Assembly: GCA_964291235.2 (NCBI GenBank)
Contig: OZ219815.1
Coordinates: 448,001-512,000, forward strand
DNA: 64,000 nt
Origin: Vicinamibacteria bacterium
GTDB taxonomy: Bacteria; Acidobacteriota; Vicinamibacteria; Marinacidobacterales; Marinacidobacteraceae
Reading direction: 5' to 3'
Position numbers and translations under genes: made by a program. How positions within the stretch are numbered: position 1 is the stretch's first letter; the number at the start of each line of letters is the position of its first letter. This document shows, one piece after another, positions 1 to 64,000 of this stretch. The notes under the pieces are model-generated. The model was not told the origin of the DNA. It saw nothing but the letters and a program-made list of their open reading frames with translations, and did not search any database.

Positions 1-499
1 GCGGACGGCATACGTCCTCGGCCCGGGGGAAACCGAGCCGCCGGAGAGCATCCGGAACGCCTGGGCCGAAGTGATCCAGACCTCGCGTCTCTACGCGAGC
101 AAGATGGTTCCGGGCGCCATCGGACACGAAGTCTTCGATTCGATCATCGCGGAGACGGCGCGCGACGGTTACGTTCGGGATACCCGAACCGACCCCAGCA
201 TCTCGAATGTCGGATCCGAACGCGAGATCTCCCTCTACGGACACTCGCTGGGCAACGACCTGCACGACATCGGCGCCCGAGTGGCCCAGGATATTCCGTT
301 CGCTTTCGGGGATCGGGTCCGCTTCGCCCTCGTGGAAGGCGAGTTCGTCGCCATGGAGTTCCACGTCGGGGTGCCCATTCCGGAGTGGGGCGGCAAGAAG
401 TGGTCGGCCCGCTACGAGGAGATCGCGGCGGTCGGGCCCGAGGGCCTCGAAGAGCTGGTCCCGTTCCAGACGGAACTGCTCCTGATCCACTCTCGCTAG
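1..499 (+). CDS. M24 (Xaa-Pro aminopeptidase-like) metallopeptidase, C-terminal part; gene starts before the window
   Basis: YGHSLGNDLHDIG, MEFH and RYEE motifs; clearly paralogous to the C-termini of 1721-3193 and 3142-4554. Confidence 0.8.
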   Translation, partial: RTAYVLGPGETEPPESIRNAWAEVIQTSRLYASKMVPGAIGHEVFDSIIAETARDGYVRDTRTDPSISNVGSEREISLYGHSLGNDLHDIGARVAQDIPFAFGDRVRFALVEGEFVAMEFHVGVPIPEWGGKKWSARYEEIAAVGPEGLEELVPFQTELLLIHSR

Positions 500-586
500 C
501 GCCGCGGCCGGCGTGAACCCCGTTGGGGGCGGCGCGTAGCCTGGCCCCCCAGCCACCGCGACGGCGCAGACGGCAGAAATGTGATG

Positions 587-947
587 AACTCCGAAGCCTG
601 ATCCCCCCACCGCCCGGACCCAGCCCGTGACAGCGCGGACCCCCAACGCGCCAGGAGCGCCGGCCTCCGGCCGGCATCGCTCCCCGCAGGGGAGCGAAAC
701 GCGCATCGGTGCTCAGCCGTACGGCGCGCCGCCAACAGGAGCGTTTCGCCGTCCTCGTTGGGATGGGTGCTGTGCGGCCAATGAAACTCGTGAGTTTCGC
801 CCGCTACGCGGGCGATGCCGGCCAGAGGCCGGCGCTCCTGCGAGGCGAAACTCCGAAGCCTGATCCCCCCACCGCCCGGACCCAGCCCGTGACAGCGCGG
901 ACCCCCAACGCGCCAGGAGCGCCGGCCTCTGGCCGGCATCGCTCCCC
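587..947. repeat. REP-like palindrome cluster: 99-bp direct repeat (587-685 / 849-947) and three CAGGAGCGCCGGCCTCYGGCCGGCATCGC units (652-680 +, 812-840 -, 914-942 +)
   Basis: Read directly from the sequence; one mismatch between the 99-bp copies; intergenic between convergent genes. Confidence 0.85.
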
Positions 948-1008
948 CCAGGGCCGCGGGCGGTTCCTTGCTGAGCTCGCGCCGGACCGGAACGAACGGG
1001 TTCAGAGC

Positions 1009-1710
1009 CTACGCGCCGAGTTGCGCGGCGAGGTCGAGGAAGTCGCTCGCGTTGACGTCGAACGCGTCCTCGTAGGACAGGTCGATCCGGCGGCCCGGCC
1101 ACTCGTTGGGCCGCGGTACGAAGGCCGTCCGCAGGCCCGCCCCTGCCGCCGCCTTCAGATCCGGCTTGTGCGCGGCGACCATCATGACCTCGTCGGGCGC
1201 GAGGCCGAGCAGTCCGGCGGCCTTCAGATAGACCTCCCGGTCGGGTTTGTAGTGGCCGACCAGCTCCGACGACAGCACGGTGTCCCAGGGAAGGCCGGCG
1301 TTCTTGGCCATGTTCACGAGCAGCGAGACGTTCCCGTTCGACAGGGTGACCACGGTGAACTCGTCCTTGAGTCGCGTGAGGCCGGGTACCGAGTCCGGCC
1401 ACGGCTCCAACCGGTGCCAGACGCGGTTGAAGGCGTCCTTTTCGGCTTCGCTGAGGCCTTCGATGCCGAAACGGTCCAGCACCTCGTCCAGCATCATCCG
1501 GTGCAGCGCGTCGATATTCGTCCACGGAAGCTCGCCCTGCCGCACCCGGTTCATCGCCGGGTGGTAGCCGTCCCGCCACGCTTCCGCGAAAGCGGCCCAG
1601 TCCACTCTCAGGCCGTGGGCGCGGCCCAGCGCCCCGCCCTCCCGGATCACGCTGGAGCGCCAGTCCACCACCGTGCCGAAGACGTCGAATGCCAGCGCGC
1701 GAACTCGCAC
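1009..1710 (-). CDS. Haloacid dehalogenase type II (HAD superfamily)
   Basis: FDVFGTVVDW motif I, LSNGN, YKPDREVY, MVAAH..D motifs. Confidence 0.9.
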   Translation of the reverse strand: MRVRALAFDVFGTVVDWRSSVIREGGALGRAHGLRVDWAAFAEAWRDGYHPAMNRVRQGELPWTNIDALHRMMLDEVLDRFGIEGLSEAEKDAFNRVWHRLEPWPDSVPGLTRLKDEFTVVTLSNGNVSLLVNMAKNAGLPWDTVLSSELVGHYKPDREVYLKAAGLLGLAPDEVMMVAAHKPDLKAAAGAGLRTAFVPRPNEWPGRRIDLSYEDAFDVNASDFLDLAAQLGA

Positions 1711-1720
1711 GAGCTCAACC

Positions 1721-3193
1721 TTATTCGTTCGGGCGATGGATCAGGCCACCTCCCGAGCCAACGAGCAGCAGCCGTTCCTGGCGCGGGATGAGCCAGTGCA
1801 CCCCGGCGGCGGCCTGCTGGGCATTCTCCTCGAACCGCGAGTACCAGGTCGTTCCGCCCCACTCGGGGATCGGGGTGCTCAGGTGGAACTCGACGGACAC
1901 CCACTCACCCTCGACCAGCGGAAACCGCACCCGCTGCCCGTAGGCGAGCGGGAAATCTTCGGCCACCCGCGCTCCGATGTCGTGGGAGTTGTTTCCGACC
2001 GAGTGCCCGTAGATGCCGATCTCGGGCCGCGTGTCGGTGGCGGCGACCCCGCCGGCGTCCGGCCCCACCACCCGGTAGCCGCGGTCCTGGACCCGCTCCA
2101 CGATGGCGGCCCACACCTCGGTCCCGGTACGGCCCGGAATCATTTCCTCGACGTAGATGTCGGCGACTCCGAGAGTCTCCTGCCAGGCGTCCCGGATGCT
2201 CTGCGGCGGCTCGGTCTCGCCTTCGCGGAGGACGTAGATGGTGCGCTTCATGTCGGTCTCGAAGCCGAGATACTTGAGTCCGCTGTCGATGCCGACGATG
2301 TCACCGGGCTCGATCGGGTGTTCGCTCGCGAGTGGTAGCTGCTGACCCTCCCGGACGATCCGGGCCACGTTGGAGCCGCTCTGGCCGGTCTCGAGCCCCA
2401 CGTCGCGGGCCCGCTGCTCCATCCACCAGTAGAGATCGGCCGCCGTGGTTTCGCCTGGAACAACGGCGTCGAATCCTTCCTTCATCCAGCGGTCGGACCA
2501 CTCCAGGAGCTGGGTGAAGACCTCGGTCTCCTCGGGGACCTTGTGGAGCCGGAAGTCGCGCACCAGCAGCTCCGCCGAGACGATCCGCGACGAATACTCC
2601 GGACCGATGGCGTTTTCGATGTATTCGAGCAGTCCCAGGGTGAGCCCGTCGGCCTCCGGCAGCGTGTAGGACCGGTTCACCCCGATCCGCTGCGGATCCC
2701 GTTCGGCAACCGCATCCCGAAGCAGCGGCGCCACCCCCTCCGGGTGATATCCGTAGTAGGTCGTGGCATCGAAGAGATGGGGAACGATGGCGGTGTTCGG
2801 CTGCTCGTGGGAGCCGAAGAAGAGCTTCTCGATCCCCGCCTCCTCTCCCCGGTCGAAGAAGAGGTACACGCCGCGGACGCCCGGATATCCGCCGCCCACC
2901 TCGTCGTGGAGCGGTTCCTCGTTGTTCTCCCGGTCCATGACGATCCACAGGTCGATACCGTGCGCGCGCATCGCCGGCGGGAGCGCCTCGTCGAGCTTCT
3001 TCTCCACGATGGTGCGCTTCCGCTCCCACTGCTCGTACTCCGTGGGAACCCCGTAGGGGTTGTAGGGAGCAGGCTCGGGCGGCGGCGGGGCACAGCCCGC
3101 GAGCGCGAGCGCGACGCTCCCCAGGAGTGCCGGGAGCCGGATCAGTTCGCCGGCTCGATGAGGAACAACTCCTTCTGGGTGGGAATAAGCCAT
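1721..3193 (-). CDS. M24 family metallopeptidase, predicted lipoprotein (start uncertain: ATG 3193 or CTG 3145 overlapping the upstream stop)
   Basis: LAGC lipobox; GIDSG...TDMKRT, GHSVGNNSHDIG, SVEFH and RFEE supply the D,D,H,E,E ligands. Confidence 0.8.
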   Translation of the reverse strand: MAYSHPEGVVPHRAGELIRLPALLGSVALALAGCAPPPPEPAPYNPYGVPTEYEQWERKRTIVEKKLDEALPPAMRAHGIDLWIVMDRENNEEPLHDEVGGGYPGVRGVYLFFDRGEEAGIEKLFFGSHEQPNTAIVPHLFDATTYYGYHPEGVAPLLRDAVAERDPQRIGVNRSYTLPEADGLTLGLLEYIENAIGPEYSSRIVSAELLVRDFRLHKVPEETEVFTQLLEWSDRWMKEGFDAVVPGETTAADLYWWMEQRARDVGLETGQSGSNVARIVREGQQLPLASEHPIEPGDIVGIDSGLKYLGFETDMKRTIYVLREGETEPPQSIRDAWQETLGVADIYVEEMIPGRTGTEVWAAIVERVQDRGYRVVGPDAGGVAATDTRPEIGIYGHSVGNNSHDIGARVAEDFPLAYGQRVRFPLVEGEWVSVEFHLSTPIPEWGGTTWYSRFEENAQQAAAGVHWLIPRQERLLLVGSGGGLIHRPNE

Positions 3194-4554
3194 TTCACGC
3201 CCTCCTCGGTAATCTGGGCGGTCTCCTCGAAGCGCGCGTACCACGTCTTCCCGTCCCATTCCGGCACCGGAATGCTCGCGTGGAACTCGATGGAGACCCA
3301 CTCGTTCGCCTGGAGCGGGAAGCGGACCCGGTCTCCGTAGGCGAACGGGATGTCGGCCGCGATCCGGGCGCCGATGTCATGCGCCACGTTGCCCACCGAG
3401 TGGCCGTACACCCCCACTTCGGGCTCGATCGTGGTGGTCGCGTCTCCGCCCGCATCCGGCCCGGTGGCCCGGTAACCGCGGCTTTCCATCTCGGCGTTGA
3501 TGGCCGACCAGGTCTCGAAGCCGACCGCGCCGGGCACCATCATGCTGGCGTAGAAGTCGCCGATCTCGTGGGTGGTGCGCCAGACCTCCTGGAGACTCTC
3601 GGGCATCTCGCTTTCGCCGGGCTTCAGGATGTAGGCGGTGCGCTTGATGTCGATCGCGTAGTGGAGATACCGGAGTCCACCGTCGATCCCCACGATGTCG
3701 CCGGGTTCGAGCGGGATGTCGGGATCGTGGATGGGTAGCAGTTCGCCCTCCCTCACCACGCGCACCGTGCCCCAGCCGGTGAGTCCCAGCTCGAGCGCCC
3801 GGTCCAGCAGCCACCAGGAGACGTCCTCCGCGGTGGTGACGCCGGTGACGACGTTTGCGGTAGAGAGCGCCTCCTCCATCCAGCGGGCCGACCAGCCGAG
3901 CAGGTCCGTGTAGATGGCGGTTTCGGTCGGAGTGCGCTGGAGCCGGAAGTCACGCACCAGCAGCTCGGCCGAGACGATCCGGCTCGCGTACTCGGGACCG
4001 ATGGCATCCACCAGGAAGTTCCTCAGGCCGACCGTCAGCCCGTCCGCTTCGGGCAGCGTGTGCGAGGTGTTGACTCCGATCACCTGTGGATCCCGGTCCT
4101 CGATCGCCTTCCGGAGGTGCGGCGTGAGGCCTTCCCGGCTGTAGCCGTAGTAGATGGTCTCGTCGTAGATCTGGCTGATGACCGAGTTCGCCGGCTGCTC
4201 GTGAGAGCTGTAGTAGAGCTTTTCGACGGAGTCGGTGCCGTTGTCGTGGAAGATGAAGGCGCCGCGTACTCCCGCGAACCCGCCGCCGAGTTCGACGTGG
4301 AGCGGCTCTTCGTTGTTCTCGCGGTCCATCACGATCCACATGTCGATGCCGTGGTTGCGCATCGCGGGGAGCAGCACCGTCTGGAGCTTTTCGGCGATGG
4401 CGTCGCGCTGGATCGCGAACCGGTCCTTGGATTCCGGGATTCCGTAGGGGTCGGCGGGCGCCGGTTCCATGCCTCCGCCACCACCGGTACAACCGCCGAG
4501 TGCCGCCACGAGCGGGATCCCGGCGGCGAGCGCGGCAATCTTCCGTATCGTCAT
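3142..4554 (-). CDS. M24 family metallopeptidase, predicted lipoprotein
   Basis: ATG 4554 with GGAGGT RBS; LGGC lipobox; GIDGG...IDIKRT, GHSVGNVAHDIG, SIEFH, RFEE. Confidence 0.85.
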   Translation of the reverse strand: MTIRKIAALAAGIPLVAALGGCTGGGGGMEPAPADPYGIPESKDRFAIQRDAIAEKLQTVLLPAMRNHGIDMWIVMDRENNEEPLHVELGGGFAGVRGAFIFHDNGTDSVEKLYYSSHEQPANSVISQIYDETIYYGYSREGLTPHLRKAIEDRDPQVIGVNTSHTLPEADGLTVGLRNFLVDAIGPEYASRIVSAELLVRDFRLQRTPTETAIYTDLLGWSARWMEEALSTANVVTGVTTAEDVSWWLLDRALELGLTGWGTVRVVREGELLPIHDPDIPLEPGDIVGIDGGLRYLHYAIDIKRTAYILKPGESEMPESLQEVWRTTHEIGDFYASMMVPGAVGFETWSAINAEMESRGYRATGPDAGGDATTTIEPEVGVYGHSVGNVAHDIGARIAADIPFAYGDRVRFPLQANEWVSIEFHASIPVPEWDGKTWYARFEETAQITEEGVKWLIPTQKELFLIEPAN

Positions 4555-4706
4555 CAGGGGACCTCCATCCGAAGGCAACCGCATCCCGGCAGCCGAGCGG
4601 CAACAATTGCCCCGCGCGCCTGAATGGGAGTGGACGCCGCCACCGAGTCTATTGAAGCTGTTCCGCACGCCACAAACGCAGGGCCACCACCTGCCACCCG
4701 CCTTCC

Positions 4707-5198
4707 ATGCCTGACCCGTCCCGCCCCCGGAAACCGCCCCGCCTGGGCTTTCCCAAGGCGGAAGGCGCGACGGAGCACGACCGGGCGGAGTTCACCCGCG
4801 CGGTCGCCGACACGCCGGCCGAGTTGCTGGGAGCCGTGCGGGCCCTCCCGGGGGCCTCGCTCCTTCCGTCCCCGTTCACCCTGCTCCGGGAACTCCAGGG
4901 CGGCAAACGCCGGGTGCGGGACGACTGCGCCATCTCGCTGCGCCAAAAAACCCGGGAAGAGGCGCGCGGACTGCTCGAGAGCTTCCTGCGCGCACGACAG
5001 ATACGGGGAGATCGGTTCGTGATCGTGATTCACGGCAAGGGCTATGGCTCTGAAGGCGGCCGACCCGTGCTGGCGCGGCACGTTCCCGAATGGCTCGCCA
5101 CCTGGAAGCCGGAAGTGGTCGCCGCCTGGGGAGAGGCGCGCCGCGAAGACGGCGGCAGCGGCGCGCTCTACGTGGTGCTCGCTTCCGAACGGACGTAG
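4707..5198 (+). CDS. Stand-alone Smr/MutS2 C-terminal domain protein
   Basis: VIHGKGYGS..GRPVL and EDGGSGALYVVL Smr motifs. Confidence 0.8.
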   Translation: MPDPSRPRKPPRLGFPKAEGATEHDRAEFTRAVADTPAELLGAVRALPGASLLPSPFTLLRELQGGKRRVRDDCAISLRQKTREEARGLLESFLRARQIRGDRFVIVIHGKGYGSEGGRPVLARHVPEWLATWKPEVVAAWGEARREDGGSGALYVVLASERT

Positions 5199-6019
5199 TG
5201 CCCGAAGCGCGCCGAACCGGAGGCGGGGGCGGGGATTGGGATCCGGCCCAGTACCAGCGGTTCGGCGGCCACCGGCTGCGCCCCGGACTCGAACTCCTGC
5301 GGCGGGTTCCGATCACCGCTGCCTCGGCGGTCCATGACCTCGGCTGCGGCGCCGGGACCATCACCCGGATCATCGCGGAGCGGTTCCGGGGCGCCCGCGT
5401 CACCGGGCTCGACAGTTCCTCCGAGATGCTGGCGAAGGCCCGCGCGGAACCGAGTTCGATCGAATGGGTCCGGGCCGACATCGAGGACTGGGAGCCGGAG
5501 AACCCACCGGACCTCATCTACTCGAACGCCGCGCTCCATTGGCTGGAGGACCATCGGACGCTATTCCCCAGGCTCCTCGCGTACCTCGCGCCCGGCGGCT
5601 GCCTCGCGGTGCAGATGCCGCTCAGCCACGCCCAGCCCTCCCACGTGCTGATGTGCGAAACCCTGGCGAACGGCGGGGTGGGAGGGTCGCGGCTGGGGGA
5701 CGAGGCGGTCGCAGCCGCCGCCGCCCGCGAGTGGGTGCTCGACTCCGGCGCGTACTACGAGCTGCTCGCGCCGCAGGCAGCGGAACTCGACATCTGGGAG
5801 ACCGTGTACCTCCACCGGCTCGAAGGCGACGATGCCGTTCTCGAATGGGTCCGGGCGACCGGGCTCCGGCCCGTCCTGAACGGACTGACCGGCGCCGATC
5901 TCGAGCGCTTCCTGGAGGTGTACCGGGAACGCCTGCGCGAGGCGTACCCGCGCCGCGCGGACGGCATCACCGTGTATCCGTTCCCACGCCTCTTCCTGGT
6001 GGCGACGCGCCGGGACTAG
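5198..6019 (+). CDS. tam: Trans-aconitate 2-methyltransferase-like SAM-dependent methyltransferase
   Basis: WDPAQY, DLGCGAG, GLDSSSEML, SNAALHW, AVQMP, DIWET, YPFPRLF; GTG 5198 overlaps the Smr stop. Confidence 0.85.
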   Translation: MPEARRTGGGGGDWDPAQYQRFGGHRLRPGLELLRRVPITAASAVHDLGCGAGTITRIIAERFRGARVTGLDSSSEMLAKARAEPSSIEWVRADIEDWEPENPPDLIYSNAALHWLEDHRTLFPRLLAYLAPGGCLAVQMPLSHAQPSHVLMCETLANGGVGGSRLGDEAVAAAAAREWVLDSGAYYELLAPQAAELDIWETVYLHRLEGDDAVLEWVRATGLRPVLNGLTGADLERFLEVYRERLREAYPRRADGITVYPFPRLFLVATRRD

Positions 6020-6260
6020 AAGCCCCTCGGGAACACGCGGTACCCGAGCGCAGTTGCCTCAAAGCGGACAATTCCGGTTCGCGCTGTCCTGCACGGTCGG
6101 TTTCGACACGCAGTCGTCCTCCCGGTACCTCGTCGACGGGACGCCTCACCGCAGGTCCTTCCAGTGGTCCGTCGACGTTAGCGCGCCTCTCGTTACACTG
6201 CTTGTCCTTACCGTGTAGCGCGGCTACGCATTCCCGAGACCCTAGACTTGGAGAAGTCCG

Positions 6261-6956
6261 ATGCCCAACCAACCGAGGTTAGGGGCCAATCTCACGATGG
6301 CCCTCGTCACCCTCGCAATCATCATCGCAACTCTGCTCGGATTCCGAGAGGTCCAGCTGTCAATTACCTCTCTACAGGAGGTGGGCGCACTCATCCTTAC
6401 TCTGGGTTTCGTTGCCCTCGTCATAGAACGTGCTGTCGAGGTCTATGTCTCCAGGCAATATGGCCCCCAAAAGATCCGACGTCGGCGCCCCTTAACGCGG
6501 GCAGAGGCAAGACTGGGAAAAGCCGAAAGGCTACTGGATGAAGAGCGCGAACGCCGACACATGATGTCGCGCGTCCCTTCTCCGGAAGAAGATGCCCACA
6601 TGAAGGAACTCGTCCAGAATGCTGAGAGTGCTCACAAGGAATTCGAGACCGCCGAGGAGAAGACTTGGCTTCCCCTGTCGGAGCTGCGAACTCGGAAGCT
6701 TCGCGCGGCGAGTATTCTGTCTCTTACGTTCGGAGCACTAGCTGCCCTATCGGGTATGCGGGTCCTCGGTCAATTCCTGCCCATACAAGATGGCAAGCTT
6801 GTAGGAGTCCTGGCCAATGCAGACCAAGGCTTCCAACTGAGTATGTTCCGGGTTACGGATGCGCTCCTTACTGCCCTTCTTCTTGCCGGTGGTGCAGACG
6901 GAATCCACAAGATTTTCGCGTCGTTTAAGTCTCTTCGCTCGAAAACTGCCGAATGA
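6261..6956 (+). CDS. Hypothetical membrane protein (about 4 hydrophobic segments around a charged helical insert)
   Basis: 231-aa ORF with GGAGA RBS; hydrophobic segments at both ends; lower GC than the flanks. Confidence 0.65.
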   Translation: MPNQPRLGANLTMALVTLAIIIATLLGFREVQLSITSLQEVGALILTLGFVALVIERAVEVYVSRQYGPQKIRRRRPLTRAEARLGKAERLLDEERERRHMMSRVPSPEEDAHMKELVQNAESAHKEFETAEEKTWLPLSELRTRKLRAASILSLTFGALAALSGMRVLGQFLPIQDGKLVGVLANADQGFQLSMFRVTDALLTALLLAGGADGIHKIFASFKSLRSKTAE

Positions 6957-6983
6957 TCCTCTGCGTTCCTACGATTACGGGAT

Positions 6984-7415
6984 TCAGGCGATCGTTGCCG
7001 GATAAACACATTCGCGGTCCACTAACATCGCGATCTCCACGGCTACGGCAAAGTCATCGGCGCTGTAACCGAAGACTCCGCTGTGTGACTCGTCGTCATC
7101 TAAGCGCCGATGCTCGACGTCTGCCGTTCCGGTTATAGCCGAGACCGCCGCCTTGACCTCTCCAACTTCCAGAACTGCAAACCTCCCGTTCGGCTTGACG
7201 CGATACTCCTTGCTTCGGAAAGCCGTTCGAACCTCGCCGACGGCCGCGTCAAGATCAGAGGCGTCGAGGAACTCGAGCCAGTTCACAGAGAGGTAATCCT
7301 CCTTCTTCGGTCGAATTTCAAACGCAGCCGGCATCGGCAAACCGTCCTGTCCGACCGCCGACGGTTTGCAGTACCGAGCTACGTGATCCCTATCCGGAAG
7401 TAGATCCGCACCCAT
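6984..7415 (-). CDS. Hypothetical protein, putative ADP-ribosyltransferase-like-fold toxin
   Basis: HVARY...AFEIR...YLSVNWLE...HSG pattern; ATG directly follows the upstream TGA; function inferred. Confidence 0.55.
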   Translation of the reverse strand: MGADLLPDRDHVARYCKPSAVGQDGLPMPAAFEIRPKKEDYLSVNWLEFLDASDLDAAVGEVRTAFRSKEYRVKPNGRFAVLEVGEVKAAVSAITGTADVEHRRLDDDESHSGVFGYSADDFAVAVEIAMLVDRECVYPATIA

Positions 7416-8066
7416 TCAGTGTCGACTATCTGGCAAGAACGACCTTACGGCCTGCAAGGCCTGATCCTTGGGCAACGTACCGTGGACGCGGCGTCGTTCC
7501 GCCGGGGTACTGGATTCGGAGACTCCGGCAAACTGCAAGAAGCCGCTCGGCAAGAACCGGATCGCAAGGACTCCCCCACCCTTCACTCGCCATTGCGCCT
7601 GTAAGAGTCGATCAGGGCTTATTCCAAAATCCGCATCACGATGCTGAGGCTCGCTGGCAAAAAAGAGAGCGCATTGCTGTAGCGAAGAAAACGCCATCGG
7701 CGGTTCATCCGGATCCTCGTCACCAGTGACCTCGTGAAGGTACGTGAGCCGTTTGGCGATCGCTCCTAATCCCAGTGGTGGAAGCGCCGCGAGGATCTGT
7801 TCATGGCTCGTCGCAGAGAGGATCGAGCCGATCAAACGGGTCTGCGCCGAATCCGGCGAACTGTCTGCGCTGGCGCCGACACTCAACGCCAACTCCGCAA
7901 TCCGAGCGAGGTCGGCGGAACCGAAGAGTGGAGTTCCGTCCGCAAATGAGAGCGAAGTTGGATCTCCACCCGCCGGGGAAAAAGAGTCCCGAAACATGGC
8001 GGCCAGTGCAGCTCTCGCACGGAGATCCTCATAGGCCAGTGTCGCCGTAGGAGCTGACGGGCTCAT
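7416..8066 (-). CDS. Hypothetical protein, putative antitoxin (low-complexity N-half, compact C-terminal domain)
   Basis: ATG 8066 in ATGA overlap with the upstream stop; C-terminal ISPDRLLQAQW...LAIRFLPSG..QFA. Confidence 0.55.
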   Translation of the reverse strand: MSPSAPTATLAYEDLRARAALAAMFRDSFSPAGGDPTSLSFADGTPLFGSADLARIAELALSVGASADSSPDSAQTRLIGSILSATSHEQILAALPPLGLGAIAKRLTYLHEVTGDEDPDEPPMAFSSLQQCALFFASEPQHRDADFGISPDRLLQAQWRVKGGGVLAIRFLPSGFLQFAGVSESSTPAERRRVHGTLPKDQALQAVRSFLPDSRH

Positions 8067-8698
8067 GTTGATTTCAGCCCCCACAGCATCGTCAGAGCTT
8101 TGCCCACGAAGTTCCGCCGCTCAGGCCAGCGTTGGATAGCTCCACACAAACCGTCTACGTCGAGCGGCCCAGGATGATGCACATTGCACGAGGCGACCCG
8201 CTCAGTCTGTTGGTCGCCGGCTTCCTGGAAGGCGATGAAACAGACAGCTCCTCCGGCGTCCAAAGCGAACTTGGGGGTCATCTCCAGCACCGTAGCCTCA
8301 GCGCCCAGCCAGCTCGTCCCGAATCGGTCAACGAGCCGTCGTGCCGGCTCGGACTCCCGGACGACAACGTCGCAGTTAAGTCCAAGAGCCCGGTACGGCA
8401 CGTGCGGTAGCTTCGCCAGATAGGACTGCGTGAGCTGGTGAATCTCGCAGTCTTCCTCGAGAGCCGGGTCCGCCGGTTGGGTAATTGTCAGCTGGGAAGG
8501 GTCGACTGTCCACCCGACCCCGTTGTCGTAGCGCACGACAGACAGCGCCGGCGTCGTGAGCACCTCCACAGCCGCCCAGTCCGGGGGAACGATCTCCCGA
8601 GACACCAGAAAGTCCGGGTTGAGAATCGACGGGTTGTGAAACTCGGCAGTTACAACCACGCTAACGGACCGAAGGGCCAGGCGCGGTTTCTCAGACAT
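8063..8698 (-). CDS. Hypothetical protein, TIGR04255-like / putative SecB-like chaperone
   Basis: VVVTAEFHNPSILNPDFL, LPHVPYRALGLN and CNVHH motifs; first gene of a coupled triad; family inferred. Confidence 0.55.
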   Translation of the reverse strand: MSEKPRLALRSVSVVVTAEFHNPSILNPDFLVSREIVPPDWAAVEVLTTPALSVVRYDNGVGWTVDPSQLTITQPADPALEEDCEIHQLTQSYLAKLPHVPYRALGLNCDVVVRESEPARRLVDRFGTSWLGAEATVLEMTPKFALDAGGAVCFIAFQEAGDQQTERVASCNVHHPGPLDVDGLCGAIQRWPERRNFVGKALTMLWGLKST

Positions 8699-8829
8699 CG
8701 GGGCCGGATCCCCACGGGACGGACCGGACTGTCATCGAGGCCTGTTTTCTCAGCTTTCCCTCTCCTGTCCCGCCACGGATCGCGCCCGAAATATACCTTG
8801 GAAGTGTCCGGCGCCGGTCGCACCCAACT

Positions 8830-10083
8830 TCAAGCTGAGGCGGTGGGGTGTTGCGGACTCAGCCCGGAGAAGCGCGCCCCGAAGAGCAACAGCACCGCAA
8901 CCAGGCGCACCAGGTCGTCGAGGTCCACCCATTCGTCGGGGCCGTAGAAGTTCCCTCCCAGGGATCCGATCCCCAGGGACGCCGCTCCCTGGAGCCGGAT
9001 CGGAAAGCGGATGTCACTCGCGAGGTGATCGGCGTAGGGAACCGGTTCGCGGCCGGTGACCCCGGCAACCGCGGACCGGAGCCCGGCGGTGAGGGGATCG
9101 TCCCAGGCAGTCTCGGCGGGGTTCGCGCGGAGGCCGGGGGCCGTCACCTCGAATCCAAAGCTCCGCCCGGACCCCGGTGCGTCTCCCGCCTCAGCTGCCG
9201 TCGCGCAGCGGAAGGCGTCCAGCACCCCGTCCACCGTTCTCGAACCGCGGAAGAGAACGCGAATCTCGGCCTCGCAGCGGACCGGAGTCCGTCCGGGCGC
9301 CTCTCCGGCGACCACGCGTCCGAGATTCATTTCGCAATCGGCCAGCTCGTCGTTGCGCAGGCGCTCGACCAGGCGGAGGCATGCCGCGAGCGCGTCGCCA
9401 CCCTCCGCGAAGGGCGCGCTCTCGGGCGTCCCGATCTCGCGCGGCCTCCCGGACCAACCGGTAACCCGAAGCGCCACGTCGAGAACACCCCGGCTCGCAC
9501 TCTTGATCACGCCGAGCCCGGCTCCGTTCTCGGGTGGATGGACGTAGATGCAGTCCGCCGGCTCCATCCCGGCAAAGACCGGCAGGGTGCCGCGTGCCCC
9601 GCCCCCTTTTCCGTGGACGCTTGCGACCCGGGGGGCCCTCCCCAGGTGCCGCTCGAGAAGCACCGCCGCGACCGCCGCCGCCGCGAGGCCCCCCTTGTCG
9701 TCGGCGGCTCCGAGCCCCCGAACCCGGTTGCCCAACACCGCCACCTCGCCGGGCGGCGAGGTCCAGTCGCCCGTCGCGGGCTCGGTGTCCACGTGGGCGA
9801 AGAAGGTGAGGCCGGAGGTTTCCGGAGGTCGGCCGACGAGGTTCACCGGCGCCTCGGCCGCCGGAGGCGGCGGGCTGAACTCCGGATGTTCGCGCCCGGC
9901 CTCCCACGATTCTTCGGTGGTCTCGACCGCGAAGCCGTTTTGCTCCAGGTAGCTCCCGAGCCGCGCCTGCGCCTCCTTCGCGGAGTGTCCGTAGGGACTG
10001 GGCGCCTCGATCAGCTCCCTGAGGAGCGCGAACAGCTCGGCGCGGGCGCCCGCCGCCAGCGCCAGCGCGTCCCGGGCATCCAT
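8830..10083 (-). CDS. M20/ArgE-DapE-like metallohydrolase, divergent active site
   Basis: FFAHVDT, GLGAADDKGG, dimerisation domain, C-terminal GPDEWV. Confidence 0.8.
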   Translation of the reverse strand: MDARDALALAAGARAELFALLRELIEAPSPYGHSAKEAQARLGSYLEQNGFAVETTEESWEAGREHPEFSPPPPAAEAPVNLVGRPPETSGLTFFAHVDTEPATGDWTSPPGEVAVLGNRVRGLGAADDKGGLAAAAVAAVLLERHLGRAPRVASVHGKGGGARGTLPVFAGMEPADCIYVHPPENGAGLGVIKSASRGVLDVALRVTGWSGRPREIGTPESAPFAEGGDALAACLRLVERLRNDELADCEMNLGRVVAGEAPGRTPVRCEAEIRVLFRGSRTVDGVLDAFRCATAAEAGDAPGSGRSFGFEVTAPGLRANPAETAWDDPLTAGLRSAVAGVTGREPVPYADHLASDIRFPIRLQGAASLGIGSLGGNFYGPDEWVDLDDLVRLVAVLLLFGARFSGLSPQHPTASA

Positions 10084-10090
10084 GCGCGCG

Positions 10091-11083
10091 TCAGGGCGCC
10101 GGGTCCCGCACCGCGTGGCCCGTGATCGCCTCCACCAGCGACGGATCCACCCGGTGCGCCGCACCCCGCCACACCTCGCGCGCCAGCTCGAGCAGCGCGT
10201 CGGTCTCCGGATGGGTGAACCGCACCCCCGCGGCCTCGAGGGTGGCGAGCGCCTCCGCGTCCTGCCGCTGGTATTCCTCGCGCTCGGCGTCCACCGCCTC
10301 CCGCGCCGCGGCGCGGACCGCTGCCTGATCTTCCATGGAGAGCGACGAGAAAAACCGCTCACTCATGATCAGCGGCTGCACCAGGTACATCCAGCCGATC
10401 TCCGACCAGTTGGGCGCCACCTCGAAAAAGCGCTTCGACAAGTAGTTCGAGCGGGCGGCCTCCGCCCCGTCGATCACCCCCTGCTCCAGCGCCGTATAGA
10501 CCTCCCCATAAGCCATCGGCAGCGGGTTCGCGCCGAAGGCCGCGAAGGCCTCGAGATGGAGCGGGTTCTCCATGGTCCGGATCTTGAGGCCGGCGAGATC
10601 CTCCGTCCGCTCGACGGGCCGGTCCCGGGTCATGACGTGGCGGAGCCCCGCTTCGAAATAGCCGAGCAGGACGAGTCCCCGCTCCCGGAGCGGTTCCTCG
10701 AATCTCTGTCCGATGGGGCCGTCGAGCACCTCGTACATGTGGGGCCGGTCCCGGAACAGGTACGGGAGGTCGAACACCAGCATCTCGGGCGCGAAGGTGG
10801 CGAGCGGCGCGTTCGAGGGGGTGGTCAGTTCGACCGCCCCGATGATGGTCAGTTCGATCACGTCCCGCTCGTTCCCGAGCGCGTTGTTCGGGTAGATCTC
10901 CACTGCGATGCGGCCGTTCGTCGCCGCGGCGACTTCTTCGGCGAAGACCTCGAGTCCTTTCACCGCGGGTTCGTTCGCGGCGGTGCTGGTGCTGGCCTTG
11001 ATCGTGATCTGGCGGTCTTCCGGCGGCCGGCAGCCGGCGACGAGAGCGAGACCCGCGAGGACGAAGGCGGCCGGGCGAAGCAT
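10091..11083 (-). CDS. dctP: TRAP transporter substrate-binding protein
   Basis: VAGC lipobox; IYPNNALGNERD, DLAGLKIR, EVYTALEQGVIDG. Confidence 0.9.
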   Translation of the reverse strand: MLRPAAFVLAGLALVAGCRPPEDRQITIKASTSTAANEPAVKGLEVFAEEVAAATNGRIAVEIYPNNALGNERDVIELTIIGAVELTTPSNAPLATFAPEMLVFDLPYLFRDRPHMYEVLDGPIGQRFEEPLRERGLVLLGYFEAGLRHVMTRDRPVERTEDLAGLKIRTMENPLHLEAFAAFGANPLPMAYGEVYTALEQGVIDGAEAARSNYLSKRFFEVAPNWSEIGWMYLVQPLIMSERFFSSLSMEDQAAVRAAAREAVDAEREEYQRQDAEALATLEAAGVRFTHPETDALLELAREVWRGAAHRVDPSLVEAITGHAVRDPAP

Positions 11084-12366
11084 CACAGCATCCCCAGCCA
11101 GCGCGGCAGGATCGTGACCGCGTCCGGGAAGACGGTCATCAGCAGCAGCACCACCACCATCGCGAGCACCGGACGCACCGTCCACCCCGCGATGTCGCTG
11201 ATGCTCCGCTTCGCGATGGTGCAGGCAACGAAGAGCGTCGCTCCGTAGGGAGGAGTCACCATGCCGATGCAGAGGTTCACCGAGGCCAGCACCCCGAAGT
11301 GGATCGGATCGATCCCGAGCTGGAGCGCCAGCGGGAACAGGATGGGCATGATCACGATGATGGCCGAGATGCTCTCCATGAACATGCCGACCACGATGAG
11401 GATGATGTTGCAGACGATCAGGAACGAGAGCTGGCCGCCGGCCATCGCTTCCACCTGCCCTCCCACCTGGTCCGGCACCCGGCCCACCGCGATGATCCAG
11501 GCGAGCAGGAAGGCGCTCGTGGCGACGAAGAGCACGACGCAGGAGCGAAGCGCCGCGCTCACCAGCAGCGGGCGCAGATCCCGGAGACGGAGTTCGCGGT
11601 AGATGAAGAACCCGACCGCCAGACCGTAGGCGACCGCCACCCCAGCGGCCTCGGTGGCGGTGAAGATCCCGGCCAGGATCCCGCCGAGCACCACGACCGG
11701 CATGCCGAGCGCCGGCACCGCTCCCAGGATCGCCCGGCCGAGGGAGCCCTCCGCGGGGGGCGGCGCGCCGCCGGAGGCGGCGAACGCGGTCTCGTAGCGG
11801 CGCGACCGCCGGTAGTTGATCCCGATGAGCGCCGCCGCCATCAGGAACCCGGGCACGATGCCCCCGACGAAGAGCGCCGCGATGGAGGTCTCCGTCACGT
11901 AACCCATGACGATCATGATGATGCTCGGGGGGATGATCGGCCCGATCGCTCCGCCCGCCGCTTGGAGCGCGGTGGCGAAGCCGATGGGATACCCGCGCTC
12001 CTTCATCGCCGGGATCATCATGGAGCCCACCGCCGCGGTGCTGGCGCTCGAACTCCCCGAGATGCTCGCGAAGAACATGGATGAGACGACCGAGACGATG
12101 GGCAGCCCGCCGCGGAGCCGCCCCACCACCTCGACGGTGCGCCGCGAGATCCCGCAGGCGTTCATGAGTTCTCCCGCGAAGATGAAGAGCGGCACCGCCA
12201 TGAGCGCCCAGGAGTTGAGGGCGGCGAAGGCCCGCTGGGGAATGATCTCGAAGGGGATCTGGCCGTCGGCGGCGAGCGCCGCGATACCGCTCAGCCCGAT
12301 CGCAAAGGCGACCGGCACCCCGAGGAGGAGCAGGAGGGCGAGGGTGATCAGCAGGGCGGCGATCAC
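11083..12366 (-). CDS. dctM: TRAP transporter large permease
   Basis: SGSSSA, IIPPSI, FTATEAA, GIDPIHFG, TPPYG motifs. Confidence 0.92.
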   Translation of the reverse strand: MIAALLITLALLLLLGVPVAFAIGLSGIAALAADGQIPFEIIPQRAFAALNSWALMAVPLFIFAGELMNACGISRRTVEVVGRLRGGLPIVSVVSSMFFASISGSSSASTAAVGSMMIPAMKERGYPIGFATALQAAGGAIGPIIPPSIIMIVMGYVTETSIAALFVGGIVPGFLMAAALIGINYRRSRRYETAFAASGGAPPPAEGSLGRAILGAVPALGMPVVVLGGILAGIFTATEAAGVAVAYGLAVGFFIYRELRLRDLRPLLVSAALRSCVVLFVATSAFLLAWIIAVGRVPDQVGGQVEAMAGGQLSFLIVCNIILIVVGMFMESISAIIVIMPILFPLALQLGIDPIHFGVLASVNLCIGMVTPPYGATLFVACTIAKRSISDIAGWTVRPVLAMVVVLLLMTVFPDAVTILPRWLGML

Positions 12367-12863
12367 GGCTTGTCGTGTTCCCGGTTCGGTTTGGGCTCCG
12401 TTCCCCGGCGGAGCTCGCCGGCGATGAGGACCGCTGCGGCCGCCGCCATCAGGAATCCGCTGACCGGAACCGCCAGATAGGGCCAGACCATGGAGATCCC
12501 CAGGGCCGGCGAGGTCTGGAGGCTCGCGACCGCGAGGAGCCGCACGCCGTAGAAGGCGAGGCCCAGGCAGAAGAGCGCCGAGATCAGCAACACCCCGGTC
12601 CTAAGGGCCAGCGCCGCGCCCGGGGGCAGACGGGGCGTCACGTAGTCCACCGCGAGGTGCATCCCGCGCCGCACGCAGACGGGGGACGCGAGCAGCACCA
12701 GCCAGACCTGCAGGAAGCGGGCGAGTTCCTCGGTCCAGCTTGGCGGGCTGCCGAGCAGATAGCGCGCGCCCACCTGGTAGATCACGAGGGCCGCCATCAG
12801 TCCGAGGGCGATCGCTGCGCCGGTCTCGAGCGTTCGCCAGAGGCGGTCGGTGAAGCCGTTCAT
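12363..12863 (-). CDS. dctQ: TRAP transporter small permease
   Basis: QVGARY, WTEELARF, HLAVD, TSPALGI; four TM segments. Confidence 0.88.
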   Translation of the reverse strand: MNGFTDRLWRTLETGAAIALGLMAALVIYQVGARYLLGSPPSWTEELARFLQVWLVLLASPVCVRRGMHLAVDYVTPRLPPGAALALRTGVLLISALFCLGLAFYGVRLLAVASLQTSPALGISMVWPYLAVPVSGFLMAAAAAVLIAGELRRGTEPKPNREHDKP

Positions 12864-12950
12864 GGCATCCGGGGGCAAGCCACTCTACCGGACGCTCCCC
12901 GCGCCCCTGCTCGCCCGAGGCGCCGGTGGCGCGTCCTACAATCGCTGGCC

Positions 12951-14351
12951 ATGACCGACACCCGCGAGTTCCTGGACCGTTTCTGGGAGGACGAGATCCT
13001 CCCGTCCCTCACCGACTACGTCGCCGTTCCGAACGTCTCGGTGCTCTTCGACCCCGACTGGGACGCGAACGGCCACATGGAAGACGCGCTCCAGATGGGG
13101 AAGGCGTTCATGGAGAAGCACGCGCCGGACGATGCGACCCTCCATGTCGGGCGCATCCCGGGACGGACTCCGTTGCTGCTGCTCGATTGCCCCGGCGAGG
13201 CGGACGGCACGATCCTGATGTACGGCCACCTCGACAAGCAGCCCGAGATGGTCGGCTGGCGGGAGGGGCTCGGCCCCTGGAGCCCGGTCCGCGAGGGCGA
13301 CAAGCTCTACGGCCGGGGCGGGGCGGACGACGGGTACGCGCTCTACTGCGCGCTCGCCGCCCTGAAGGCGGTCGCCCGTGAGGGGAAGAAGCGGGCCCGC
13401 GTCGTGCTGCTGGTCGAATTCTCCGAGGAGAGCGGCTCCCCGGACCTGCCCGCCTACATGGAAACGTTTGCCGACGTCATCGGCAGTCCCGATCTCGTGA
13501 TCTGCCTCGACTCGGGCGCCGGCAACTACGACCAGCTCTGGTCCACCACCTCGCTGCGCGGCATGGTCGGCGGCACCTTGCAGGCCGAGGTCCTCACCGA
13601 AGGCGTCCACTCCGGCGATGCCGGCGGCGTCGTGCCGCCGCCGTTCCTCATCCTGCGGAAGCTGCTCGACCGGCTCGAGGATCCCGTCACCGACCGGATC
13701 ATCCCGGAGGCGCTCCACGCCGACATCCCCGCCGAGCGGGTCGCGCAGGCGAAGGCCGCGGCGGAGACCCTGGGACCGGACACCTTCACCCGCTTTCCCT
13801 GGGCCGGGAACACGGGGAGGCCGGGCATTCCCACGAGCGAACTCGTCCTGAACCGCACCTGGCGTCCCAACCTGGCGGTGACCGGAGCGGGCGGACTGCC
13901 TTCGCTCGAAAAGGCCGGCAACGTCCTCCTGCCCCAGGTGACGCTGAACCTCTCGTTCCGGTTGCCGCCCACCGTGGACCCGGCCGCCGCCCAGAATGCG
14001 ATCCGGGAGGTCGTGGAACCCGACCCGCCGTACGGCGCGAAGGTCACCCTGCACTTCCACGAACCCGCGCAGGGCTGGTCCGCGCCCGCGCTCGCCCCCT
14101 GGCTCGGCGACGCCCTCCACGACGCCTCCATGGGCGCGTACGGCAAACCGGCGATGTACATGGGCGAGGGCGGCTCGATCCCCTTCATGGGAATGCTCGG
14201 CGAGCAGTTCCCCGAGGCGCAGTTCGTCATCACCGGCGTCCTCGGCCCGAACTCGAACGCCCACGGCCCGAACGAGTTCCTGGAGATCGCCTACGCGAAA
14301 CGCCTCACCGAAGCGGTAGCCACGGTCGTGGCCCGGCACGCCACGCGCTAG
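12951..14351 (+). CDS. M20 family dipeptidase/metallopeptidase
   Basis: YGHLDKQP, GRGGADDG, EESGS, HSG, GGSIP, NAHGPNE all canonical. Confidence 0.9.
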   Translation: MTDTREFLDRFWEDEILPSLTDYVAVPNVSVLFDPDWDANGHMEDALQMGKAFMEKHAPDDATLHVGRIPGRTPLLLLDCPGEADGTILMYGHLDKQPEMVGWREGLGPWSPVREGDKLYGRGGADDGYALYCALAALKAVAREGKKRARVVLLVEFSEESGSPDLPAYMETFADVIGSPDLVICLDSGAGNYDQLWSTTSLRGMVGGTLQAEVLTEGVHSGDAGGVVPPPFLILRKLLDRLEDPVTDRIIPEALHADIPAERVAQAKAAAETLGPDTFTRFPWAGNTGRPGIPTSELVLNRTWRPNLAVTGAGGLPSLEKAGNVLLPQVTLNLSFRLPPTVDPAAAQNAIREVVEPDPPYGAKVTLHFHEPAQGWSAPALAPWLGDALHDASMGAYGKPAMYMGEGGSIPFMGMLGEQFPEAQFVITGVLGPNSNAHGPNEFLEIAYAKRLTEAVATVVARHATR

Positions 14352-14352
14352 C

Positions 14353-14516
14353 GAGCGCCGGCCGGTCCTCGCGGCAGCGGCGCTGAGGCCGGCATCGCGG
14401 TGCGACTCCCGCCGCGCAACCGCGGAGTACCGATTCGCGTGAAGCGCCGCCTGCCAACCCCGTGGCGCGGGCTGTGCCGGTCTGAAGGCCGCTATCGCGA
14501 GGACCGGCTCGCGCTC
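14353..14516. repeat. Imperfect inverted-repeat element (about 42-bp arms) related to the REP-like family
   Basis: Left arm GAGCGCCGGCCGGTCCTCGCGGCAGCGGC...CCGGCA versus right-arm reverse complement GAGCGCGAGCCGGTCCTCGCGATAGCGGC...CCGGCA. Confidence 0.65.
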
Positions 14517-14602
14517 CCTCAGCGTTCCCAGCCCTCCCTGCGATTCTCCTCGCCGGCCAGGTGAGGTTCACACCGCGATCGCCGCCCGGTAACCTGACTC
14601 GA

Positions 14603-16648
14603 ATGCGGATCGCGACGGACGTCGGGGGCACGTTCACAGATCTCGTCGGTTACGAGCTTGACGACCGCGGGAGGGTTGCCCGGCTGGTCACGCACAAGGT
14701 GGACAGCACGCCCCCCGCCTTCGAGCGCGGCGTTCTGGAGGCAACGGGGACCGTCGACGCCCAGGCGGTTCGGTTCTTCGCGCACGGAAGCACGGTCGTC
14801 ATCAACGCGCTCCTGTCCCGCCAGGGGGCGAAGACCGCGCTCATCACCACCCGCGGCTTCCGCGACGTCCTGGAGATTGCCCGAGGGAATCGGCCGGACC
14901 TCTTCAACTTCGCCTTTCGGAAACCACGTCCCTTCGTGCCGCGGCGCCTGCGACGCGAGATCGACGAGCGCACGGATGCCGAGGGCCGCGTGGTCGAGCC
15001 GCCCGCGCTCGCAGGACTCCGGGAGGTCGTGGCCGGCTTCCGCGAAGCGGGCGTCGAGGCGATCGCCGTCTGCCTGCTCCACGCCTACGCGAATGACGCC
15101 AACGAGCGCGCCGTCGGAGCGGAACTCCGCCGCCTCTGGCCGGAGGTGTCCATCGCGCTGTCGTCCGACATCTGCCGCGAGTGGCGCGAGTACGAGCGGA
15201 CGAGCACGACGGTCCTGTCGGCATTCGTCCAACCGGTGACCAGCCGCTACCTCGATTCGCTCGCGACCGGGCTTTCCGCGCAGGGTCTTTCGGTGACGCC
15301 CTTCATGCTGCAATCGAACGGCGGCGCCACGACGGTCGCGGCCGCCGCGCGCAACCCCGTCTCGATGGTGGAGTCCGGACCCGCGAGCGGGGTCCTCGGG
15401 GCCATCGAACTCGGCAGGGCGCTGGGCGAGTCGGACCTCGCGACCATCGACATCGGCGGCACCACGGCGAAATGCGCACTGGTCCCGGGACTCGAGCCCC
15501 GAGTGACGACCGACTATTTCATCGAGAAGACGTCAACCGAGCCGGGCTACCCGATCAAGACTCCGGTCATCGAGATCGTCGAGATCGGCAGCGGGGGCGG
15601 CAGCATCGCCTCGATCGACGCCGGCGGGAGACTCCGGGTCGGGCCGGAGAGCGCCGGCGCGGTGCCGGGACCGGCGGTCTACGGGCGCGGGGGCGACCAG
15701 CCGACAACGACCGATGCAAATGTCCTGACTGGCCGTATCGACGCCGCCAATCTGCTCGGTGGACGCATTGCGGGAGACCTCCAGCGCGCCCGACGTGCCT
15801 TCGCCCCCCTCGCCGACACCTTCGGCGTCACCGCCAGTGTGCTCGCGAGCGGGGTGCTGCGCATCGCGAACGCCGACATGGCGACCGCGCTCAAGCTGGT
15901 TTCGATCGACAAGGGATACGACCCCCGCGATTTCACCCTGGTGGCCTTCGGCGGCGGCGGCGCCCTTCACGCGGTCGCCCTCGGCGAAGCGCTGCGCTTT
16001 CGGAAGGTCATCGTTCCCCGGAACCCGGCGGTGTTCTCGGCGTGGGGCATGCTCGTCACGGACCTCCGCCGCGACTTCGTCCGCACCCGCATCACCCCGC
16101 TCGACGAATCCACGGCGCCGGTCCTTTCGGCGGCGTTCGCCGCCCTTGAATCGGACGCCCTGGACGAGGTCGGGCGCGACAGTCCCGACATCGAACTCAC
16201 CTGCTCCCGCTACGCCGACCTGCGCTATCGGGGCCAGGAGCACACGGTCAAGATTCCGTTTCCGAACGGGATCGCCGCCGCGCTCGAGAGCTTCCACGAG
16301 GCGCACGAACGCGCCTACACCTATCGCCTCGACCAGAGCGTCGAACTCGTCAACCTTCACGTCACGGTTCGGGGCGCTCTGGGAGGCGCGCAGCAGCCTC
16401 CGCTTCCACCAGGTGGTTCCTCTGTCGAGGACGCCCGCACCGGCACCAGGACCGTCGACTTCGATGAGGAAGGCCGCCACGAAACGGCGATCTACCGGCG
16501 CGCGCCGCTCCTTCCGGGAGCGGAGATCTCCGGTCCCGCGATCATCGAGGAGGAGGCGTCGACCTGCGTCCTCCCGCCCCGCCGCCTGGCCCGCGTCGAC
16601 AACTACGGGCATCTGCACCTGACTCTCGACCAGGGGAGCGCCCCGTGA
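14603..16648 (+). CDS. Hydantoinase A / 5-oxoprolinase family, ATP-binding subunit
   Basis: DVGGTFTD, ESGPASG, DIGGTT, GPESAGAVPGP, FGGGG, RYRGQ. Confidence 0.92.
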   Translation: MRIATDVGGTFTDLVGYELDDRGRVARLVTHKVDSTPPAFERGVLEATGTVDAQAVRFFAHGSTVVINALLSRQGAKTALITTRGFRDVLEIARGNRPDLFNFAFRKPRPFVPRRLRREIDERTDAEGRVVEPPALAGLREVVAGFREAGVEAIAVCLLHAYANDANERAVGAELRRLWPEVSIALSSDICREWREYERTSTTVLSAFVQPVTSRYLDSLATGLSAQGLSVTPFMLQSNGGATTVAAAARNPVSMVESGPASGVLGAIELGRALGESDLATIDIGGTTAKCALVPGLEPRVTTDYFIEKTSTEPGYPIKTPVIEIVEIGSGGGSIASIDAGGRLRVGPESAGAVPGPAVYGRGGDQPTTTDANVLTGRIDAANLLGGRIAGDLQRARRAFAPLADTFGVTASVLASGVLRIANADMATALKLVSIDKGYDPRDFTLVAFGGGGALHAVALGEALRFRKVIVPRNPAVFSAWGMLVTDLRRDFVRTRITPLDESTAPVLSAAFAALESDALDEVGRDSPDIELTCSRYADLRYRGQEHTVKIPFPNGIAAALESFHEAHERAYTYRLDQSVELVNLHVTVRGALGGAQQPPLPPGGSSVEDARTGTRTVDFDEEGRHETAIYRRAPLLPGAEISGPAIIEEEASTCVLPPRRLARVDNYGHLHLTLDQGSAP

Positions 16649-18312
16649 CCCCGGACGCCTTCACCAGGGAAGTCATCCACCGCGCCCTCGGCGCCGTGGG
16701 CGAAGAGATCTTCGCCGCGCTCAAGCGGACGAGCATGAGCCCGATCATCTACGAGACGCTCGACTGCGCGGTCGGCATCACCGACGCCCGGGGCGAGATC
16801 CTCTCGCAGGGGAACGGCGTCATCACCTTCCTCGGGACGCTGGATGCGGCGGTGCGCAACACGCTCGACAGGTTCGACGGCGACATCGAACCCGGCGACC
16901 TGTTCATCACGAACGACCCGTATGAGGGCGGAGGCACGCACCTCTCCGACGTGACGCTCGTCCTGCCCGTATTCCACGAGGAGCGACTCGTTGCGTTCGT
17001 CGCCAACAAGGCGCACTGGACTGAGGTCGGAGGGATGGCGCCCGGCAGCTTCACGACGGATTCGACCGAGGTCTATCAGGAAGGACTGCAGTGCCCCCTC
17101 GTCAAGCTAATGGAGCGCGGCAAGATCAACGGCGCGCTCCTCGAACTCATCCGCGCCAACGTCCGCCTGCCCGACCAGACGCTCGGCGACCTCTGGGCCG
17201 GGGTCGCCGCGAACCGGGTCGGCGAGGCGCGCGTGCTCGAACTGTTCGGGCGCTACGGCACGGGCACCATGCTGGACGCCATGGAGAGCCTGCTCGACTA
17301 CGGAGAGCGGATGGTGCTCGCCGAGCTGAAGCGCCTTCCCAAGGGGACGTTCCGGGCGAGCGATTCGATCGGCGGAGACGGTCTCGGAGGCGGGCCGTAT
17401 CACGTCGAAGCCGCGGTGACGATCGACGACGACCGGTTCACGATCGATTTCACCGGCACGGATCCCCAGGCCGCGGGCTCCATCAACACGACCCGGACCG
17501 GCATGGAGTCCCGCGCCCGCGGCATCTTTCGCGCGATCACCGCACCGCACCTCGCGACGAATGGCGGGATGTTCCGGCCGCTTCGCGTCACCGCTCCGGA
17601 TGGAACCCTCTTCACGGCCCAGCGGCCAGCGCCCACCTCGACCTACTGGGAGTCGGGCGGCTTCGTCATCGACCTGGTCTGGAAGGCGCTCGCGCCGCAC
17701 GTGCCGGACCGGCTGCCGGCCGGCTCGTTCCTCTCGGTGTGCGCCACGATCCTCAAGGTGGAGGACCCCGACTCCGGCGGCCTGAGCCTGCTCGTCGAGC
17801 CGCTCGCCGGAGGCTGGGGCGCGGGTTGCGGCAAGGACGGGGAGAGCGGCCAGTTCTGCCCGGGGAACGGCGACACCTACAACATTCCCGCGGAAGTGAC
17901 CGAAAAACGCCACCCGGTGCGCGTCCGCCGCTACGGCTTCCACACCGAGGACGGCGGCGCCGGCAGGTACCGGGGCGGGAAGGGCGTCGTCCTCGACTAC
18001 GAGATCGACTCGGAGAACGCGTGGCTCACCGCGATCTTCGGACGGAACCGGTTTCCCTGCTGGGGCCTCGAGGGAGGCCAGGACGGCTCACCCAACCGCA
18101 TCGAGATCCACCGGAAGGGCGGCCGGATCGAGCACCACGGCAGCGTCACGCGCCTGCCGGTCGCGAAGGGCGACGTCGTCCGGCTCATCACCGGCACCGG
18201 CGGCGGCTTCGGCGACCCGCGCGAGCGCCCGCGGGCGCTGGTTGCCGAGGACCTCAGGAACGGCTACGTCACCGAGCGCCAGGCTCGTGAACACTACGGA
18301 TACTCGCCGTGA
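16645..18312 (+). CDS. Hydantoinase B / 5-oxoprolinase family subunit
   Basis: NDPYEGGGTHLSD, HWTEVGG, QEGL, GGAGRYRGG, TGGGFGDP. Confidence 0.92.
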   Translation: MTPDAFTREVIHRALGAVGEEIFAALKRTSMSPIIYETLDCAVGITDARGEILSQGNGVITFLGTLDAAVRNTLDRFDGDIEPGDLFITNDPYEGGGTHLSDVTLVLPVFHEERLVAFVANKAHWTEVGGMAPGSFTTDSTEVYQEGLQCPLVKLMERGKINGALLELIRANVRLPDQTLGDLWAGVAANRVGEARVLELFGRYGTGTMLDAMESLLDYGERMVLAELKRLPKGTFRASDSIGGDGLGGGPYHVEAAVTIDDDRFTIDFTGTDPQAAGSINTTRTGMESRARGIFRAITAPHLATNGGMFRPLRVTAPDGTLFTAQRPAPTSTYWESGGFVIDLVWKALAPHVPDRLPAGSFLSVCATILKVEDPDSGGLSLLVEPLAGGWGAGCGKDGESGQFCPGNGDTYNIPAEVTEKRHPVRVRRYGFHTEDGGAGRYRGGKGVVLDYEIDSENAWLTAIFGRNRFPCWGLEGGQDGSPNRIEIHRKGGRIEHHGSVTRLPVAKGDVVRLITGTGGGFGDPRERPRALVAEDLRNGYVTERQAREHYGYSP

Positions 18313-19037
18313 AGATTCTCTACATCCGACCGGTCGCCGACTCCGGCCAGGCAGCCGAGATGGAAGCCGTCCTGAAACGCACCGCCCGGGCGGGGACCGC
18401 CGTTTCCTTGAGGTCGCTGCCTCCGGACCGGCCCCGTCACCTGGAATACCACTCCTACGAGGCCATCGCCGTGGCCGATATCGTGCGAATCGTGCGCGCC
18501 TCCCGTAGCGACTACGACGCCGTCGTGCTCGGCGGGTTCTACGACATGGGGCTGCGCGCCGCGCGAGAGGTCTCCGGACCGGCGATCGTCACCGCGCCCT
18601 GCGAGTCCTCGACCGCGATCGCCCGGGCGCTGGGCCGCCGGTTTTCGATCCTCGTCGGGCGGAGGAAGTGGATCCCTAAGATGTCTGACCTCGTGCGGAG
18701 TTACGGGCATAAGGACGCGATGGCGTCGATGCGGGCCATCGGGCTGGGGGTCGAGGCGATCCGCACGGACCCGGAACTCGCACACGCCCGGCTCCGCGAG
18801 GAGGCGCGGCGCGCCATCGACGAGGACGGCGCGGAGGTGCTGATCCTCGGGTGCACCGCGAAGTACGGCTTTCACGAGGAACTCACAAGGGAGCTCGGAG
18901 CACCCGTGATCGACTCCATGATCGCGGCGCTCAAGTACGCGGAGATGCTCGCCGGGACGTGGTCGCCCAGCCGGCTCGGGGGATCCGAGCCGCCTCCCGA
19001 GGCCGAGATCGACGCGTGGGGTCTCTTCCGATCGTGA
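18309..19037 (+). CDS. Asp/Glu/hydantoin racemase family protein (first catalytic Cys replaced by Gly)
   Basis: DAVVLGGFYDMGL, DGAEVLILGCT, PVID. Confidence 0.85.
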   Translation: MKILYIRPVADSGQAAEMEAVLKRTARAGTAVSLRSLPPDRPRHLEYHSYEAIAVADIVRIVRASRSDYDAVVLGGFYDMGLRAAREVSGPAIVTAPCESSTAIARALGRRFSILVGRRKWIPKMSDLVRSYGHKDAMASMRAIGLGVEAIRTDPELAHARLREEARRAIDEDGAEVLILGCTAKYGFHEELTRELGAPVIDSMIAALKYAEMLAGTWSPSRLGGSEPPPEAEIDAWGLFRS

Positions 19038-20566
19038 CCGATCCCGAGCTTCCCACCACGGAGGAGGTGCGGAGGCTCGGCGAGGCCTTCGGAATGACCC
19101 TCTCCGAAGCGGAAGCCGCGTCCTACCGCGAGATGATGCGGGGCTTCCTCCACTCGTGCGGGCGCCTGGACGAACTCCCCGAGCCCAAGCCGGCGGTCAA
19201 GTATCCGCGCGGTCCGGTCCGGCGGCCCACGGCCGAAGAGAACCCGTATTGCGCCTGGACGGTCCGGACTCACATCGAAGGCGCGTCCGAGGGGCCGCTT
19301 CGCGGCATGCGCGTCGGGGTGAAGGACACCATCTGCGTCGCCGGGGTTCCCATGCACGCGGGGTCGCGCATCGTCCACGGCTTCGTTCCCGATGTCGACG
19401 CGACAATCATCACCCGGCTGCTCGACGCGGGAGCGGTCATCGCGGGCAAGACCGCGTCCGCAGCCGGGGTGGGCACCGAGGACGGCGAGTTCGCGACGGT
19501 GCGTAATCCGAGAAAGCCGACGCACGCCCCGGGAGGATCCTCGACGGGAAGCGCCGCGGCGCTGGCGGCGGGGGACGTCGAACTGGCCCTCGGAGCGGAC
19601 CAGGGCGGCTCGATCCGGATTCCCGCGGCGTGGAGCGGGGTCTGCGGCCTGAAGCCCACCTACGGGCTCGTCCCCTACACCGGCGTCATTTCGAACGAGA
19701 TGACGATGACCCACCCCGGCCCGATGGCGAATACGGTGCGGAACGTGGCCCGGATGCTCTCCGCAATTGCCGGACCCGATCCGCTGGACCCCCGCACCCG
19801 GGGCGTGAACCCACCGACCACGGACTACGCGGCCGGCCTCGACCGCGGCGTCTCCCCCCTCCGCATCGGCGTCGTCCGCGAAGGATTCGGCCAAAACCCC
19901 TGGGACGACATCGGCCTCGTCGGTAGCGAGCCGGTGGTGGACGAGAAGGTGCGGGCGGCGGCCGAACGCCTCCAGGCGGCCGGGGCGCACGTCGGGGAAG
20001 TCTCCATTCCCATGCACACGGACGGCGTCCACATCTTCTACGCGCTCTACAACGAGGGAAACGCCTACCAGTACCGCCGCTCCAACATCGGCACCAACTG
20101 GCTGGGCTTCTACAACACGAAGCTCCTCGAGCGGAAGGGCTGGCGCGACGATCCCGACGCGCTGTCGCCATCGGCGAAGTCGATGCTGCTCACCGCGGAA
20201 TACCTGGAACGGCGCTACCGGGGGCGCTACTACGCCAAGGCCCAGAACGTGCGCCGCGCCCTCGTCGCCGCCTATGACGAAGTGCTGGAAAGCTACGACG
20301 TTCTCATGATGCCGACGGTGCCGTGCCGCGCCACCCCGATTCCGGCCGGGGAGGTGTCTCCCCGGGAGAGCGTGCGGTTCGCGATGCAGATGATCAACAA
20401 CACCTGCCAGTTCGGGGTGACGGGGCACCCGGCGATGAGCGTTCCGTGCGGCGTCTTCGAGGACCTCCCCATCGGGGCGATGATCGTCGGCAAGCACCTC
20501 GACGAGGCGACCGTGCTGCGGGTGGCGAACGCGGTCGAGGCGAGCGGCGACTGGCAGACGCTTTGA
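19034..20566 (+). CDS. Amidase signature family enzyme
   Basis: VKD, GGSSTGS, GADQGGSIRIPAAWSG, GLKPTYG (Lys-Ser-Ser triad). Confidence 0.92.
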   Translation: MTDPELPTTEEVRRLGEAFGMTLSEAEAASYREMMRGFLHSCGRLDELPEPKPAVKYPRGPVRRPTAEENPYCAWTVRTHIEGASEGPLRGMRVGVKDTICVAGVPMHAGSRIVHGFVPDVDATIITRLLDAGAVIAGKTASAAGVGTEDGEFATVRNPRKPTHAPGGSSTGSAAALAAGDVELALGADQGGSIRIPAAWSGVCGLKPTYGLVPYTGVISNEMTMTHPGPMANTVRNVARMLSAIAGPDPLDPRTRGVNPPTTDYAAGLDRGVSPLRIGVVREGFGQNPWDDIGLVGSEPVVDEKVRAAAERLQAAGAHVGEVSIPMHTDGVHIFYALYNEGNAYQYRRSNIGTNWLGFYNTKLLERKGWRDDPDALSPSAKSMLLTAEYLERRYRGRYYAKAQNVRRALVAAYDEVLESYDVLMMPTVPCRATPIPAGEVSPRESVRFAMQMINNTCQFGVTGHPAMSVPCGVFEDLPIGAMIVGKHLDEATVLRVANAVEASGDWQTL

Positions 20567-21579
20567 GCCGGCGGCTTCTGCACCGACTGATCGGCGGCGC
20601 GTTCGTCGTCATCGGCGTCTCGATCCTCATCTTCGTCCTCGCCCGGGTGGTACCGGGTGACCCGGCTCGCCTCGCGCTCGGGCCGGCGGCGACTCCCGAT
20701 CAGGTGGAGGCGCTCCGCGGGCGGCTCGGGCTCGATGAACCCGTCACCGTCCAGTACGCGCGCTATGTGCGCCAGGCGCTCGCCGGCGACTTCGGGATCT
20801 CGCTCTACACCGGCCGCGCGGTGTCCGCGGACGTCCGGAACACCTTTCCCGCCACGCTCGAGCTCGTCCTCTTCGCCATGCTCCTGGTGGCCGGCTTCGG
20901 CGTCTGGTTCGGGGTGACCTCCGGGATGCGGCCCGGGTCCTGGCGCGATCAGGGATTGCGCCTCCTGTCCGTGATCTGCGTGACCACGCCCACCTTCGTC
21001 TGGGCGGTCGCGTTCATGCTGGTCTTCGGTTTCTGGCTCGAACTCTTCCCCATCGCCGGCCGTCTCTCCGAAGCGCTGCTCCCGCCCGACCGCGTGACTG
21101 GCCTCTTTGTCGCCGACGCCCTCCTCGCGGGACAGTGGCTCCACGCGGCGGATGCCCTTCACCACCTGGTCCTGCCGGGGATCGCGCTGTCGCTCCCCGC
21201 GCTCGGCCAGACCGCGCGCATCATGCGGGCCAGCATGGTGGACACCGTCTCCACGCCGTACATCGAGTTCGCGCGCGCCTCCGGAGTCCCGGAGCGGACC
21301 ATCGCCTTCAAGTACGCGCTCCGGCCGGCTTCAATACCCGTGTTGACCATTCTCGGCCTCGAGCTGGTGGCGCTGATGGGAAACGCCTTCCTGGTCGAGA
21401 GAGTCTTCAGTTGGCCTGGTCTCGCGCGCTACGGCGTGGACACGATCCTCTACAAGGACCTGAACGGGATGATGGCGACGGTGCTCGTCATGACACTGCT
21501 GTTCGTCGTCGTCAACGCCTTGATCGACGTCGTCGTCGCCTTCGTGGATCCCCGGATCCGGTTCCGAGCCGAGTCATGA
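20563..21579 (+). CDS. Peptide/nickel ABC transporter permease (DppB-like)
   Basis: PGDPA, GLDEP, GDFGIS, FPATLEL, ERVFSWPG; TTGA overlap start. Confidence 0.9.
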   Translation: MSRRLLHRLIGGAFVVIGVSILIFVLARVVPGDPARLALGPAATPDQVEALRGRLGLDEPVTVQYARYVRQALAGDFGISLYTGRAVSADVRNTFPATLELVLFAMLLVAGFGVWFGVTSGMRPGSWRDQGLRLLSVICVTTPTFVWAVAFMLVFGFWLELFPIAGRLSEALLPPDRVTGLFVADALLAGQWLHAADALHHLVLPGIALSLPALGQTARIMRASMVDTVSTPYIEFARASGVPERTIAFKYALRPASIPVLTILGLELVALMGNAFLVERVFSWPGLARYGVDTILYKDLNGMMATVLVMTLLFVVVNALIDVVVAFVDPRIRFRAES

Positions 21580-22388
21580 GCCGAAGCGCGCTCTGCGGCG
21601 CCGCAATCGTGGGCGGCCTCCTGGCCGCTGCCGTCCTCGCCCCGTGGCTGGCGCCGTACCCGACGCACGCGGGAACGTTCGTGGACGTCGATCTCGCCTA
21701 CCACCCTCCGAGCGCCGTCCACTTGCTCGGAACCGACGGCGTGGGGCGGGATCTCCTCAGCCGGCTGCTGTTCGCATACCGGACATCGCTCGTCCTCGCT
21801 GGTGTGGTGCTCATCCTCGCCGTTCCCATCGGCGTCACCGCGGGTCTCGCCGCGGGCTATCTCGGCGGCTGGATCGAAACCGTCATCCTGCGGACTACCG
21901 ACATCTTTCTCGCGATCCCGTCGCTCGTCCTCGCAATGGCGATCCTGGGCCTCTTCGACCCGTCCCTGACCATGGCGATGGTCGCGGTCTCGTTCGCGTG
22001 GTGGCCCTGGTACGCGCGGCTCGTCTACAACGTCACGCGTCAGATCCGAACCGAGGGCTACGTGGGCGCGGCCGAGATCGCCGGCGCCGGGCCGCTCCGG
22101 GTGATGTTCGGGGAGATCCTGCCCAACGCGCGTGGCCCCATCCTGACGAAGATGACGCTCGACGCCGGCTTCGTGATCCTGATGGGCGCCGGCCTCTCCT
22201 TCCTCGGACTGGGGGCAGAGCCCCCGACGCCCGACCTCGGCACGATGGTGGCGGAGGGAACGGCGTTGCTGCCGGATGTTTGGTGGCCCACGGTTTTTGC
22301 AAGCCTCGCCATCGTGATCGCCGTTTTCGGCTTCAACCTGCTTGGGGACGGGATTCGGGACATCCTGGGGGCGGACGAGCCGTGCTGA
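21576..22388 (+). CDS. Peptide/nickel ABC transporter permease (DppC-like)
   Basis: HLLGTDGVGRD, ILPN, LSFLGLG..PPTPDLG. Confidence 0.9.
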   Translation: MSRSALCGAAIVGGLLAAAVLAPWLAPYPTHAGTFVDVDLAYHPPSAVHLLGTDGVGRDLLSRLLFAYRTSLVLAGVVLILAVPIGVTAGLAAGYLGGWIETVILRTTDIFLAIPSLVLAMAILGLFDPSLTMAMVAVSFAWWPWYARLVYNVTRQIRTEGYVGAAEIAGAGPLRVMFGEILPNARGPILTKMTLDAGFVILMGAGLSFLGLGAEPPTPDLGTMVAEGTALLPDVWWPTVFASLAIVIAVFGFNLLGDGIRDILGADEPC

Positions 22389-23155
22389 GAGTCGAGGGGC
22401 TTGAAGTCGCCTTCCGGGGCCGGAACACCGACAACCGGGTCGTTCGCGGTCTCGACCTGGACGTCGCCGCCGGGGAGCGCGTGGCGCTCGTCGGCGAATC
22501 GGGCTCCGGAAAGTCCGTCACGGCGCGGGCCATTATGGGCCTCCTGCCCAGGTCCGCCCGCGCGTCCGGCCAGATCCTCTTTCACGGAACCGATCTCCTG
22601 CAGGAAGGCCGGGACGAACTCCTGGGCTCGCGCCTGACGATGGTGTTCCAGGACCCGATGAGCGCGCTCAATCCAGTCTTCCCGGTGGAGGATCAGCTCC
22701 GCGCGGTCGCCGGCGGCGAGGAGCGGACGCGCGACCGGGGCCGCCTGGTCGCCCTGCTGCAAAGCGTCGCGATCCGGGATCCGGAGCGGGTCCTGCGGTC
22801 GTACCCGTTTCAGCTCAGCGGCGGTATGGCGCAGCGCGTCCTCCTGGCGGCGGCGCTCCTGAACGGACCGGAACTCGTCATCGCGGACGAGCCGGCGACG
22901 GCGCTCGACGCGGACATCCAGCAGAAGAGTCTCGAGCTTCTCGCCCGCCGGTCCCGCGAGGACGGTACGGCGGTGCTCCTCATCACCCACCACCTGGGTC
23001 TCGTGCGCCGCTTCGCGGAAACGATCTACGTGATGCGGGAGGGAGAGATCGTCGAGAACGGTGCGGCGCGGGAAGTGCTCCACGCGCCCGCCCACGAATA
23101 CACGAAGTCGCTGCTCGCGAGCGTGCCCCGGCTGTCGGGGGCCGCCGATGCCTGA
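22382..23155 (+). CDS. Peptide ABC transporter ATP-binding protein (DppD-like)
   Basis: GESGSGKS, FQDPMSALNP, LSGGMAQR, IADEP. Confidence 0.9.
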   Translation: MLRVEGLEVAFRGRNTDNRVVRGLDLDVAAGERVALVGESGSGKSVTARAIMGLLPRSARASGQILFHGTDLLQEGRDELLGSRLTMVFQDPMSALNPVFPVEDQLRAVAGGEERTRDRGRLVALLQSVAIRDPERVLRSYPFQLSGGMAQRVLLAAALLNGPELVIADEPATALDADIQQKSLELLARRSREDGTAVLLITHHLGLVRRFAETIYVMREGEIVENGAAREVLHAPAHEYTKSLLASVPRLSGAADA

Positions 23156-24080
23156 TCTGCTCACGATCCGGGACCTCGGCAAGCGCTACGGTGAGGTCGT
23201 CGCGCTGGACGAGATTTCGCTCGGGATACCGGAAGGAGGGTCGCTCGCCGTAGTCGGCGAATCCGGCTCGGGCAAGACGACGCTCGGGCGCCTCGTCGTG
23301 GGGCTCGAGCGCCCCACTACCGGTAGCGTTCGGTTTGGGGGCGACGAGCTGGCCCCAGGGAGCCGCACCCGGGCGCAGCGGCGCGCGATTCAACTCGTCC
23401 CGCAGGACCCGCTCTCGACCCTGAATCCGAGCAAGACCGCGGGAGCGAGCGTCGCGCTGCCGCTCGTCGTGCACGGGCTCCCGCACGGACGGGCGCGCCT
23501 CGCCGAGCTCTTCGACACCGTGGGTCTCCCCGCAAGCTTCATCGATCGCTTCCCTGCCGAACTGTCCGGGGGACAGCGCCAGCGGGTCGCGATCGCCCGT
23601 GCCCTCGCTACCGAACCCCGGCTCATCGTCCTCGACGAGCCGACGGCGGCCCTCGATGTCCTGATGCAGGCGCGCGTCGTCCGCCTGCTCGAACGCCTGC
23701 GCCGGAACTTTGGCGTCGCGTACCTGTTCATCACCCACGACCTCGCGCTGGTGAGCTCCGTGGCCAGCCGGATCGCAGTGCTTTATCGGGGACGACTCGT
23801 TGAGCTCGGACCGGCCGGCTCCGTCTTCCAGTCGCCCCGCCACCGCTACACGGAGCGTCTCCTCTCAACGGTCGCCGTCGTGGACGACGCCGAAGAGCGT
23901 CTCAAGCCGCAGTGGCCGGAAGACGCGCCCGACGATCGGGAGACCGTGTCTCCGGGATGCCTCTTCCGCCCGCGCTGTCCCTACGCCGTCGCCGCGTGTG
24001 ACGAACAGCCGCCGCTCTCCGGAGAGGGAGACCACCGCCACGCCTGCGTGGCGCCCGCAGCAGGCTCGTCAGACCAGTAA
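23148..24080 (+). CDS. Peptide ABC transporter ATP-binding protein (DppF-like) with C-terminal Cys cluster
   Basis: GESGSGKT, LSGGQRQR, LDEPT, GCLFRPRCP...C...HAC. Confidence 0.9.
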   Translation: MPDLLTIRDLGKRYGEVVALDEISLGIPEGGSLAVVGESGSGKTTLGRLVVGLERPTTGSVRFGGDELAPGSRTRAQRRAIQLVPQDPLSTLNPSKTAGASVALPLVVHGLPHGRARLAELFDTVGLPASFIDRFPAELSGGQRQRVAIARALATEPRLIVLDEPTAALDVLMQARVVRLLERLRRNFGVAYLFITHDLALVSSVASRIAVLYRGRLVELGPAGSVFQSPRHRYTERLLSTVAVVDDAEERLKPQWPEDAPDDRETVSPGCLFRPRCPYAVAACDEQPPLSGEGDHRHACVAPAAGSSDQ

Positions 24081-24195
24081 CCGGGAATGGCCCGCGGCGC
24101 TGGATGGCGGACGCCTTTCGCTCCCTGGGAGCGCCAGACGACCGCCGGTGGGGACGAAAACCGTGTACCGCCGGGCGAGAGCGGGAGGAACTCGG

Positions 24196-24762
24196 TCAGG
24201 CGGCGAACACGAAGCCGAAGACCGCGATCAACATGGTTATCAGGACACCCAAGGCTCCCCAGATCAATCGCAGTTCCCGCTGTTGCGCATCCAGCCTGGT
24301 CGCGACCACCTCCTTGAAGGTGCGCAACTCCCCGGCCAGCTCGGCGATCGCGCGGTCGCGCTCCACGGCAGCCTCGGCGAGGGCATCAATCTTCCGGTCC
24401 ATCCCGTCGAGCCGCTCGTCCATGCGGTCGAACCGCTCGTCCATGCGGTCGAAACGCTCGTCCATGCGATCGAAACGCTGGTCGCGCTCGGCAAAGAGTT
24501 GCCGCATCTCGACCAACATCGGCTGCAACTGCGTCGTCGCGTTCTCCAGGACCATCGACTGTGCTTCTTCTACCACAGTATAGGCAAGCACCGCGTCGGC
24601 GCCCGCATCGACGAGCACCCGGAAAAGCCGGCCGACAGCCGCCGGTGACGAAGCCCTCCGCTCCGGCGGTGGGGTGGCGGGATTCGGCGGTCCGGCTGAT
24701 GGGGCGGCTTCCCCGGGAGGAATGGCGGCTGGCTTCGCCGAGTCGGGCGTCGGGTCCGGCAT
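24196..24762 (-). CDS. Membrane-anchored coiled-coil protein (DUF1640/CCDC90-like architecture)
   Basis: Pro-rich N-terminus, LFRVLVDAGAD head, heptad repeats FDRMDER, C-terminal TM helix; GGAGG RBS. Confidence 0.7.
   Translation of the reverse strand: MPDPTPDSAKPAAIPPGEAAPSAGPPNPATPPPERRASSPAAVGRLFRVLVDAGADAVLAYTVVEEAQSMVLENATTQLQPMLVEMRQLFAERDQRFDRMDERFDRMDERFDRMDERLDGMDRKIDALAEAAVERDRAIAELAGELRTFKEVVATRLDAQQRELRLIWGALGVLITMLIAVFGFVFAA
24392..24480. repeat. 21-bp tandem repeat (3 near-perfect plus degenerate units) encoding heptads
   Basis: CGCTCGTCCATGCGRTCGAAM at 24413, 24434 and 24455. Confidence 0.9.
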
Positions 24763-25032
24763 CAGAGGTACCTCCGTCGCGATGCGGGTGCCGGAAGACC
24801 GGATGTCTTCCTTACTTCAGATCAGACGGAATTCCGGTGCAATTCGTCCCACCTCGGGTCGCAATGTGGAAAACTCGGCTTGAAGGACGACCCCACGCCG
24901 AATGGATCAACGCCTTCGGGTGCCGGATCCGATGAGACCGGGCGGCTCGGCACGGCCCGCGGCGCTACACACCGCGATGCCGGTCAGGGGCCCCACCGGG
25001 AGAACCGGACGGTGTGCCCGGTGGGGGATCCC

Positions 25033-25968
25033 CTAAAGGCCGGGCGCCCCGATCTCGATGAGAATCGTTCGCAGCTCCTCGCGCTCGGACGCGTCGAGGG
25101 AGCGCGTCGGGAGCCGGCTCGGGCCGCCTTTCCGGCCCGTCAGTTCGAGCGCCGCGTTGACGACGGGGCTCTCCGCCCCGGTGCGGCGCCACATCTTCAC
25201 CCGGAAGTCGTACCACGGCCGGTTGATGGCGCTCAGCAGCCCCTGTGCCCGGACGTAGTCGCCCGCTTCCAGCAGGCGAAAGACCTCGAGATCGTGCTCG
25301 GGCCAGACGGTGCACAGGTGGGTGATGTAGCCCCGTCCTCCGAGCATGTGGGTCAATCCCTGGAGGCCGTAGTTGTCGATGACGGAGAGTCGGTCCCGGA
25401 AGCGCTCGACGCCGCGCTGGTAGTCGCCCACACCGCGTGCGGTGGACCACTTGAGGGCGGCGCAACGAGGGAGGGCGGCGAGCCGCTCGACATCGCCGAG
25501 CGTCATGTCGTAGCCCTCCCAGTAGGTGTTGTAGATCATGATGCCGAGCGTTCTGGTGGCCTCGTGCACCGCTTCGAACACCCGGTAGCAGTCGTCGGCC
25601 GACGGCTCGTAGTAGTAGCCGGGGGCGAGCTGGATGCCCCAGGCGCCGATGTCCTCGGCGAAACGGGCGAGTTCGACGGACAGCGCGGGGTTCGTGTCCT
25701 GGGCGCCGACGAGCACCGGTGTCCGGCCGTCGGCAGCCCGCACGATGGTCTCGCTCACGGCTTTCCGCTCGTCGAGGGTCAGCATCGGAAAGTCGCCCCC
25801 GGCGCCGGCGGCCAGGAGGACCCCGCTTCCGGTCCGGACGCCCCGTTCGACGACGTACTGGACGTTCTCCCGGATGGCGTCGTGATCGACGCTCAGGTCA
25901 TCGTGGTAGTGCGTGATGACCGGAATCAACGGTCCACAGATGGTCCTCTTGGCGTCCGCCGGCGTCAT
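25033..25968 (-). CDS. Dihydrodipicolinate synthase/N-acetylneuraminate lyase family aldolase
   Basis: PVITHY, LTLDERK, GRTPVLVG, PGYY, IYN, Schiff-base Lys in ALKWS. Confidence 0.85.
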   Translation of the reverse strand: MTPADAKRTICGPLIPVITHYHDDLSVDHDAIRENVQYVVERGVRTGSGVLLAAGAGGDFPMLTLDERKAVSETIVRAADGRTPVLVGAQDTNPALSVELARFAEDIGAWGIQLAPGYYYEPSADDCYRVFEAVHEATRTLGIMIYNTYWEGYDMTLGDVERLAALPRCAALKWSTARGVGDYQRGVERFRDRLSVIDNYGLQGLTHMLGGRGYITHLCTVWPEHDLEVFRLLEAGDYVRAQGLLSAINRPWYDFRVKMWRRTGAESPVVNAALELTGRKGGPSRLPTRSLDASEREELRTILIEIGAPGL

Positions 25969-26012
25969 GGCTCGGGTCTCCTTGCTCGGCTGTGTTATAT
26001 CCGAGCCCTCCC

Positions 26013-27536
26013 ATGAACCAAGGCCTGGCCGGCATCGACTGGCTCGTACTCGCGGGCTACGCGGGTCTCACCCTCTGGCTCGGCTGGTTCTACGGCCGCC
26101 GCCAGTCAACGACGAAGGAGTACTTCGTCGGGGGCGGCCGGCTCAATCCCATCGCCGTGGGCGTCTCGCTGTTCGCGACGCTGGTCAGCACGGTGTCCTA
26201 CCTTTCGGTGCCCGGCGAGACGCTGGGGCGAGGGCCTGTCCTGCTCGTTCAGCTCCTGGCGCTCCCCCTCGTCTATTTCGTCGTTGGCTACGGCCTGCTG
26301 CCGGCCTACATGAAGCACCGGGTGACGAGCGCCTACGAGCTACTGGAGGTGCGCCTCGGCGCCGGGGCGCGGCTTCTCGGCGCGTCGATGTTCATCGTCC
26401 TGCGTCTCGCCTGGATGTCGCTGGTGGTGTACGCGGCGGCGGTGGCGCTGACGGTAATGATCGGCGTCGGCCCCGCTGCGGTACCGCTGGTCGTCCTGTT
26501 CACGGCGTTCGTGGCGGTCGTTTACACCTCCCTGGGAGGACTCCGGGCTGTTGTCGTCACCGACTGCATCCAGTCCGCGCTGCTGTTCGCCGGCGCCCTG
26601 GTGGTCCTCGGCATCGTCACCGTGGAACTCGGCGGCTTTGAGTGGTTTCCGACGACGTGGCGCGACAACTGGGATACCCAGCCCCTGTTCAGCCTGAACC
26701 CGGCGACGCGGGTCACCGCGTTCGGGACGGTGATCTCCACGCTCACCTGGTACGTGGCCACCGCGGGCGGCGACCAGGTTTCGGTCCAGCGCTTCATGGC
26801 GACGACCGACCTGCGCGCCGCGCGGCGGGCTTACGGAACCCAGTTGCTCGCCATCACCGTGGTCACGGTGGTGCTGGCGCTCGTCGGCCTCGCTCTCCTC
26901 GGTTACTTCGAGGCGTTCCCCGAGCGGCTTGGCGAGGGAATGTCGCTGCGCGCCGACGCGGACCACATCTTTCCATTCTTCATCGCCCAGAGGCTCCCGC
27001 CCGGCATCGCGGGACTCGTCGTTGCCGCCATGTTCGCCGCCGCCATGTCGAGCGTGGACTCCGGGGTGAACTCGATCTCCGCAGTGGTGCTGACCGATTT
27101 CATGGGCCGCTTCCGCGCGCGTCCGCGCGACGACGCCAGCCAGCTCCGGTTGGCCCGGCGGCTCGCGGTCGCCACCGGCGGACTCATCGTGCTTGGCAGC
27201 TTCCTCATGGACCTTGTCCCCGGCAACATCACCGAGGTGACGTCCAAGACGTCGAACCTCCTGACCGGCCCGATCTTCGGTCTCTTCCTCTTCGCGCTGT
27301 TCCTTCCCCGGGTGCGCCCGCTCGGAGCGACAATCGGCACCGTGGCGGGCATGGCGGCGGCGGTGCTCGTCGCCTTCTCCGGACCCATCTTCGGTTTCGA
27401 TCCCGAGACCGGAGGCGACCCGGTCAGCTTCCAGTGGGTGGCTTCCACGTCGCTGCTGGTTCAGGTGGCCGTGGGCTGGACGGTGAGTACCGTGTTCGAG
27501 GACCGCCCGCCGGGACGGACTATGCTCGATTCGTAG
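26013..27536 (+). CDS. Sodium:solute symporter (SSS family)
   Basis: EYFVGG, SAYELLEVR, GGLRAVVVTD, DQVSVQRF, AAAMSSVDSGVNS. Confidence 0.9.
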   Translation: MNQGLAGIDWLVLAGYAGLTLWLGWFYGRRQSTTKEYFVGGGRLNPIAVGVSLFATLVSTVSYLSVPGETLGRGPVLLVQLLALPLVYFVVGYGLLPAYMKHRVTSAYELLEVRLGAGARLLGASMFIVLRLAWMSLVVYAAAVALTVMIGVGPAAVPLVVLFTAFVAVVYTSLGGLRAVVVTDCIQSALLFAGALVVLGIVTVELGGFEWFPTTWRDNWDTQPLFSLNPATRVTAFGTVISTLTWYVATAGGDQVSVQRFMATTDLRAARRAYGTQLLAITVVTVVLALVGLALLGYFEAFPERLGEGMSLRADADHIFPFFIAQRLPPGIAGLVVAAMFAAAMSSVDSGVNSISAVVLTDFMGRFRARPRDDASQLRLARRLAVATGGLIVLGSFLMDLVPGNITEVTSKTSNLLTGPIFGLFLFALFLPRVRPLGATIGTVAGMAAAVLVAFSGPIFGFDPETGGDPVSFQWVASTSLLVQVAVGWTVSTVFEDRPPGRTMLDS

Positions 27537-27555
27537 CAATTCAGGACTCCAGCAC

Positions 27556-27897
27556 ATGACCCGGACGCTCGCCGCGATCGCACTGCTCGTCTTCCAGATC
27601 GCCATGATCGGCTACGCACGCCTTGTCCCGTCCCGCTACTTCTGCTGGGCGCCGATGGACTCCCAGAACCTCTACTCGATCTCGGTGGCCGTCGGCGGGC
27701 GCGTACTCGGCCCCGAAGAGATCGAGGCGCGCTACCGGCAGCCGGCGGAGGGCGGCAACTGGCAGGCGATCCAGCACGTGCTCGACAAGGTCCGGCAGTA
27801 CGAGGAGACGTACGGCCGGGATGACGGGGCTCGCATCGAGATCGCCTACACCGTCAACGGGCATCCCGAGGAGACCTGGACCTGGCCGCCGCGGTGA
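27556..27897 (+). CDS. Small hypothetical protein with N-terminal TM, probable partner of the HTTM protein
   Basis: 113-aa ORF with AGGA RBS; RYFCWAPMD motif; co-oriented and 7 bp from the next gene. Confidence 0.65.
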   Translation: MTRTLAAIALLVFQIAMIGYARLVPSRYFCWAPMDSQNLYSISVAVGGRVLGPEEIEARYRQPAEGGNWQAIQHVLDKVRQYEETYGRDDGARIEIAYTVNGHPEETWTWPPR

Positions 27898-27904
27898 GAC
27901 CGCA

Positions 27905-29068
27905 ATGAAGCCGTCGTGGAACCCGCTGCGGCTCGGAAACACGCCGCTCCCGGTACCGCTCCTGCTGTCGGCAAAGCTCATCGTGGTCACCATGCTGGTG
28001 ACCGGCCACTTCCTGACGCTCCCGGATCCGTTCCTTCCCTTCCTGTCCGTGTTCGACCGGATCGGGAATCCCGAGCGCTTCCGCACCGCGCTGCAGGTCG
28101 TGTTCCTCACCGGTTCCGTCGCGCTGCTCTTCAACCGCGGGGTGCGGCTGGCGTCGTTCGTGGTGGGAATGACGATCCTGATCGGGATCGCCTCGTCGAG
28201 AATCTACTGGGCCAACAACACCTTCTTCATGGGGGCGGTTCTCACGCTGATCGGCCTTCACACGTCGGATCGGTCGGTCTGGCTCCTGCGGGCGCAGGTG
28301 GCGCTCATCTATTTCGGCGCCGGACTCAACAAGATCCTCGATCCCGACTGGGTTTCCGGTCAGTTCTTCGAGAACTGGGCCGGCGCCAATCTCCAGCACG
28401 AGCTCTACGTCAGCGTCGCGGCGCTACTGCCGGAAATGGCCCTGGCCAAGCTCATGTGCTGGGGGACGATCGCGACCGAACTGAGCCTCTGCGCCGGCTT
28501 CGCGCTGCGGCGATTCTGGTCCTTCGCGATCTGGCTCGGCATCCTCTTTCACGCGTCGATGACGCTCTTCACCGGAATCACGTTCGTCCTGTTCCTCTAC
28601 GTGGCGCCCGCCGCCTATTTCGCCTTCGTCCGCTGGCCCCGGACGGCGACCGAGGTCATCTACGACGGCGACTGCGGCATCTGCGCGAAGACGAAACGGT
28701 GGTTCGAGGCCCTCGATCTCGAAGGCGCATTCCGCTGGACGACCTTCCAGAGTGGAACCGGTGACCGCTTCGGCATCTCCCGGGAAGCTCTTGCGAATCG
28801 TCTGCACATCGTCGTGGACGGCGAGCGCATCGCGGAGGGCTTCCGGGCGTTCAAGCTGATGCTGCTCTACAACCCGGTCACCCATCTGCTGATGCTCGGC
28901 GTGCTCCTCGCGCTCCACTGGGGACCGTCGTGGGCCCGCAGCCTGGCGATCGTCGGGATGATCGGGTTCTTCTTTCCCGTCTTCGACCGGATCGGGCAGG
29001 CGGCGTACGACCTCGTCGCGCGCAACCGGAACCGCCTGGGCGCCGAGCCGACGTGCGCCGTCGAGTGA
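27905..29068 (+). CDS. HTTM-like membrane domain fused to a DCC1/DUF393 thiol-disulfide oxidoreductase domain
   Basis: LLRAQVALIYFGAGLNK..DPDW.SG and GILFH (HTTM); IYDGDCGIC (DxxCxxC) and LHIV..G...EGFRAF (DCC1). Confidence 0.8.
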   Translation: MKPSWNPLRLGNTPLPVPLLLSAKLIVVTMLVTGHFLTLPDPFLPFLSVFDRIGNPERFRTALQVVFLTGSVALLFNRGVRLASFVVGMTILIGIASSRIYWANNTFFMGAVLTLIGLHTSDRSVWLLRAQVALIYFGAGLNKILDPDWVSGQFFENWAGANLQHELYVSVAALLPEMALAKLMCWGTIATELSLCAGFALRRFWSFAIWLGILFHASMTLFTGITFVLFLYVAPAAYFAFVRWPRTATEVIYDGDCGICAKTKRWFEALDLEGAFRWTTFQSGTGDRFGISREALANRLHIVVDGERIAEGFRAFKLMLLYNPVTHLLMLGVLLALHWGPSWARSLAIVGMIGFFFPVFDRIGQAAYDLVARNRNRLGAEPTCAVE

Positions 29069-30618
29069 AACGCCGTCTCGCCGTCCTCGTCGCCCTCGGG
29101 CTCGCCGCGTGCCAGCCGCCCGAGCGTCGCCTGCTGCGCGTCAACGACGCCGCGATCGGCGAACTCGACCCTCACAAGGCATCCGATTACGCCGATTCGA
29201 TCCTGATGATGAACGTCTACGACTTTCTCGTCCGAACCGGCCCGGACGGAAGGGTCGTCCCCGACCTCGCCACCGGGTGGACCGTCGCCGAGGACGGCCG
29301 GACGTACACCTTCGCGCTCCGGGACGACCCTCGCTTCCACGACGGCACTCCCGTGGAAGCCGGGGACGTCGTTTTTTCGATGGAGCGCATGACCCAGTTG
29401 AACCGCGGTTACTCCTATCTGCTCCCCGAGCTCGAAAGCGTGATCGCGGTAGACCCGAACACGGTTCGATTCACCCTGAACGCCGCGTTCGCGCCCTTCG
29501 TCGCCGCGCTCACCCGCGTGGCGATCGTGAACCGCGAGCGCGTGGATGGACAGCCGGAAACCTTCCTGTCCTCGGAAGCCGCGGGGAGCGGCGCCTACGA
29601 GGTGGTGAGCCACGACCCGCGCCAACTGACGTTGCTGCACCGCTCGGAGGCGCACCATCAGCCCTTCGCCCCGGACGCGCCCGAGATCGTGCGCATCAAG
29701 TACTCGATGGCGGTTCCCACCGTGCGGGCGCTGATGGGGCGCGGCCAGCACGAGATCACCCGGCTGAGCATGCCGCCCGAGGTGCTGCGCGCGTTGGCCA
29801 GGTCGCCCGGGATCGAGCTCGCTCACGACCGCGGCACGTCGAGCTTCTTCATCATGCTCAATACCCGGCGTCCGCCCACCGACGACGTTCACTTTCGCCG
29901 GGCGCTCGCTCACGCGTTCGACTACGACGCCCTTCTCCGGCTCCTCCAGGTGGACGAGACGTTCGCGAACGGGGTGCCCAGCCGGGGTCCGGTCCCGCCG
30001 CGACTGCTGGGTCACGATCCCGAGGCGTCCATTCCGAGGCGCGACCTGGAGGCGGCCCGCCGCGCACTCGCGCGCTCCCGCTACACCCCGGACGAACACC
30101 CCGTGGAGATTCAGTGGGTCACGGAGGTCGGCAACACGGAGCGCGCGTCACTGCTGTTTCAGCAGAACATGGCCGAGATCGGGGTGCGGGTGGAAATCAC
30201 GGGCGCCCCCTGGGCGCTGGTGCTGGACCGCGCCAGCCGCGCGGAGACGACGCCGCACGCCAACACCGTGGACGTCAGCGCCTACACCCCCGATCCGGAC
30301 TCGATCCTGACGGCGATGTACCACAGCGATAACTCCGGGAGCTGGTCGGCGATGGCCTGGCTACAGGATCCCGCCATCGACGCGCGCATCGAAGCAGGGA
30401 GGGCGATCCTTGAGCGGGCCGCCCGCGAGCGGCACTACCTGGAGCTCAACCGGGATCTCGTCGCGCTCCAGCCGGCCATCTTCGGCTACCGCACGTCGAC
30501 TGTCATCGCCAAGCAGCGCTTCGTCACGGCCCCCCAGCTCGACGATCCCTCGCGAGCCATCCCGACGACGGGCGGCAACTACGTGTTCCGCGAGTACTCG
30601 CTCGGGCCCCCGCCCTGA
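29065..30618 (+). CDS. ABC transporter substrate-binding protein, family 5 (lipoprotein)
   Basis: LAAC lipobox; LDPH, PDLATGW, YTFALR...FHDG, DVVFSMER, GSGAY, FRRALAHAFD. Confidence 0.9.
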   Translation: MKRRLAVLVALGLAACQPPERRLLRVNDAAIGELDPHKASDYADSILMMNVYDFLVRTGPDGRVVPDLATGWTVAEDGRTYTFALRDDPRFHDGTPVEAGDVVFSMERMTQLNRGYSYLLPELESVIAVDPNTVRFTLNAAFAPFVAALTRVAIVNRERVDGQPETFLSSEAAGSGAYEVVSHDPRQLTLLHRSEAHHQPFAPDAPEIVRIKYSMAVPTVRALMGRGQHEITRLSMPPEVLRALARSPGIELAHDRGTSSFFIMLNTRRPPTDDVHFRRALAHAFDYDALLRLLQVDETFANGVPSRGPVPPRLLGHDPEASIPRRDLEAARRALARSRYTPDEHPVEIQWVTEVGNTERASLLFQQNMAEIGVRVEITGAPWALVLDRASRAETTPHANTVDVSAYTPDPDSILTAMYHSDNSGSWSAMAWLQDPAIDARIEAGRAILERAARERHYLELNRDLVALQPAIFGYRTSTVIAKQRFVTAPQLDDPSRAIPTTGGNYVFREYSLGPPP

Positions 30619-30735
30619 CCAGGAGCGCGGGGACGGTTGGAGCCCCCGACCGGGAGAACCGGCCGTCGGACCTCGGGGCCGGCAGCGCCGCGCGGCCACG
30701 CGGCGTGTCCTCAAGCCGCCCGAACCGCGTCCTCG

Positions 30736-30856
30736 TTGACAGCCTGTGGCAAAACCCACGCGGTGTTCAAGCGGCGATGCATCCCGGCTGAACCGCCCCC
30801 CCACCGGGAGAACTGGCGCTCTCGGCGCTCACGGGGGTTTCACCACAGGCTGTTAA
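30736..30856. mobile_element. MITE-like element copy 1 (TIR CAGCCTGTGG...CCACAGGCTG)
   Basis: 10-bp perfect TIRs flanked by TTGA/TTAA; both ends homologous to 45474-45659 (inverted) and 50638-50722. Confidence 0.75.
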
Positions 30857-30874
30857 GGATTCGCAACCGAACGC

Positions 30875-31273
30875 TTACCAAAGTGTCCTCACGTGTGGAT
30901 ACCTGCGGAGCTTCGCGTCCCGCGTGACGAGGACCGCACCGTGCGCGCGGGCGGTCGCAACGATGATCTGATCGGCCGGGTCTCCGGCGAGCTCGGCGGG
31001 CAATCGGCAACTCTCGACCAGAACCGATCGGCTCAACTCCGCGGTGCGGAGGCCAGCACGTCCCAGGGCGAGGTCGAGCCAGTCGTCCAGTGCCCGGTCG
31101 AGGACGAGCTGGCCCTTTTCGATCTTCTTGCCGACCTCCCAGATCGAGATCGAAGAGAGCCAGAGGCGCCCTTCCGCTGCGCCGGACTCGATTGCTTCGC
31201 GCGCTGAGCGCGATAGCCGATCGTCCTTGGTGACCCACCAGATCCACGCGTGCGTATCAAGAACGATCGGCAT
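30875..31273 (-). CDS. vapC: PIN-domain toxin (VapC family)
   Basis: IVLDTH, SISIWE, GDPADQIIVATA, LVTRD acidic residues. Confidence 0.9.
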   Translation of the reverse strand: MPIVLDTHAWIWWVTKDDRLSRSAREAIESGAAEGRLWLSSISIWEVGKKIEKGQLVLDRALDDWLDLALGRAGLRTAELSRSVLVESCRLPAELAGDPADQIIVATARAHGAVLVTRDAKLRRYPHVRTLW

Positions 31274-31481
31274 CCCATCTCTCACCGGTGCCGTACGGGT
31301 CGCCGACTTCGCGCACGACGCTGCCTGCCAGGCTCCGTTTCCGTTCCGGAAGCGAATACGGCATCAACTGTGCGACAGGCTGGCCGCGCTTCGTGATGAT
31401 GATGGGGGTCCGCGTGCGCGCGACCTCGTCGAGCAGCCTCAGGCAGACGTCCTTGAACTTGCCCGCGCCGATGGTCGTCAT
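31257..31481 (-). CDS. Phd/YefM family antitoxin (74 aa)
   Basis: MTTIGAGKFKDVCLRLLDEV...PIIITKRGQPVAQL; overlaps the toxin start. Confidence 0.88.
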   Translation of the reverse strand: MTTIGAGKFKDVCLRLLDEVARTRTPIIITKRGQPVAQLMPYSLPERKRSLAGSVVREVGDPYGTGERWDADRS

Positions 31482-31489
31482 CGGTCTCA

Positions 31490-31519
31490 AGTATAGCCAT
31501 GGCCATATGGCCATGTCCA
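31490..31519 (-). promoter_or_regulatory. Sigma70-type promoter of phd-vapC with an 18-bp palindromic operator
   Basis: -35 TGGACA (31519-31514), 18-bp spacer, -10 TATACT (31495-31490); perfect palindrome CATGGCCATATGGCCATG at 31498-31515. Confidence 0.75.
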
Positions 31520-31657
31520 TTCTGAACGACGTGTTGTGAACAGACGCGGCGTCAATCGCGAAAGCTTCCCTACCGGCCGCCACGGTCCGGGGATTGTCGC
31601 CGGCAAGACAAACCGGCGGTCCTGAACGGCGCACCGTCTCTCCCGGGCCGCTCCTCC

Positions 31658-33604
31658 CTACCCCCCACGCGCGTGGCGGAGCGGAATCTGGATGAGGAAC
31701 CACCCGAGCGCCGCGAACACCAGGAATCCCGGCACTCCGGAGGGCATGGACACGAGCGTCGGGAACTGGAACGCCGCGACCGCCAGCCCGGACAGCGCCA
31801 CTCCCATGAGCGCTTCGCCCGCGATGAGTCCGGACGCGATCAGCGTTCCGGCACTTTCTCCCAGCGAGCGACGCTCGGCCGGCAGCTTGGCCATCTGGCG
31901 GTCGCTCAGCCAGCGGAAGCAACCGCCGACGAAGATCGCGAAGGTGGTCTGCAGCGGCAGGTACATCCCCACCGCGATCAGCATCGGGGACGGAGCCTGG
32001 ATCAGGATCAGGAAGAGACACAGCGCGATCCCGAAGACCACGAGCGGCCAGCGCATGTCGCCGCCGACGATCCCCTGGGACAGGAGCGCCATGAGGCCCG
32101 CCTGGGGCGCCGGCAGTTCTTCGCCGCCGACTCCGATGCCGCCGGCGGCGATGTCCCCCTCGTGGAGCAGCATCATCGGCAGCACCAGGAAGAACGACGC
32201 GAAGATCACCCCGATGATCTCCGCCCACTCCATGCGGAAGGGCGTGCCGCCGAGGATCTGGCCCACTTTCAGGTCCTGCAGCATGTCCCCGGCGACCGCG
32301 CAGGCGCAGCAGACGACCGCGGCGACTCCCAGCACCGCCGCCACGCCTGCGGTCCCGGTGACCCCCAGGAAGGTCATCAGCAGCGCCGCGAGCAGCAGCG
32401 TCGAGATGGTGAGGCCGGAAACCGGATTCGAAGAACTCCCGATCGTGCCGACGAGATAGCCGGCCACCGCCGAGAAGAAGAAGCCGGCGACGATCATCAC
32501 GATCGCCGAACCGAGCGCGCCGAGCGGCTGCCCGGTGTAGTAGTTGTAGAGGAAGAACGTCGGGATGATCAGCGCCACCACCCCGGCGGCTGTCCAACTG
32601 AACGGGATGTCGCGGTCTTTTTCATCCTGGCCCGCCGGATGGCCGTGCTTCAGCTCGCCGATGGACCGCTTGAGTCCCTCGCCGAGGGACTTCCGCATCC
32701 GGAGCAGGGTCCAGACCGCACCGGCGATCATCGCCCCCACCGCGATCGGCCGCACGAGTTCGGCCCACACCACACTGCTGACCGCGGTCCAGTCGGCGCC
32801 CGCCGCCGCCAGCTTGCCGGCGTCGGCGAACTCCGGATTGAAGAAGAGGACCGCCGGGATCATGAACCACCAGGCGAAGACCCCGCCGGAGAAGGTGAGC
32901 GCCGCAAGCCGGAAACCGATGATGTAACCGACCCCGAGGTAGGCGGGCGAGGCGGCCGGAGTGGAAAAAGGCAAGACCCCCGGCTGTGCCGCCGCGCCGA
33001 AGGACTGGCCCCCGACGGTGACCGAGCCCTGGAAGGAGCCGTAGCCGAGAGCGCCGGAAATGCGGTCGGTGAAGAGCTGGATGCCCTTCGAGTTCTTGAG
33101 GACCTCGATGAGCGCGCCCACCCCCATCATCTGAAAGAGCAGCCGGCCACCGCTGGCGCCCTTACCGGCGCGGTGGATCTCGGCGGCGGCAACCGACTCG
33201 GGGAACGGCAGCTCGGGATCGGTGACCATGCTCCGCCGCAGGATGACGACGAACAGGATCCCGAGCAGCCCGCCGACCAGCATCAGCAGGGTGCTCTCGA
33301 GGTAGTTGAACTCCTCCCAGGCGCCCGCCATCAGGAACGCCGGCAGGGTGAAGATCGCCCCCGCGGCCAGCGCCTCTCCCACCGAAGCGGTGGTGCGGGC
33401 GATGTTCTCTTCGAGGAGGCTGCCCTTGAAGAGTCCCCGGATGACGACCATGGAAACGACCGCGGCGGGGAAGGTCGCCGCGACCGTCTGGCCGGCCCGG
33501 ATGCCGAGGTAGGCGTTCGCCGCTCCCAGCACGACGGCCATGAAGAGGCCGAGGAGAAGAGCCCGGAGCGTGAACTCGCGGGTGCTGCCGGATCCGTTCG
33601 CCAT
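31658..33604 (-). CDS. OPT family oligopeptide transporter
   Basis: REFTLRA, ANAYLG, ENIART, LPFPESVAAAE, SSSNPVSG, QDLKVG, PAPQA, SGLIAGE. Confidence 0.92.
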   Translation of the reverse strand: MANGSGSTREFTLRALLLGLFMAVVLGAANAYLGIRAGQTVAATFPAAVVSMVVIRGLFKGSLLEENIARTTASVGEALAAGAIFTLPAFLMAGAWEEFNYLESTLLMLVGGLLGILFVVILRRSMVTDPELPFPESVAAAEIHRAGKGASGGRLLFQMMGVGALIEVLKNSKGIQLFTDRISGALGYGSFQGSVTVGGQSFGAAAQPGVLPFSTPAASPAYLGVGYIIGFRLAALTFSGGVFAWWFMIPAVLFFNPEFADAGKLAAAGADWTAVSSVVWAELVRPIAVGAMIAGAVWTLLRMRKSLGEGLKRSIGELKHGHPAGQDEKDRDIPFSWTAAGVVALIIPTFFLYNYYTGQPLGALGSAIVMIVAGFFFSAVAGYLVGTIGSSSNPVSGLTISTLLLAALLMTFLGVTGTAGVAAVLGVAAVVCCACAVAGDMLQDLKVGQILGGTPFRMEWAEIIGVIFASFFLVLPMMLLHEGDIAAGGIGVGGEELPAPQAGLMALLSQGIVGGDMRWPLVVFGIALCLFLILIQAPSPMLIAVGMYLPLQTTFAIFVGGCFRWLSDRQMAKLPAERRSLGESAGTLIASGLIAGEALMGVALSGLAVAAFQFPTLVSMPSGVPGFLVFAALGWFLIQIPLRHARGG

Positions 33605-33704
33605 GGGGCCTCCTAGAGTCGGGGTAGCCGGCCCCGCGTTATATCACCGAGCGCGAATTCCCTGTCGCCCTGCCCGTCCCGAGTCCTTAGACTTCGGCGC
33701 CTTC

Positions 33705-36700
33705 GTGCACCACCGGAACGGCGAACTCTTTTTCGCGCCCACCGACCTCAGCCGGTTCCTCGCCTGCCGGCATCTGACGACTCTCTCCCGTGCCGTCGCG
33801 CTCGGGGAGACTTCCCCGCCGCCGGTCTTCGAGGATCCGCGGCTGGAGGCGCTGATTGAAGCCGGAAGGCGGCACGAGGCCAGAATCCTCGAGCGGTACC
33901 AGACGGAGGGCCGGAGCGTCGAGACGATCGCGGATTCTGGCAGGTACGCCGAACGGCATGAGCGGACCCTCGATGCCATGCGCCGCGGGGTGGAGGTGAT
34001 CTACCAGGGAAGGCTCGGTGCCGGAACCTGGTCGGGCTCTCCCGACTTCCTGATCTGGGTGGGCCGACCCAGCGCCCTCGGAGACTGGTCCTACGAGGTG
34101 GTGGACGCCAAGCTCGCCACCATGCCCAAGGCCGACGCGGTACTTCAGGTCGCCGTCTATTCGAGGCTGCTTGCGAAGGTCCAGGGCACAGCCCCCGCTC
34201 AAATGCACCTGGAACTCGGTCGCGACGAGGGACGCGAGAGCGTCCGGGTCACGGACTTCGCCGCGTTCGAACGCAGCCTCAGGCGGCAGTTCGACGAGCA
34301 CTGCGCCGCGCCACCCGCCACCTATCCGGAGCCGGTCGACCATTGCCCTCGGTGCGAATGGAACGGGGCCTGCCAGGAACGGCGCCGGAGGGACGACCAC
34401 CTGTCGCTGGTCGCGAATTCCACCCGCCACCAGCACCGCAGGCTTGAAACACGTGGGGTCACGACCCTGACCGGTCTCGCCCGGCTTGCTCTCCCGCTGG
34501 ACCCGCCGCTTCGGCGTGTGGCGCCGGCCGTCCTCCAGCGCATCCAGCGGCAGGCCCGGGCGCAGCTCACCGGGCGCGAACGGGGACGGCCATTCCACAA
34601 ACTGATCCTGCCGCCGGAGGAAGGACGCGGGCTGCTGAAACTCCCCGAGCCGTGCGAGGGAGACCTGTTTTTTGACATCGAGAGCTCCCGGCCCGGTGTG
34701 GACGATGCGCTCGAATACCTGTTCGGCTTCGTGGATGGGGATGGCCGCTACGAGGAGCGCTGGGCCTTCCGCCGCGATGACGAACGCCGGATGTTCGAGG
34801 ACTTCATGGATCTGGTAGCGGACCGGCGGGAGAAGTTCCCGGATCTCCACATCTTCCACTACGGCGGCTACGAGACAGGGGCCCTGAAACGGCTGATGAG
34901 CCGTTACGCCACCCGCGAGGACGCGATGGACGGCTTGCTGCGGCGAGGGGTGTTCGTGGACCTGCTGCAGGTGGTCCGGCAGGGCGTCGTGGCGTCGGTG
35001 GAGAGCTACTCGATCAAGGAGATGGAGCCGTTCTACGGCTTTGATCGGGGGCAGGAACTACCCGAAGCCGGCCGGGCGCTCGCCCGCATGGACGCTCTGC
35101 TCGATTCCGGGGACGCTGCCGGAGTGCCGCCGGAGGACCGCGAGATCATCCGCCGCTACAACCGGGAGGATTGTCTTTCCACCCTGGCGCTCCACGGCTG
35201 GCTCGAAGAGCGTCGGCGGGAACTGACGGACCGCATCGGGCCGCGGGACCGGCCCGTCGTGGAAATCAGGCCGGAGGATGAACAGACGCAAACGGAGGCG
35301 GCGGCGCGGGTATCGGAACTCGTCGCGCGGCTCGGAGCAGGTCCCGCCGAAGAGGCGGGGGCGCGGCGGCTGCTGGGCTACCTGCTCGACTACTACCGGC
35401 GGGAGGACAAATCGAAGTGGTGGGAGTACTTCCGGGTGAAGGATCTCGACGCCCAGGAACTCGTCGAAGATTCCGCGCCGCTGGGCGGGATCGAGTTTGA
35501 TCGGGAACTCGGACGGGAACAGCGGTCCGTACTGCACCGTTACCGGTTCCCGCTACAGGAGCACCGCATCAAGGTCGGAGGGAAGCCAGAGGACTTCGCC
35601 ACCGGCAAATCGTCGGGCGAGGTCTTCGAGATCTCGGAAAGAACCCTGACCCTGAAGCGCAGCAGCACGGCCCAGCAGCAACCCCATCCGCGCGCGCTGG
35701 TGCCGGCCGAACGGGTGCGGCCGGCGCCCAAGCCCGGATCGCTGTTCCGCCTCGGCGAGGCGGTCGCGGAGGCCGGGTTCGCCGATGACAGTCCGCGCCG
35801 GGCTGCATTCGACCTCCTTCGCCGGATCCCGCCGCGCGGCCGCATCGCCGGAGAACCCCTGGTCCGCCCGGGCGAGGACATCATCGCCGGCGCTCGGCGC
35901 CTCGCACTCGATCTCGACGGGGGAGTGCTGCCGATCCAGGGACCGCCCGGCAGCGGCAAGACCTACACCGGCGCCCGCGTCATCACCGCGCTGTTGGCGG
36001 CCGGGCGGAGGGTCGGCGTAACGGCGCAGAGCCATCGCGTCATCACAAACCTGCTCGACAGCGTGTGCTCGGCGGCGACGGAGGAAGGAGTCGTCTTCCG
36101 AGGCATCCAGGGGGTGCGGGAGACGGGTTGCGACGATCCCCGGATCAAGGTCCTGGCAGGTTCCTCCAAGCTAACGGCGGACGCCGCGACGGACCCCGGC
36201 GTCCACCTGATCGCGGGCACCGCCTGGGTCTGGGCCCGGGACGACATGACCGATTCCGTGGACGTGCTGGTCGTGGATGAAGCCGGGCAGTTCGCACTGG
36301 CGGACGCGCTTGCCTCCGCCTCGGCGGCGGACAGCCTGATTCTGCTCGGCGACCCGGCCCAACTCGACCAGGTGACCCAGGGCGACCACCCGGAGGGGTC
36401 CGACGTTTCCGCGCTCGACCATCTCCTCGGCGAGCACCAGACGATGCCGCCCGACCGCGGCCTCTTTCTCGAAGCCACATGGCGGATGCACCCGGACATC
36501 TGCGGTTTCACCTCCGAGCAGTTCTACGAGGACCGGTTGGCAGCGCGCCCGGGACTGGAGCGACAGCGGGTCGAGGGCGGGCCGCTACCGGGCGCCGGGC
36601 TTCGGTTCGTCCCCGTCGCACACGAAGGCAACCAGACGGAGTCGCCAGAGGAGGCCGAACGGATCGCCGACCTGGTGGACGGCCTGCTCGAAGGCGCGTC

Positions 36701-37082
36701 CTGGACGGACGACCGGGGCGTCGCGCGTCGGGTTACCTCCAACGACATCCTCGTCGTCGTTCCCTATAACGATCAGCTTGCCTTGCTGGGCCGTCGGCTC
36801 GGGGACCGGGTGCGCGGGGTCGGGACCGTGGACAAGTTCCAGGGCCAGGAGGCCCCCGTCGTGTTCTTCTCGATGGCAACCTCGACCCCGGAGGCGGCCC
36901 CGCGGGGGATGGACTTCCTCTATTCGTCGCACCGGCTGAACGTGGCGACATCGCGCGCCCGCTGCCTCGCGGTCGTGGTCGCGAGCCCGGAACTCTTCTT
37001 TCCCGAGTGCAAGACCCCGCACCAGATGCGGCTCGCCAACGCGTTCTGCCGTTTCCGCGAGCTTGCCGACGTGGTCCAGTAG
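33705..37082 (+). CDS. TM0106-family RecB-like nuclease + RNase H-like domain + SF1 (DNA2/UPF1-like) helicase
   Basis: GSPDFL...EVVDAK, CPRCEW..AC, FFDIES...YNREDC, QGPPGSGKT, DEAGQ, GDPAQL, TVDKFQGQE, RLNVATSRA. Confidence 0.88.
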   Translation: MHHRNGELFFAPTDLSRFLACRHLTTLSRAVALGETSPPPVFEDPRLEALIEAGRRHEARILERYQTEGRSVETIADSGRYAERHERTLDAMRRGVEVIYQGRLGAGTWSGSPDFLIWVGRPSALGDWSYEVVDAKLATMPKADAVLQVAVYSRLLAKVQGTAPAQMHLELGRDEGRESVRVTDFAAFERSLRRQFDEHCAAPPATYPEPVDHCPRCEWNGACQERRRRDDHLSLVANSTRHQHRRLETRGVTTLTGLARLALPLDPPLRRVAPAVLQRIQRQARAQLTGRERGRPFHKLILPPEEGRGLLKLPEPCEGDLFFDIESSRPGVDDALEYLFGFVDGDGRYEERWAFRRDDERRMFEDFMDLVADRREKFPDLHIFHYGGYETGALKRLMSRYATREDAMDGLLRRGVFVDLLQVVRQGVVASVESYSIKEMEPFYGFDRGQELPEAGRALARMDALLDSGDAAGVPPEDREIIRRYNREDCLSTLALHGWLEERRRELTDRIGPRDRPVVEIRPEDEQTQTEAAARVSELVARLGAGPAEEAGARRLLGYLLDYYRREDKSKWWEYFRVKDLDAQELVEDSAPLGGIEFDRELGREQRSVLHRYRFPLQEHRIKVGGKPEDFATGKSSGEVFEISERTLTLKRSSTAQQQPHPRALVPAERVRPAPKPGSLFRLGEAVAEAGFADDSPRRAAFDLLRRIPPRGRIAGEPLVRPGEDIIAGARRLALDLDGGVLPIQGPPGSGKTYTGARVITALLAAGRRVGVTAQSHRVITNLLDSVCSAATEEGVVFRGIQGVRETGCDDPRIKVLAGSSKLTADAATDPGVHLIAGTAWVWARDDMTDSVDVLVVDEAGQFALADALASASAADSLILLGDPAQLDQVTQGDHPEGSDVSALDHLLGEHQTMPPDRGLFLEATWRMHPDICGFTSEQFYEDRLAARPGLERQRVEGGPLPGAGLRFVPVAHEGNQTESPEEAERIADLVDGLLEGASWTDDRGVARRVTSNDILVVVPYNDQLALLGRRLGDRVRGVGTVDKFQGQEAPVVFFSMATSTPEAAPRGMDFLYSSHRLNVATSRARCLAVVVASPELFFPECKTPHQMRLANAFCRFRELADVVQ

Positions 37083-37164
37083 CGCCAGGAGGGAAACGGG
37101 TCACTGTCCGGCGGCCTGCCGAGATGGGGACCTCGCGGGCTACGCCGCCGCCCGCCGGCGGGCT

Positions 37165-37190
37165 GTGCCGGCCTGAAGGCCGGCGGTCCC
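37165..37190 (-). repeat. Single REP-like palindrome (GGACCGCCGGCCTTCAGGCCGGCAC) directly after the RLP-cupin stop codon
   Basis: Same core as the 652-680 family; between convergent genes. Confidence 0.6.
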
Positions 37191-38758
37191 TACTCCGCCC
37201 GCATGGGGCGGTCGCGGTCGTGGTCCACGACGCAGAAGAATCCGAAGGGCTCCTCGGTCTCATTCCGCAACTGGTGGGACTCCAGAGGGCCGACGCAGGC
37301 GACATCGAGGTGCCGGAGCGGCAGGCGCCGATCTCCGAGGAGCAGGACCCCTTCCCCCCGGGCCCCGATGACGACGTGGGTATGGACGTGCTTCTCGAGG
37401 CTGGTGTGACCTCCGGGTTCCACCTCGAAGTAGCGCAGGTCCGAGCGCGTCCGTTCTCCGAACTTCCCCACCAGTTCCACCCGGCGCACTCCCCGGAAGG
37501 CGAGATCCCCGGCGTCCTTGTAGGGAGAACTGTCCCGGCCCTCCCAGTTCCAGTCCCGCCGGAAGGCGAGCCGCCGGGGCTCCGGCAGCGCAGGCTGCCG
37601 CGGGTCCGAGGGCTCGATCGACACCTCCGGGTGAACCTCTCGAATCCTCTCGAGGATCTCGCGGGTTCCCGCCTCGATTCCCTCGGGATGACCGAGCAGA
37701 GCGCCGCCGATCAGCAACACGGTGTCGGGGCCGTAGGTCTGACAGACGCGGCCGACGTCCGCCGGTCCCATTCCGCCGGCGGGGGCCGGCCACGCCGGAC
37801 CGAGCGCGCCGAGCGGCTCGCGGAGACGCTCGGTGATCTCCGCACATGCGGCTCGGGTGTAGGCGAAGCGGCCACCGGCGTCCGGAAACACCGAGATGTC
37901 GGCGCCCGCGAGCCGGAACAGGGTGCCGAGAAGGACCCCGTGGGCCACCCCGTGTTCCGGCGCGTGGGTATAGACCCCGGTCAGGGACGGATGCGCCATG
38001 AAGAGCAGCGGATAACTCTCCGCCAGGGCGCGCATCGTGTCGAGGCCGGTGATCATCGGGCAGATGAGAACTCCGGGAAGTCCGGCCTCGGCAACGAACT
38101 CGACGTAACGTTCGAGTTCGTCCGCCGGGGCGCCGGCGTGCGGGAGGTAGAGGCACCGGCCGCCGCTGGCCTGATTGCCCCGGTCCACCGCTGCCGCGCA
38201 GGCCAGGACGCGGCGCCGAAAAGACTCGAAGTCGTCCGTCAGGTTCTGGTCGTCCTTCACCAGGTCGCCGCCGCCCCGGGCGAACGCCTCCCCGATGGAC
38301 GCCAGCTCCGAAACGCTTGAGCCCTGGGGCTTGAGCGCGGTAGCCAGCAGGGGCCGTCCCAGGACCCCGCACCTCCGCCGCACTCCCTCCACGCCGTGGT
38401 TGGGGCCGGCCAGGCTATCGAGCAACGGTCGCGGCGGTTGCAGGTCCACCAGCCGCACCCGGCCGTACATCGGCGCGTTGCCGATCGCGACCGCCAGCAA
38501 TCCGAATAGATCCGAAGCGAGGTCGGCCGCGTAGCTGATGGTGACGCGGCTCGCACCCGGAACATCCGGATCGGGCGTCACCGCCTCGACCCGGCCGACG
38601 ATTTCGTCCCGGATCTTCCCGGGCGGAATGAGCGCCTCCGGGATTTCCACGGTCTGTTCGATGGCGATGAGGCGGGCCAGGTCCTCCGGCGCGGCGGCGT
38701 CCGGCCGGACCCGGTAGACGGCCGTGGCCCGATCGGAATCCGGCTGCGGGCCGACCAC
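37190..38758 (-). CDS. RuBisCO-like protein (form IV) fused to a C-terminal cupin domain
   Basis: IEQTVE, TALKPQG, GGGDLVKDDQ, AGADI...GGRF, PAGGM, LIGG; cupin LRYFEVEPGGHTSLEKHVHTHVV...HQLRN...PFGFFCVVD..RDRP. Confidence 0.88.
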   Translation of the reverse strand: MVGPQPDSDRATAVYRVRPDAAAPEDLARLIAIEQTVEIPEALIPPGKIRDEIVGRVEAVTPDPDVPGASRVTISYAADLASDLFGLLAVAIGNAPMYGRVRLVDLQPPRPLLDSLAGPNHGVEGVRRRCGVLGRPLLATALKPQGSSVSELASIGEAFARGGGDLVKDDQNLTDDFESFRRRVLACAAAVDRGNQASGGRCLYLPHAGAPADELERYVEFVAEAGLPGVLICPMITGLDTMRALAESYPLLFMAHPSLTGVYTHAPEHGVAHGVLLGTLFRLAGADISVFPDAGGRFAYTRAACAEITERLREPLGALGPAWPAPAGGMGPADVGRVCQTYGPDTVLLIGGALLGHPEGIEAGTREILERIREVHPEVSIEPSDPRQPALPEPRRLAFRRDWNWEGRDSSPYKDAGDLAFRGVRRVELVGKFGERTRSDLRYFEVEPGGHTSLEKHVHTHVVIGARGEGVLLLGDRRLPLRHLDVACVGPLESHQLRNETEEPFGFFCVVDHDRDRPMRAE

Positions 38759-38766
38759 TTCGGAAC

Positions 38767-39831
38767 TCAGCGGTGCCGCCGCGACCGGCGCGGACCGCTC
38801 TCGCCGAGTCGAAGCTCGGTGTCGGCGGTGAGATCGGGGCCGGCGATCTCACCGCGGAGGAGCGCCAGGTGGCCGGCGGCGGCGATCATGGCGGCATTGT
38901 CGGTCGAGAGGGCGATGCTCGGGTAGAACACCGGCAATCCCCGCTCCTGGCCGAGCGCCTGGAAGTTGGCGCGCAGGGCCGAGTTGGCGGCGACTCCTCC
39001 CGTCAGCAGCACCGCCTGCGCTTCGAACATGCGCAGCGCACGATCCACCGAACGCCGAAGGGCGCGGACGACCGCCGACTGAAAGCTGGCGGCCAGGTCC
39101 CGCAGGTCTTCCCGGTCGAACGGGTCTTGCTCATCAGCCAGCGGCTCGATGCCCTCCTGCTCGATGAGCCGGAGGACCTGTGTCTTGAGACCCGAGAAAC
39201 TGAAATCGAGTTTCGCCCCGTCCGAAAAGTGTGGGAGAGAAAACAGGTGACGGCGCGCATCGCCCCTTTGCGCCAGGCGGTCGAGGATCGGCCCTCCCGG
39301 ATAACCGAGCCCGAGCCGCTTGGCGAGCTTGTCGTACGCCTCGCCAGCCGCGTCGTCGCGCGTCTTGCCGAGCAGCCGATAGGAACTCTCGGCTTCAAGC
39401 AGGAAGAGGCTCGTGTGCCCTCCGGAGACCACCAGCGCGAGCGCCGGGTGGGGCACGTCCCCGCCCTCCAGATAGCAGGCGCGAATGTGGCCCTCGATGT
39501 GGTCCACGCCGACCAGGGGAATGCCGCGGGCGAAAGCGAACGCCTTGGCGAAGGAGACCCCGGCGAGCAGGGCCCCGATCAGGCCGGGGCCGTTCGTCAC
39601 CGCGACCGCCTCGACATCATCCACCTCGATACCCGCCTTCTGGAGCGCCTGCCGCACCACGGGCGAAAGGTTGAGGAGGTGTTGCCGGGAGGCAATCTCG
39701 GGGACCACCCCGCCGAAAGCGGCGTGCTGGGCGACCTGGGAGGAGACGACGTTCGAGAGGATGCGCCGGCCGTCCTCGACCACGGCGGCCGAGGTCTCGT
39801 CGCAGGAAGTCTCGATCCCGAGGATGAGCAT
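38767..39831 (-). CDS. tsaD: tRNA N6-threonylcarbamoyladenosine transferase
   Basis: ILGIETSCDET, GGVVPEIASR, HIEGH, VSGGHT, DDAAGEAYDK, GGVAAN, TDNAAMIA. Confidence 0.97.
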   Translation of the reverse strand: MLILGIETSCDETSAAVVEDGRRILSNVVSSQVAQHAAFGGVVPEIASRQHLLNLSPVVRQALQKAGIEVDDVEAVAVTNGPGLIGALLAGVSFAKAFAFARGIPLVGVDHIEGHIRACYLEGGDVPHPALALVVSGGHTSLFLLEAESSYRLLGKTRDDAAGEAYDKLAKRLGLGYPGGPILDRLAQRGDARRHLFSLPHFSDGAKLDFSFSGLKTQVLRLIEQEGIEPLADEQDPFDREDLRDLAASFQSAVVRALRRSVDRALRMFEAQAVLLTGGVAANSALRANFQALGQERGLPVFYPSIALSTDNAAMIAAAGHLALLRGEIAGPDLTADTELRLGESGPRRSRRHR

Positions 39832-39917
39832 GGGTTCAGGGGACGATGCCAAACAGCCAGTCGCGAGCGTGCTGCGTCAATGTGCAACCACACTCCGCTG
39901 GCATCGTAGATCCCGCA

Positions 39918-40625
39918 TCAAGAGTAGTGCGCTTCCTGTAACTGGAGTTGATCCGTAGCGTCGATGACATCGGGCTCGTCCCACACCTCGTCCTGCAGAA
40001 GGAACGTGTGACTGTTGGTGTGGCGGGCGTACTTGGAACGGTCGCGAACGACGCCGACCGGGATCAGGGCCGCCCGCACCACACGGTAATTCTCGTCGAA
40101 CAGCACCGCGGCAAGGATGTCGAACCCGTTGAGATCGCGGATTGGCGACAGAAGCCGAGAAGGATGGCGACCAGTGAGTCGGCGTCCCTTGATCTGGTAG
40201 CGCTTGCCATCCCTGTCTCTCGCATCGAGCGCCTTCCCGGGGTCCAATTCCCACCCGTAGGCGGCGCAGAACAGGTACTCCGCGAGATCGCCGGTCGGAT
40301 TGTTCTCCGTTCTCAGCACTCTGCGCGCGCGCAGTTCTTTCAAGGCCCCAACGTGGCAAGCGAGGAGTTCAGCAATCGACTTCTCCTTCGGGGTCGTTCG
40401 GTCTTCGCGCAGCAGCACGACGCTATCCGTCTGCGGAGTGCCTTCGGTGAGGCGGGAAAGCGCATCGGTGCGCTTCCGCAACTCCACCATGCGCTGGATC
40501 CGGTCGAACCGCTCCGTCAACGCGCGCCGAGCCTCGGCTTCCATGGAGCGGTCGTTCGCCTTGGCCTCGGCCTTCAGCGCCTGGATCACATGATCGTCCA
40601 GATTTCGAATCGTAAGGCTGCCCAT
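39918..40625 (-). CDS. FitA/Arc-like ribbon-helix-helix domain fused to a putative PD-(D/E)xK-like nuclease domain
   Basis: MGSLTIRNLDD...AKANDRSMEAEAR...TDSVVLLREDR, then SIAELL...NNPTGDLAE...DA...YQIKGRR...FD; GGAGG RBS. Confidence 0.7.
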   Translation of the reverse strand: MGSLTIRNLDDHVIQALKAEAKANDRSMEAEARRALTERFDRIQRMVELRKRTDALSRLTEGTPQTDSVVLLREDRTTPKEKSIAELLACHVGALKELRARRVLRTENNPTGDLAEYLFCAAYGWELDPGKALDARDRDGKRYQIKGRRLTGRHPSRLLSPIRDLNGFDILAAVLFDENYRVVRAALIPVGVVRDRSKYARHTNSHTFLLQDEVWDEPDVIDATDQLQLQEAHYS

Positions 40626-40673
40626 GCCAACGCCTCCACAGCGTTCTGATTGCGTGATGCTAGCACATTGCAC

Positions 40674-41726
40674 TCATCGCGCGTGCAGAGCGGCAAGACC
40701 TCCCAGCGAAACGGTGAACGGCGGGTGAGCGATGCCTCTCTCGGTGACGATTGCGGTGATGTAGCGAGCCGGGGTGACGTCGAACGCGGGATTCCAGACC
40801 GGGACCCCGTCGGGCGCCACTCGCTGACCGGCGATCGCGATGACTTCGTGCGGACTCCGTTCCTCGATGGGAATATCCGCTCCTCGGGGCGTTTCGAGGT
40901 CCACGCTCGAAAAAGGAGCCGCGACCACGAACGGCACGGCGTGCTCCTTCGCGAGGACGGCTGCCTGATACGTGCCGATCTTGTTCGCGGTATCGCCGTT
41001 CGCGGCAATGCGGTCGGCGCCCACGACCACGGCGTCCACCTCGCCGCCGGCGAGCAGGGAACCGACCATCCCGTCGGTGATCAGGGTCACGGGGATCCGG
41101 TCTGCCATGAGTTCCCACGCGGTGAGACGGGCGCCCTGAAGATACGGGCGGGTTTCGGGAGCGAACACCCGGACCGGACGGCCGGACTCCACTGCCGCCC
41201 GGACGATGCCGAGCGCCGTCCCGTAACCCGACGTCGCGAGGCTCCCCGCGTTGCAGTGGGTGAGGACTCGCGCCGGTCCCTCGCCGGGTAGCAGGCTGGC
41301 GCCGAGCGCGCCGAGGCGCCGGTTCGCCTGCAGATCCTCGGCGGCGATGCAGTCCGCCTCGTCCTCAAGGCCGCTGACGATCGCTTCGGGGGCGGCCAAG
41401 AGGAGCGATTCCAACCGGGATCGCATCCGGTCCAGGGCGTTTCGCAGGTTTACCGCCGTGGGGCGCGTGTCCAGCAGACCCGCCGCCAACCCATCGAAGA
41501 GAGCGGTATCCGGCTTGGTCCCCGAATTGCGACCGAATCCGATCACCACCGCGTAGGCAGCCGCGATCCCGATGGCCGGAGCCCCGCGAATCGCCATTTC
41601 CTCGATGGCGTCTCCCACCTGGTGCGCTTCCGCGCACTCGATCCACACCTCCTCGAACGGGAGCCGGCGCTGGTCCAGCAGGTGGAGAACCCGCCGCTCG
41701 GAATCCCACCGGAACGGACGGACCAT
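40674..41726 (-). CDS. mtnA: S-methyl-5-thioribose-1-phosphate isomerase
   Basis: LDQRRLP, IRGAPAIG, RPTAVNL, THCNAGSLAT, ETRPYLQGARLTAWE, GADRIAANGDTANKIG, NPAFDVTP. Confidence 0.95.
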   Translation of the reverse strand: MVRPFRWDSERRVLHLLDQRRLPFEEVWIECAEAHQVGDAIEEMAIRGAPAIGIAAAYAVVIGFGRNSGTKPDTALFDGLAAGLLDTRPTAVNLRNALDRMRSRLESLLLAAPEAIVSGLEDEADCIAAEDLQANRRLGALGASLLPGEGPARVLTHCNAGSLATSGYGTALGIVRAAVESGRPVRVFAPETRPYLQGARLTAWELMADRIPVTLITDGMVGSLLAGGEVDAVVVGADRIAANGDTANKIGTYQAAVLAKEHAVPFVVAAPFSSVDLETPRGADIPIEERSPHEVIAIAGQRVAPDGVPVWNPAFDVTPARYITAIVTERGIAHPPFTVSLGGLAALHAR

Positions 41727-41760
41727 GGGCGCACCGTAGCAGCGTACCGGGGTAGGGGCC

Positions 41761-41987
41761 CAGGAGCGCCGGCCTCCGGCCGGCATCGCCGAGCGAAGCG
41801 AGGCGAAACTCCCATCGCCAATCCTCCAGGATGGCGCCGCAGCCCGGCAGGGTGGCGCCGCGCCACAGCCACTCCCGGGTTGTAGGGCGTTACGCCGTCC
41901 CCGTTTGGGTGAGCGCCATCGAGGATGACCAGGTCTGGGAGTTTCGCGGCCTGCGGCCGCGATGCCGGTCTGGAGACCGGCGCTCCT
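41761..41987. repeat. Inverted pair of REP-like units (REPIN-like element)
   Basis: CAGGAGCGCCGGCCTCCGGCCGGCATCGC at 41761-41789 and GCGATGCCGGTCTGGAGACCGGCGCTCCT at 41959-41987, each with an inner hairpin and GAAACTCCC/GGGAGTTTC. Confidence 0.8.
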
Positions 41988-41999
41988 AACTGAGTCCGA

Positions 42000-42033
42000 C
42001 TGGTGCGGAACGGGATTCCCCGTTCCGCACCAG
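42000..42033 (-). terminator. 15-bp perfect stem-loop downstream of atpE (no strong U-tract)
   Basis: CTGGTGCGGAACGGG-ATTC-CCCGTTCCGCACCAG. Confidence 0.6.
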
Positions 42034-42040
42034 ATCGGGC

Positions 42041-42364
42041 TCAGCCGTTCCAGAGAACGAAGAAGATGATGAGCGCGGTAACGAAGGCGTAGATGACCAG
42101 CGACTCGATCAGCACCAGGCCGAGGAGCAGCGAGAAGCGGATCTGCGGGGCGGCGCCCGGGTTCCGGGCGAGGCTCTCGCAGGCGCCGACCACGGCGCGC
42201 CCCTGCGCGGTAGCGCCGAAGGCGGCGGCGATGGCGATCGCGCCACCCGCCGAAATCAGCGCCCACTGACTGACAACCGGATCCCAGCTTCCCTGGGCGA
42301 AAACCGGGGAAGCGGCGAGAACGCCGAAGACGGCCAGCAGGGTCGTCCGAAACTTGTTGGACAC
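42041..42364 (-). CDS. atpE: ATP synthase Fo subunit c, with N-terminal signal-like extension
   Basis: AQG...ARNP loop, LIESLVIY ion-binding Glu; AGGAGA RBS. Confidence 0.95.
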   Translation of the reverse strand: MSNKFRTTLLAVFGVLAASPVFAQGSWDPVVSQWALISAGGAIAIAAAFGATAQGRAVVGACESLARNPGAAPQIRFSLLLGLVLIESLVIYAFVTALIIFFVLWNG

Positions 42365-42381
42365 GATGATTTCTCCTTGGA

Positions 42382-43071
42382 TCAGTGCTCCTCGGCAGCG
42401 ACTGCGCCGCCGAGATAGATGACAGTGAGCATGGTGAAGACGAAGGCCTGGAGCGTGCTGCCGAAGACGCCGAAAGCCATCATCGGGACCGGCACCACAA
42501 ACGGGATCAGGAACGCGAACACCACGACGACCAGCTCTTCACCGAAGATATTTCCGAAGAGCCGGACCGAAAGCGAAAGAATGCGGCTGAGATGGCTGAT
42601 GATTTCGATCGGCAGCATCACAACCGCGAGCCAGGGACTGGGCCCGAGGAAGTGGGCAAAGTACTTCTTCGCCCCGTGAGCCCGGATTCCCTGGAAGTTG
42701 TAATAGAGGAACGCGACGATGGCGCAGCCCACCGGCATGTTGATGCTCACGGTGGGGGATGAGAAGAACGGCACCAGCCCGAACAGGTTGCTGACCAGGA
42801 TGAACAGCGCCAGCGTGCCCACCAGGCCGAGGAACGGGCGCCCCTTGGCGCCGACGTTGTCCCGGAGCAGCGAGAGCAGCCCGCCGACCACCGCTTCGAG
42901 TACCAGTTGGAGCCGTCCCGGGTTCTCCACCGAGATCCGCCGGCGGAAGAAGATCGCGAAGCCGGAGAGAACGACCGCCACGAAGATCGCCATCACCACG
43001 TGGTCCGGGGGATGGACGTGGAACACCGCCTCGATCCAGTGGGTCAGGAATGAGTAGTGGTGGATTTCCAT
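42382..43071 (-). CDS. atpB: ATP synthase Fo subunit a
   Basis: SNLFGLVP, SLSVRLFGNIFG, LQAFVFTMLT.IY. Confidence 0.96.
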   Translation of the reverse strand: MEIHHYSFLTHWIEAVFHVHPPDHVVMAIFVAVVLSGFAIFFRRRISVENPGRLQLVLEAVVGGLLSLLRDNVGAKGRPFLGLVGTLALFILVSNLFGLVPFFSSPTVSINMPVGCAIVAFLYYNFQGIRAHGAKKYFAHFLGPSPWLAVVMLPIEIISHLSRILSLSVRLFGNIFGEELVVVVFAFLIPFVVPVPMMAFGVFGSTLQAFVFTMLTVIYLGGAVAAEEH

Positions 43072-43095
43072 GGGGCGGTATTGGAGGACGAACGG

Positions 43096-43545
43096 TCAGG
43101 CGCCGGGTGTGGGGTTCTCCCTGTCCGCCGCATCATCCGGGGGAGGAGGGGCCTGCGGTGTACGAAGGGCCGTGAAGCCCCCGTTTCGCAGTTCCAGCAG
43201 GACGGCCAGGTTCGGCGCGCCCAACCCGCACACGACGCCGATCACGTCGGCGTTCCAGACGGCAATTATCGCAACCAGGACGCCGCCGAGCAAGAGATAA
43301 CGAACACCGGTGAGTCCGGCGAGTGCAATCGCCGAACGAGCGGACTGGACGGCGCCGAGACCCCCGACGACTCGTCGCAGGACCAGGATGTTGACAACCG
43401 ACACCGCCGCGCCCGCCACTACGGAAAGCCCGATCCGCGGACCGAGACTGAGCCCGAGCAAACCAGCGGCGGCCGCGAGCGCCAGCGCGCGGCGGGTCAG
43501 CCGAACTTCCCGGCTGCCTGCCGCCGGCTGGTCGTTGTTCGTCAT
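43096..43545 (-). CDS. atpI: ATP synthase subunit I-like membrane protein
   Basis: About four TM helices, position directly upstream of atpB. Confidence 0.65.
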   Translation of the reverse strand: MTNNDQPAAGSREVRLTRRALALAAAAGLLGLSLGPRIGLSVVAGAAVSVVNILVLRRVVGGLGAVQSARSAIALAGLTGVRYLLLGGVLVAIIAVWNADVIGVVCGLGAPNLAVLLELRNGGFTALRTPQAPPPPDDAADRENPTPGA

Positions 43546-43799
43546 GCGTCCTCTTCCCCCGAATTGTCAGGCGGCGGGTCGGTCCCCGCCACCGACGAAG
43601 CGGCGCGGACCACGTTGCGGAGGCCGGCCACGATCCCGAAGCCCAGGAACACCAGGAAAAGCCAGGGCGCCGTCCCGAGCCAGCGATCGAACAACCAACC
43701 CGCCCCGGCGCCGATCACGATGGCCAGGGGCACCGAGAAGCCGAGGCTCAGCAGCGTCAGCATCCGGGCGCGCGGCGCAACCGGCGGCTCCGCGGTCAC
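43542..43799 (-). CDS. AtpZ/AtpI (ATPase gene 1) family protein
   Basis: GAGAGWLFDRWLGTAPW...GIVAGLRNV signature. Confidence 0.85.
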   Translation of the reverse strand: MTAEPPVAPRARMLTLLSLGFSVPLAIVIGAGAGWLFDRWLGTAPWLFLVFLGFGIVAGLRNVVRAASSVAGTDPPPDNSGEEDA

Positions 43800-43841
43800 C
43801 GGCGGAGTTCTCCCGCCACCAGGAACCGGAAAGGCGCCGTC

Positions 43842-45440
43842 TCAGTCGTCGCTCGGAACGGGGGACGCTTCGTCGAGGCCGCTCTCGCGTTCCAGCACCT
43901 CGGCCGGCAGCAACGGCGCCTCGGCCGTCTGGGCGCTCTCGGGCGAGACGCGCTCCACGATGGCGGCCACCGGAACCGCGAGTTTCTCGAGGAACGGCTT
44001 GGGATAGACGCCGATGAAGATGCAGAGCACGACGATCGGAAGGAGGGTCGCGTTCTCGCGGCTCGTCAAGTCGGCGAGCGAGCGGTTCTCTTCCTTGTCC
44101 AGCTTGCCGAACATGATCCGCTGGTAGAGCCAGAGGAGGTAGGCGGCGCCGAGGACGATGCCGGAGACGGCGAACGCGGCGTACACCCAATCCACCTGGA
44201 AGATGCCCTGGAGGATCAGGAACTCGCCGATGAAGCCGTTGAGCATGGGAAGGCCCATGGAGGCGAGCGCGATGATCAGGAAGAGCGCTGCGTACTTCGG
44301 AACCACCTTCGCGATTCCGCCGTAGGCCGCGATCTCCCGGGTGTGCCGCTGCTCGTACATGATGCCGACCAGCAGGAAGAGTCCCCCGGTGGAGAGCCCG
44401 TGGTTGATCATCTGGAGGATGCCGCCCTCGAGGCCCAGGGTGTTCAGCGCGAACACGCCGAGCATCACGAACCCCAGGTGGCTCACCGAGCTGTAGGCGA
44501 CGAGACTCTTCCAGTCCTTCTGGACCAATGCCACGAGGGCTCCGTAGATGATCCCGATGATGGCGAGCGTCGCCACCCACCAGACTGCTTCGCGGCTGGC
44601 CTCCGGCAGGAGCGGAATCGAGAAACGGACGAACCCGTAGGTCCCCATCTTCAGGAGCACGCCGGCCAGGATGACCGAGCCTGCCGTCGGCGCCTCGACG
44701 TGGGCGTCCGGCAGCCAGGTATGGAAGGGGAACATCGGGACCTTGATGGCGAACCCGACGAAGAAGGCGAGGAACACCCAGAACTGGAGACCCGAGGCGT
44801 AGGAGGTCTCCATCAGCCGGAGCAGGTCGAAGGTGTATTCGCCGGTCACCCCGAAGTGCGCAAAGTAGAGCGCCAGGATGCCGAGCAGCATCAGGACGCT
44901 GCCCACCAGCGTGTAGAGGAAGAACTTGATGGCCGCGTAGAGCTTCCTCGGCCCGCCCCAGACCCCGATCAGGAAGTACATCGGGACCAGCATCACTTCC
45001 CAGAACACGTAGAACAGGAAGAAGTCGAGCGAAACGAAGACGCCGAGCATTCCCGTCTGGAGCAGCAGCAGGAAGATGTAGTACTGCTTGATGCGCTCCG
45101 TGACGCCCTTCCAGGAGGAAAGAATCGCGATGAAGCCGAGCAGCGTGGTCATCAGGACCAGCAGCAGGCTGATCCCGTCGAGTCCGAGGTTGTATTCGAC
45201 CCCGATGCTCGGGATCCACTCGTAGCGTTCCCCGAACTGGAACTGGGGTCCGGCGGCGTCGAAGGCGAACCAGAGCGGTAGCGAGATCAGGAATCCGATG
45301 AACGCCGCGCCGTTGGCGAGCCAGCGGATGCGGTTCTCTTCGGTCTTCTTGACGAAGAAGAGGATGAAGAGCGCCGCAATCGCCGGAAAGAAGACCACCA
45401 GCGAGAGGATCGGGAAGTTGAAGGGGTTGTTCTCGAACAT
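43842..45440 (-). CDS. nuoM: NADH-quinone oxidoreductase subunit M
   Basis: GLDGISL, FYVFWEVMLVPMY, IKVPMFPFHTWLPDAHVEAPT, LKMGTYG, YSSVSHLG, NHG. Confidence 0.95.
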   Translation of the reverse strand: MFENNPFNFPILSLVVFFPAIAALFILFFVKKTEENRIRWLANGAAFIGFLISLPLWFAFDAAGPQFQFGERYEWIPSIGVEYNLGLDGISLLLVLMTTLLGFIAILSSWKGVTERIKQYYIFLLLLQTGMLGVFVSLDFFLFYVFWEVMLVPMYFLIGVWGGPRKLYAAIKFFLYTLVGSVLMLLGILALYFAHFGVTGEYTFDLLRLMETSYASGLQFWVFLAFFVGFAIKVPMFPFHTWLPDAHVEAPTAGSVILAGVLLKMGTYGFVRFSIPLLPEASREAVWWVATLAIIGIIYGALVALVQKDWKSLVAYSSVSHLGFVMLGVFALNTLGLEGGILQMINHGLSTGGLFLLVGIMYEQRHTREIAAYGGIAKVVPKYAALFLIIALASMGLPMLNGFIGEFLILQGIFQVDWVYAAFAVSGIVLGAAYLLWLYQRIMFGKLDKEENRSLADLTSRENATLLPIVVLCIFIGVYPKPFLEKLAVPVAAIVERVSPESAQTAEAPLLPAEVLERESGLDEASPVPSDD

Positions 45441-45473
45441 TCGGCTTATCCGGAGCTAGTCGCGCAGTTCGGC

Positions 45474-45659
45474 TTAGCAGCCTGTGGTGAAACCGCGTGA
45501 GCGCCGAGAGCGGCGAGGCGCCCGGCTGACAAGGCGCGCGAGGGAGGAATACCGGGTGTATTTCGACCGAAACGCAACGCAGAACGAAGCGCAGCGGAGT
45601 GGTTCAGGCGGGATGCATCGCCGCTCGAACGCCGCGGGGGTTTTGCCACAGGCTGTTAA
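45474..45659. mobile_element. MITE-like element copy 2 (longest), between nuoL and nuoM
   Basis: TTAG-CAGCCTGTGG...CCACAGGCTG-TTAA; ends homologous to 30736-30856 in opposite orientation. Confidence 0.8.
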
Positions 45660-47680
45660 CTCCACAGGGTGAGGGCCCCGGCCAGCAGGACCACGGCGAA
45701 CAGCATGAGAAGGGCGTAGTTCTGGAAGAGCCCCGTCTGGAGCCGCCGGAACCGCGTGGAGGCGGCCGACAGAATCTCGCCGACCAGGTTCACGGCCCGG
45801 TCCACGAGGTTCTGGTCACTCAGATCGGAAAGGTCGCCCGAGAGCCGGGTGAGCGACGCGGAGCCGTTCACGGCGCCGTCCACAACGCGCTGATCGAAGC
45901 GGTAGAGGCCCTCTCCACCACGCAACGTCCCGTTGACCGCGGTCGCGTCGTAGGCCTCGTCCACGTAGTACTTGTTCAGCAGCGTCTGATAGACGCGGCT
46001 GCCGGCGAGCGAAGCGTCGCGGGTCGGTCCCTTCCAGTAGCGCCGGTAGGCGAACCAGATGCCGGCGAGCGCCAGCGCCACCGAAACGCCCATGAGGGCG
46101 TACTCCACGGCGTAGGACGCGTGGTGTATCGGGGCCGGGCCGTGGCCGCCGGCATAGATGGCGGGCTCGAGGAAGTGCTCGATGCGGTTCGCGCCGCCGA
46201 GCGCCGCGGGAACCCCGACGAAGCCGGCGAGGATCGATCCGCCCGCGAGGAGGATCAGCGGAACGGTCATCGAGGGGACCGACTCGTGCAGGTGCTTCTC
46301 CATCGCCGCGCCGCCGCGGAAGTCGCCCCAGAAGGTCATGATGACCTGCCGGCTCATGTAGAAGGCCGTCATCGCCGCGGCCGCCGCCCCAAGCGCCCAG
46401 AGCACGGTGTGGCCGTGGTCAAACGTCTTCCAGAGGATCTCGTCCTTGCTGAAGAACCCGGCGAGGGGCGGGATGCCCGCGATCGCGACGGTGGCGATCA
46501 TGAAGGTCCAGGCGGTCCGGGGCATGACCCGCACGAGGCCGCCCATGTTCCGCATGTCCTGCATCTCGGTGTAGTGGCGATGCCCGCCGGAGGCATGCTC
46601 GGCGTGCTCCATCGAGTGGATCACGCTGCCGGAACCGAGGAAGAGGCACGCCTTGAAGAAGGCGTGGGTCATCAGGTGGAAGATCGCCGCGGCGAACGCT
46701 CCGACGCCGGCGCCCAGGAACATGTAGCCGAGCTGGGAGACGGTGGAGTAGGCAAGAACCTTCTTGATGTCGGTCTGGAAGAGCGCGATGGAGGCCGCAA
46801 AGATTGCCGTCAGCGCTCCCACCGTCGCGACCAGCGCCATCGCCGCCGGAGCGTGCGAGAAGAGGACGCCGCTGCGGGCCACCATGTAGACGCCCGCGGT
46901 CACCATGGTCGCCGCGTGGATGAGGGCGGAGACCGGAGTCGGGCCTTCCATGGCGTCCGGCAGCCAGACGTAGAGCGGGATCTGGGCGGACTTGCCGGCG
47001 GCGCCCACGAAGAGCAGGACCCCGATCGCCGTGAGAACCCCGCCGTGCATCTCGGCGGCCGAGATCTGTCCCATCACGCCGTAGAAATCGAGGGTCCCGA
47101 ACGTCACGAAGGTCAAGAACACCGCCATGATGAATCCGGCATCCCCGATCCGGTTCACGATGAACGCCTTCTTCCCCGCGGCAGCCGCCGCCGGCCGCTC
47201 GAACCAGAAGCCGATCAGCAGGTAGGAGCAGAGCCCGACCCCCTCCCACCCGATGAACAGGAGCAGCATGTTCGCGCCCAGCACCAGGTTCAGCATGAAG
47301 AAGGTGAACAGGTTCAGGTAGGCGAAGAACCGGCTGAATCCCGCGTCGTGGCTCATGTAGCCGAGCGAGTAGATGTGGATCAGCAGGCCGATCCCAGTGA
47401 CCACCAGGGTCATGAGCATCGAGAGCGAATCGAGCCGGTACGCCCAGTCCACCCCCATGCTGGGGATCCAGGAGAAGAGGGATTGCTCGACCCTGGCGGA
47501 CGCCCCGCCCTCGGCGAGGAAGACAGTGAAGAAGAAGCCGAGCGCGATCAGGAAGGAGGCCGCGACCGACCCACAGGCGAGCAGGCCGCTCAGCCGCTTC
47601 CCGAGGCGTTTTCCGAAGAGGCCGTTGATGGCCGCACCCAACCCGGGAATAACCGGGATGAGCCAAAGCAGGGAGTTCAA
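45656..47680 (-). CDS. nuoL: NADH-quinone oxidoreductase subunit L
   Basis: GWEGVGLCSYLLIGFW, NRIGD, GKSAQIPLYVWLPDAMEGPTPVSALIHAATMV, HAFFKA, FFSKD. Confidence 0.95.
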   Translation of the reverse strand: MNSLLWLIPVIPGLGAAINGLFGKRLGKRLSGLLACGSVAASFLIALGFFFTVFLAEGGASARVEQSLFSWIPSMGVDWAYRLDSLSMLMTLVVTGIGLLIHIYSLGYMSHDAGFSRFFAYLNLFTFFMLNLVLGANMLLLFIGWEGVGLCSYLLIGFWFERPAAAAAGKKAFIVNRIGDAGFIMAVFLTFVTFGTLDFYGVMGQISAAEMHGGVLTAIGVLLFVGAAGKSAQIPLYVWLPDAMEGPTPVSALIHAATMVTAGVYMVARSGVLFSHAPAAMALVATVGALTAIFAASIALFQTDIKKVLAYSTVSQLGYMFLGAGVGAFAAAIFHLMTHAFFKACLFLGSGSVIHSMEHAEHASGGHRHYTEMQDMRNMGGLVRVMPRTAWTFMIATVAIAGIPPLAGFFSKDEILWKTFDHGHTVLWALGAAAAAMTAFYMSRQVIMTFWGDFRGGAAMEKHLHESVPSMTVPLILLAGGSILAGFVGVPAALGGANRIEHFLEPAIYAGGHGPAPIHHASYAVEYALMGVSVALALAGIWFAYRRYWKGPTRDASLAGSRVYQTLLNKYYVDEAYDATAVNGTLRGGEGLYRFDQRVVDGAVNGSASLTRLSGDLSDLSDQNLVDRAVNLVGEILSAASTRFRRLQTGLFQNYALLMLFAVVLLAGALTLWS

Positions 47681-47845
47681 GGCAGCGTACTAAGCACTCC
47701 TGAGGTACGGGAACGGACGGCGCGCGGAAGGTACCGGATCGGCGGCTTTAGGTCAACGTTTCCGAAGGCTCCGCGCAGCCGTCCGGCGAGTGGCACCGGA
47801 GAGGAAGCGCCGGCGTCCAGGGACCTGCCCGCAGCCCCGGCGAAG

Positions 47846-48637
47846 TCAGGTGACGCTCTTGATGTGGCCGCCGTCCACCGCGAGCACGGTTCCCGTGATG
47901 TAGCTGGCGCGCTCGGAGGCGAGGAAGGCGGCGGCAGCCCCGAATTCCTCGGGCTCCCCCACCCTTCCCAGCGGGATGTCCGCGGACCATTCGGCGTACA
48001 CCTCCTTGACCGAGCAGCCGCGGGTCCCCGCAATGTGGTCCGCGAGTTCGACGAGCCGCGCGGTCCGCGTGTATCCGGGGCAGAGCACGTTGGCGAGCAC
48101 CCCGTGGGGCGCCGCCTCGTTTGCCAGCGACTTCATGAACCCGGCGATCCCGGACCTCGCGGTATTCGACAGGATGATGTCCGGCACCGGCTGCTTCACG
48201 GAGACCGAGGCGATGGCGATGATCCGGCCCCAGCGGCGCGAGATCATCCCGGGCAGCGCCGCGCGCACGAGGTTCACGCACGAGAGCAGGTTCTGTTCGA
48301 GCGCTTCCCGCCACTGCTCGGACGTCGTGTCCTTGAGGCGGGTCGGGGGCGGGCCGCCGGCGTTGGTCACCAGGATGTCCAGCTGTCCGAACCGGCTCTC
48401 CGCGGCCCGGATGAACCCGAACGCGGCGTCCGGATCCCCGACGTCAACCTCGTGAGTGAGGACTTCCACGCCGTGCCGGGCGCGGATTTCACCTGCGGTC
48501 CGCTCAAGCGCCTCGCGGCCCCTCGCTCCGATCGCGACGTTCACGCCCTCGGCGGCCAGCGCCTCGGCCACCGCGCGCCCGAGCCCCTGACTGCCCGCGG
48601 CGACGACCGCGGCGCGCCCGGCGATACCGAGGTCCAT
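47846..48637 (-). CDS. SDR family oxidoreductase
   Basis: AAGSQGLG, DILVTNAGGPP, NVLCPG, ASYITG...VDGG. Confidence 0.9.
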   Translation of the reverse strand: MDLGIAGRAAVVAAGSQGLGRAVAEALAAEGVNVAIGARGREALERTAGEIRARHGVEVLTHEVDVGDPDAAFGFIRAAESRFGQLDILVTNAGGPPPTRLKDTTSEQWREALEQNLLSCVNLVRAALPGMISRRWGRIIAIASVSVKQPVPDIILSNTARSGIAGFMKSLANEAAPHGVLANVLCPGYTRTARLVELADHIAGTRGCSVKEVYAEWSADIPLGRVGEPEEFGAAAAFLASERASYITGTVLAVDGGHIKSVT

Positions 48638-48666
48638 CCGGGAGCCGGCTTGCGATTAGCCGAGCG

Positions 48667-48999
48667 TCAGGAGTACTGCCGTTCCTTGCAGGGAACGCAG
48701 ACGCGCGTCCAGGGTACGGCTTCCAGCCGCAGGCGCGGAATCTCCTCCTCGCAGTCCGAACAGATGCCGAAGTCACCAGCCTCGATCCGGGCGAGCGCCT
48801 TGTCGATCGCGCGAAGCAGCTTCGCGTCGTTCTGCTGAAGCTGGATCACGATCTCATCGTCGTTCGCCACCATGGACCGGTCCCCGTCATCTCCGTGCGG
48901 CGGGGTCCGCGAGAAAGCGCGGGTGTGCACGAGCTTTTCGATTTCCGCCTTCTTGGCGAGAAGATTCGCTTCGTGCAGTTGCAGTTCTTCAGGTGTCAT
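48667..48999 (-). CDS. TraR/DksA C4-type zinc-finger protein
   Basis: IDKALARI..G.FGICSDC...RLEAVPW...CVPC; DDGD acidic tip. Confidence 0.9.
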   Translation of the reverse strand: MTPEELQLHEANLLAKKAEIEKLVHTRAFSRTPPHGDDGDRSMVANDDEIVIQLQQNDAKLLRAIDKALARIEAGDFGICSDCEEEIPRLRLEAVPWTRVCVPCKERQYS

Positions 49000-49059
49000 T
49001 TTCGGAGTCCGCCCACTGTTTTCATGCCGCCTGCGACGCGGTGGAATTGATCAAGCATA

Positions 49060-49602
49060 TCAATTGTCACGTTTCCCGGGAGGGCGATGGACCGTGTCTC
49101 CGGAGAGCAACTGGAGGGCGTGGGGGATGGTGGGGGCCAGCGTCCGGAGCCCGCTCTCGACGGCGCGTGGACTCCCCGGCAGCACGATCACCAGGGTGGC
49201 GCCGATGCTTCCGGCAAGGCTCCGGGAGAGCACCGCCATGGGCGTGTCGCGAAGCCCCTCGGAGCGCAGGAGTTCACCGTAGCCCGGCAGTTCGCGATCG
49301 AGCAGGGGCGCGACCGCCTCGGGCGTGCGGTCCCGGGGGCCGAGGCCGGTTCCGCCCGTGGTCAGCACCAGCCGGATGCCGGCGTCCGCCCAGGCCCGGA
49401 CCCGTTCCCGGATGGCTTCCACCTCATCGGGAACGATCGCCGCATCGGCAATCCGAAACCCGCGACTCTCCAGGAAGTCGCGGGCAAGGGTTCCGGACCG
49501 GTCCGGCACCACCCCGGCGGCGCATCCGTCGCTCGCGGTGAGGACCGCGGCGGTCAGGGTTGGCGAGGCGGCGTCCGCGGCCGCCCGGGATGGAGTGGAC
49601 AC
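49060..49602 (-). CDS. MogA/MoaB family molybdopterin adenylyltransferase (start approximate)
   Basis: LTASD, DRSG, VPDE, TTGGTGLGPRDRTPEA, LSRS, LPGSP. Confidence 0.9.
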   Translation of the reverse strand: MSTPSRAAADAASPTLTAAVLTASDGCAAGVVPDRSGTLARDFLESRGFRIADAAIVPDEVEAIRERVRAWADAGIRLVLTTGGTGLGPRDRTPEAVAPLLDRELPGYGELLRSEGLRDTPMAVLSRSLAGSIGATLVIVLPGSPRAVESGLRTLAPTIPHALQLLSGDTVHRPPGKRDN

Positions 49603-49696
49603 CGCCACGTCACCGACGGGGTTCCGGGAGGCGGGGCAAAGCGGGAGCGGACACGGAGAGCGGCGCGGGAATTGCGTCAGAATAGCGATTCGCCCC

Positions 49697-50641
49697 ATGG
49701 AAACCCGCGCTCGACGCTTCCTTCGGGGGTGGCGGGGAGCCGTCGCCGCCGGAACCCTCGCCCTGGGCCTGTGCGGGCTGGCCGCCGCCGCGGGCCCCGT
49801 TTTGCAGCAGAACTACCAGTTCCGGGTGACGGTGGACCTGATCTCGCTCAACGTCACGGTCACGGACGCTCGGGAGCGGTTCATCACCGATCTCATCGAA
49901 GAGGACTTTTCGGTTTACGAGGACGGCATCCTGCAGGAGATCGAGGCTTTTTCCCGAGAGGACCTGCCCATCCGCATGGTGCTGCTGCTCGACACCTCCG
50001 CCAGCATGGTGGACAAGATGAATTTCGCTCAGGAGGCGGCGGTCCGATTCACCAAGACCCTGCGGATCGAGGACGTGGCGCAGGTGGTCGAGTTCGGCAG
50101 CAACGCCAACATCCTGCAGAAGTTCACGAGCGACCACGGCGAACTCGAAGGGGCCATCCGGATGACCCAGGCGGGCGGAACCACGAAGCTCCACAACGCC
50201 ATGTACATCTCGCTGCGCTCGCTCGAGCGCCAGCGCATGGAGGCCCGCCGACAGGCCATCATCCTCCTCTCGGACGGCCGGGACACCAGCTCGCTCGTCA
50301 CCTTCGAGCAGGTCCTCGACCTGACCAAGGACACCGATGTCGTCATCTACTCCATCTCGCTCCAGAACACCGCGCGCCGCCGCGGGCGGCGCTTCTCGGA
50401 GGCGGAACACGTCCTCAAGAACCTCGCGGAGGAGACCGGTGGCCAATGGTTTTTTCCCAGTGAGCTGGCGGAACTGGAATCGGTGTACGACCGGATCGCC
50501 GAGGAGTTGAAAAGTCAGTACAACGTTGGCTATATCTCCAACAATCCGCGGCAGGACGGCGCCTGGCGGCGTATCGTGGTGCAGACCGCCCGGCCCGACC
50601 TCCGGGTCCGGACCAAACTCGGCTACTACGCGCCGGGTTAG
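49697..50641 (+). CDS. Exported VWA-domain protein (Acidobacteria-type)
   Basis: Signal peptide; DFSVYEDG..Q, MIDAS DTSAS, GGT, LLSDG.DT.S, LAEETGG, QYNVGY. Confidence 0.88.
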   Translation: METRARRFLRGWRGAVAAGTLALGLCGLAAAAGPVLQQNYQFRVTVDLISLNVTVTDARERFITDLIEEDFSVYEDGILQEIEAFSREDLPIRMVLLLDTSASMVDKMNFAQEAAVRFTKTLRIEDVAQVVEFGSNANILQKFTSDHGELEGAIRMTQAGGTTKLHNAMYISLRSLERQRMEARRQAIILLSDGRDTSSLVTFEQVLDLTKDTDVVIYSISLQNTARRRGRRFSEAEHVLKNLAEETGGQWFFPSELAELESVYDRIAEELKSQYNVGYISNNPRQDGAWRRIVVQTARPDLRVRTKLGYYAPG

Positions 50642-50722
50642 CAGCCGGTGGCAAGACCCACGCGGCCCAGGTCTCCCGGTGAGGGCCTCGGCGCCCACGT
50701 GAGTTTCACGACAGGCGGTTAG
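50638..50722. mobile_element. MITE-like element copy 3 (degenerate, internally shortened)
   Basis: TTAG-CAGCCGGTGGCAAGACCCACGCGG...CTCGGCGCCCACGTGAGTTTCACGACAGGCGG-TTAG aligns with both ends of copy 1. Confidence 0.65.
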
Positions 50723-50735
50723 CGCCGGTGCTCAC

Positions 50736-51854
50736 GTGGAGGTAGAGCCGGGCCTGCGTCCTGCCGCCTGCCGGAGCGCCCACACGGCGGGACGGCGCTG
50801 GCCGGAAGCGTCCGAGTCGTTTCGGACCGCCTATCAACGCGACCGGGACCGGGTCATCCATTCGAGCGCCTTCCGCCGGCTTCAGTACAAAACGCAGGTC
50901 TTCATCAACCACGAGGGCGACCACTACCGGACGCGGCTCACGCACACGCTCGAGGTCGCGCAGATCGCGCGGACCATCGCCCGGGTGCTGCGCCTCAACG
51001 AGGATCTCACCGAGGCGGTAGCGCTCGCCCACGACCTCGGGCATACCCCCTTCGGTCATGCCGGAGAGGAGGTTCTGGACGAACTCATGCGGGACCACGG
51101 GGGGTTCGAGCACAACATCCAGTCCTTCCGCATCGTGGACGCACTCGAGCGCGCCTACCCGGACTTTCCGGGCCTCAACCTGACCCTCGAATCGCGGCAC
51201 GGAATCTTCGCCCACTCGAGCCGGACCGGATGGGTGCCGGAACCGCTTCGGAACCTGGGTCGGCCGCCCCTCGAGGCACAGGTTGCCGACATCGCCGACG
51301 AGATCGCCTACAGCGCCCACGACATGGAGGACGGCCTCTCCTCCGGGCTCATCGGAGTTTCCGACCTGGAGGACGCGGCGCTTGTCCGCAGACATTGGCC
51401 GGGGTCTTTCGAAACCGGGCAGCACTACGGGCGAGTGAACGTGCGGACCCTGCTTCGGGGAGTCATCGCCGACCTTGTGGTGGCGCTCGTGGACGAAACC
51501 GAGCGGCGGATTCGGGAATCCGGAATTGAAGAACCGGGTGGGACGGGCCGGGAGGGTTCCAGCCCGGGATCACCGCTCGTCGCCCTCTCCGCGCCCCGGG
51601 ACGCCGAACTCCGCCAACTCAAGACCGTCCTCCACGAGCGTCTCTACCGCCATCCGCGGGTCGCGGCCACGACGAAGGCGGAGACACGGCGGCTACCGGA
51701 CCTTTTTCGCTACTACCTGGAGACGCCGGAGGACCTGCCGGCCCACTTCCAGGTGCGGATCGGCCCCGCTTCCCGGGAGCGGGTGGTCTGCGACTATATC
51801 GCCGGCATGACCGACCGCTTCGCCAGCCGGGACCACCAGCGGCGCTACGGCTGA
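50736..51854 (+). CDS. dgt: Deoxyguanosinetriphosphate triphosphohydrolase (dGTPase, HD family)
   Basis: RDRDRVIHSSAFRRLQYKTQV, RTRLTH, HDLGHTPFGHAGE, ADEIAYSAHD, DYIAGMTDRFA. Confidence 0.93.
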   Translation: MEVEPGLRPAACRSAHTAGRRWPEASESFRTAYQRDRDRVIHSSAFRRLQYKTQVFINHEGDHYRTRLTHTLEVAQIARTIARVLRLNEDLTEAVALAHDLGHTPFGHAGEEVLDELMRDHGGFEHNIQSFRIVDALERAYPDFPGLNLTLESRHGIFAHSSRTGWVPEPLRNLGRPPLEAQVADIADEIAYSAHDMEDGLSSGLIGVSDLEDAALVRRHWPGSFETGQHYGRVNVRTLLRGVIADLVVALVDETERRIRESGIEEPGGTGREGSSPGSPLVALSAPRDAELRQLKTVLHERLYRHPRVAATTKAETRRLPDLFRYYLETPEDLPAHFQVRIGPASRERVVCDYIAGMTDRFASRDHQRRYG

Positions 51855-51890
51855 GTCGCGCCCCTGGCGGCGCGGATCAGGCGGGATGGT

Positions 51891-52538
51891 TCAGGGCTGG
51901 CGCTCGGAAGGAGTTTCCGGCTCCGGTTCTTCCCCGTCCTCGGTCTCCGGCCCCGGCGCAACCCCGTAGATCGGTTCGTCCTCGATGGGTTCGAGGTATT
52001 TCTCGACACCCGGCGGCCCGAGGCGCCGAAGCGCGACGGTCGAGCCTTGAGAAACCCACGAGGACGCGCCCACCCGGACGAACATCTCGACCTCGACGTC
52101 TTCCCAAAGTTCGTTCTCGAACATGCGGTCGGGAGAGCCCTGGGAGAGGTAGTTGGAGTCCGCGCGCAGCGTGTGCTCGTCGGTTGCTTCCCCCGGGCCT
52201 AGCGGTCCTTCGGAGACCGAGTGCAGATATCCCGTTCCCCACGCCTCTTCCGGCGCCGACTCCCGGCGGAAAACCGACATCACCTGGACGTACTCCACCG
52301 GCTCGGGCGTCGTGTTCTGGACCCGGAAACGCACGGCGGGCCGGATGTAGTTGTTGCCCTCGGAGTCACGGCCGCGAACGGCCCAATAGGCAACCAGCTC
52401 AGGCAGTTCCATCGCCGACGCGGTCGCGTTGTCCTCCGCGTTAACGCAACCGGAAGCCCCGATCGAGGCCGCGAGTACCGCGGACGCGGCAAAGACAAGC
52501 CCAACACGGGACGGGAGGAACAAACGGCGAAAACGCAT
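51891..52538 (-). CDS. Hypothetical lipoprotein
   Basis: Basic N-terminus, hydrophobic stretch and ASGC lipobox; beta-rich body, acidic tail. Confidence 0.6.
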   Translation of the reverse strand: MRFRRLFLPSRVGLVFAASAVLAASIGASGCVNAEDNATASAMELPELVAYWAVRGRDSEGNNYIRPAVRFRVQNTTPEPVEYVQVMSVFRRESAPEEAWGTGYLHSVSEGPLGPGEATDEHTLRADSNYLSQGSPDRMFENELWEDVEVEMFVRVGASSWVSQGSTVALRRLGPPGVEKYLEPIEDEPIYGVAPGPETEDGEEPEPETPSERQP

Positions 52539-52664
52539 GGGAAGGCCGGGACCGGGAGCGCCGACCGCCAGTATAGACTGCCGGACCGGCCGCGCCCTGC
52601 CGACCCGGCGGCCGGAGTCCCGCGAGCACGGAGCGCCATCGAGATCCCCTCCCTCCAGACAGCC

Positions 52665-53732
52665 GTGGCAGTGGAACCCCTGGTCCTGGTGGACCGCGTC
52701 TCCAAGCGCTACGGAAGGACGCTGGCGGTAGCAGATCTCAGCTTCGGCGTCGCGAAAGGTGAGGTCCTCGGTTTCCTGGGGCCGAACGGCGCCGGGAAAA
52801 CGACGACCATGCGGGTCATTACCGGTTTCATGCCGCCCACCGAGGGACGGGTGCTGGTCGGCGGACTGGACATCGCGGAGGCTCCTCTCGACGTCCGGCG
52901 GCGGATCGGGTACCTGCCCGAGAACCCGCCGCTCTACCCCGAAATGGAGGTCACCGCCTTCCTGAAGTTCGTGGCCCGGCTCCGCGGAGTGCCGGGCCCC
53001 GGGATCGCGAAAGCGGTGGACCGGGCCATCGAACGCTGCGCGCTCGGAGAGGCTCGGGAACGCATCATCGGGAAGCTGAGCCGCGGATTCCGCCAACGGG
53101 TGGGCCTTGCTCAGGCGCTCGTTCACGAACCCGAACTGCTGGTCCTCGACGAACCGACGGCCGGCCTCGACCCCAAGCAGATCCACGAGACCCGCGATCT
53201 CATCCGCGCGCTCGCGGGTGAGCGCACCGTCGTGCTCTCGACGCACATCCTCCCCGAGGTCGCCGTCACCTGCGACCGGGTCGTCATCATCGCCGGGGGA
53301 CGGCTTCGCGCCGAAGACACTCCTGACCGGCTGGTCGCACGGCTGGGCGCCGCGCGGCGCGGCCGCGGAACCTGGGAAATCGAGACGGCGGCGCCGGCGG
53401 ACGCGGCTGCCGCGGCCCTCGGATCCGTTCCGGGCGTCGCCCGGGTGGAAGCCGGGCCCGAGACCGCGGAGCGGACATCGCTGCTGCAGGTCGAAGCGGC
53501 CGGCGGCCGGGAGGTCCCCAGCGAGTTGGCGCGGGCTCTCCTCCAAGCGGGTTGCCCGCTCTACGGTCTGCGCCGGGGCGGCGCGAGCCTTGAAGAGGTC
53601 TTCCTGGCGCTCACCACCGAGGAGGCGGAGCCGGGAGGCCTCGGAGCGCCGGACTCCAGGCCGGCATCGCGGCCGCAGGCCGCGAAACTCCCAGACAGAA
53701 CCCCCGTCCCGATTCCCTCGGAAGACTCATGA
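52665..53732 (+). CDS. ABC transporter ATP-binding protein (GldA-like)
   Basis: GPNGAGKTT, GYLPENPPLY, LSRGFRQR, LDEPT, STH, SLEEVFL. Confidence 0.92.
   Translation: MAVEPLVLVDRVSKRYGRTLAVADLSFGVAKGEVLGFLGPNGAGKTTTMRVITGFMPPTEGRVLVGGLDIAEAPLDVRRRIGYLPENPPLYPEMEVTAFLKFVARLRGVPGPGIAKAVDRAIERCALGEARERIIGKLSRGFRQRVGLAQALVHEPELLVLDEPTAGLDPKQIHETRDLIRALAGERTVVLSTHILPEVAVTCDRVVIIAGGRLRAEDTPDRLVARLGAARRGRGTWEIETAAPADAAAAALGSVPGVARVEAGPETAERTSLLQVEAAGGREVPSELARALLQAGCPLYGLRRGGASLEEVFLALTTEEAEPGGLGAPDSRPASRPQAAKLPDRTPVPIPSEDS
53643..53696 (+). repeat. REP-like unit embedded in-frame in the ABC ATPase 3' end
   Basis: 52/54 identical to the reverse complement of intergenic 41933-41986. Confidence 0.85.
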
Positions 53733-54499
53733 GGAACGTTCTGACGATCGCCCGGCGCGAAGTAGGCGCCGCGCTGGCCTCGCCGGTGGCCTACGTCCTG
53801 TTCGGAGCGTTTGCGTTCCTCTACGGCTACTTCTTCGCCGATTACCTGCAAAGCTTCGTCGAAGCCGGTCTGCGGATGAGCCAGATGGGCGGCTTCAGCG
53901 GCGGCAACCTGAACGTGAACACCGACCTGATCCGCTGGCTCATGGCGAGCACCGCGATTCTGGTGCTGTTCCTGATGCCCCTGCTCTCCATGCGCACGGT
54001 GTCCGAGGAAATCCGGTCGGGAACGATGGAGTTGCTGCTCACCGCGCCGATCACCGACGGCCAGATCGTCGTCGGAAAGTTCCTGGCGGCGCTCGCCCTC
54101 TACGGCGGGATGCTCGCGCTCACCGGACTCCACCTGGGCGTCCTCTTCTGGTTTTCCCAGCCGGAAATCACGCCGGTGCTCGCCGCGTATCTCGGCCTCC
54201 TGCTTCTCGGCGCCGGGCTCCTGGCGCTCGGGCTTTTCTTTTCGAGCCTGACCCGGAACCAGATCGTGGCCGGACTCCTGACCTTCGGCACCCTTCTGGT
54301 CCTCTGGCTCGTGGAGTTCGCGGGAGCGCGCGGGGGCGAGTTGGGACGGGTCCTCGCCTACCTGTCGGTGACGGGACACATGGAGGGGTTCGCCCGCGGG
54401 GTGATCACCACGCGCGATCTCGTCTATTACCTGTCCTTCGCGGGGTTTTGGCTCTATCTCGCCCGGGAGTCGATCCGCTCCCGGAGGTGGCGCGGATGA
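53729..54499 (+). CDS. ABC-2 permease (GldF-like)
   Basis: IARRE...SPVAY, PLLSMR..SEE..SGTMELLLTAP, GKF, SSLTRNQIVA. Confidence 0.9.
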   Translation: MRNVLTIARREVGAALASPVAYVLFGAFAFLYGYFFADYLQSFVEAGLRMSQMGGFSGGNLNVNTDLIRWLMASTAILVLFLMPLLSMRTVSEEIRSGTMELLLTAPITDGQIVVGKFLAALALYGGMLALTGLHLGVLFWFSQPEITPVLAAYLGLLLLGAGLLALGLFFSSLTRNQIVAGLLTFGTLLVLWLVEFAGARGGELGRVLAYLSVTGHMEGFARGVITTRDLVYYLSFAGFWLYLARESIRSRRWRG

Positions 54500-56043
54500 G
54501 CGGCCGATTCGACCGATTGCGCTCAGTGCTGGGGCGCCGGGGCGCCCGGGAAGGAGCCAACCTCGGGATCACGGCGCTGCTTCTGCTCGCCGTCCTGGTG
54601 GGCGTCAACTACGTCGCAAACCGCCGCAACGTCTCCTGGGACACCTCCGCCGGAGGCCAGTTCAGCCTCTCGCCCCAGACTGTCCGCATCCTCCAGGAAC
54701 TGGATCGCGACGTGCGCTTCGTGGTTCTCGACCAACCGCGGGCCGCCGGGCGAACCATCGAACTGTTCGAGCGCTACGCCGACCGCAGTGACCGGATCGA
54801 GTGGGAGGTCATCGATCAGGAGGCGCAACCCGCTCGGGCCCGGGCCTACCAGGCGACCGCGGAGGCGGGAATTCCGTTCGGCACCATCGTCGTCGAGAGC
54901 GGCGACCGGCAGGAACGGGTGACCGCGCCCCGGGAGCAGGACGTCACGAACGCCATCGTGAAGATCCTCAAGGGCGAGACCAAGACGATCTACTTCACGA
55001 CGGGACACCAGGAGCGCTCTCTCGAAGAGACCGGCGCCGGTGGCCTTTCCGCCATCCGTTCCCGGCTGGAGGAGTCGAACTACGCGGTCGCCGGATTGGC
55101 GCTGCTCGAGCGGGTCGAGGAGGGTGAGGTCCGGATCCCCGGGGATGCCGCGGCGGTGGTGATCGCCGGGCCCCGGCTCGACCTGCTGGAGGCCGAAGCT
55201 CGAGCCCTCGCCGCCCACGTCCGCGGAGGCGGCAAGGCGATGCTGCTCCTCGACCCTCCGGATCCTCCGGGGACCCCCGATCAAAGGCTCGAACTCACGG
55301 GACTGGCCGGAGAATTCGGAGCCGCACCCGCTGGAGACGTGGTCATCGACGCGAGCGGAGTGGGCCAGCTCTTCGGCTTCGGGGTGGAGGTTCCGCTGGC
55401 CGCCTCCTACGGGCTCCATCCGATCACCCGCGGCTTCGCGAATGCGGCCACCGTCTTCCCGCTGGCGCAGAGCCTGATCGCGACTCCGCCGGCTGAGCTT
55501 CCCGCCGGGATGCGGCTTTCGGAACTCGTCCTCAGCGCCGACGTCAGTTGGGGCGAGCGTGACGCCGAGGAACTCGAGACCGGCGAGGTGAACGCCGGGG
55601 ACGACGACCGGACCGGACCGCTGCGGCTCGCCTACGCGGTCCACGTGGAACCCCAGGCCGCGGACGAAGCGGCCGGGGAACCCGACCAGGAGGAACCCGA
55701 ACCGCCGGAAGCGGCCGCGGATCCGGCTGGCGGCGAGGGGGAAGAAGAGGGCGGCCCGGAATCCACCCCAAGGCCCGAAGGCCGTCTGGTGATCGTCGGG
55801 GATTCCGACTTCATCGGGAACAACCTGGCGCTCGCGCCCCTCGGAAACGCCGACCTCTTCCTCAACATGGTGAACTGGCTCACCGAGGACGAGGATCTGA
55901 TCGCGATCCGTCCGCGCTCCGCCGAGGACCGGCGCATCACGATGACCACGGCGCAGATGAGAAACGTCGTTCTGCTGAGCCTGGTGTTCCTGCCCGGGTT
56001 CTTCCTCATCTGGGGCGTCGCGGTCTGGTGGTCCCGCCGGTGA
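54496..56043 (+). CDS. GldG-like ABC auxiliary protein
   Basis: WDTS....SLSPQT, IYFTTGHQE, IAGP, VIVGDSDF, NADLFLNMVNWL, C-terminal TM. Confidence 0.88.
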   Translation: MSGRFDRLRSVLGRRGAREGANLGITALLLLAVLVGVNYVANRRNVSWDTSAGGQFSLSPQTVRILQELDRDVRFVVLDQPRAAGRTIELFERYADRSDRIEWEVIDQEAQPARARAYQATAEAGIPFGTIVVESGDRQERVTAPREQDVTNAIVKILKGETKTIYFTTGHQERSLEETGAGGLSAIRSRLEESNYAVAGLALLERVEEGEVRIPGDAAAVVIAGPRLDLLEAEARALAAHVRGGGKAMLLLDPPDPPGTPDQRLELTGLAGEFGAAPAGDVVIDASGVGQLFGFGVEVPLAASYGLHPITRGFANAATVFPLAQSLIATPPAELPAGMRLSELVLSADVSWGERDAEELETGEVNAGDDDRTGPLRLAYAVHVEPQAADEAAGEPDQEEPEPPEAAADPAGGEGEEEGGPESTPRPEGRLVIVGDSDFIGNNLALAPLGNADLFLNMVNWLTEDEDLIAIRPRSAEDRRITMTTAQMRNVVLLSLVFLPGFFLIWGVAVWWSRR

Positions 56044-56049
56044 GGTGAC

Positions 56050-57444
56050 GTGCGCCGGACGACGCTCCTCGCATTGCTGGCGGCCGCTGCGGTCGCGGGG
56101 TGGATCGCCCTGTTCGAGCGCGAAGACGGCGCTGAAGACGAGGGGCGACCGGTCTTCGGCCTGAACGAAACCGAAATCCTCGCCGTCGAGATCGGGCGGC
56201 CCGGCGAACCCACGGTCCATCTCACCCGGGACGGCAAGGGTTTCGTCGTAGCCGAGGGGGACGGGCCGGGATCGCCCGCCGCCGACCCAGAGGTGGATCT
56301 CCTGCTGCAGAACATCGGCTCGCTGCGCTTCGGCCGGGAGATCGAGGCCGTCGCCGACGGCGCCTGGGCCGAGTTCGGATTGGCGCCGCCCGAACTCTCG
56401 ATCCGGGTCATCCCGGAGACCGAACCGGCCGCACCGCTCACTGCCGGGTTCGGGGACGAAACCCCGGCAGCGGGCAACCGCTACCTCCGCGTCGGCGACC
56501 GGCTTCTGGTGGTCTCGGCCTTCGCGCGGGACAACTTCGACCTGAGCGCCTGGGATCTCCGCGACAAGCGGGTGTTTCGGCTGGATGCACCGGCGGCGCG
56601 CCGCCTCCGCCTGGCAACCGACGATGGGACGACGGTGGAGATTGCCCGGCAACAGGGCGCCTGGAACATTCTCCGCCCGTACCGTTTCGCCGCGGATCCC
56701 TACGAGACATCGCAGTTCGCGGCGCGCCTGCTGGACGCCGAGATGGCCGGTCTGGCGCCGGATCCCGATGAGGCGGAGGACGACCCCTTCGGGTTGGGCT
56801 CGCCGCGGCTGCGCGCCGATCTGGACCTGGTCGTCGGACCCCAGGAAGAGGCGCTCTCCTCGACGATCCACTTCGGCGGCGAGAGCCGCACCCCGCCGGG
56901 CGTCTTCGCCCGGCTGGAGCCGGACCCGCTGGTGTTCGTGGTCGGGAAGCCGTTCTTCGAGTCCCTCCGGGAGGCGGCGGCGACCGAAATGGCCGGCCTG
57001 CGCTCGCTGGATCTGTTTCGGTTCGCAGGCTTCCAGGCCGTGACCCTGCGGGTCCAGGGCCCGGAGGGCGAGACCCTCTTTCGGCGCCGGGACGGCGAAG
57101 AAGGCCGCGAGTGGACCCTGGAGGCCGGCGGCGCCCCGCCAGTCGTGGTGGATACGGTGGCCGTCGAGGATCTGGTCTACCGGCTGAACTCCACCGAAGC
57201 GGAGGACCTGGCCGACGAGACCCTGCCGGACACGGGCGCCGCCTGGAGCATCGCGGTGACCGAAACGAGCGATGACGGGGCGCCCCCGATCGAACCGGAA
57301 ACGGTGCGCTTCAGCGTCTCCGCCACCGGCCGGGTGCGCGCGCTGCGGGCGGGCGACGAGCGAACGCTCACGCTCGCGGTGGGTGCCTGGGAGGAGCTTG
57401 CCGCGCTCTATGCCGCCGCACAGCAACCCGCGGAGGCGTCGTGA
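56050..57444 (+). CDS. DUF4340-like domain protein
   Basis: N-terminal anchor, repeated FGL..P and LRD/LRS modules; follows the GldG-like gene. Confidence 0.75.
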   Translation: MRRTTLLALLAAAAVAGWIALFEREDGAEDEGRPVFGLNETEILAVEIGRPGEPTVHLTRDGKGFVVAEGDGPGSPAADPEVDLLLQNIGSLRFGREIEAVADGAWAEFGLAPPELSIRVIPETEPAAPLTAGFGDETPAAGNRYLRVGDRLLVVSAFARDNFDLSAWDLRDKRVFRLDAPAARRLRLATDDGTTVEIARQQGAWNILRPYRFAADPYETSQFAARLLDAEMAGLAPDPDEAEDDPFGLGSPRLRADLDLVVGPQEEALSSTIHFGGESRTPPGVFARLEPDPLVFVVGKPFFESLREAAATEMAGLRSLDLFRFAGFQAVTLRVQGPEGETLFRRRDGEEGREWTLEAGGAPPVVVDTVAVEDLVYRLNSTEAEDLADETLPDTGAAWSIAVTETSDDGAPPIEPETVRFSVSATGRVRALRAGDERTLTLAVGAWEELAALYAAAQQPAEAS

Positions 57445-58985
57445 GCCTCGCCGCCGGGCGGCGTAATTTGCGAGAGTAGGTCCCGCAGGGCCTGGTCGCC
57501 GGGAGCGTGCTCCAGGGCGGAACGCAACACCTCGGCCGCCGCCTCGCGGCGGCCGGCCCGGAGAAGAAGCTCGGCGAGCCCCACCGAAGCCGAAGTGTGG
57601 GCGGGGTCGGCCGCCAGCGCTTCGCGGTAACGGGATTCGGCCTCCGGCGGCCGGCCCAGCATCTCCAGCACCAAGGCGCTATCGGCGAGCGGTCCGGCAC
57701 GCGCCGGACCGGCGGTGCGGTCGAGCACCTGGCCAAACAGCGTGAGCGCCCGGGCCGGATCGCCGCTCATCGCGAAGGCGGTGGCGGCGGCGGCGCGAAT
57801 CCCGGGCGAGATCCCCCCGCCGCCGGCCTCGAGAACGCGGTCGAACAGCACCGCGGCAGCAGCCGGATCGCCTTCCCGCAGCCTCACGTCGGCCAGCCAG
57901 CGAGCGGCGCTCAGCGAGGCGCCCCCGAGCGGTTCGCCGACCGCGGGAACCAGGGGCGCGAGGACCTCGGCGGCGGCCGCAAGATTGCCCGATTGAAGCT
58001 GCGCCCGCGCCATCCCGATGTCGAAGGCCGGATCCCCGGGGTAGCGCGCCGCGGCCGCCCGCAGCACCCGGATCGCCTCTCCCAGCTCCCCGCCGTCGAG
58101 CAGCAACCCGAGCAGTTCCACCCAATCGTTCCGACCTTCACCCCCCGCCGGACCTGGCGCGCCAGCCGCCGAGGACCCGGAAACGATCGGATGGTCGCGG
58201 ACCGCCGCGAGCAGCAGGGCGCGGCGGCGCTCCCGCTGGCGGCTTTCCTCATACCCGGACAGCAGCCGCTCCCCCTGGGCGACGAGGTCCGGATCCGGAT
58301 CCTGGGCGAGTAACTGGCCGAGCCGGAAGCGCGCCGCCGGATCGTCCGGCGCCGCCGCTACGGCTCGCCGGAGCCAGACGACCGCCTCGGCGCGACGTCC
58401 AAGCTGGGCGAGACAGCGTCCGAACTCGTAGGCGGCGCCCGGTGGTGGGGTCGGGGCCGCTGCCGCAGCCTCCAGGAGCGGCAGGGCTCCCGCATGGTCG
58501 TCTTCGGCGAGCCGCAACCTCCCGTGCTCCAGCGCCAGGGTCGCCGAATCGCCCGGGGCCGGGGAACCGAGCACCCGCCTGGCCTCGGGCAGGAGACCGG
58601 ATTCACGGAGTCCGGCTCCGAGTTCCAGCCGGAGTTCATCGGAGAGCGGGACTTGCCGGGACAGCAACCCGCCGAGCAGCGCACGCGCTTCGTCGTCGCG
58701 GTTGAGCGTCGCGAGCAGCCGAACGCGCAGCGCCAGGTTTTCGGGCTCGCGCGGAGCGCCTTCGAGCGCGGCGACCGCCGCCGAATAGTCGAGCAGCCCA
58801 ACGTATGCCTCCGCCCGGAAGCGAAGCAACTCCGGGTGGGCGCCCTCGGGGCCGGCGCGGTCCAGGACTTCCAGCGCGGAGGCGAAGTCCTCTTGTCCAA
58901 GCAACTGGCGAACCTGAACCAGCAACGCCGTATCCGGCTGGGAGATTCCCAACCCGGCCCAGATCGCGAGGGCGAGCGCCGTCAT
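57408..58985 (-). CDS. Tetratricopeptide repeat protein, exported
   Basis: Repeated A...L..A....P helical TPR-like units, N-terminal hydrophobic stretch. Confidence 0.75.
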   Translation of the reverse strand: MTALALAIWAGLGISQPDTALLVQVRQLLGQEDFASALEVLDRAGPEGAHPELLRFRAEAYVGLLDYSAAVAALEGAPREPENLALRVRLLATLNRDDEARALLGGLLSRQVPLSDELRLELGAGLRESGLLPEARRVLGSPAPGDSATLALEHGRLRLAEDDHAGALPLLEAAAAAPTPPPGAAYEFGRCLAQLGRRAEAVVWLRRAVAAAPDDPAARFRLGQLLAQDPDPDLVAQGERLLSGYEESRQRERRRALLLAAVRDHPIVSGSSAAGAPGPAGGEGRNDWVELLGLLLDGGELGEAIRVLRAAAARYPGDPAFDIGMARAQLQSGNLAAAAEVLAPLVPAVGEPLGGASLSAARWLADVRLREGDPAAAAVLFDRVLEAGGGGISPGIRAAAATAFAMSGDPARALTLFGQVLDRTAGPARAGPLADSALVLEMLGRPPEAESRYREALAADPAHTSASVGLAELLLRAGRREAAAEVLRSALEHAPGDQALRDLLSQITPPGGEAHDASAGCCAAA

Positions 58986-59022
58986 GGTCGCCAGGCCACG
59001 CCCCCTCGGAAGCCTTTTGCGG

Positions 59023-59787
59023 TTACGGCGTCACGGTGAGCGAGACGGCTTCGTCCTCGCCGAGGAACTCGTCGTTCGAGTGGAAGAACCAGCTTCGCTT
59101 CGCCGGGAGCCGGAGCCCCCCGCTGCCGATCTCACCTTCCAGGTGGATGTACTCGCCGTCGTTCGCCGATTCGTCGTGGTAGAAGCGGTAGCCGACCAGC
59201 CGGGCGGTGTCCGGGTGGAAATAGAAGTACCAGGTATCCCCGCCCACCTCGGGGTCGTAGGTCACCCGGACCTTGAGCGCCTCCTGCCCGTCAAAGGAGT
59301 CCGCCACCGGCTCCGGGTCCACGATGGTCCCCGGATCGCGGAGCTTCATCGGCAACCCCCACACGAACAGGTAGTAGTTCCGGAGCCACATCACCCGCTC
59401 GGCATCGAGACCGTGCTCGGCAAAGGCTTCCTCGTCGAGGTCCTCGCTCCCGTCCACCGCGCGGCTCAGGATCTGTTCCCCGGCAACCGCAAAGGTCAGC
59501 GTTGCCGAGTCCGTCTCCCGGCTGACCTCCATCGCGCCGCTTCCCGGCGCCATCCCCACTTCGACGGCGCGGGTGACGCCGTTCGGCCGCGACTCCATGA
59601 TCCGGAGCGCGACCTCGCCGGTGTCCCAGCGGCCGTCCGGGTCGTGGTAGGCGATGGACTTCGCGATGAGCGCCTCGGCGGCGGAAACCGCCGGCGCTGC
59701 CGGCTCCGGCGCGGGAGGTTCGCCTCCGCAGCCCACGAAGATCCCGGCCAGCAGGACCGGCATCAGATTGGCTTTCGTTCGCATCAT
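59023..59787 (-). CDS. Hypothetical lipoprotein (DUF6503-like)
   Basis: FVGC lipobox; SIAYHDP, RNYYLFVWGLPMKLRDPG, VTYDPEVGGDTWYFYF; ATGA overlap with the ALDH stop. Confidence 0.7.
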   Translation of the reverse strand: MMRTKANLMPVLLAGIFVGCGGEPPAPEPAAPAVSAAEALIAKSIAYHDPDGRWDTGEVALRIMESRPNGVTRAVEVGMAPGSGAMEVSRETDSATLTFAVAGEQILSRAVDGSEDLDEEAFAEHGLDAERVMWLRNYYLFVWGLPMKLRDPGTIVDPEPVADSFDGQEALKVRVTYDPEVGGDTWYFYFHPDTARLVGYRFYHDESANDGEYIHLEGEIGSGGLRLPAKRSWFFHSNDEFLGEDEAVSLTVTP

Positions 59788-61334
59788 GTTGTTCCTTCGC
59801 CGGGTGTTCCTTCGCCTGCGGACCCGAACTCGATGCCCTGGGCAAGCGGCAGGTCCTTCGACCAGTTGATGGTGTTCGTCTGACGGCGCATGTAGGCCTT
59901 CCAGGCGTCGGAGCCGGACTCCCGGCCGCCGCCGGTGTCCTTCTCGCCGCCGAACGCGCCCCCAATTTCGGCGCCCGAGGTTCCGATGTTCACGTTGGCG
60001 ATGCCGCAGTCGGAGCCCCGCGCCGAGAGAAACGTCTCCGCTTCCCGGAGGCTGTCCGTGAAGATCGCCGAAGAGAGTCCCTGCGGTACGTCGTTGTGTA
60101 GCGAGAGCGCTTCTTCCAGGGAGTCGGTCTCCAGCACGTAGAGGATGGGAGCGAACGTCTCCTCGGCCACCAGCGACGTCTGCGCCGACATCCGGACGAT
60201 GGCCGGTTCCACGTGGTTGGGGCCGATGTCCGGCCGCCGCCCCCCGCCACAGACGACGGCGCCGCCTTCGGCGGCCACCCGTTCCAGCGCTCCCTGCATC
60301 GCTTCGACGGCGTCGGCCGAAATCAGCGGACCCATCAGGGTGGCGGGATCGAGAGGGTCCCCGATCGGGACCTGCCGGTAGGCGTCGGCAAGCCGCTCGG
60401 TGAGCGGCCCGGCGATCTCCCGGTCGGCAATTACCCGGCGGGTGGTGGTGCAGCGCTGGCCGGTGGTGCCCACCGAACCGAAAACGATGGCCCGCACCGC
60501 GAGGTCGAGATCGGCGTTCCGGCTCACCACCACCGCGTTGTTGCCGCCGAGCTCCAGCAGGCAGCGGCCCAGGCGGCCGGCGACCTCGGTGGCGACCTTC
60601 CGCCCCACCCGGGTGGAACCGGTGAACGAGATCAGCGGCAGCCGGCGGTCGGCGGCCAGGTTCGCGCCGAGTGCACCCCCGCCGACGAGCAGGTTGAAGA
60701 CTCCCGGCACGCCGTGGTCGTCCATGACGCGGTTGGCGATGTTCTGGACGGCAACCGCACAGAGCGGCGTGTGCTCCGAGGGTTTCCAGATCACCGGATC
60801 CCCGCAAACCGCGGCGATGGCGGCATTCCAGGACCAGACCGCCATCGGGAAATTGAAGGCGGTGATCACTCCGACGGGCCCGAGTGGGTGCCACTGCTCG
60901 AACATCCGGTGGCCGGGCCGCTCGGATGCCATCGTCAACCCGTAGAGCTGGCGGGAAAGTCCCACCGCGAAGTCGCAGATGTCGATCATCTCCTGGACTT
61001 CGCCGTGTCCTTCGGCCCGGATCTTTCCGGCTTCGAGCGCGATCAGGTCGCCGAGCGGTTCCTTATCCTCGCGGAGCGCGCTCCCCAGATCGCGCACCAG
61101 GTCCCCGCGCTTGGGGGCCGGGAGTTCGCGGAGCGCACGAAACGCCTGCGCCGCTTCGGCCACCACCTGCTCCGCCGCCGGAACGTCGGCGGGGATGACG
61201 GCGGCGATGGACTCCCCGGTGGAAGGGTTCCGGGAGACGAGCGGCGCCTCTCCCGTGAGAATCCAGCCCTCCGGGCCGGTGCAGGCGCCGGGTGCGCCCT
61301 CCCCGAGTCCCAATCGATCCAAGACGGTATGCAT
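59784..61334 (-). CDS. Aldehyde dehydrogenase family 7 (alpha-aminoadipic semialdehyde/P6C dehydrogenase-like)
   Basis: GEVQEMIDICDFAVGLSRQL, SFTGST, LELGGNNA, GQRCTT, GSDCGIANVNIGTSGAEIGGAFGGEK, LPLAQGI. Confidence 0.93.
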   Translation of the reverse strand: MHTVLDRLGLGEGAPGACTGPEGWILTGEAPLVSRNPSTGESIAAVIPADVPAAEQVVAEAAQAFRALRELPAPKRGDLVRDLGSALREDKEPLGDLIALEAGKIRAEGHGEVQEMIDICDFAVGLSRQLYGLTMASERPGHRMFEQWHPLGPVGVITAFNFPMAVWSWNAAIAAVCGDPVIWKPSEHTPLCAVAVQNIANRVMDDHGVPGVFNLLVGGGALGANLAADRRLPLISFTGSTRVGRKVATEVAGRLGRCLLELGGNNAVVVSRNADLDLAVRAIVFGSVGTTGQRCTTTRRVIADREIAGPLTERLADAYRQVPIGDPLDPATLMGPLISADAVEAMQGALERVAAEGGAVVCGGGRRPDIGPNHVEPAIVRMSAQTSLVAEETFAPILYVLETDSLEEALSLHNDVPQGLSSAIFTDSLREAETFLSARGSDCGIANVNIGTSGAEIGGAFGGEKDTGGGRESGSDAWKAYMRRQTNTINWSKDLPLAQGIEFGSAGEGTPGEGTT

Positions 61335-61370
61335 GTCGCCCGTATCGTAAGGCGCGTCCTGACTGGCGGC

Positions 61371-63521
61371 TTACTCGAGGACCTGGTAGCCGGGTTCGTC
61401 CTCCACCACCAGGATCCGCTGGTTGGCGGGAACGTTCCGGAGCACCCGGTGACCGCCGCCCGGCCAGCGAATGGTGACCTCGGCAACGGTCTGATGCTGC
61501 CCCAGGCCGAACTCCAGGATCGGACTGGGCGTCACGCCGAAGCCCCCGCCGATCGCGACTTCCTGCAACTGGACCGGTGCATCCGGCGCATCGGTGACCC
61601 GCAGCGTCACCCGGGCGCCCACCGCGTCGGGGTGGAGGCGCGAGGCGCGCAGCAGAATGTGGAGCCAGCCGTTCGGATGCGGCAACTGCGCGGCCGGATT
61701 GCGGTAGAAGCGACTCCGCTGCCGGTCGCCCGGAAAGGCCCCGCCGATCGGGACGAAGAGATCGAGATCGCCGTCGTGGTCGGGATCCGCGAAGGTGGCG
61801 CCGTGCCCCTTCCCGAGATCGTCCACCCCGGCCGAGGCGCTGACGTCGGCAAACGTCCCGTCACCGAGGTTGCGGAACAGCCGATTCGGTTCGAACCGCT
61901 CCATGGGCGGCGCCCCGGCGCCGATGAAGATGTCCAGCCAGCCGTCGTTGTCGTAGTCCCCGAAGGTTGCCGCCATCGCGCCGAGGTTCCAGGAGAGCCC
62001 GGCTTCCGCGGTGACGTCGGTGAAGCCGCCGTCCTGGTCGTTGCGGTAGAGCGCCAGCCGGCTGCCATCGCGGACCGCCCTTCCCTCCTGCTGGCTCTGC
62101 AGCGCCGTCTCCATGTCGGAGGTGAAGCCGACGACCAGAATGTCGAGCCAGCCGTCGCCATCGTAGTCAAAGAAGAACCCGACGAATCCCTCCTGCGGGG
62201 CGCGGAGCCCCGCCACGGCGGTGACATCCTCGAACCCCGCGCCCTCCAGGTTGCGGTAGAGCACCGGGCGGTCGAAGAAGTTCACGACCAGCAGGTCCGG
62301 CCAGCCGTCGCCGTCGTAGTCCCCGAAGGCCGAGCCGACGGAACGGCCGTGGTCCGCCACCCCCATCGCCGCGGCTCGCTCGACGAAGCGGCCCTCGGGG
62401 GCGCCCAGGAAGAGTTCGTTGGGGGCGCCGCCCCGGGTGGCCACCCCGTTCGCCACGTAGAGGTCGAGAAGGCCGTCGCGGTTCACGTCGGCGACCGAGG
62501 CGGTAAACGCGTCCGCCGGGCTCGCGACGCCCGCCGCCGCGGACACATCCACGAAGCGGCCCCCGTCGTTGCGGTACAAGCTGTTCTCGTCGTCGCCGTC
62601 CCAGCCGTCGCGGGTGATGTACAGATCGGGATCACCGTCCCGGTCGTAGTCGAAGAAAAGGCCCGACCAACCGCCGCGCGGGTCGAAGAGCGCCGCGTCG
62701 AGAGCGGCCGGCGCAAAGGTCGCCTCGCCATCCTCGCGAAGACGATTTCGGTAGAGCGCGTGCGGATCCCGGATGCCGAGGGCCAGCAGGTCCAGGTCCC
62801 CGTCTCCGTCAACGTCCGCCCAGCCGCTGGCCCGCGCCCGCGACCAGCGCTCGATCCCGACCGCCGCCGACACCTCCTCGAACGCGAACGGAGAGTCCGC
62901 CCCGCGACTCGGGATCTCGAGCCGATAGCGGTCCGGAAGCGATGCCGGATCGTCGCCCGCTTCCCCGGCGGCGACCATCAGGTTCCAGCGCGGCTCGAGC
63001 ATCTCGGGCTCGAGGTCCACCGCCTGGCGTAGCGCGGCCGCCGCGGGCCCGGGAGCGCCCATCCGGAGCAGGGTGGCTCCGAGCGCCCGGAGGGTGGTGG
63101 GGCTGTCGGGCGTCTCCCGGAGCACCACCTCGAAGTCGGCGGTGGCCGCCGCGTAGTTGCCGAGTCGTAACTGGGCAATGCCGCGCCAATGGAACTGGCG
63201 CGGATTCGAGCCGTCGAGCGCTATGGCGCGGGAGAGGTGGTAGTCGGCGAGGCGCAGGCTGGTGTAGCCGCGCTGGATGTAGGCGAGACCCACGTAGAAA
63301 TGTGCCCCCACATGATCCGGGTCCAGCGCGACGGCGTACTGGAAGAGTTCGATCGCGCGGTCGTTGTTCCGGAGCCCCACCATCCGGAGGCCGTGCTGGA
63401 AGTGCTCCTCGGCCGCCGCCTCGCGGATGTCCGGGGCACCATCCTGACCCGCTCCGGGAACCACCGGCAGCGCCGCGAACAGGAGCGCGAGCGCCAGCCG
63501 CTTCGGGAGCGGGGCTTTCAC
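61371..63521 (-). CDS. Exported TPR + FG-GAP repeat (CRTAC1/ASPIC-UnbV-like) protein
   Basis: Signal peptide, TPRs, many D.D.DG..D repeats, C-terminal FGLG...IRWP.G. Confidence 0.88.
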   Translation of the reverse strand: MKAPLPKRLALALLFAALPVVPGAGQDGAPDIREAAAEEHFQHGLRMVGLRNNDRAIELFQYAVALDPDHVGAHFYVGLAYIQRGYTSLRLADYHLSRAIALDGSNPRQFHWRGIAQLRLGNYAAATADFEVVLRETPDSPTTLRALGATLLRMGAPGPAAAALRQAVDLEPEMLEPRWNLMVAAGEAGDDPASLPDRYRLEIPSRGADSPFAFEEVSAAVGIERWSRARASGWADVDGDGDLDLLALGIRDPHALYRNRLREDGEATFAPAALDAALFDPRGGWSGLFFDYDRDGDPDLYITRDGWDGDDENSLYRNDGGRFVDVSAAAGVASPADAFTASVADVNRDGLLDLYVANGVATRGGAPNELFLGAPEGRFVERAAAMGVADHGRSVGSAFGDYDGDGWPDLLVVNFFDRPVLYRNLEGAGFEDVTAVAGLRAPQEGFVGFFFDYDGDGWLDILVVGFTSDMETALQSQQEGRAVRDGSRLALYRNDQDGGFTDVTAEAGLSWNLGAMAATFGDYDNDGWLDIFIGAGAPPMERFEPNRLFRNLGDGTFADVSASAGVDDLGKGHGATFADPDHDGDLDLFVPIGGAFPGDRQRSRFYRNPAAQLPHPNGWLHILLRASRLHPDAVGARVTLRVTDAPDAPVQLQEVAIGGGFGVTPSPILEFGLGQHQTVAEVTIRWPGGGHRVLRNVPANQRILVVEDEPGYQVLE

Positions 63522-63541
63522 GCCGGGGACGATACGCGAAA

Positions 63542-63569
63542 GGGGCGGGGGCCTTCCGGCCCCCGCCCC
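63542..63569 (-). terminator. Intrinsic terminator-like hairpin after the TonB-dependent receptor
   Basis: 12-bp stem GGGGCGGGGGCC/GGCCCCCGCCCC, followed by TTT on the minus strand. Confidence 0.65.
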
Positions 63570-63590
63570 GAAGTGCTCTCGCGCGACAGG

Positions 63591-64000
63591 TCAGTAGGTG
63601 ATCTTGACGCCGATCATGAGCCGGCGGGGATCCACGAAGCGCTCGCCGATCCCGAACACGCTTGAACCAAAGGTTTGGGACGCTACGTCTTCGGGGGATG
63701 TCGCATTCATCAGGTTGAGCGCGTCCACGAACACCTCGAACCGGGTCGTTTCCGCGAGGAATGTGGTCCTCGAGATCCGGAAGTCCAGGAGGTTCTGGTC
63801 GTCGAGCCGCTGCGACCCAGGGCTCTCGAGAAAGATGTTCTGTCCGCCCTGCGGCAGTACGTCTCTCTCCACCCGGCCGCGCGCCGCCCACGGCTTGCCG
63901 TTGAAGTAGGCGTAGTTCCAGCCGAACAGGATGTCGTAGGGCAGGAGCAGCGTCCCGGTGACCCGGAAGGTGTGGGTCCGGTCGTTCAGCAGGTTCCCCT
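63591..64000 (-). CDS. TonB-dependent receptor (Oar-like), C-terminal part; gene starts beyond the window
   Basis: Open frame ...NDRTHTFRVTG...LDFRISR...FVDALNLMN...DPRRLMIGVKITY with terminal aromatic residue. Confidence 0.75.
   Translation of the reverse strand, partial: GNLLNDRTHTFRVTGTLLLPYDILFGWNYAYFNGKPWAARGRVERDVLPQGGQNIFLESPGSQRLDDQNLLDFRISRTTFLAETTRFEVFVDALNLMNATSPEDVASQTFGSSVFGIGERFVDPRRLMIGVKITY

Follow-up and report, generated by a model that had tools for sequence, protein, structure and literature searches.

A RuBisCO-like protein fused to a cupin in Vicinamibacteria: a predicted bifunctional enzyme of the MTA-isoprenoid shunt

A gene in a 64,000-nucleotide stretch of Vicinamibacteria DNA, which we call the window, raises the question of what a RuBisCO-like protein (RLP) and a cupin do together in one polypeptide. 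In Rhodospirillum rubrum the RLP Rru_A1998 is the isomerase and the cupin Rru_A2000 is the sulfurylase of the MTA-isoprenoid shunt, according to the available parts of two reports (PMC4958253; PMC5893883), of which the first names Rru_A2000 an MTXu-5P sulfurylase (PMC4958253) and the second describes the cupin reaction as glutathione-mediated (PMC5893883). Together the two R. rubrum enzymes convert a by-product of S-adenosylmethionine use to a precursor of isoprenoids and methanethiol. The fusion joins members of these two protein families, in the order of their reactions, but what are two genes in R. rubrum is one polypeptide here. Our reading, to which we give a probability of about 0.72, is that the gene encodes a bifunctional enzyme of this shunt which arose from an rlp-cupin gene pair, was acquired already fused, and replaces a class II aldolase. 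The initial annotation had proposed a bifunctional RLP-cupin enzyme and this is supported by the sequence comparisons below, in which both domain assignments hold.

The fusion gene and its relatives

The features of the locus are collected in Table 1. The 522-residue ORF had been described as uninterrupted and the ORF list and the translation agree with this, as the frame passes through the junction of the two domains with neither a stop codon nor a frameshift, and all the motifs that had been quoted (TALKPQG, KDDQ, a Pro-rich stretch near residues 380-397, WEG, YK, RYFEVEPGGHTSLEKHVHTH, PFGFFCVVD, and RDRP) are present in the translation. Judged from sequence, the ORF is a real gene and not a chance frame in 70% G+C DNA because it has Pfam and PDB matches and the frame is kept in relatives. 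Its AlphaFold2 model has a mean pLDDT of 91.6 and a pTM of 0.76. Contigs from three public runs cover the ORF with zero insertions or deletions and one of them, of 1775 nt, spans 37199-38973 and is identical to the window; the three runs are from one study that may include the source sample and therefore they are not independent support. A scan for promoters and terminators from 36900 to 42500 gave nothing exceeding chance.

Table 1. Positions of the fusion gene, its parts, and its neighbours in the window
Feature	Position	Strand	Evidence
Fusion gene, 522 aa, GTG start, 8 nt past the tsaD stop	37190..38758	(-)	ORF list, translation, Pfam, PDB matches, AlphaFold2 model
RuBisCO-like domain (form IV, DeepYkr-type), residues 1 to about 375-378	37625..38758	(-)	3qfw sequence and fold match, residue tallies
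Pro-rich linker, about residues 379-400	37559..37624	(-)	Translation, model
Cupin, Rru_A2000/MTXu-5P methylsulfurylase type, residues about 401-522 and stop codon	37190..37558	(-)	PDB matches, residue conservation
tsaD, directly upstream of the fusion, 8-nt gap	38767..39852	(-)	TIGR03723, 403 bits (cut-off 296)
mtnA (S-methyl-5-thioribose-1-phosphate isomerase)	40674..41726	(-)	TIGR00512, 427 bits (cut-off 279)

When the domain architecture was examined in other proteins, the 120 best relatives in the database, which are 501-581 aa long, had both Pfam domains, RuBisCO_large and Cupin_2, on record in 119 cases. The RLP and the cupin share one frame at 41 of 80 related genome loci, from five phyla, and at 6 others there are two genes, rlp and immediately after it the cupin gene, in the order of the fusion. 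Relatives of Schlesneria paludicola are among the carriers of the fusion. MtnA was found in every genome that has the fusion or the adjacent pair (48/48). The available part of one report gives the same order, rlp then cupin, for the adjacent genes of RLP1 (RPA2169) and the cupin (RPA2170) of Rhodopseudomonas palustris (PMC5893883), so that gene order there equals domain order here, although in R. palustris the genes are separate. MtnBD of Tetrahymena thermophila, in which consecutive enzymes of methionine salvage, one of them a cupin, are fused, is a precedent for such a fusion, but as far as the available text of that report goes its enzymes and chemistry are different and it requires oxygen (PMC3698126). 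Database entries name the RLP-cupin fusions only 'RuBisCO large subunit C-terminal-like domain-containing protein', and our literature searches on RLPs, cupin methylsulfurylase, the MTA-isoprenoid shunt, and 3QFW found no paper describing one. The fusion is a new form of a known pathway.

The two domains and the linker

In the N-terminal part, Pfam RuBisCO_large (PF00016) scored 73.5 bits against a cut-off of 30.1 over residues 124-366. In the PDB sequence search residues 10-363 matched 3qfw with an E-value of 5e-63 (217 bits), and the other matches of this part were 4nas (167 bits), 2oek (143 bits; MtnW, E-value 1.5e-40), 1ykw (88 bits), and 2qyg (88 bits). The Foldseek list for the predicted model was filled by RLP and RuBisCO structures and its top match was 3qfw_B, with a TM-score of 0.93 on the target, an rmsd of 2.1, and an identity of 36%. 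Thus, the earlier assignment to the form IV RLPs is borne out, the nearest structure by sequence and by fold being this RLP from R. palustris, which we infer to be RLP1 rather than RLP2 as RLP2 has a separate entry, 2qyg. Both sequence and model put the domain nearer to the DeepYkr-type RLPs than to the clades of MtnW, of Photo, or of true RuBisCO. The fold that it has in common with the MtnW/YkrW enolases (2oek, 2zvi, and 4nas) gave TM-scores of 0.82-0.85 and the wider pathway, methionine salvage, is also common to both, but their partner enzymes differ and the curated NCBIfam cut-offs for MtnW were missed by far (PRK09549, 190.8 bits against 409; TIGR03332, 148.2 bits against 513.6), which argues against a grouping with these enolases. 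The RuBisCO cut-offs were missed as well (TIGR03326, 149.6 bits against 497; PRK04208, 151.4 bits against 438), and K-P-Q and K-D-D-Q replace K-P-K and K-D-D-E, in agreement with the statement in the initial annotation that the protein does not fix CO2.

We take K175 and the KDDE positions of RuBisCO to be Lys143 and Lys168-Asp169-Asp170-Gln171 in the fusion, which has the active-site pattern K-P-x plus K-D-D-(H/Q); these residues presumably mark the DeepYkr clade. Lys143, Lys168, and Asp170 were each kept in 139 of 141 family representatives, and position 171 is His in 112 and Gln in 26 of them. The fusion has KDDQ whereas 3qfw has KDDH, and in the family tree the fusion sits within a well-supported clade of fused and unfused members that all have Gln. 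The Gln that had been called unusual is therefore a common variant of a clade. The domain is a predicted 1,3-isomerase of 5-methylthioribulose-1-phosphate (MTRu-1P) that would form 1-methylthioxylulose-5-phosphate (MTXu-5P) and also MTRu-5P.

In the C-terminal part, of 125 residues, Pfam Cupin_2 scored 26.2 bits over residues 443-511, just below its cut-off of 27.2. When the whole protein was searched against the PDB, residues 393-521 matched 3ibm (1.4e-29) and 3jzv (8e-20), and when the cupin part was searched alone it aligned end to end with 3ibm (7.8e-31), 3jzv (6.9e-21), and 3kgz (3.4e-18), the next matches being 15 orders of magnitude weaker. The query had 140 residues, of which 16-137 are covered by the alignment with 3jzv, which is Rru_A2000, and in this way the methylsulfurylase type that had been assigned to the cupin is supported. 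Thirteen residues, R442, Y443, F444, E445, E455, H457, H459, H461, H495, C509, R515, D516, and P518, are conserved in at least 36 of the 39 cupin-bearing representatives; for E455, H457, H459, and C509 the count is 38/39 and for H461 and H495 it is 37/39. The His/Glu cluster and the G-F-x-C Cys, which presumably have catalytic roles, align with counterparts in 3jzv, 3ibm, and 3kgz as well. No acireductone dioxygenase (ARD) family was among the Pfam matches of the fusion at E-values up to 0.1. The cupin is a predicted MTXu-5P methylsulfurylase that would release the methylthio group and leave 1-deoxyxylulose-5-phosphate (DXP).

The Pro-rich linker that had been noted between the domains is found in the translation, and in the model it has no helix or strand and the lowest pLDDT blocks (69-78). 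Family members differ in linker length, from about 15 up to 190 residues, and in the fused relatives neither its length nor its sequence is conserved. The initial annotation proposed that the enzyme may channel the intermediate; with a length so variable, a flexible tether fits better than a fixed tunnel.

The pathway in this genome and in the class

According to our proposal, MtnA, which is encoded two genes upstream, would make MTRu-1P, the RLP domain would isomerise it to MTXu-5P, and the tethered cupin would remove the methylthio group in a thiol-assisted reaction giving DXP and methanethiol. Dxr would then pass DXP into the MEP pathway, and methanethiol may be returned to methionine via O-acetylhomoserine sulfhydrylase. 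What the sequences show are the identities of the domains, the conservation of their fusion, the gene inventories, and the distributions; the two enzymatic steps, their substrate, the thiol used, and an onward flow to isoprenoids we infer. This genome has Dxr (445 bits), IspH (225 bits), and an O-acetylhomoserine/O-acetylserine sulfhydrylase (574 bits), and MtnA, Dxr, and the sulfhydrylase, which R. rubrum has too, are all above curated cut-offs. Hence, of the R. rubrum-type pathway that had been invoked, these three enzymes are present, while MtnP, MtnN, MtnK, and glutathione synthetase were not found in this genome, which is scored 90% complete and against which completeness its gene absences are read. 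The MtnP model TIGR01694, whose cut-off is 274.85 bits, scored at best 80.9 bits, and this on a PNP-type phosphorylase; tblastn with the MtnP of a relative matched PNP only. The models for MtnN (TIGR01704), MtnK (TIGR01767), and the glutathione synthetase GshB (TIGR01380) gave no match in this genome. SAM decarboxylase, the usual source of MTA, was not found in it either, and its sole spermidine-synthase-like domain is within a 1030-aa TPR protein, there being no canonical SpeE. Dxs was also not found in this genome, whereas R. rubrum is scored Dxs-positive in a supplement table (PMC10663253).

The gene tsaD adjoins the fusion in all 16 close loci and the two genes are probably co-transcribed. 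Upstream of tsaD, in a conserved arrangement, is mtnA, for which the TIGR00512 match covers residues 190-514 of a long ORF (40674..42266) and whose start we placed at Met181. The argument from an operon is weaker than it looks because mtnA and tsaD are also adjacent in genomes that do not have the fusion, namely, in all 25 genomes checked by hand from the 124 class genomes outside the fusion family and in one genome of the fusion family itself (G116). The pair of mtnA and tsaD occurs throughout the class and predates the fusion. The fusion is far from mtnA in two genera of its family, and in other phyla no mtnA was found within 8 kb of it.

Within the class only one family carries the fusion. 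Among 151 class genomes, the class II aldolase was present in 4 of the 24 with the fusion compared to 124 of the 127 without it, and in those 4 the aldolase gene directly adjoins the fusion gene. The aldolase was found in 122 of the 124 class genomes outside the family and also in the two members of the family that have no fusion (G116 and G167). MtnP was above its cut-off in 116 of the 124 genomes outside the family but in none of the 27 sampled within it. In this class, then, the fusion takes the place of the class II aldolase, and the DHAP shunt (MtnP or MtnN/MtnK, MtnA, and Ald2) is apparently the route of the rest of the class. MtnA and MTRu-1P or 5-deoxyribulose-1-phosphate are common to that shunt and to the route of the fusion, but the aldolase cleaves the sugar to give DHAP plus an aldehyde whereas the fusion would keep the five carbons as DXP. 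We suggest that an adjacent rlp-cupin gene pair gave rise to the fusion, that the family acquired the gene already fused, and that in this family it would take the place of the aldolase of the DHAP-shunt type downstream of MtnA.

It could be asked if the fusion simply explains the missing Dxs. This was rejected, as Dxs was missing in 150 of the 151 sampled class genomes, with and without the fusion alike, and 18 of the 41 genomes of other phyla with the single-ORF fusion do have Dxs. Luteitalea pratensis is a cultured member of the class that has no Dxs. Since Dxs is missing in nearly all sampled genomes of the class and the fusion is in one family only, DXP need not come from the fusion alone, and we think it unlikely that the fused enzyme supplies most or all of the DXP that enters the MEP pathway in this Dxs-less, genome-reduced family. 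A fused PDH-E1 alpha/beta-like gene near ispH was considered as a DXP synthase and set aside, for an acyl-CoA dehydrogenase gene follows and it looks like an ordinary keto-acid dehydrogenase. The class keeps Dxr with no recognisable Dxs and one family appears to have swapped the aldolase branch of SAM by-product salvage for a DXP-forming branch, so that there is now a definite group of genomes in which it can be tested what replaces Dxs.

Substrate and reach of the fusion

The main substrate may instead be 5-deoxyribulose-1-phosphate, from the 5'-deoxyadenosine of radical SAM enzymes, which the RLP would convert directly to DXP by the same 1,3-isomerisation, the cupin being secondary or acting on the methylthio analogue only. 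By its structural formula the isomerised 5-deoxy sugar would be DXP, and 5'-deoxyadenosine may be the commoner by-product here because the genome has no SAM decarboxylase and no canonical SpeE. According to the available part of one report, MtnA is an isomerase of both 5-methylthioribose-1-phosphate and 5-deoxyribose-1-phosphate and Ald2 takes both ribulose phosphates (PMC10441430). We regard this possibility as decidedly unlikely, as the strict conservation of the cupin, with its invariant Cys and metal-type ligands, argues for a needed C-S cleavage, and no test of RLP activity on a 5-deoxy substrate was found in the available parts of the literature examined.

Another possibility is that the fusion acts on a sugar phosphate unrelated to SAM by-products and that the name of the MTA shunt is wrongly carried over to it. 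RLPs of other clades act in apiose or tetronate catabolism. The absence of MtnP, MtnN, MtnK, and MTA-forming enzymes from the gene inventory would fit this, as would neighbourhoods outside the family that give no clue to the pathway and the Gln in place of His at the metal site, which marks a separate clade. Against it are the constant presence of MtnA in carrier genomes, the complementary distribution with an aldolase that acts on the product of MtnA and whose gene is adjacent in four genomes, and the score of only 70 bits for the OiaX (oxo-isoapionate decarboxylase) model, and we hold it to be very improbable. That the fusion belongs to canonical methionine salvage, with an MtnW-type enolase of diketo-methylthiopentyl-phosphate joined to an acireductone-dioxygenase-like cupin, is scarcely credible, for although PRK09549 is the top-scoring NCBIfam model and acireductone dioxygenase is a cupin too, all MtnW models stay far under their cut-offs, the cupin matches Rru_A2000-type structures and no ARD family, and MtnB, which is needed for the substrate of the enolase, was not found in this genome either by an Aldolase_II match or by tblastn with the protein of a relative.

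As a natural 'Rosetta stone', the fusion is evidence for joint action of the RLP isomerase and the cupin methylsulfurylase. If it serves the MTA-isoprenoid shunt, this pathway would be found not just in a few proteobacteria but also in uncultured Acidobacteriota, Gammaproteobacteria, Planctomycetota, Fibrobacterota, and others. It would also be a single-gene part for Dxs-free formation of DXP, which is of relevance to terpenoid engineering. The neighbourhoods of 12 loci in other taxa showed no conserved partner gene; one of these loci is beside sulfate ABC transporter genes and one is beside a TauE sulfite exporter gene. MtnA-RLP fusions were looked for as extra Rosetta-stone evidence and there were none among 19 long representatives, which comprised RLP-cupin proteins having a long linker or a second cupin, proteins with unassigned N-terminal extensions, and one fusion of an inositol monophosphatase to an RLP.

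Identity of the RLP and cupin halves

The gene that fuses a RuBisCO-like protein (RLP) domain to a cupin is an uninterrupted 522-aa ORF, as the initial annotation had it, all the motifs quoted there are present in the translation, and it starts 8 nt past the stop of tsaD. Pfam RuBisCO_large was matched at residues 124-366 with 73.5 bits (cut-off 30.1) and Cupin_2 at residues 443-511 with 26.2 bits, which is one bit below its cut-off, and no acireductone-dioxygenase family was among the Pfam matches of the protein. Among PDB sequences, the best match of residues 10-363 was 3qfw (E 5e-63, 217 bits), followed by the MtnW-type RLPs 4nas (167 bits) and 2oek (143 bits), and for 1ykw and 2qyg, which are Photo-type RLPs, the score was about 88 bits. 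No curated NCBIfam model of MtnW or of true RuBisCO was reached, the scores being far below the cut-offs. These data bear out that this half is an RLP and not a CO2-fixing RuBisCO, and also that it is unlikely to be of the MtnW type. The AlphaFold2 model, for which 46 fused relatives were the input, had a mean pLDDT of 91.6 and a pTM of 0.76, and its top Foldseek match was 3qfw_B (TM 0.93 on target, rmsd 2.1, 36% identity), entitled 'Rubisco-like protein from Rhodopseudomonas palustris'. The last 140 residues alone aligned end to end with the small cupins 3ibm (7.8e-31), 3jzv (6.9e-21) and 3kgz (3.4e-18), after which further PDB matches were only 1e-5. Since 3jzv is Rru_A2000 by its entry name, this alignment suggests that the earlier naming of the cupin as methylsulfurylase-type is right at the family level.

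In Rhodospirillum rubrum, Rru_A1998 is a DeepYkr RLP that isomerises 5-methylthioribulose-1-phosphate (MTRu-1P) and Rru_A2000 is a cupin 1-methylthioxylulose-5-phosphate (MTXu-5P) sulfurylase (excerpts of PMC4958253). The same two steps are also set out, with a 3:1 product mix, in parts of PMC5893883, where the cleavage in the cupin step is glutathione-mediated and RPA2169 and RPA2170 of R. palustris are adjacent genes. For the genome of the window we infer a similar route, in which the RLP domain would isomerise the product of MtnA, the cupin domain would de-thiomethylate the isomerised sugar to 1-deoxyxylulose-5-phosphate (DXP), Dxr would carry DXP onward, and a sulfhydrylase would recapture the methanethiol. 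No RLP-cupin fusion was described in the literature found on RLPs, cupins, the MTA-isoprenoid shunt and 3QFW, and excerpts of a 2026 RuBisCO superfamily survey cite 3QFW and make no mention of a cupin (PMC13454268).

Spread, conservation and origin of the fusion

The fusion is real and widespread. The best 120 database relatives are all 501-581 aa long, and both Pfam domains are present in 119. When one genome per species was scanned, 98 relatives gave 80 loci that were kept, and a frame check placed both domains in one ORF in 41 of these. At 6 loci the RLP gene is followed immediately by a separate cupin gene, one (L053) has a frame change within the cupin, another (L057) has the cupin 2 kb upstream of the RLP, and RLP alone and cupin alone account for 11 and 20 loci, respectively. 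The single ORFs come from Acidobacteriota (Vicinamibacteria and 'Ca. Marinacidobacterium'), Gammaproteobacteria, Planctomycetota (Schlesneria, Scalindua), a Chitinispirillaceae MAG and an unclassified bacterium. In contigs from three runs of a single study, which may include the source sample and so give no independent support, the ORF is covered without indels, and the entire gene is present unchanged in one of these contigs. The contig word depth rose 80-100-fold at 37101-37201 in every run examined because the hairpin repeat past the stop codon is multi-copy, with 126 more blastn matches in the genome, some as tandem arrays.

Residue conservation was examined in the best 150 representatives at 50% identity plus the query, of which 141 rows were classed, 30 as RLP plus cupin and 111 as RLP only, although some of the latter may be gene fragments. 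Lys, Asp and His at the positions that we take to be equivalent to RuBisCO K175, K201, D203 and H294 were kept in at least 138 of the 141 rows, and at the presumed E204 position 112 rows have H and 26 have Q (7 of 30 fused and 19 of 111 unfused). In the FastTree of these rows the clade of the window protein (19 rows, support 99) is entirely Q and has 6 fused and 13 unfused members. As it mixes the two, KDDQ is a clade trait and not a peculiarity of the fusion, and the Gln is not unusual as had been thought. Of the 39 rows with a cupin, at least 36 retain the cupin residues R442, Y443, F444, E445, E455, H457, H459, H461, H495, C509, R515, D516 and P518. The linker ranges from about 15 to 190 residues among fused proteins and is not conserved. 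Many of them have an S-x-C-E-x-P-like linker motif (P0124, P0127-P0129, P0131, P0133, P0136-P0138, P0140, P0144 and P0151), absent from the clade of the window protein. The Cys of this motif might serve as a built-in second thiol. P0155 (726 aa), another family representative, carries an inositol-monophosphatase-family domain fused ahead of its RLP, which belongs to this subfamily too.

Switches between fused and unfused states numbered at least 12 on the 141-row FastTree (21 by parsimony) and 7 on an IQ-TREE of 61 RLP domains from named genomes. On the latter tree the 23 sequences from Vicinamibacteria fall into a single clade (support 100) that is nested in a group shared with Gammaproteobacteria and Elusimicrobia, and the Thermoanaerobaculia RLPs with a separate adjacent cupin form a distant clade. 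Among the 151 sampled genomes of the class the fusion gene was absent outside f1, the family of the window genome, and since there is no such gene elsewhere in the class, f1 most likely acquired it already fused.

Gene neighbourhood and pathway inventory

Features of the window and of its genome (G000)
Feature	Location	Strand	Description
Minus-strand run	37190..41726	-	order mtnA, 251-aa insert, tsaD, fusion gene
mtnA	upstream of insert	-	TIGR00512, 427 bits (cut-off 279)
Insert gene	39918..40673	-	251 aa, between otherwise adjacent mtnA and tsaD
tsaD	38767..	-	403 bits (cut-off 296)
Fusion gene	37190..38758	-	522-aa single open frame, GTG start
Hairpin repeat	~37143..37190		G+C-rich, 35-49 nt, intergenic, directly past fusion stop codon
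Nuclease-helicase gene	33540..37082	+	TM0106-type RecB-like nuclease fused to SF1 helicase, 1180 aa, convergent with fusion gene
nupC and PNP-type phosphorylase unit	G000:C2:841402-843461 (L109:6402-8461), L109:5436-6332		beside divergent hypoxanthine phosphoribosyltransferase

The order mtnA, tsaD and fusion gene was kept in all 16 close loci, in 7 of which the insert gene had no match. The insert protein has a FitA-like ribbon-helix-helix N-terminus and matches a type II methyl-directed restriction enzyme at residues 99-244 (PADLOC mREase_II, 163 bits). Adjacent and co-directional mtnA and tsaD were found in all 25 genomes hand-checked out of the 124 class genomes outside f1, and also in G116, an f1 member that lacks the fusion, which indicates that the fusion was added behind a pre-existing pair. 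In this class-wide pair (38767..41726) the gene of a methylthioribose enzyme precedes that of a tRNA t6A enzyme. In the f1 genera g2 and g3 the fusion gene no longer adjoins mtnA, and no conserved neighbours were seen in other phyla. The best PADLOC match of the nuclease-helicase was MkoA (130 bits), and in genome G098 (locus L104) a class II aldolase gene takes its place.

In G000, a genome of 3.45 Mb in 2 contigs with a completeness score of 90%, MtnA, Dxr, IspH and O-acetylhomoserine/serine sulfhydrylase were all above curated cut-offs, and the fusion gene is the only RuBisCO-family gene. Not found in this 90% complete genome were HMG-CoA reductase, MtnN, MtnK, SAM decarboxylase, GshB, class II aldolase, Dxs, whose three weak matches are a PDH-E1 alpha/beta fusion, a transketolase and PDH E1 beta, and MtnP, whose lone match is the PNP-type phosphorylase; tblastn with the real Dxs, MtnP and aldolase proteins of relatives gave the same absences. 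Perhaps the PNP acts on deaminated nucleosides imported by NupC and makes MTR-1-P, the MtnA substrate, or 5-deoxyribose-1-P. The PNP-type phosphorylase is the only MtnP-like gene in f1, whose 27 sampled genomes lack MtnP. A 1030-aa protein (G000:C1:822071-825163; L088:94-3186) with a spermine/spermidine-synthase domain and TPR repeats stands in this genome, which has no SAM decarboxylase match.

Distribution of Dxs, MtnP and class II aldolase

When Dxs was examined in 48 genomes (41 with the fusion in a single ORF, 1 where it is frameshifted and 6 in which the two genes are adjacent), it was above cut-off in 23 and split across two contig ends in 1 more, and it was absent from all 22 Vicinamibacteria-type genomes and from two MAGs, one of Lysobacterales and the other of Thermoanaerobaculia. 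The simple reading would be that the fusion is the missing DXP synthase, but the class control opposes it. The class sample of 151 genomes, of which 117 are of high quality and several single-contig, includes G000 and the unpublished G158, on which alone no claim depends. Dxs was found in 1 of the 151 and in none of the 117, Dxr was above cut-off in 144, and the fusion occurs in only 24, all of f1. As class genomes that lack the fusion also lack Dxs, an unrecognised source of DXP must exist there. In the supplement of PMC10663253 Luteitalea pratensis is among the species that lack Dxs and was scored as being without both shunt enzymes, and the shunt is raised as a possible Dxs bypass, untested there, in excerpts of PMC10663253 and PMC11730185.

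MtnA was above cut-off in 144 of the 151 genomes. MtnP was above cut-off in 116 of the 124 genomes outside f1 vs 0 of 27 in f1, and a class II aldolase of the FucA/ribulose-1-P aldolase type, under every curated cut-off including that of MtnB, was present in 122 of the 124 and in just 4 of the 24 genomes with the fusion. In all 4 the aldolase gene directly adjoins the fusion gene, and the two f1 members without the fusion, G116 and G167, both have the aldolase. The f1 kin are not independent, and as few as two or three events may underlie this pattern. These distributions suggest that f1, whose genomes are small, gained the fusion and lost both MtnP and, in most members, the aldolase.
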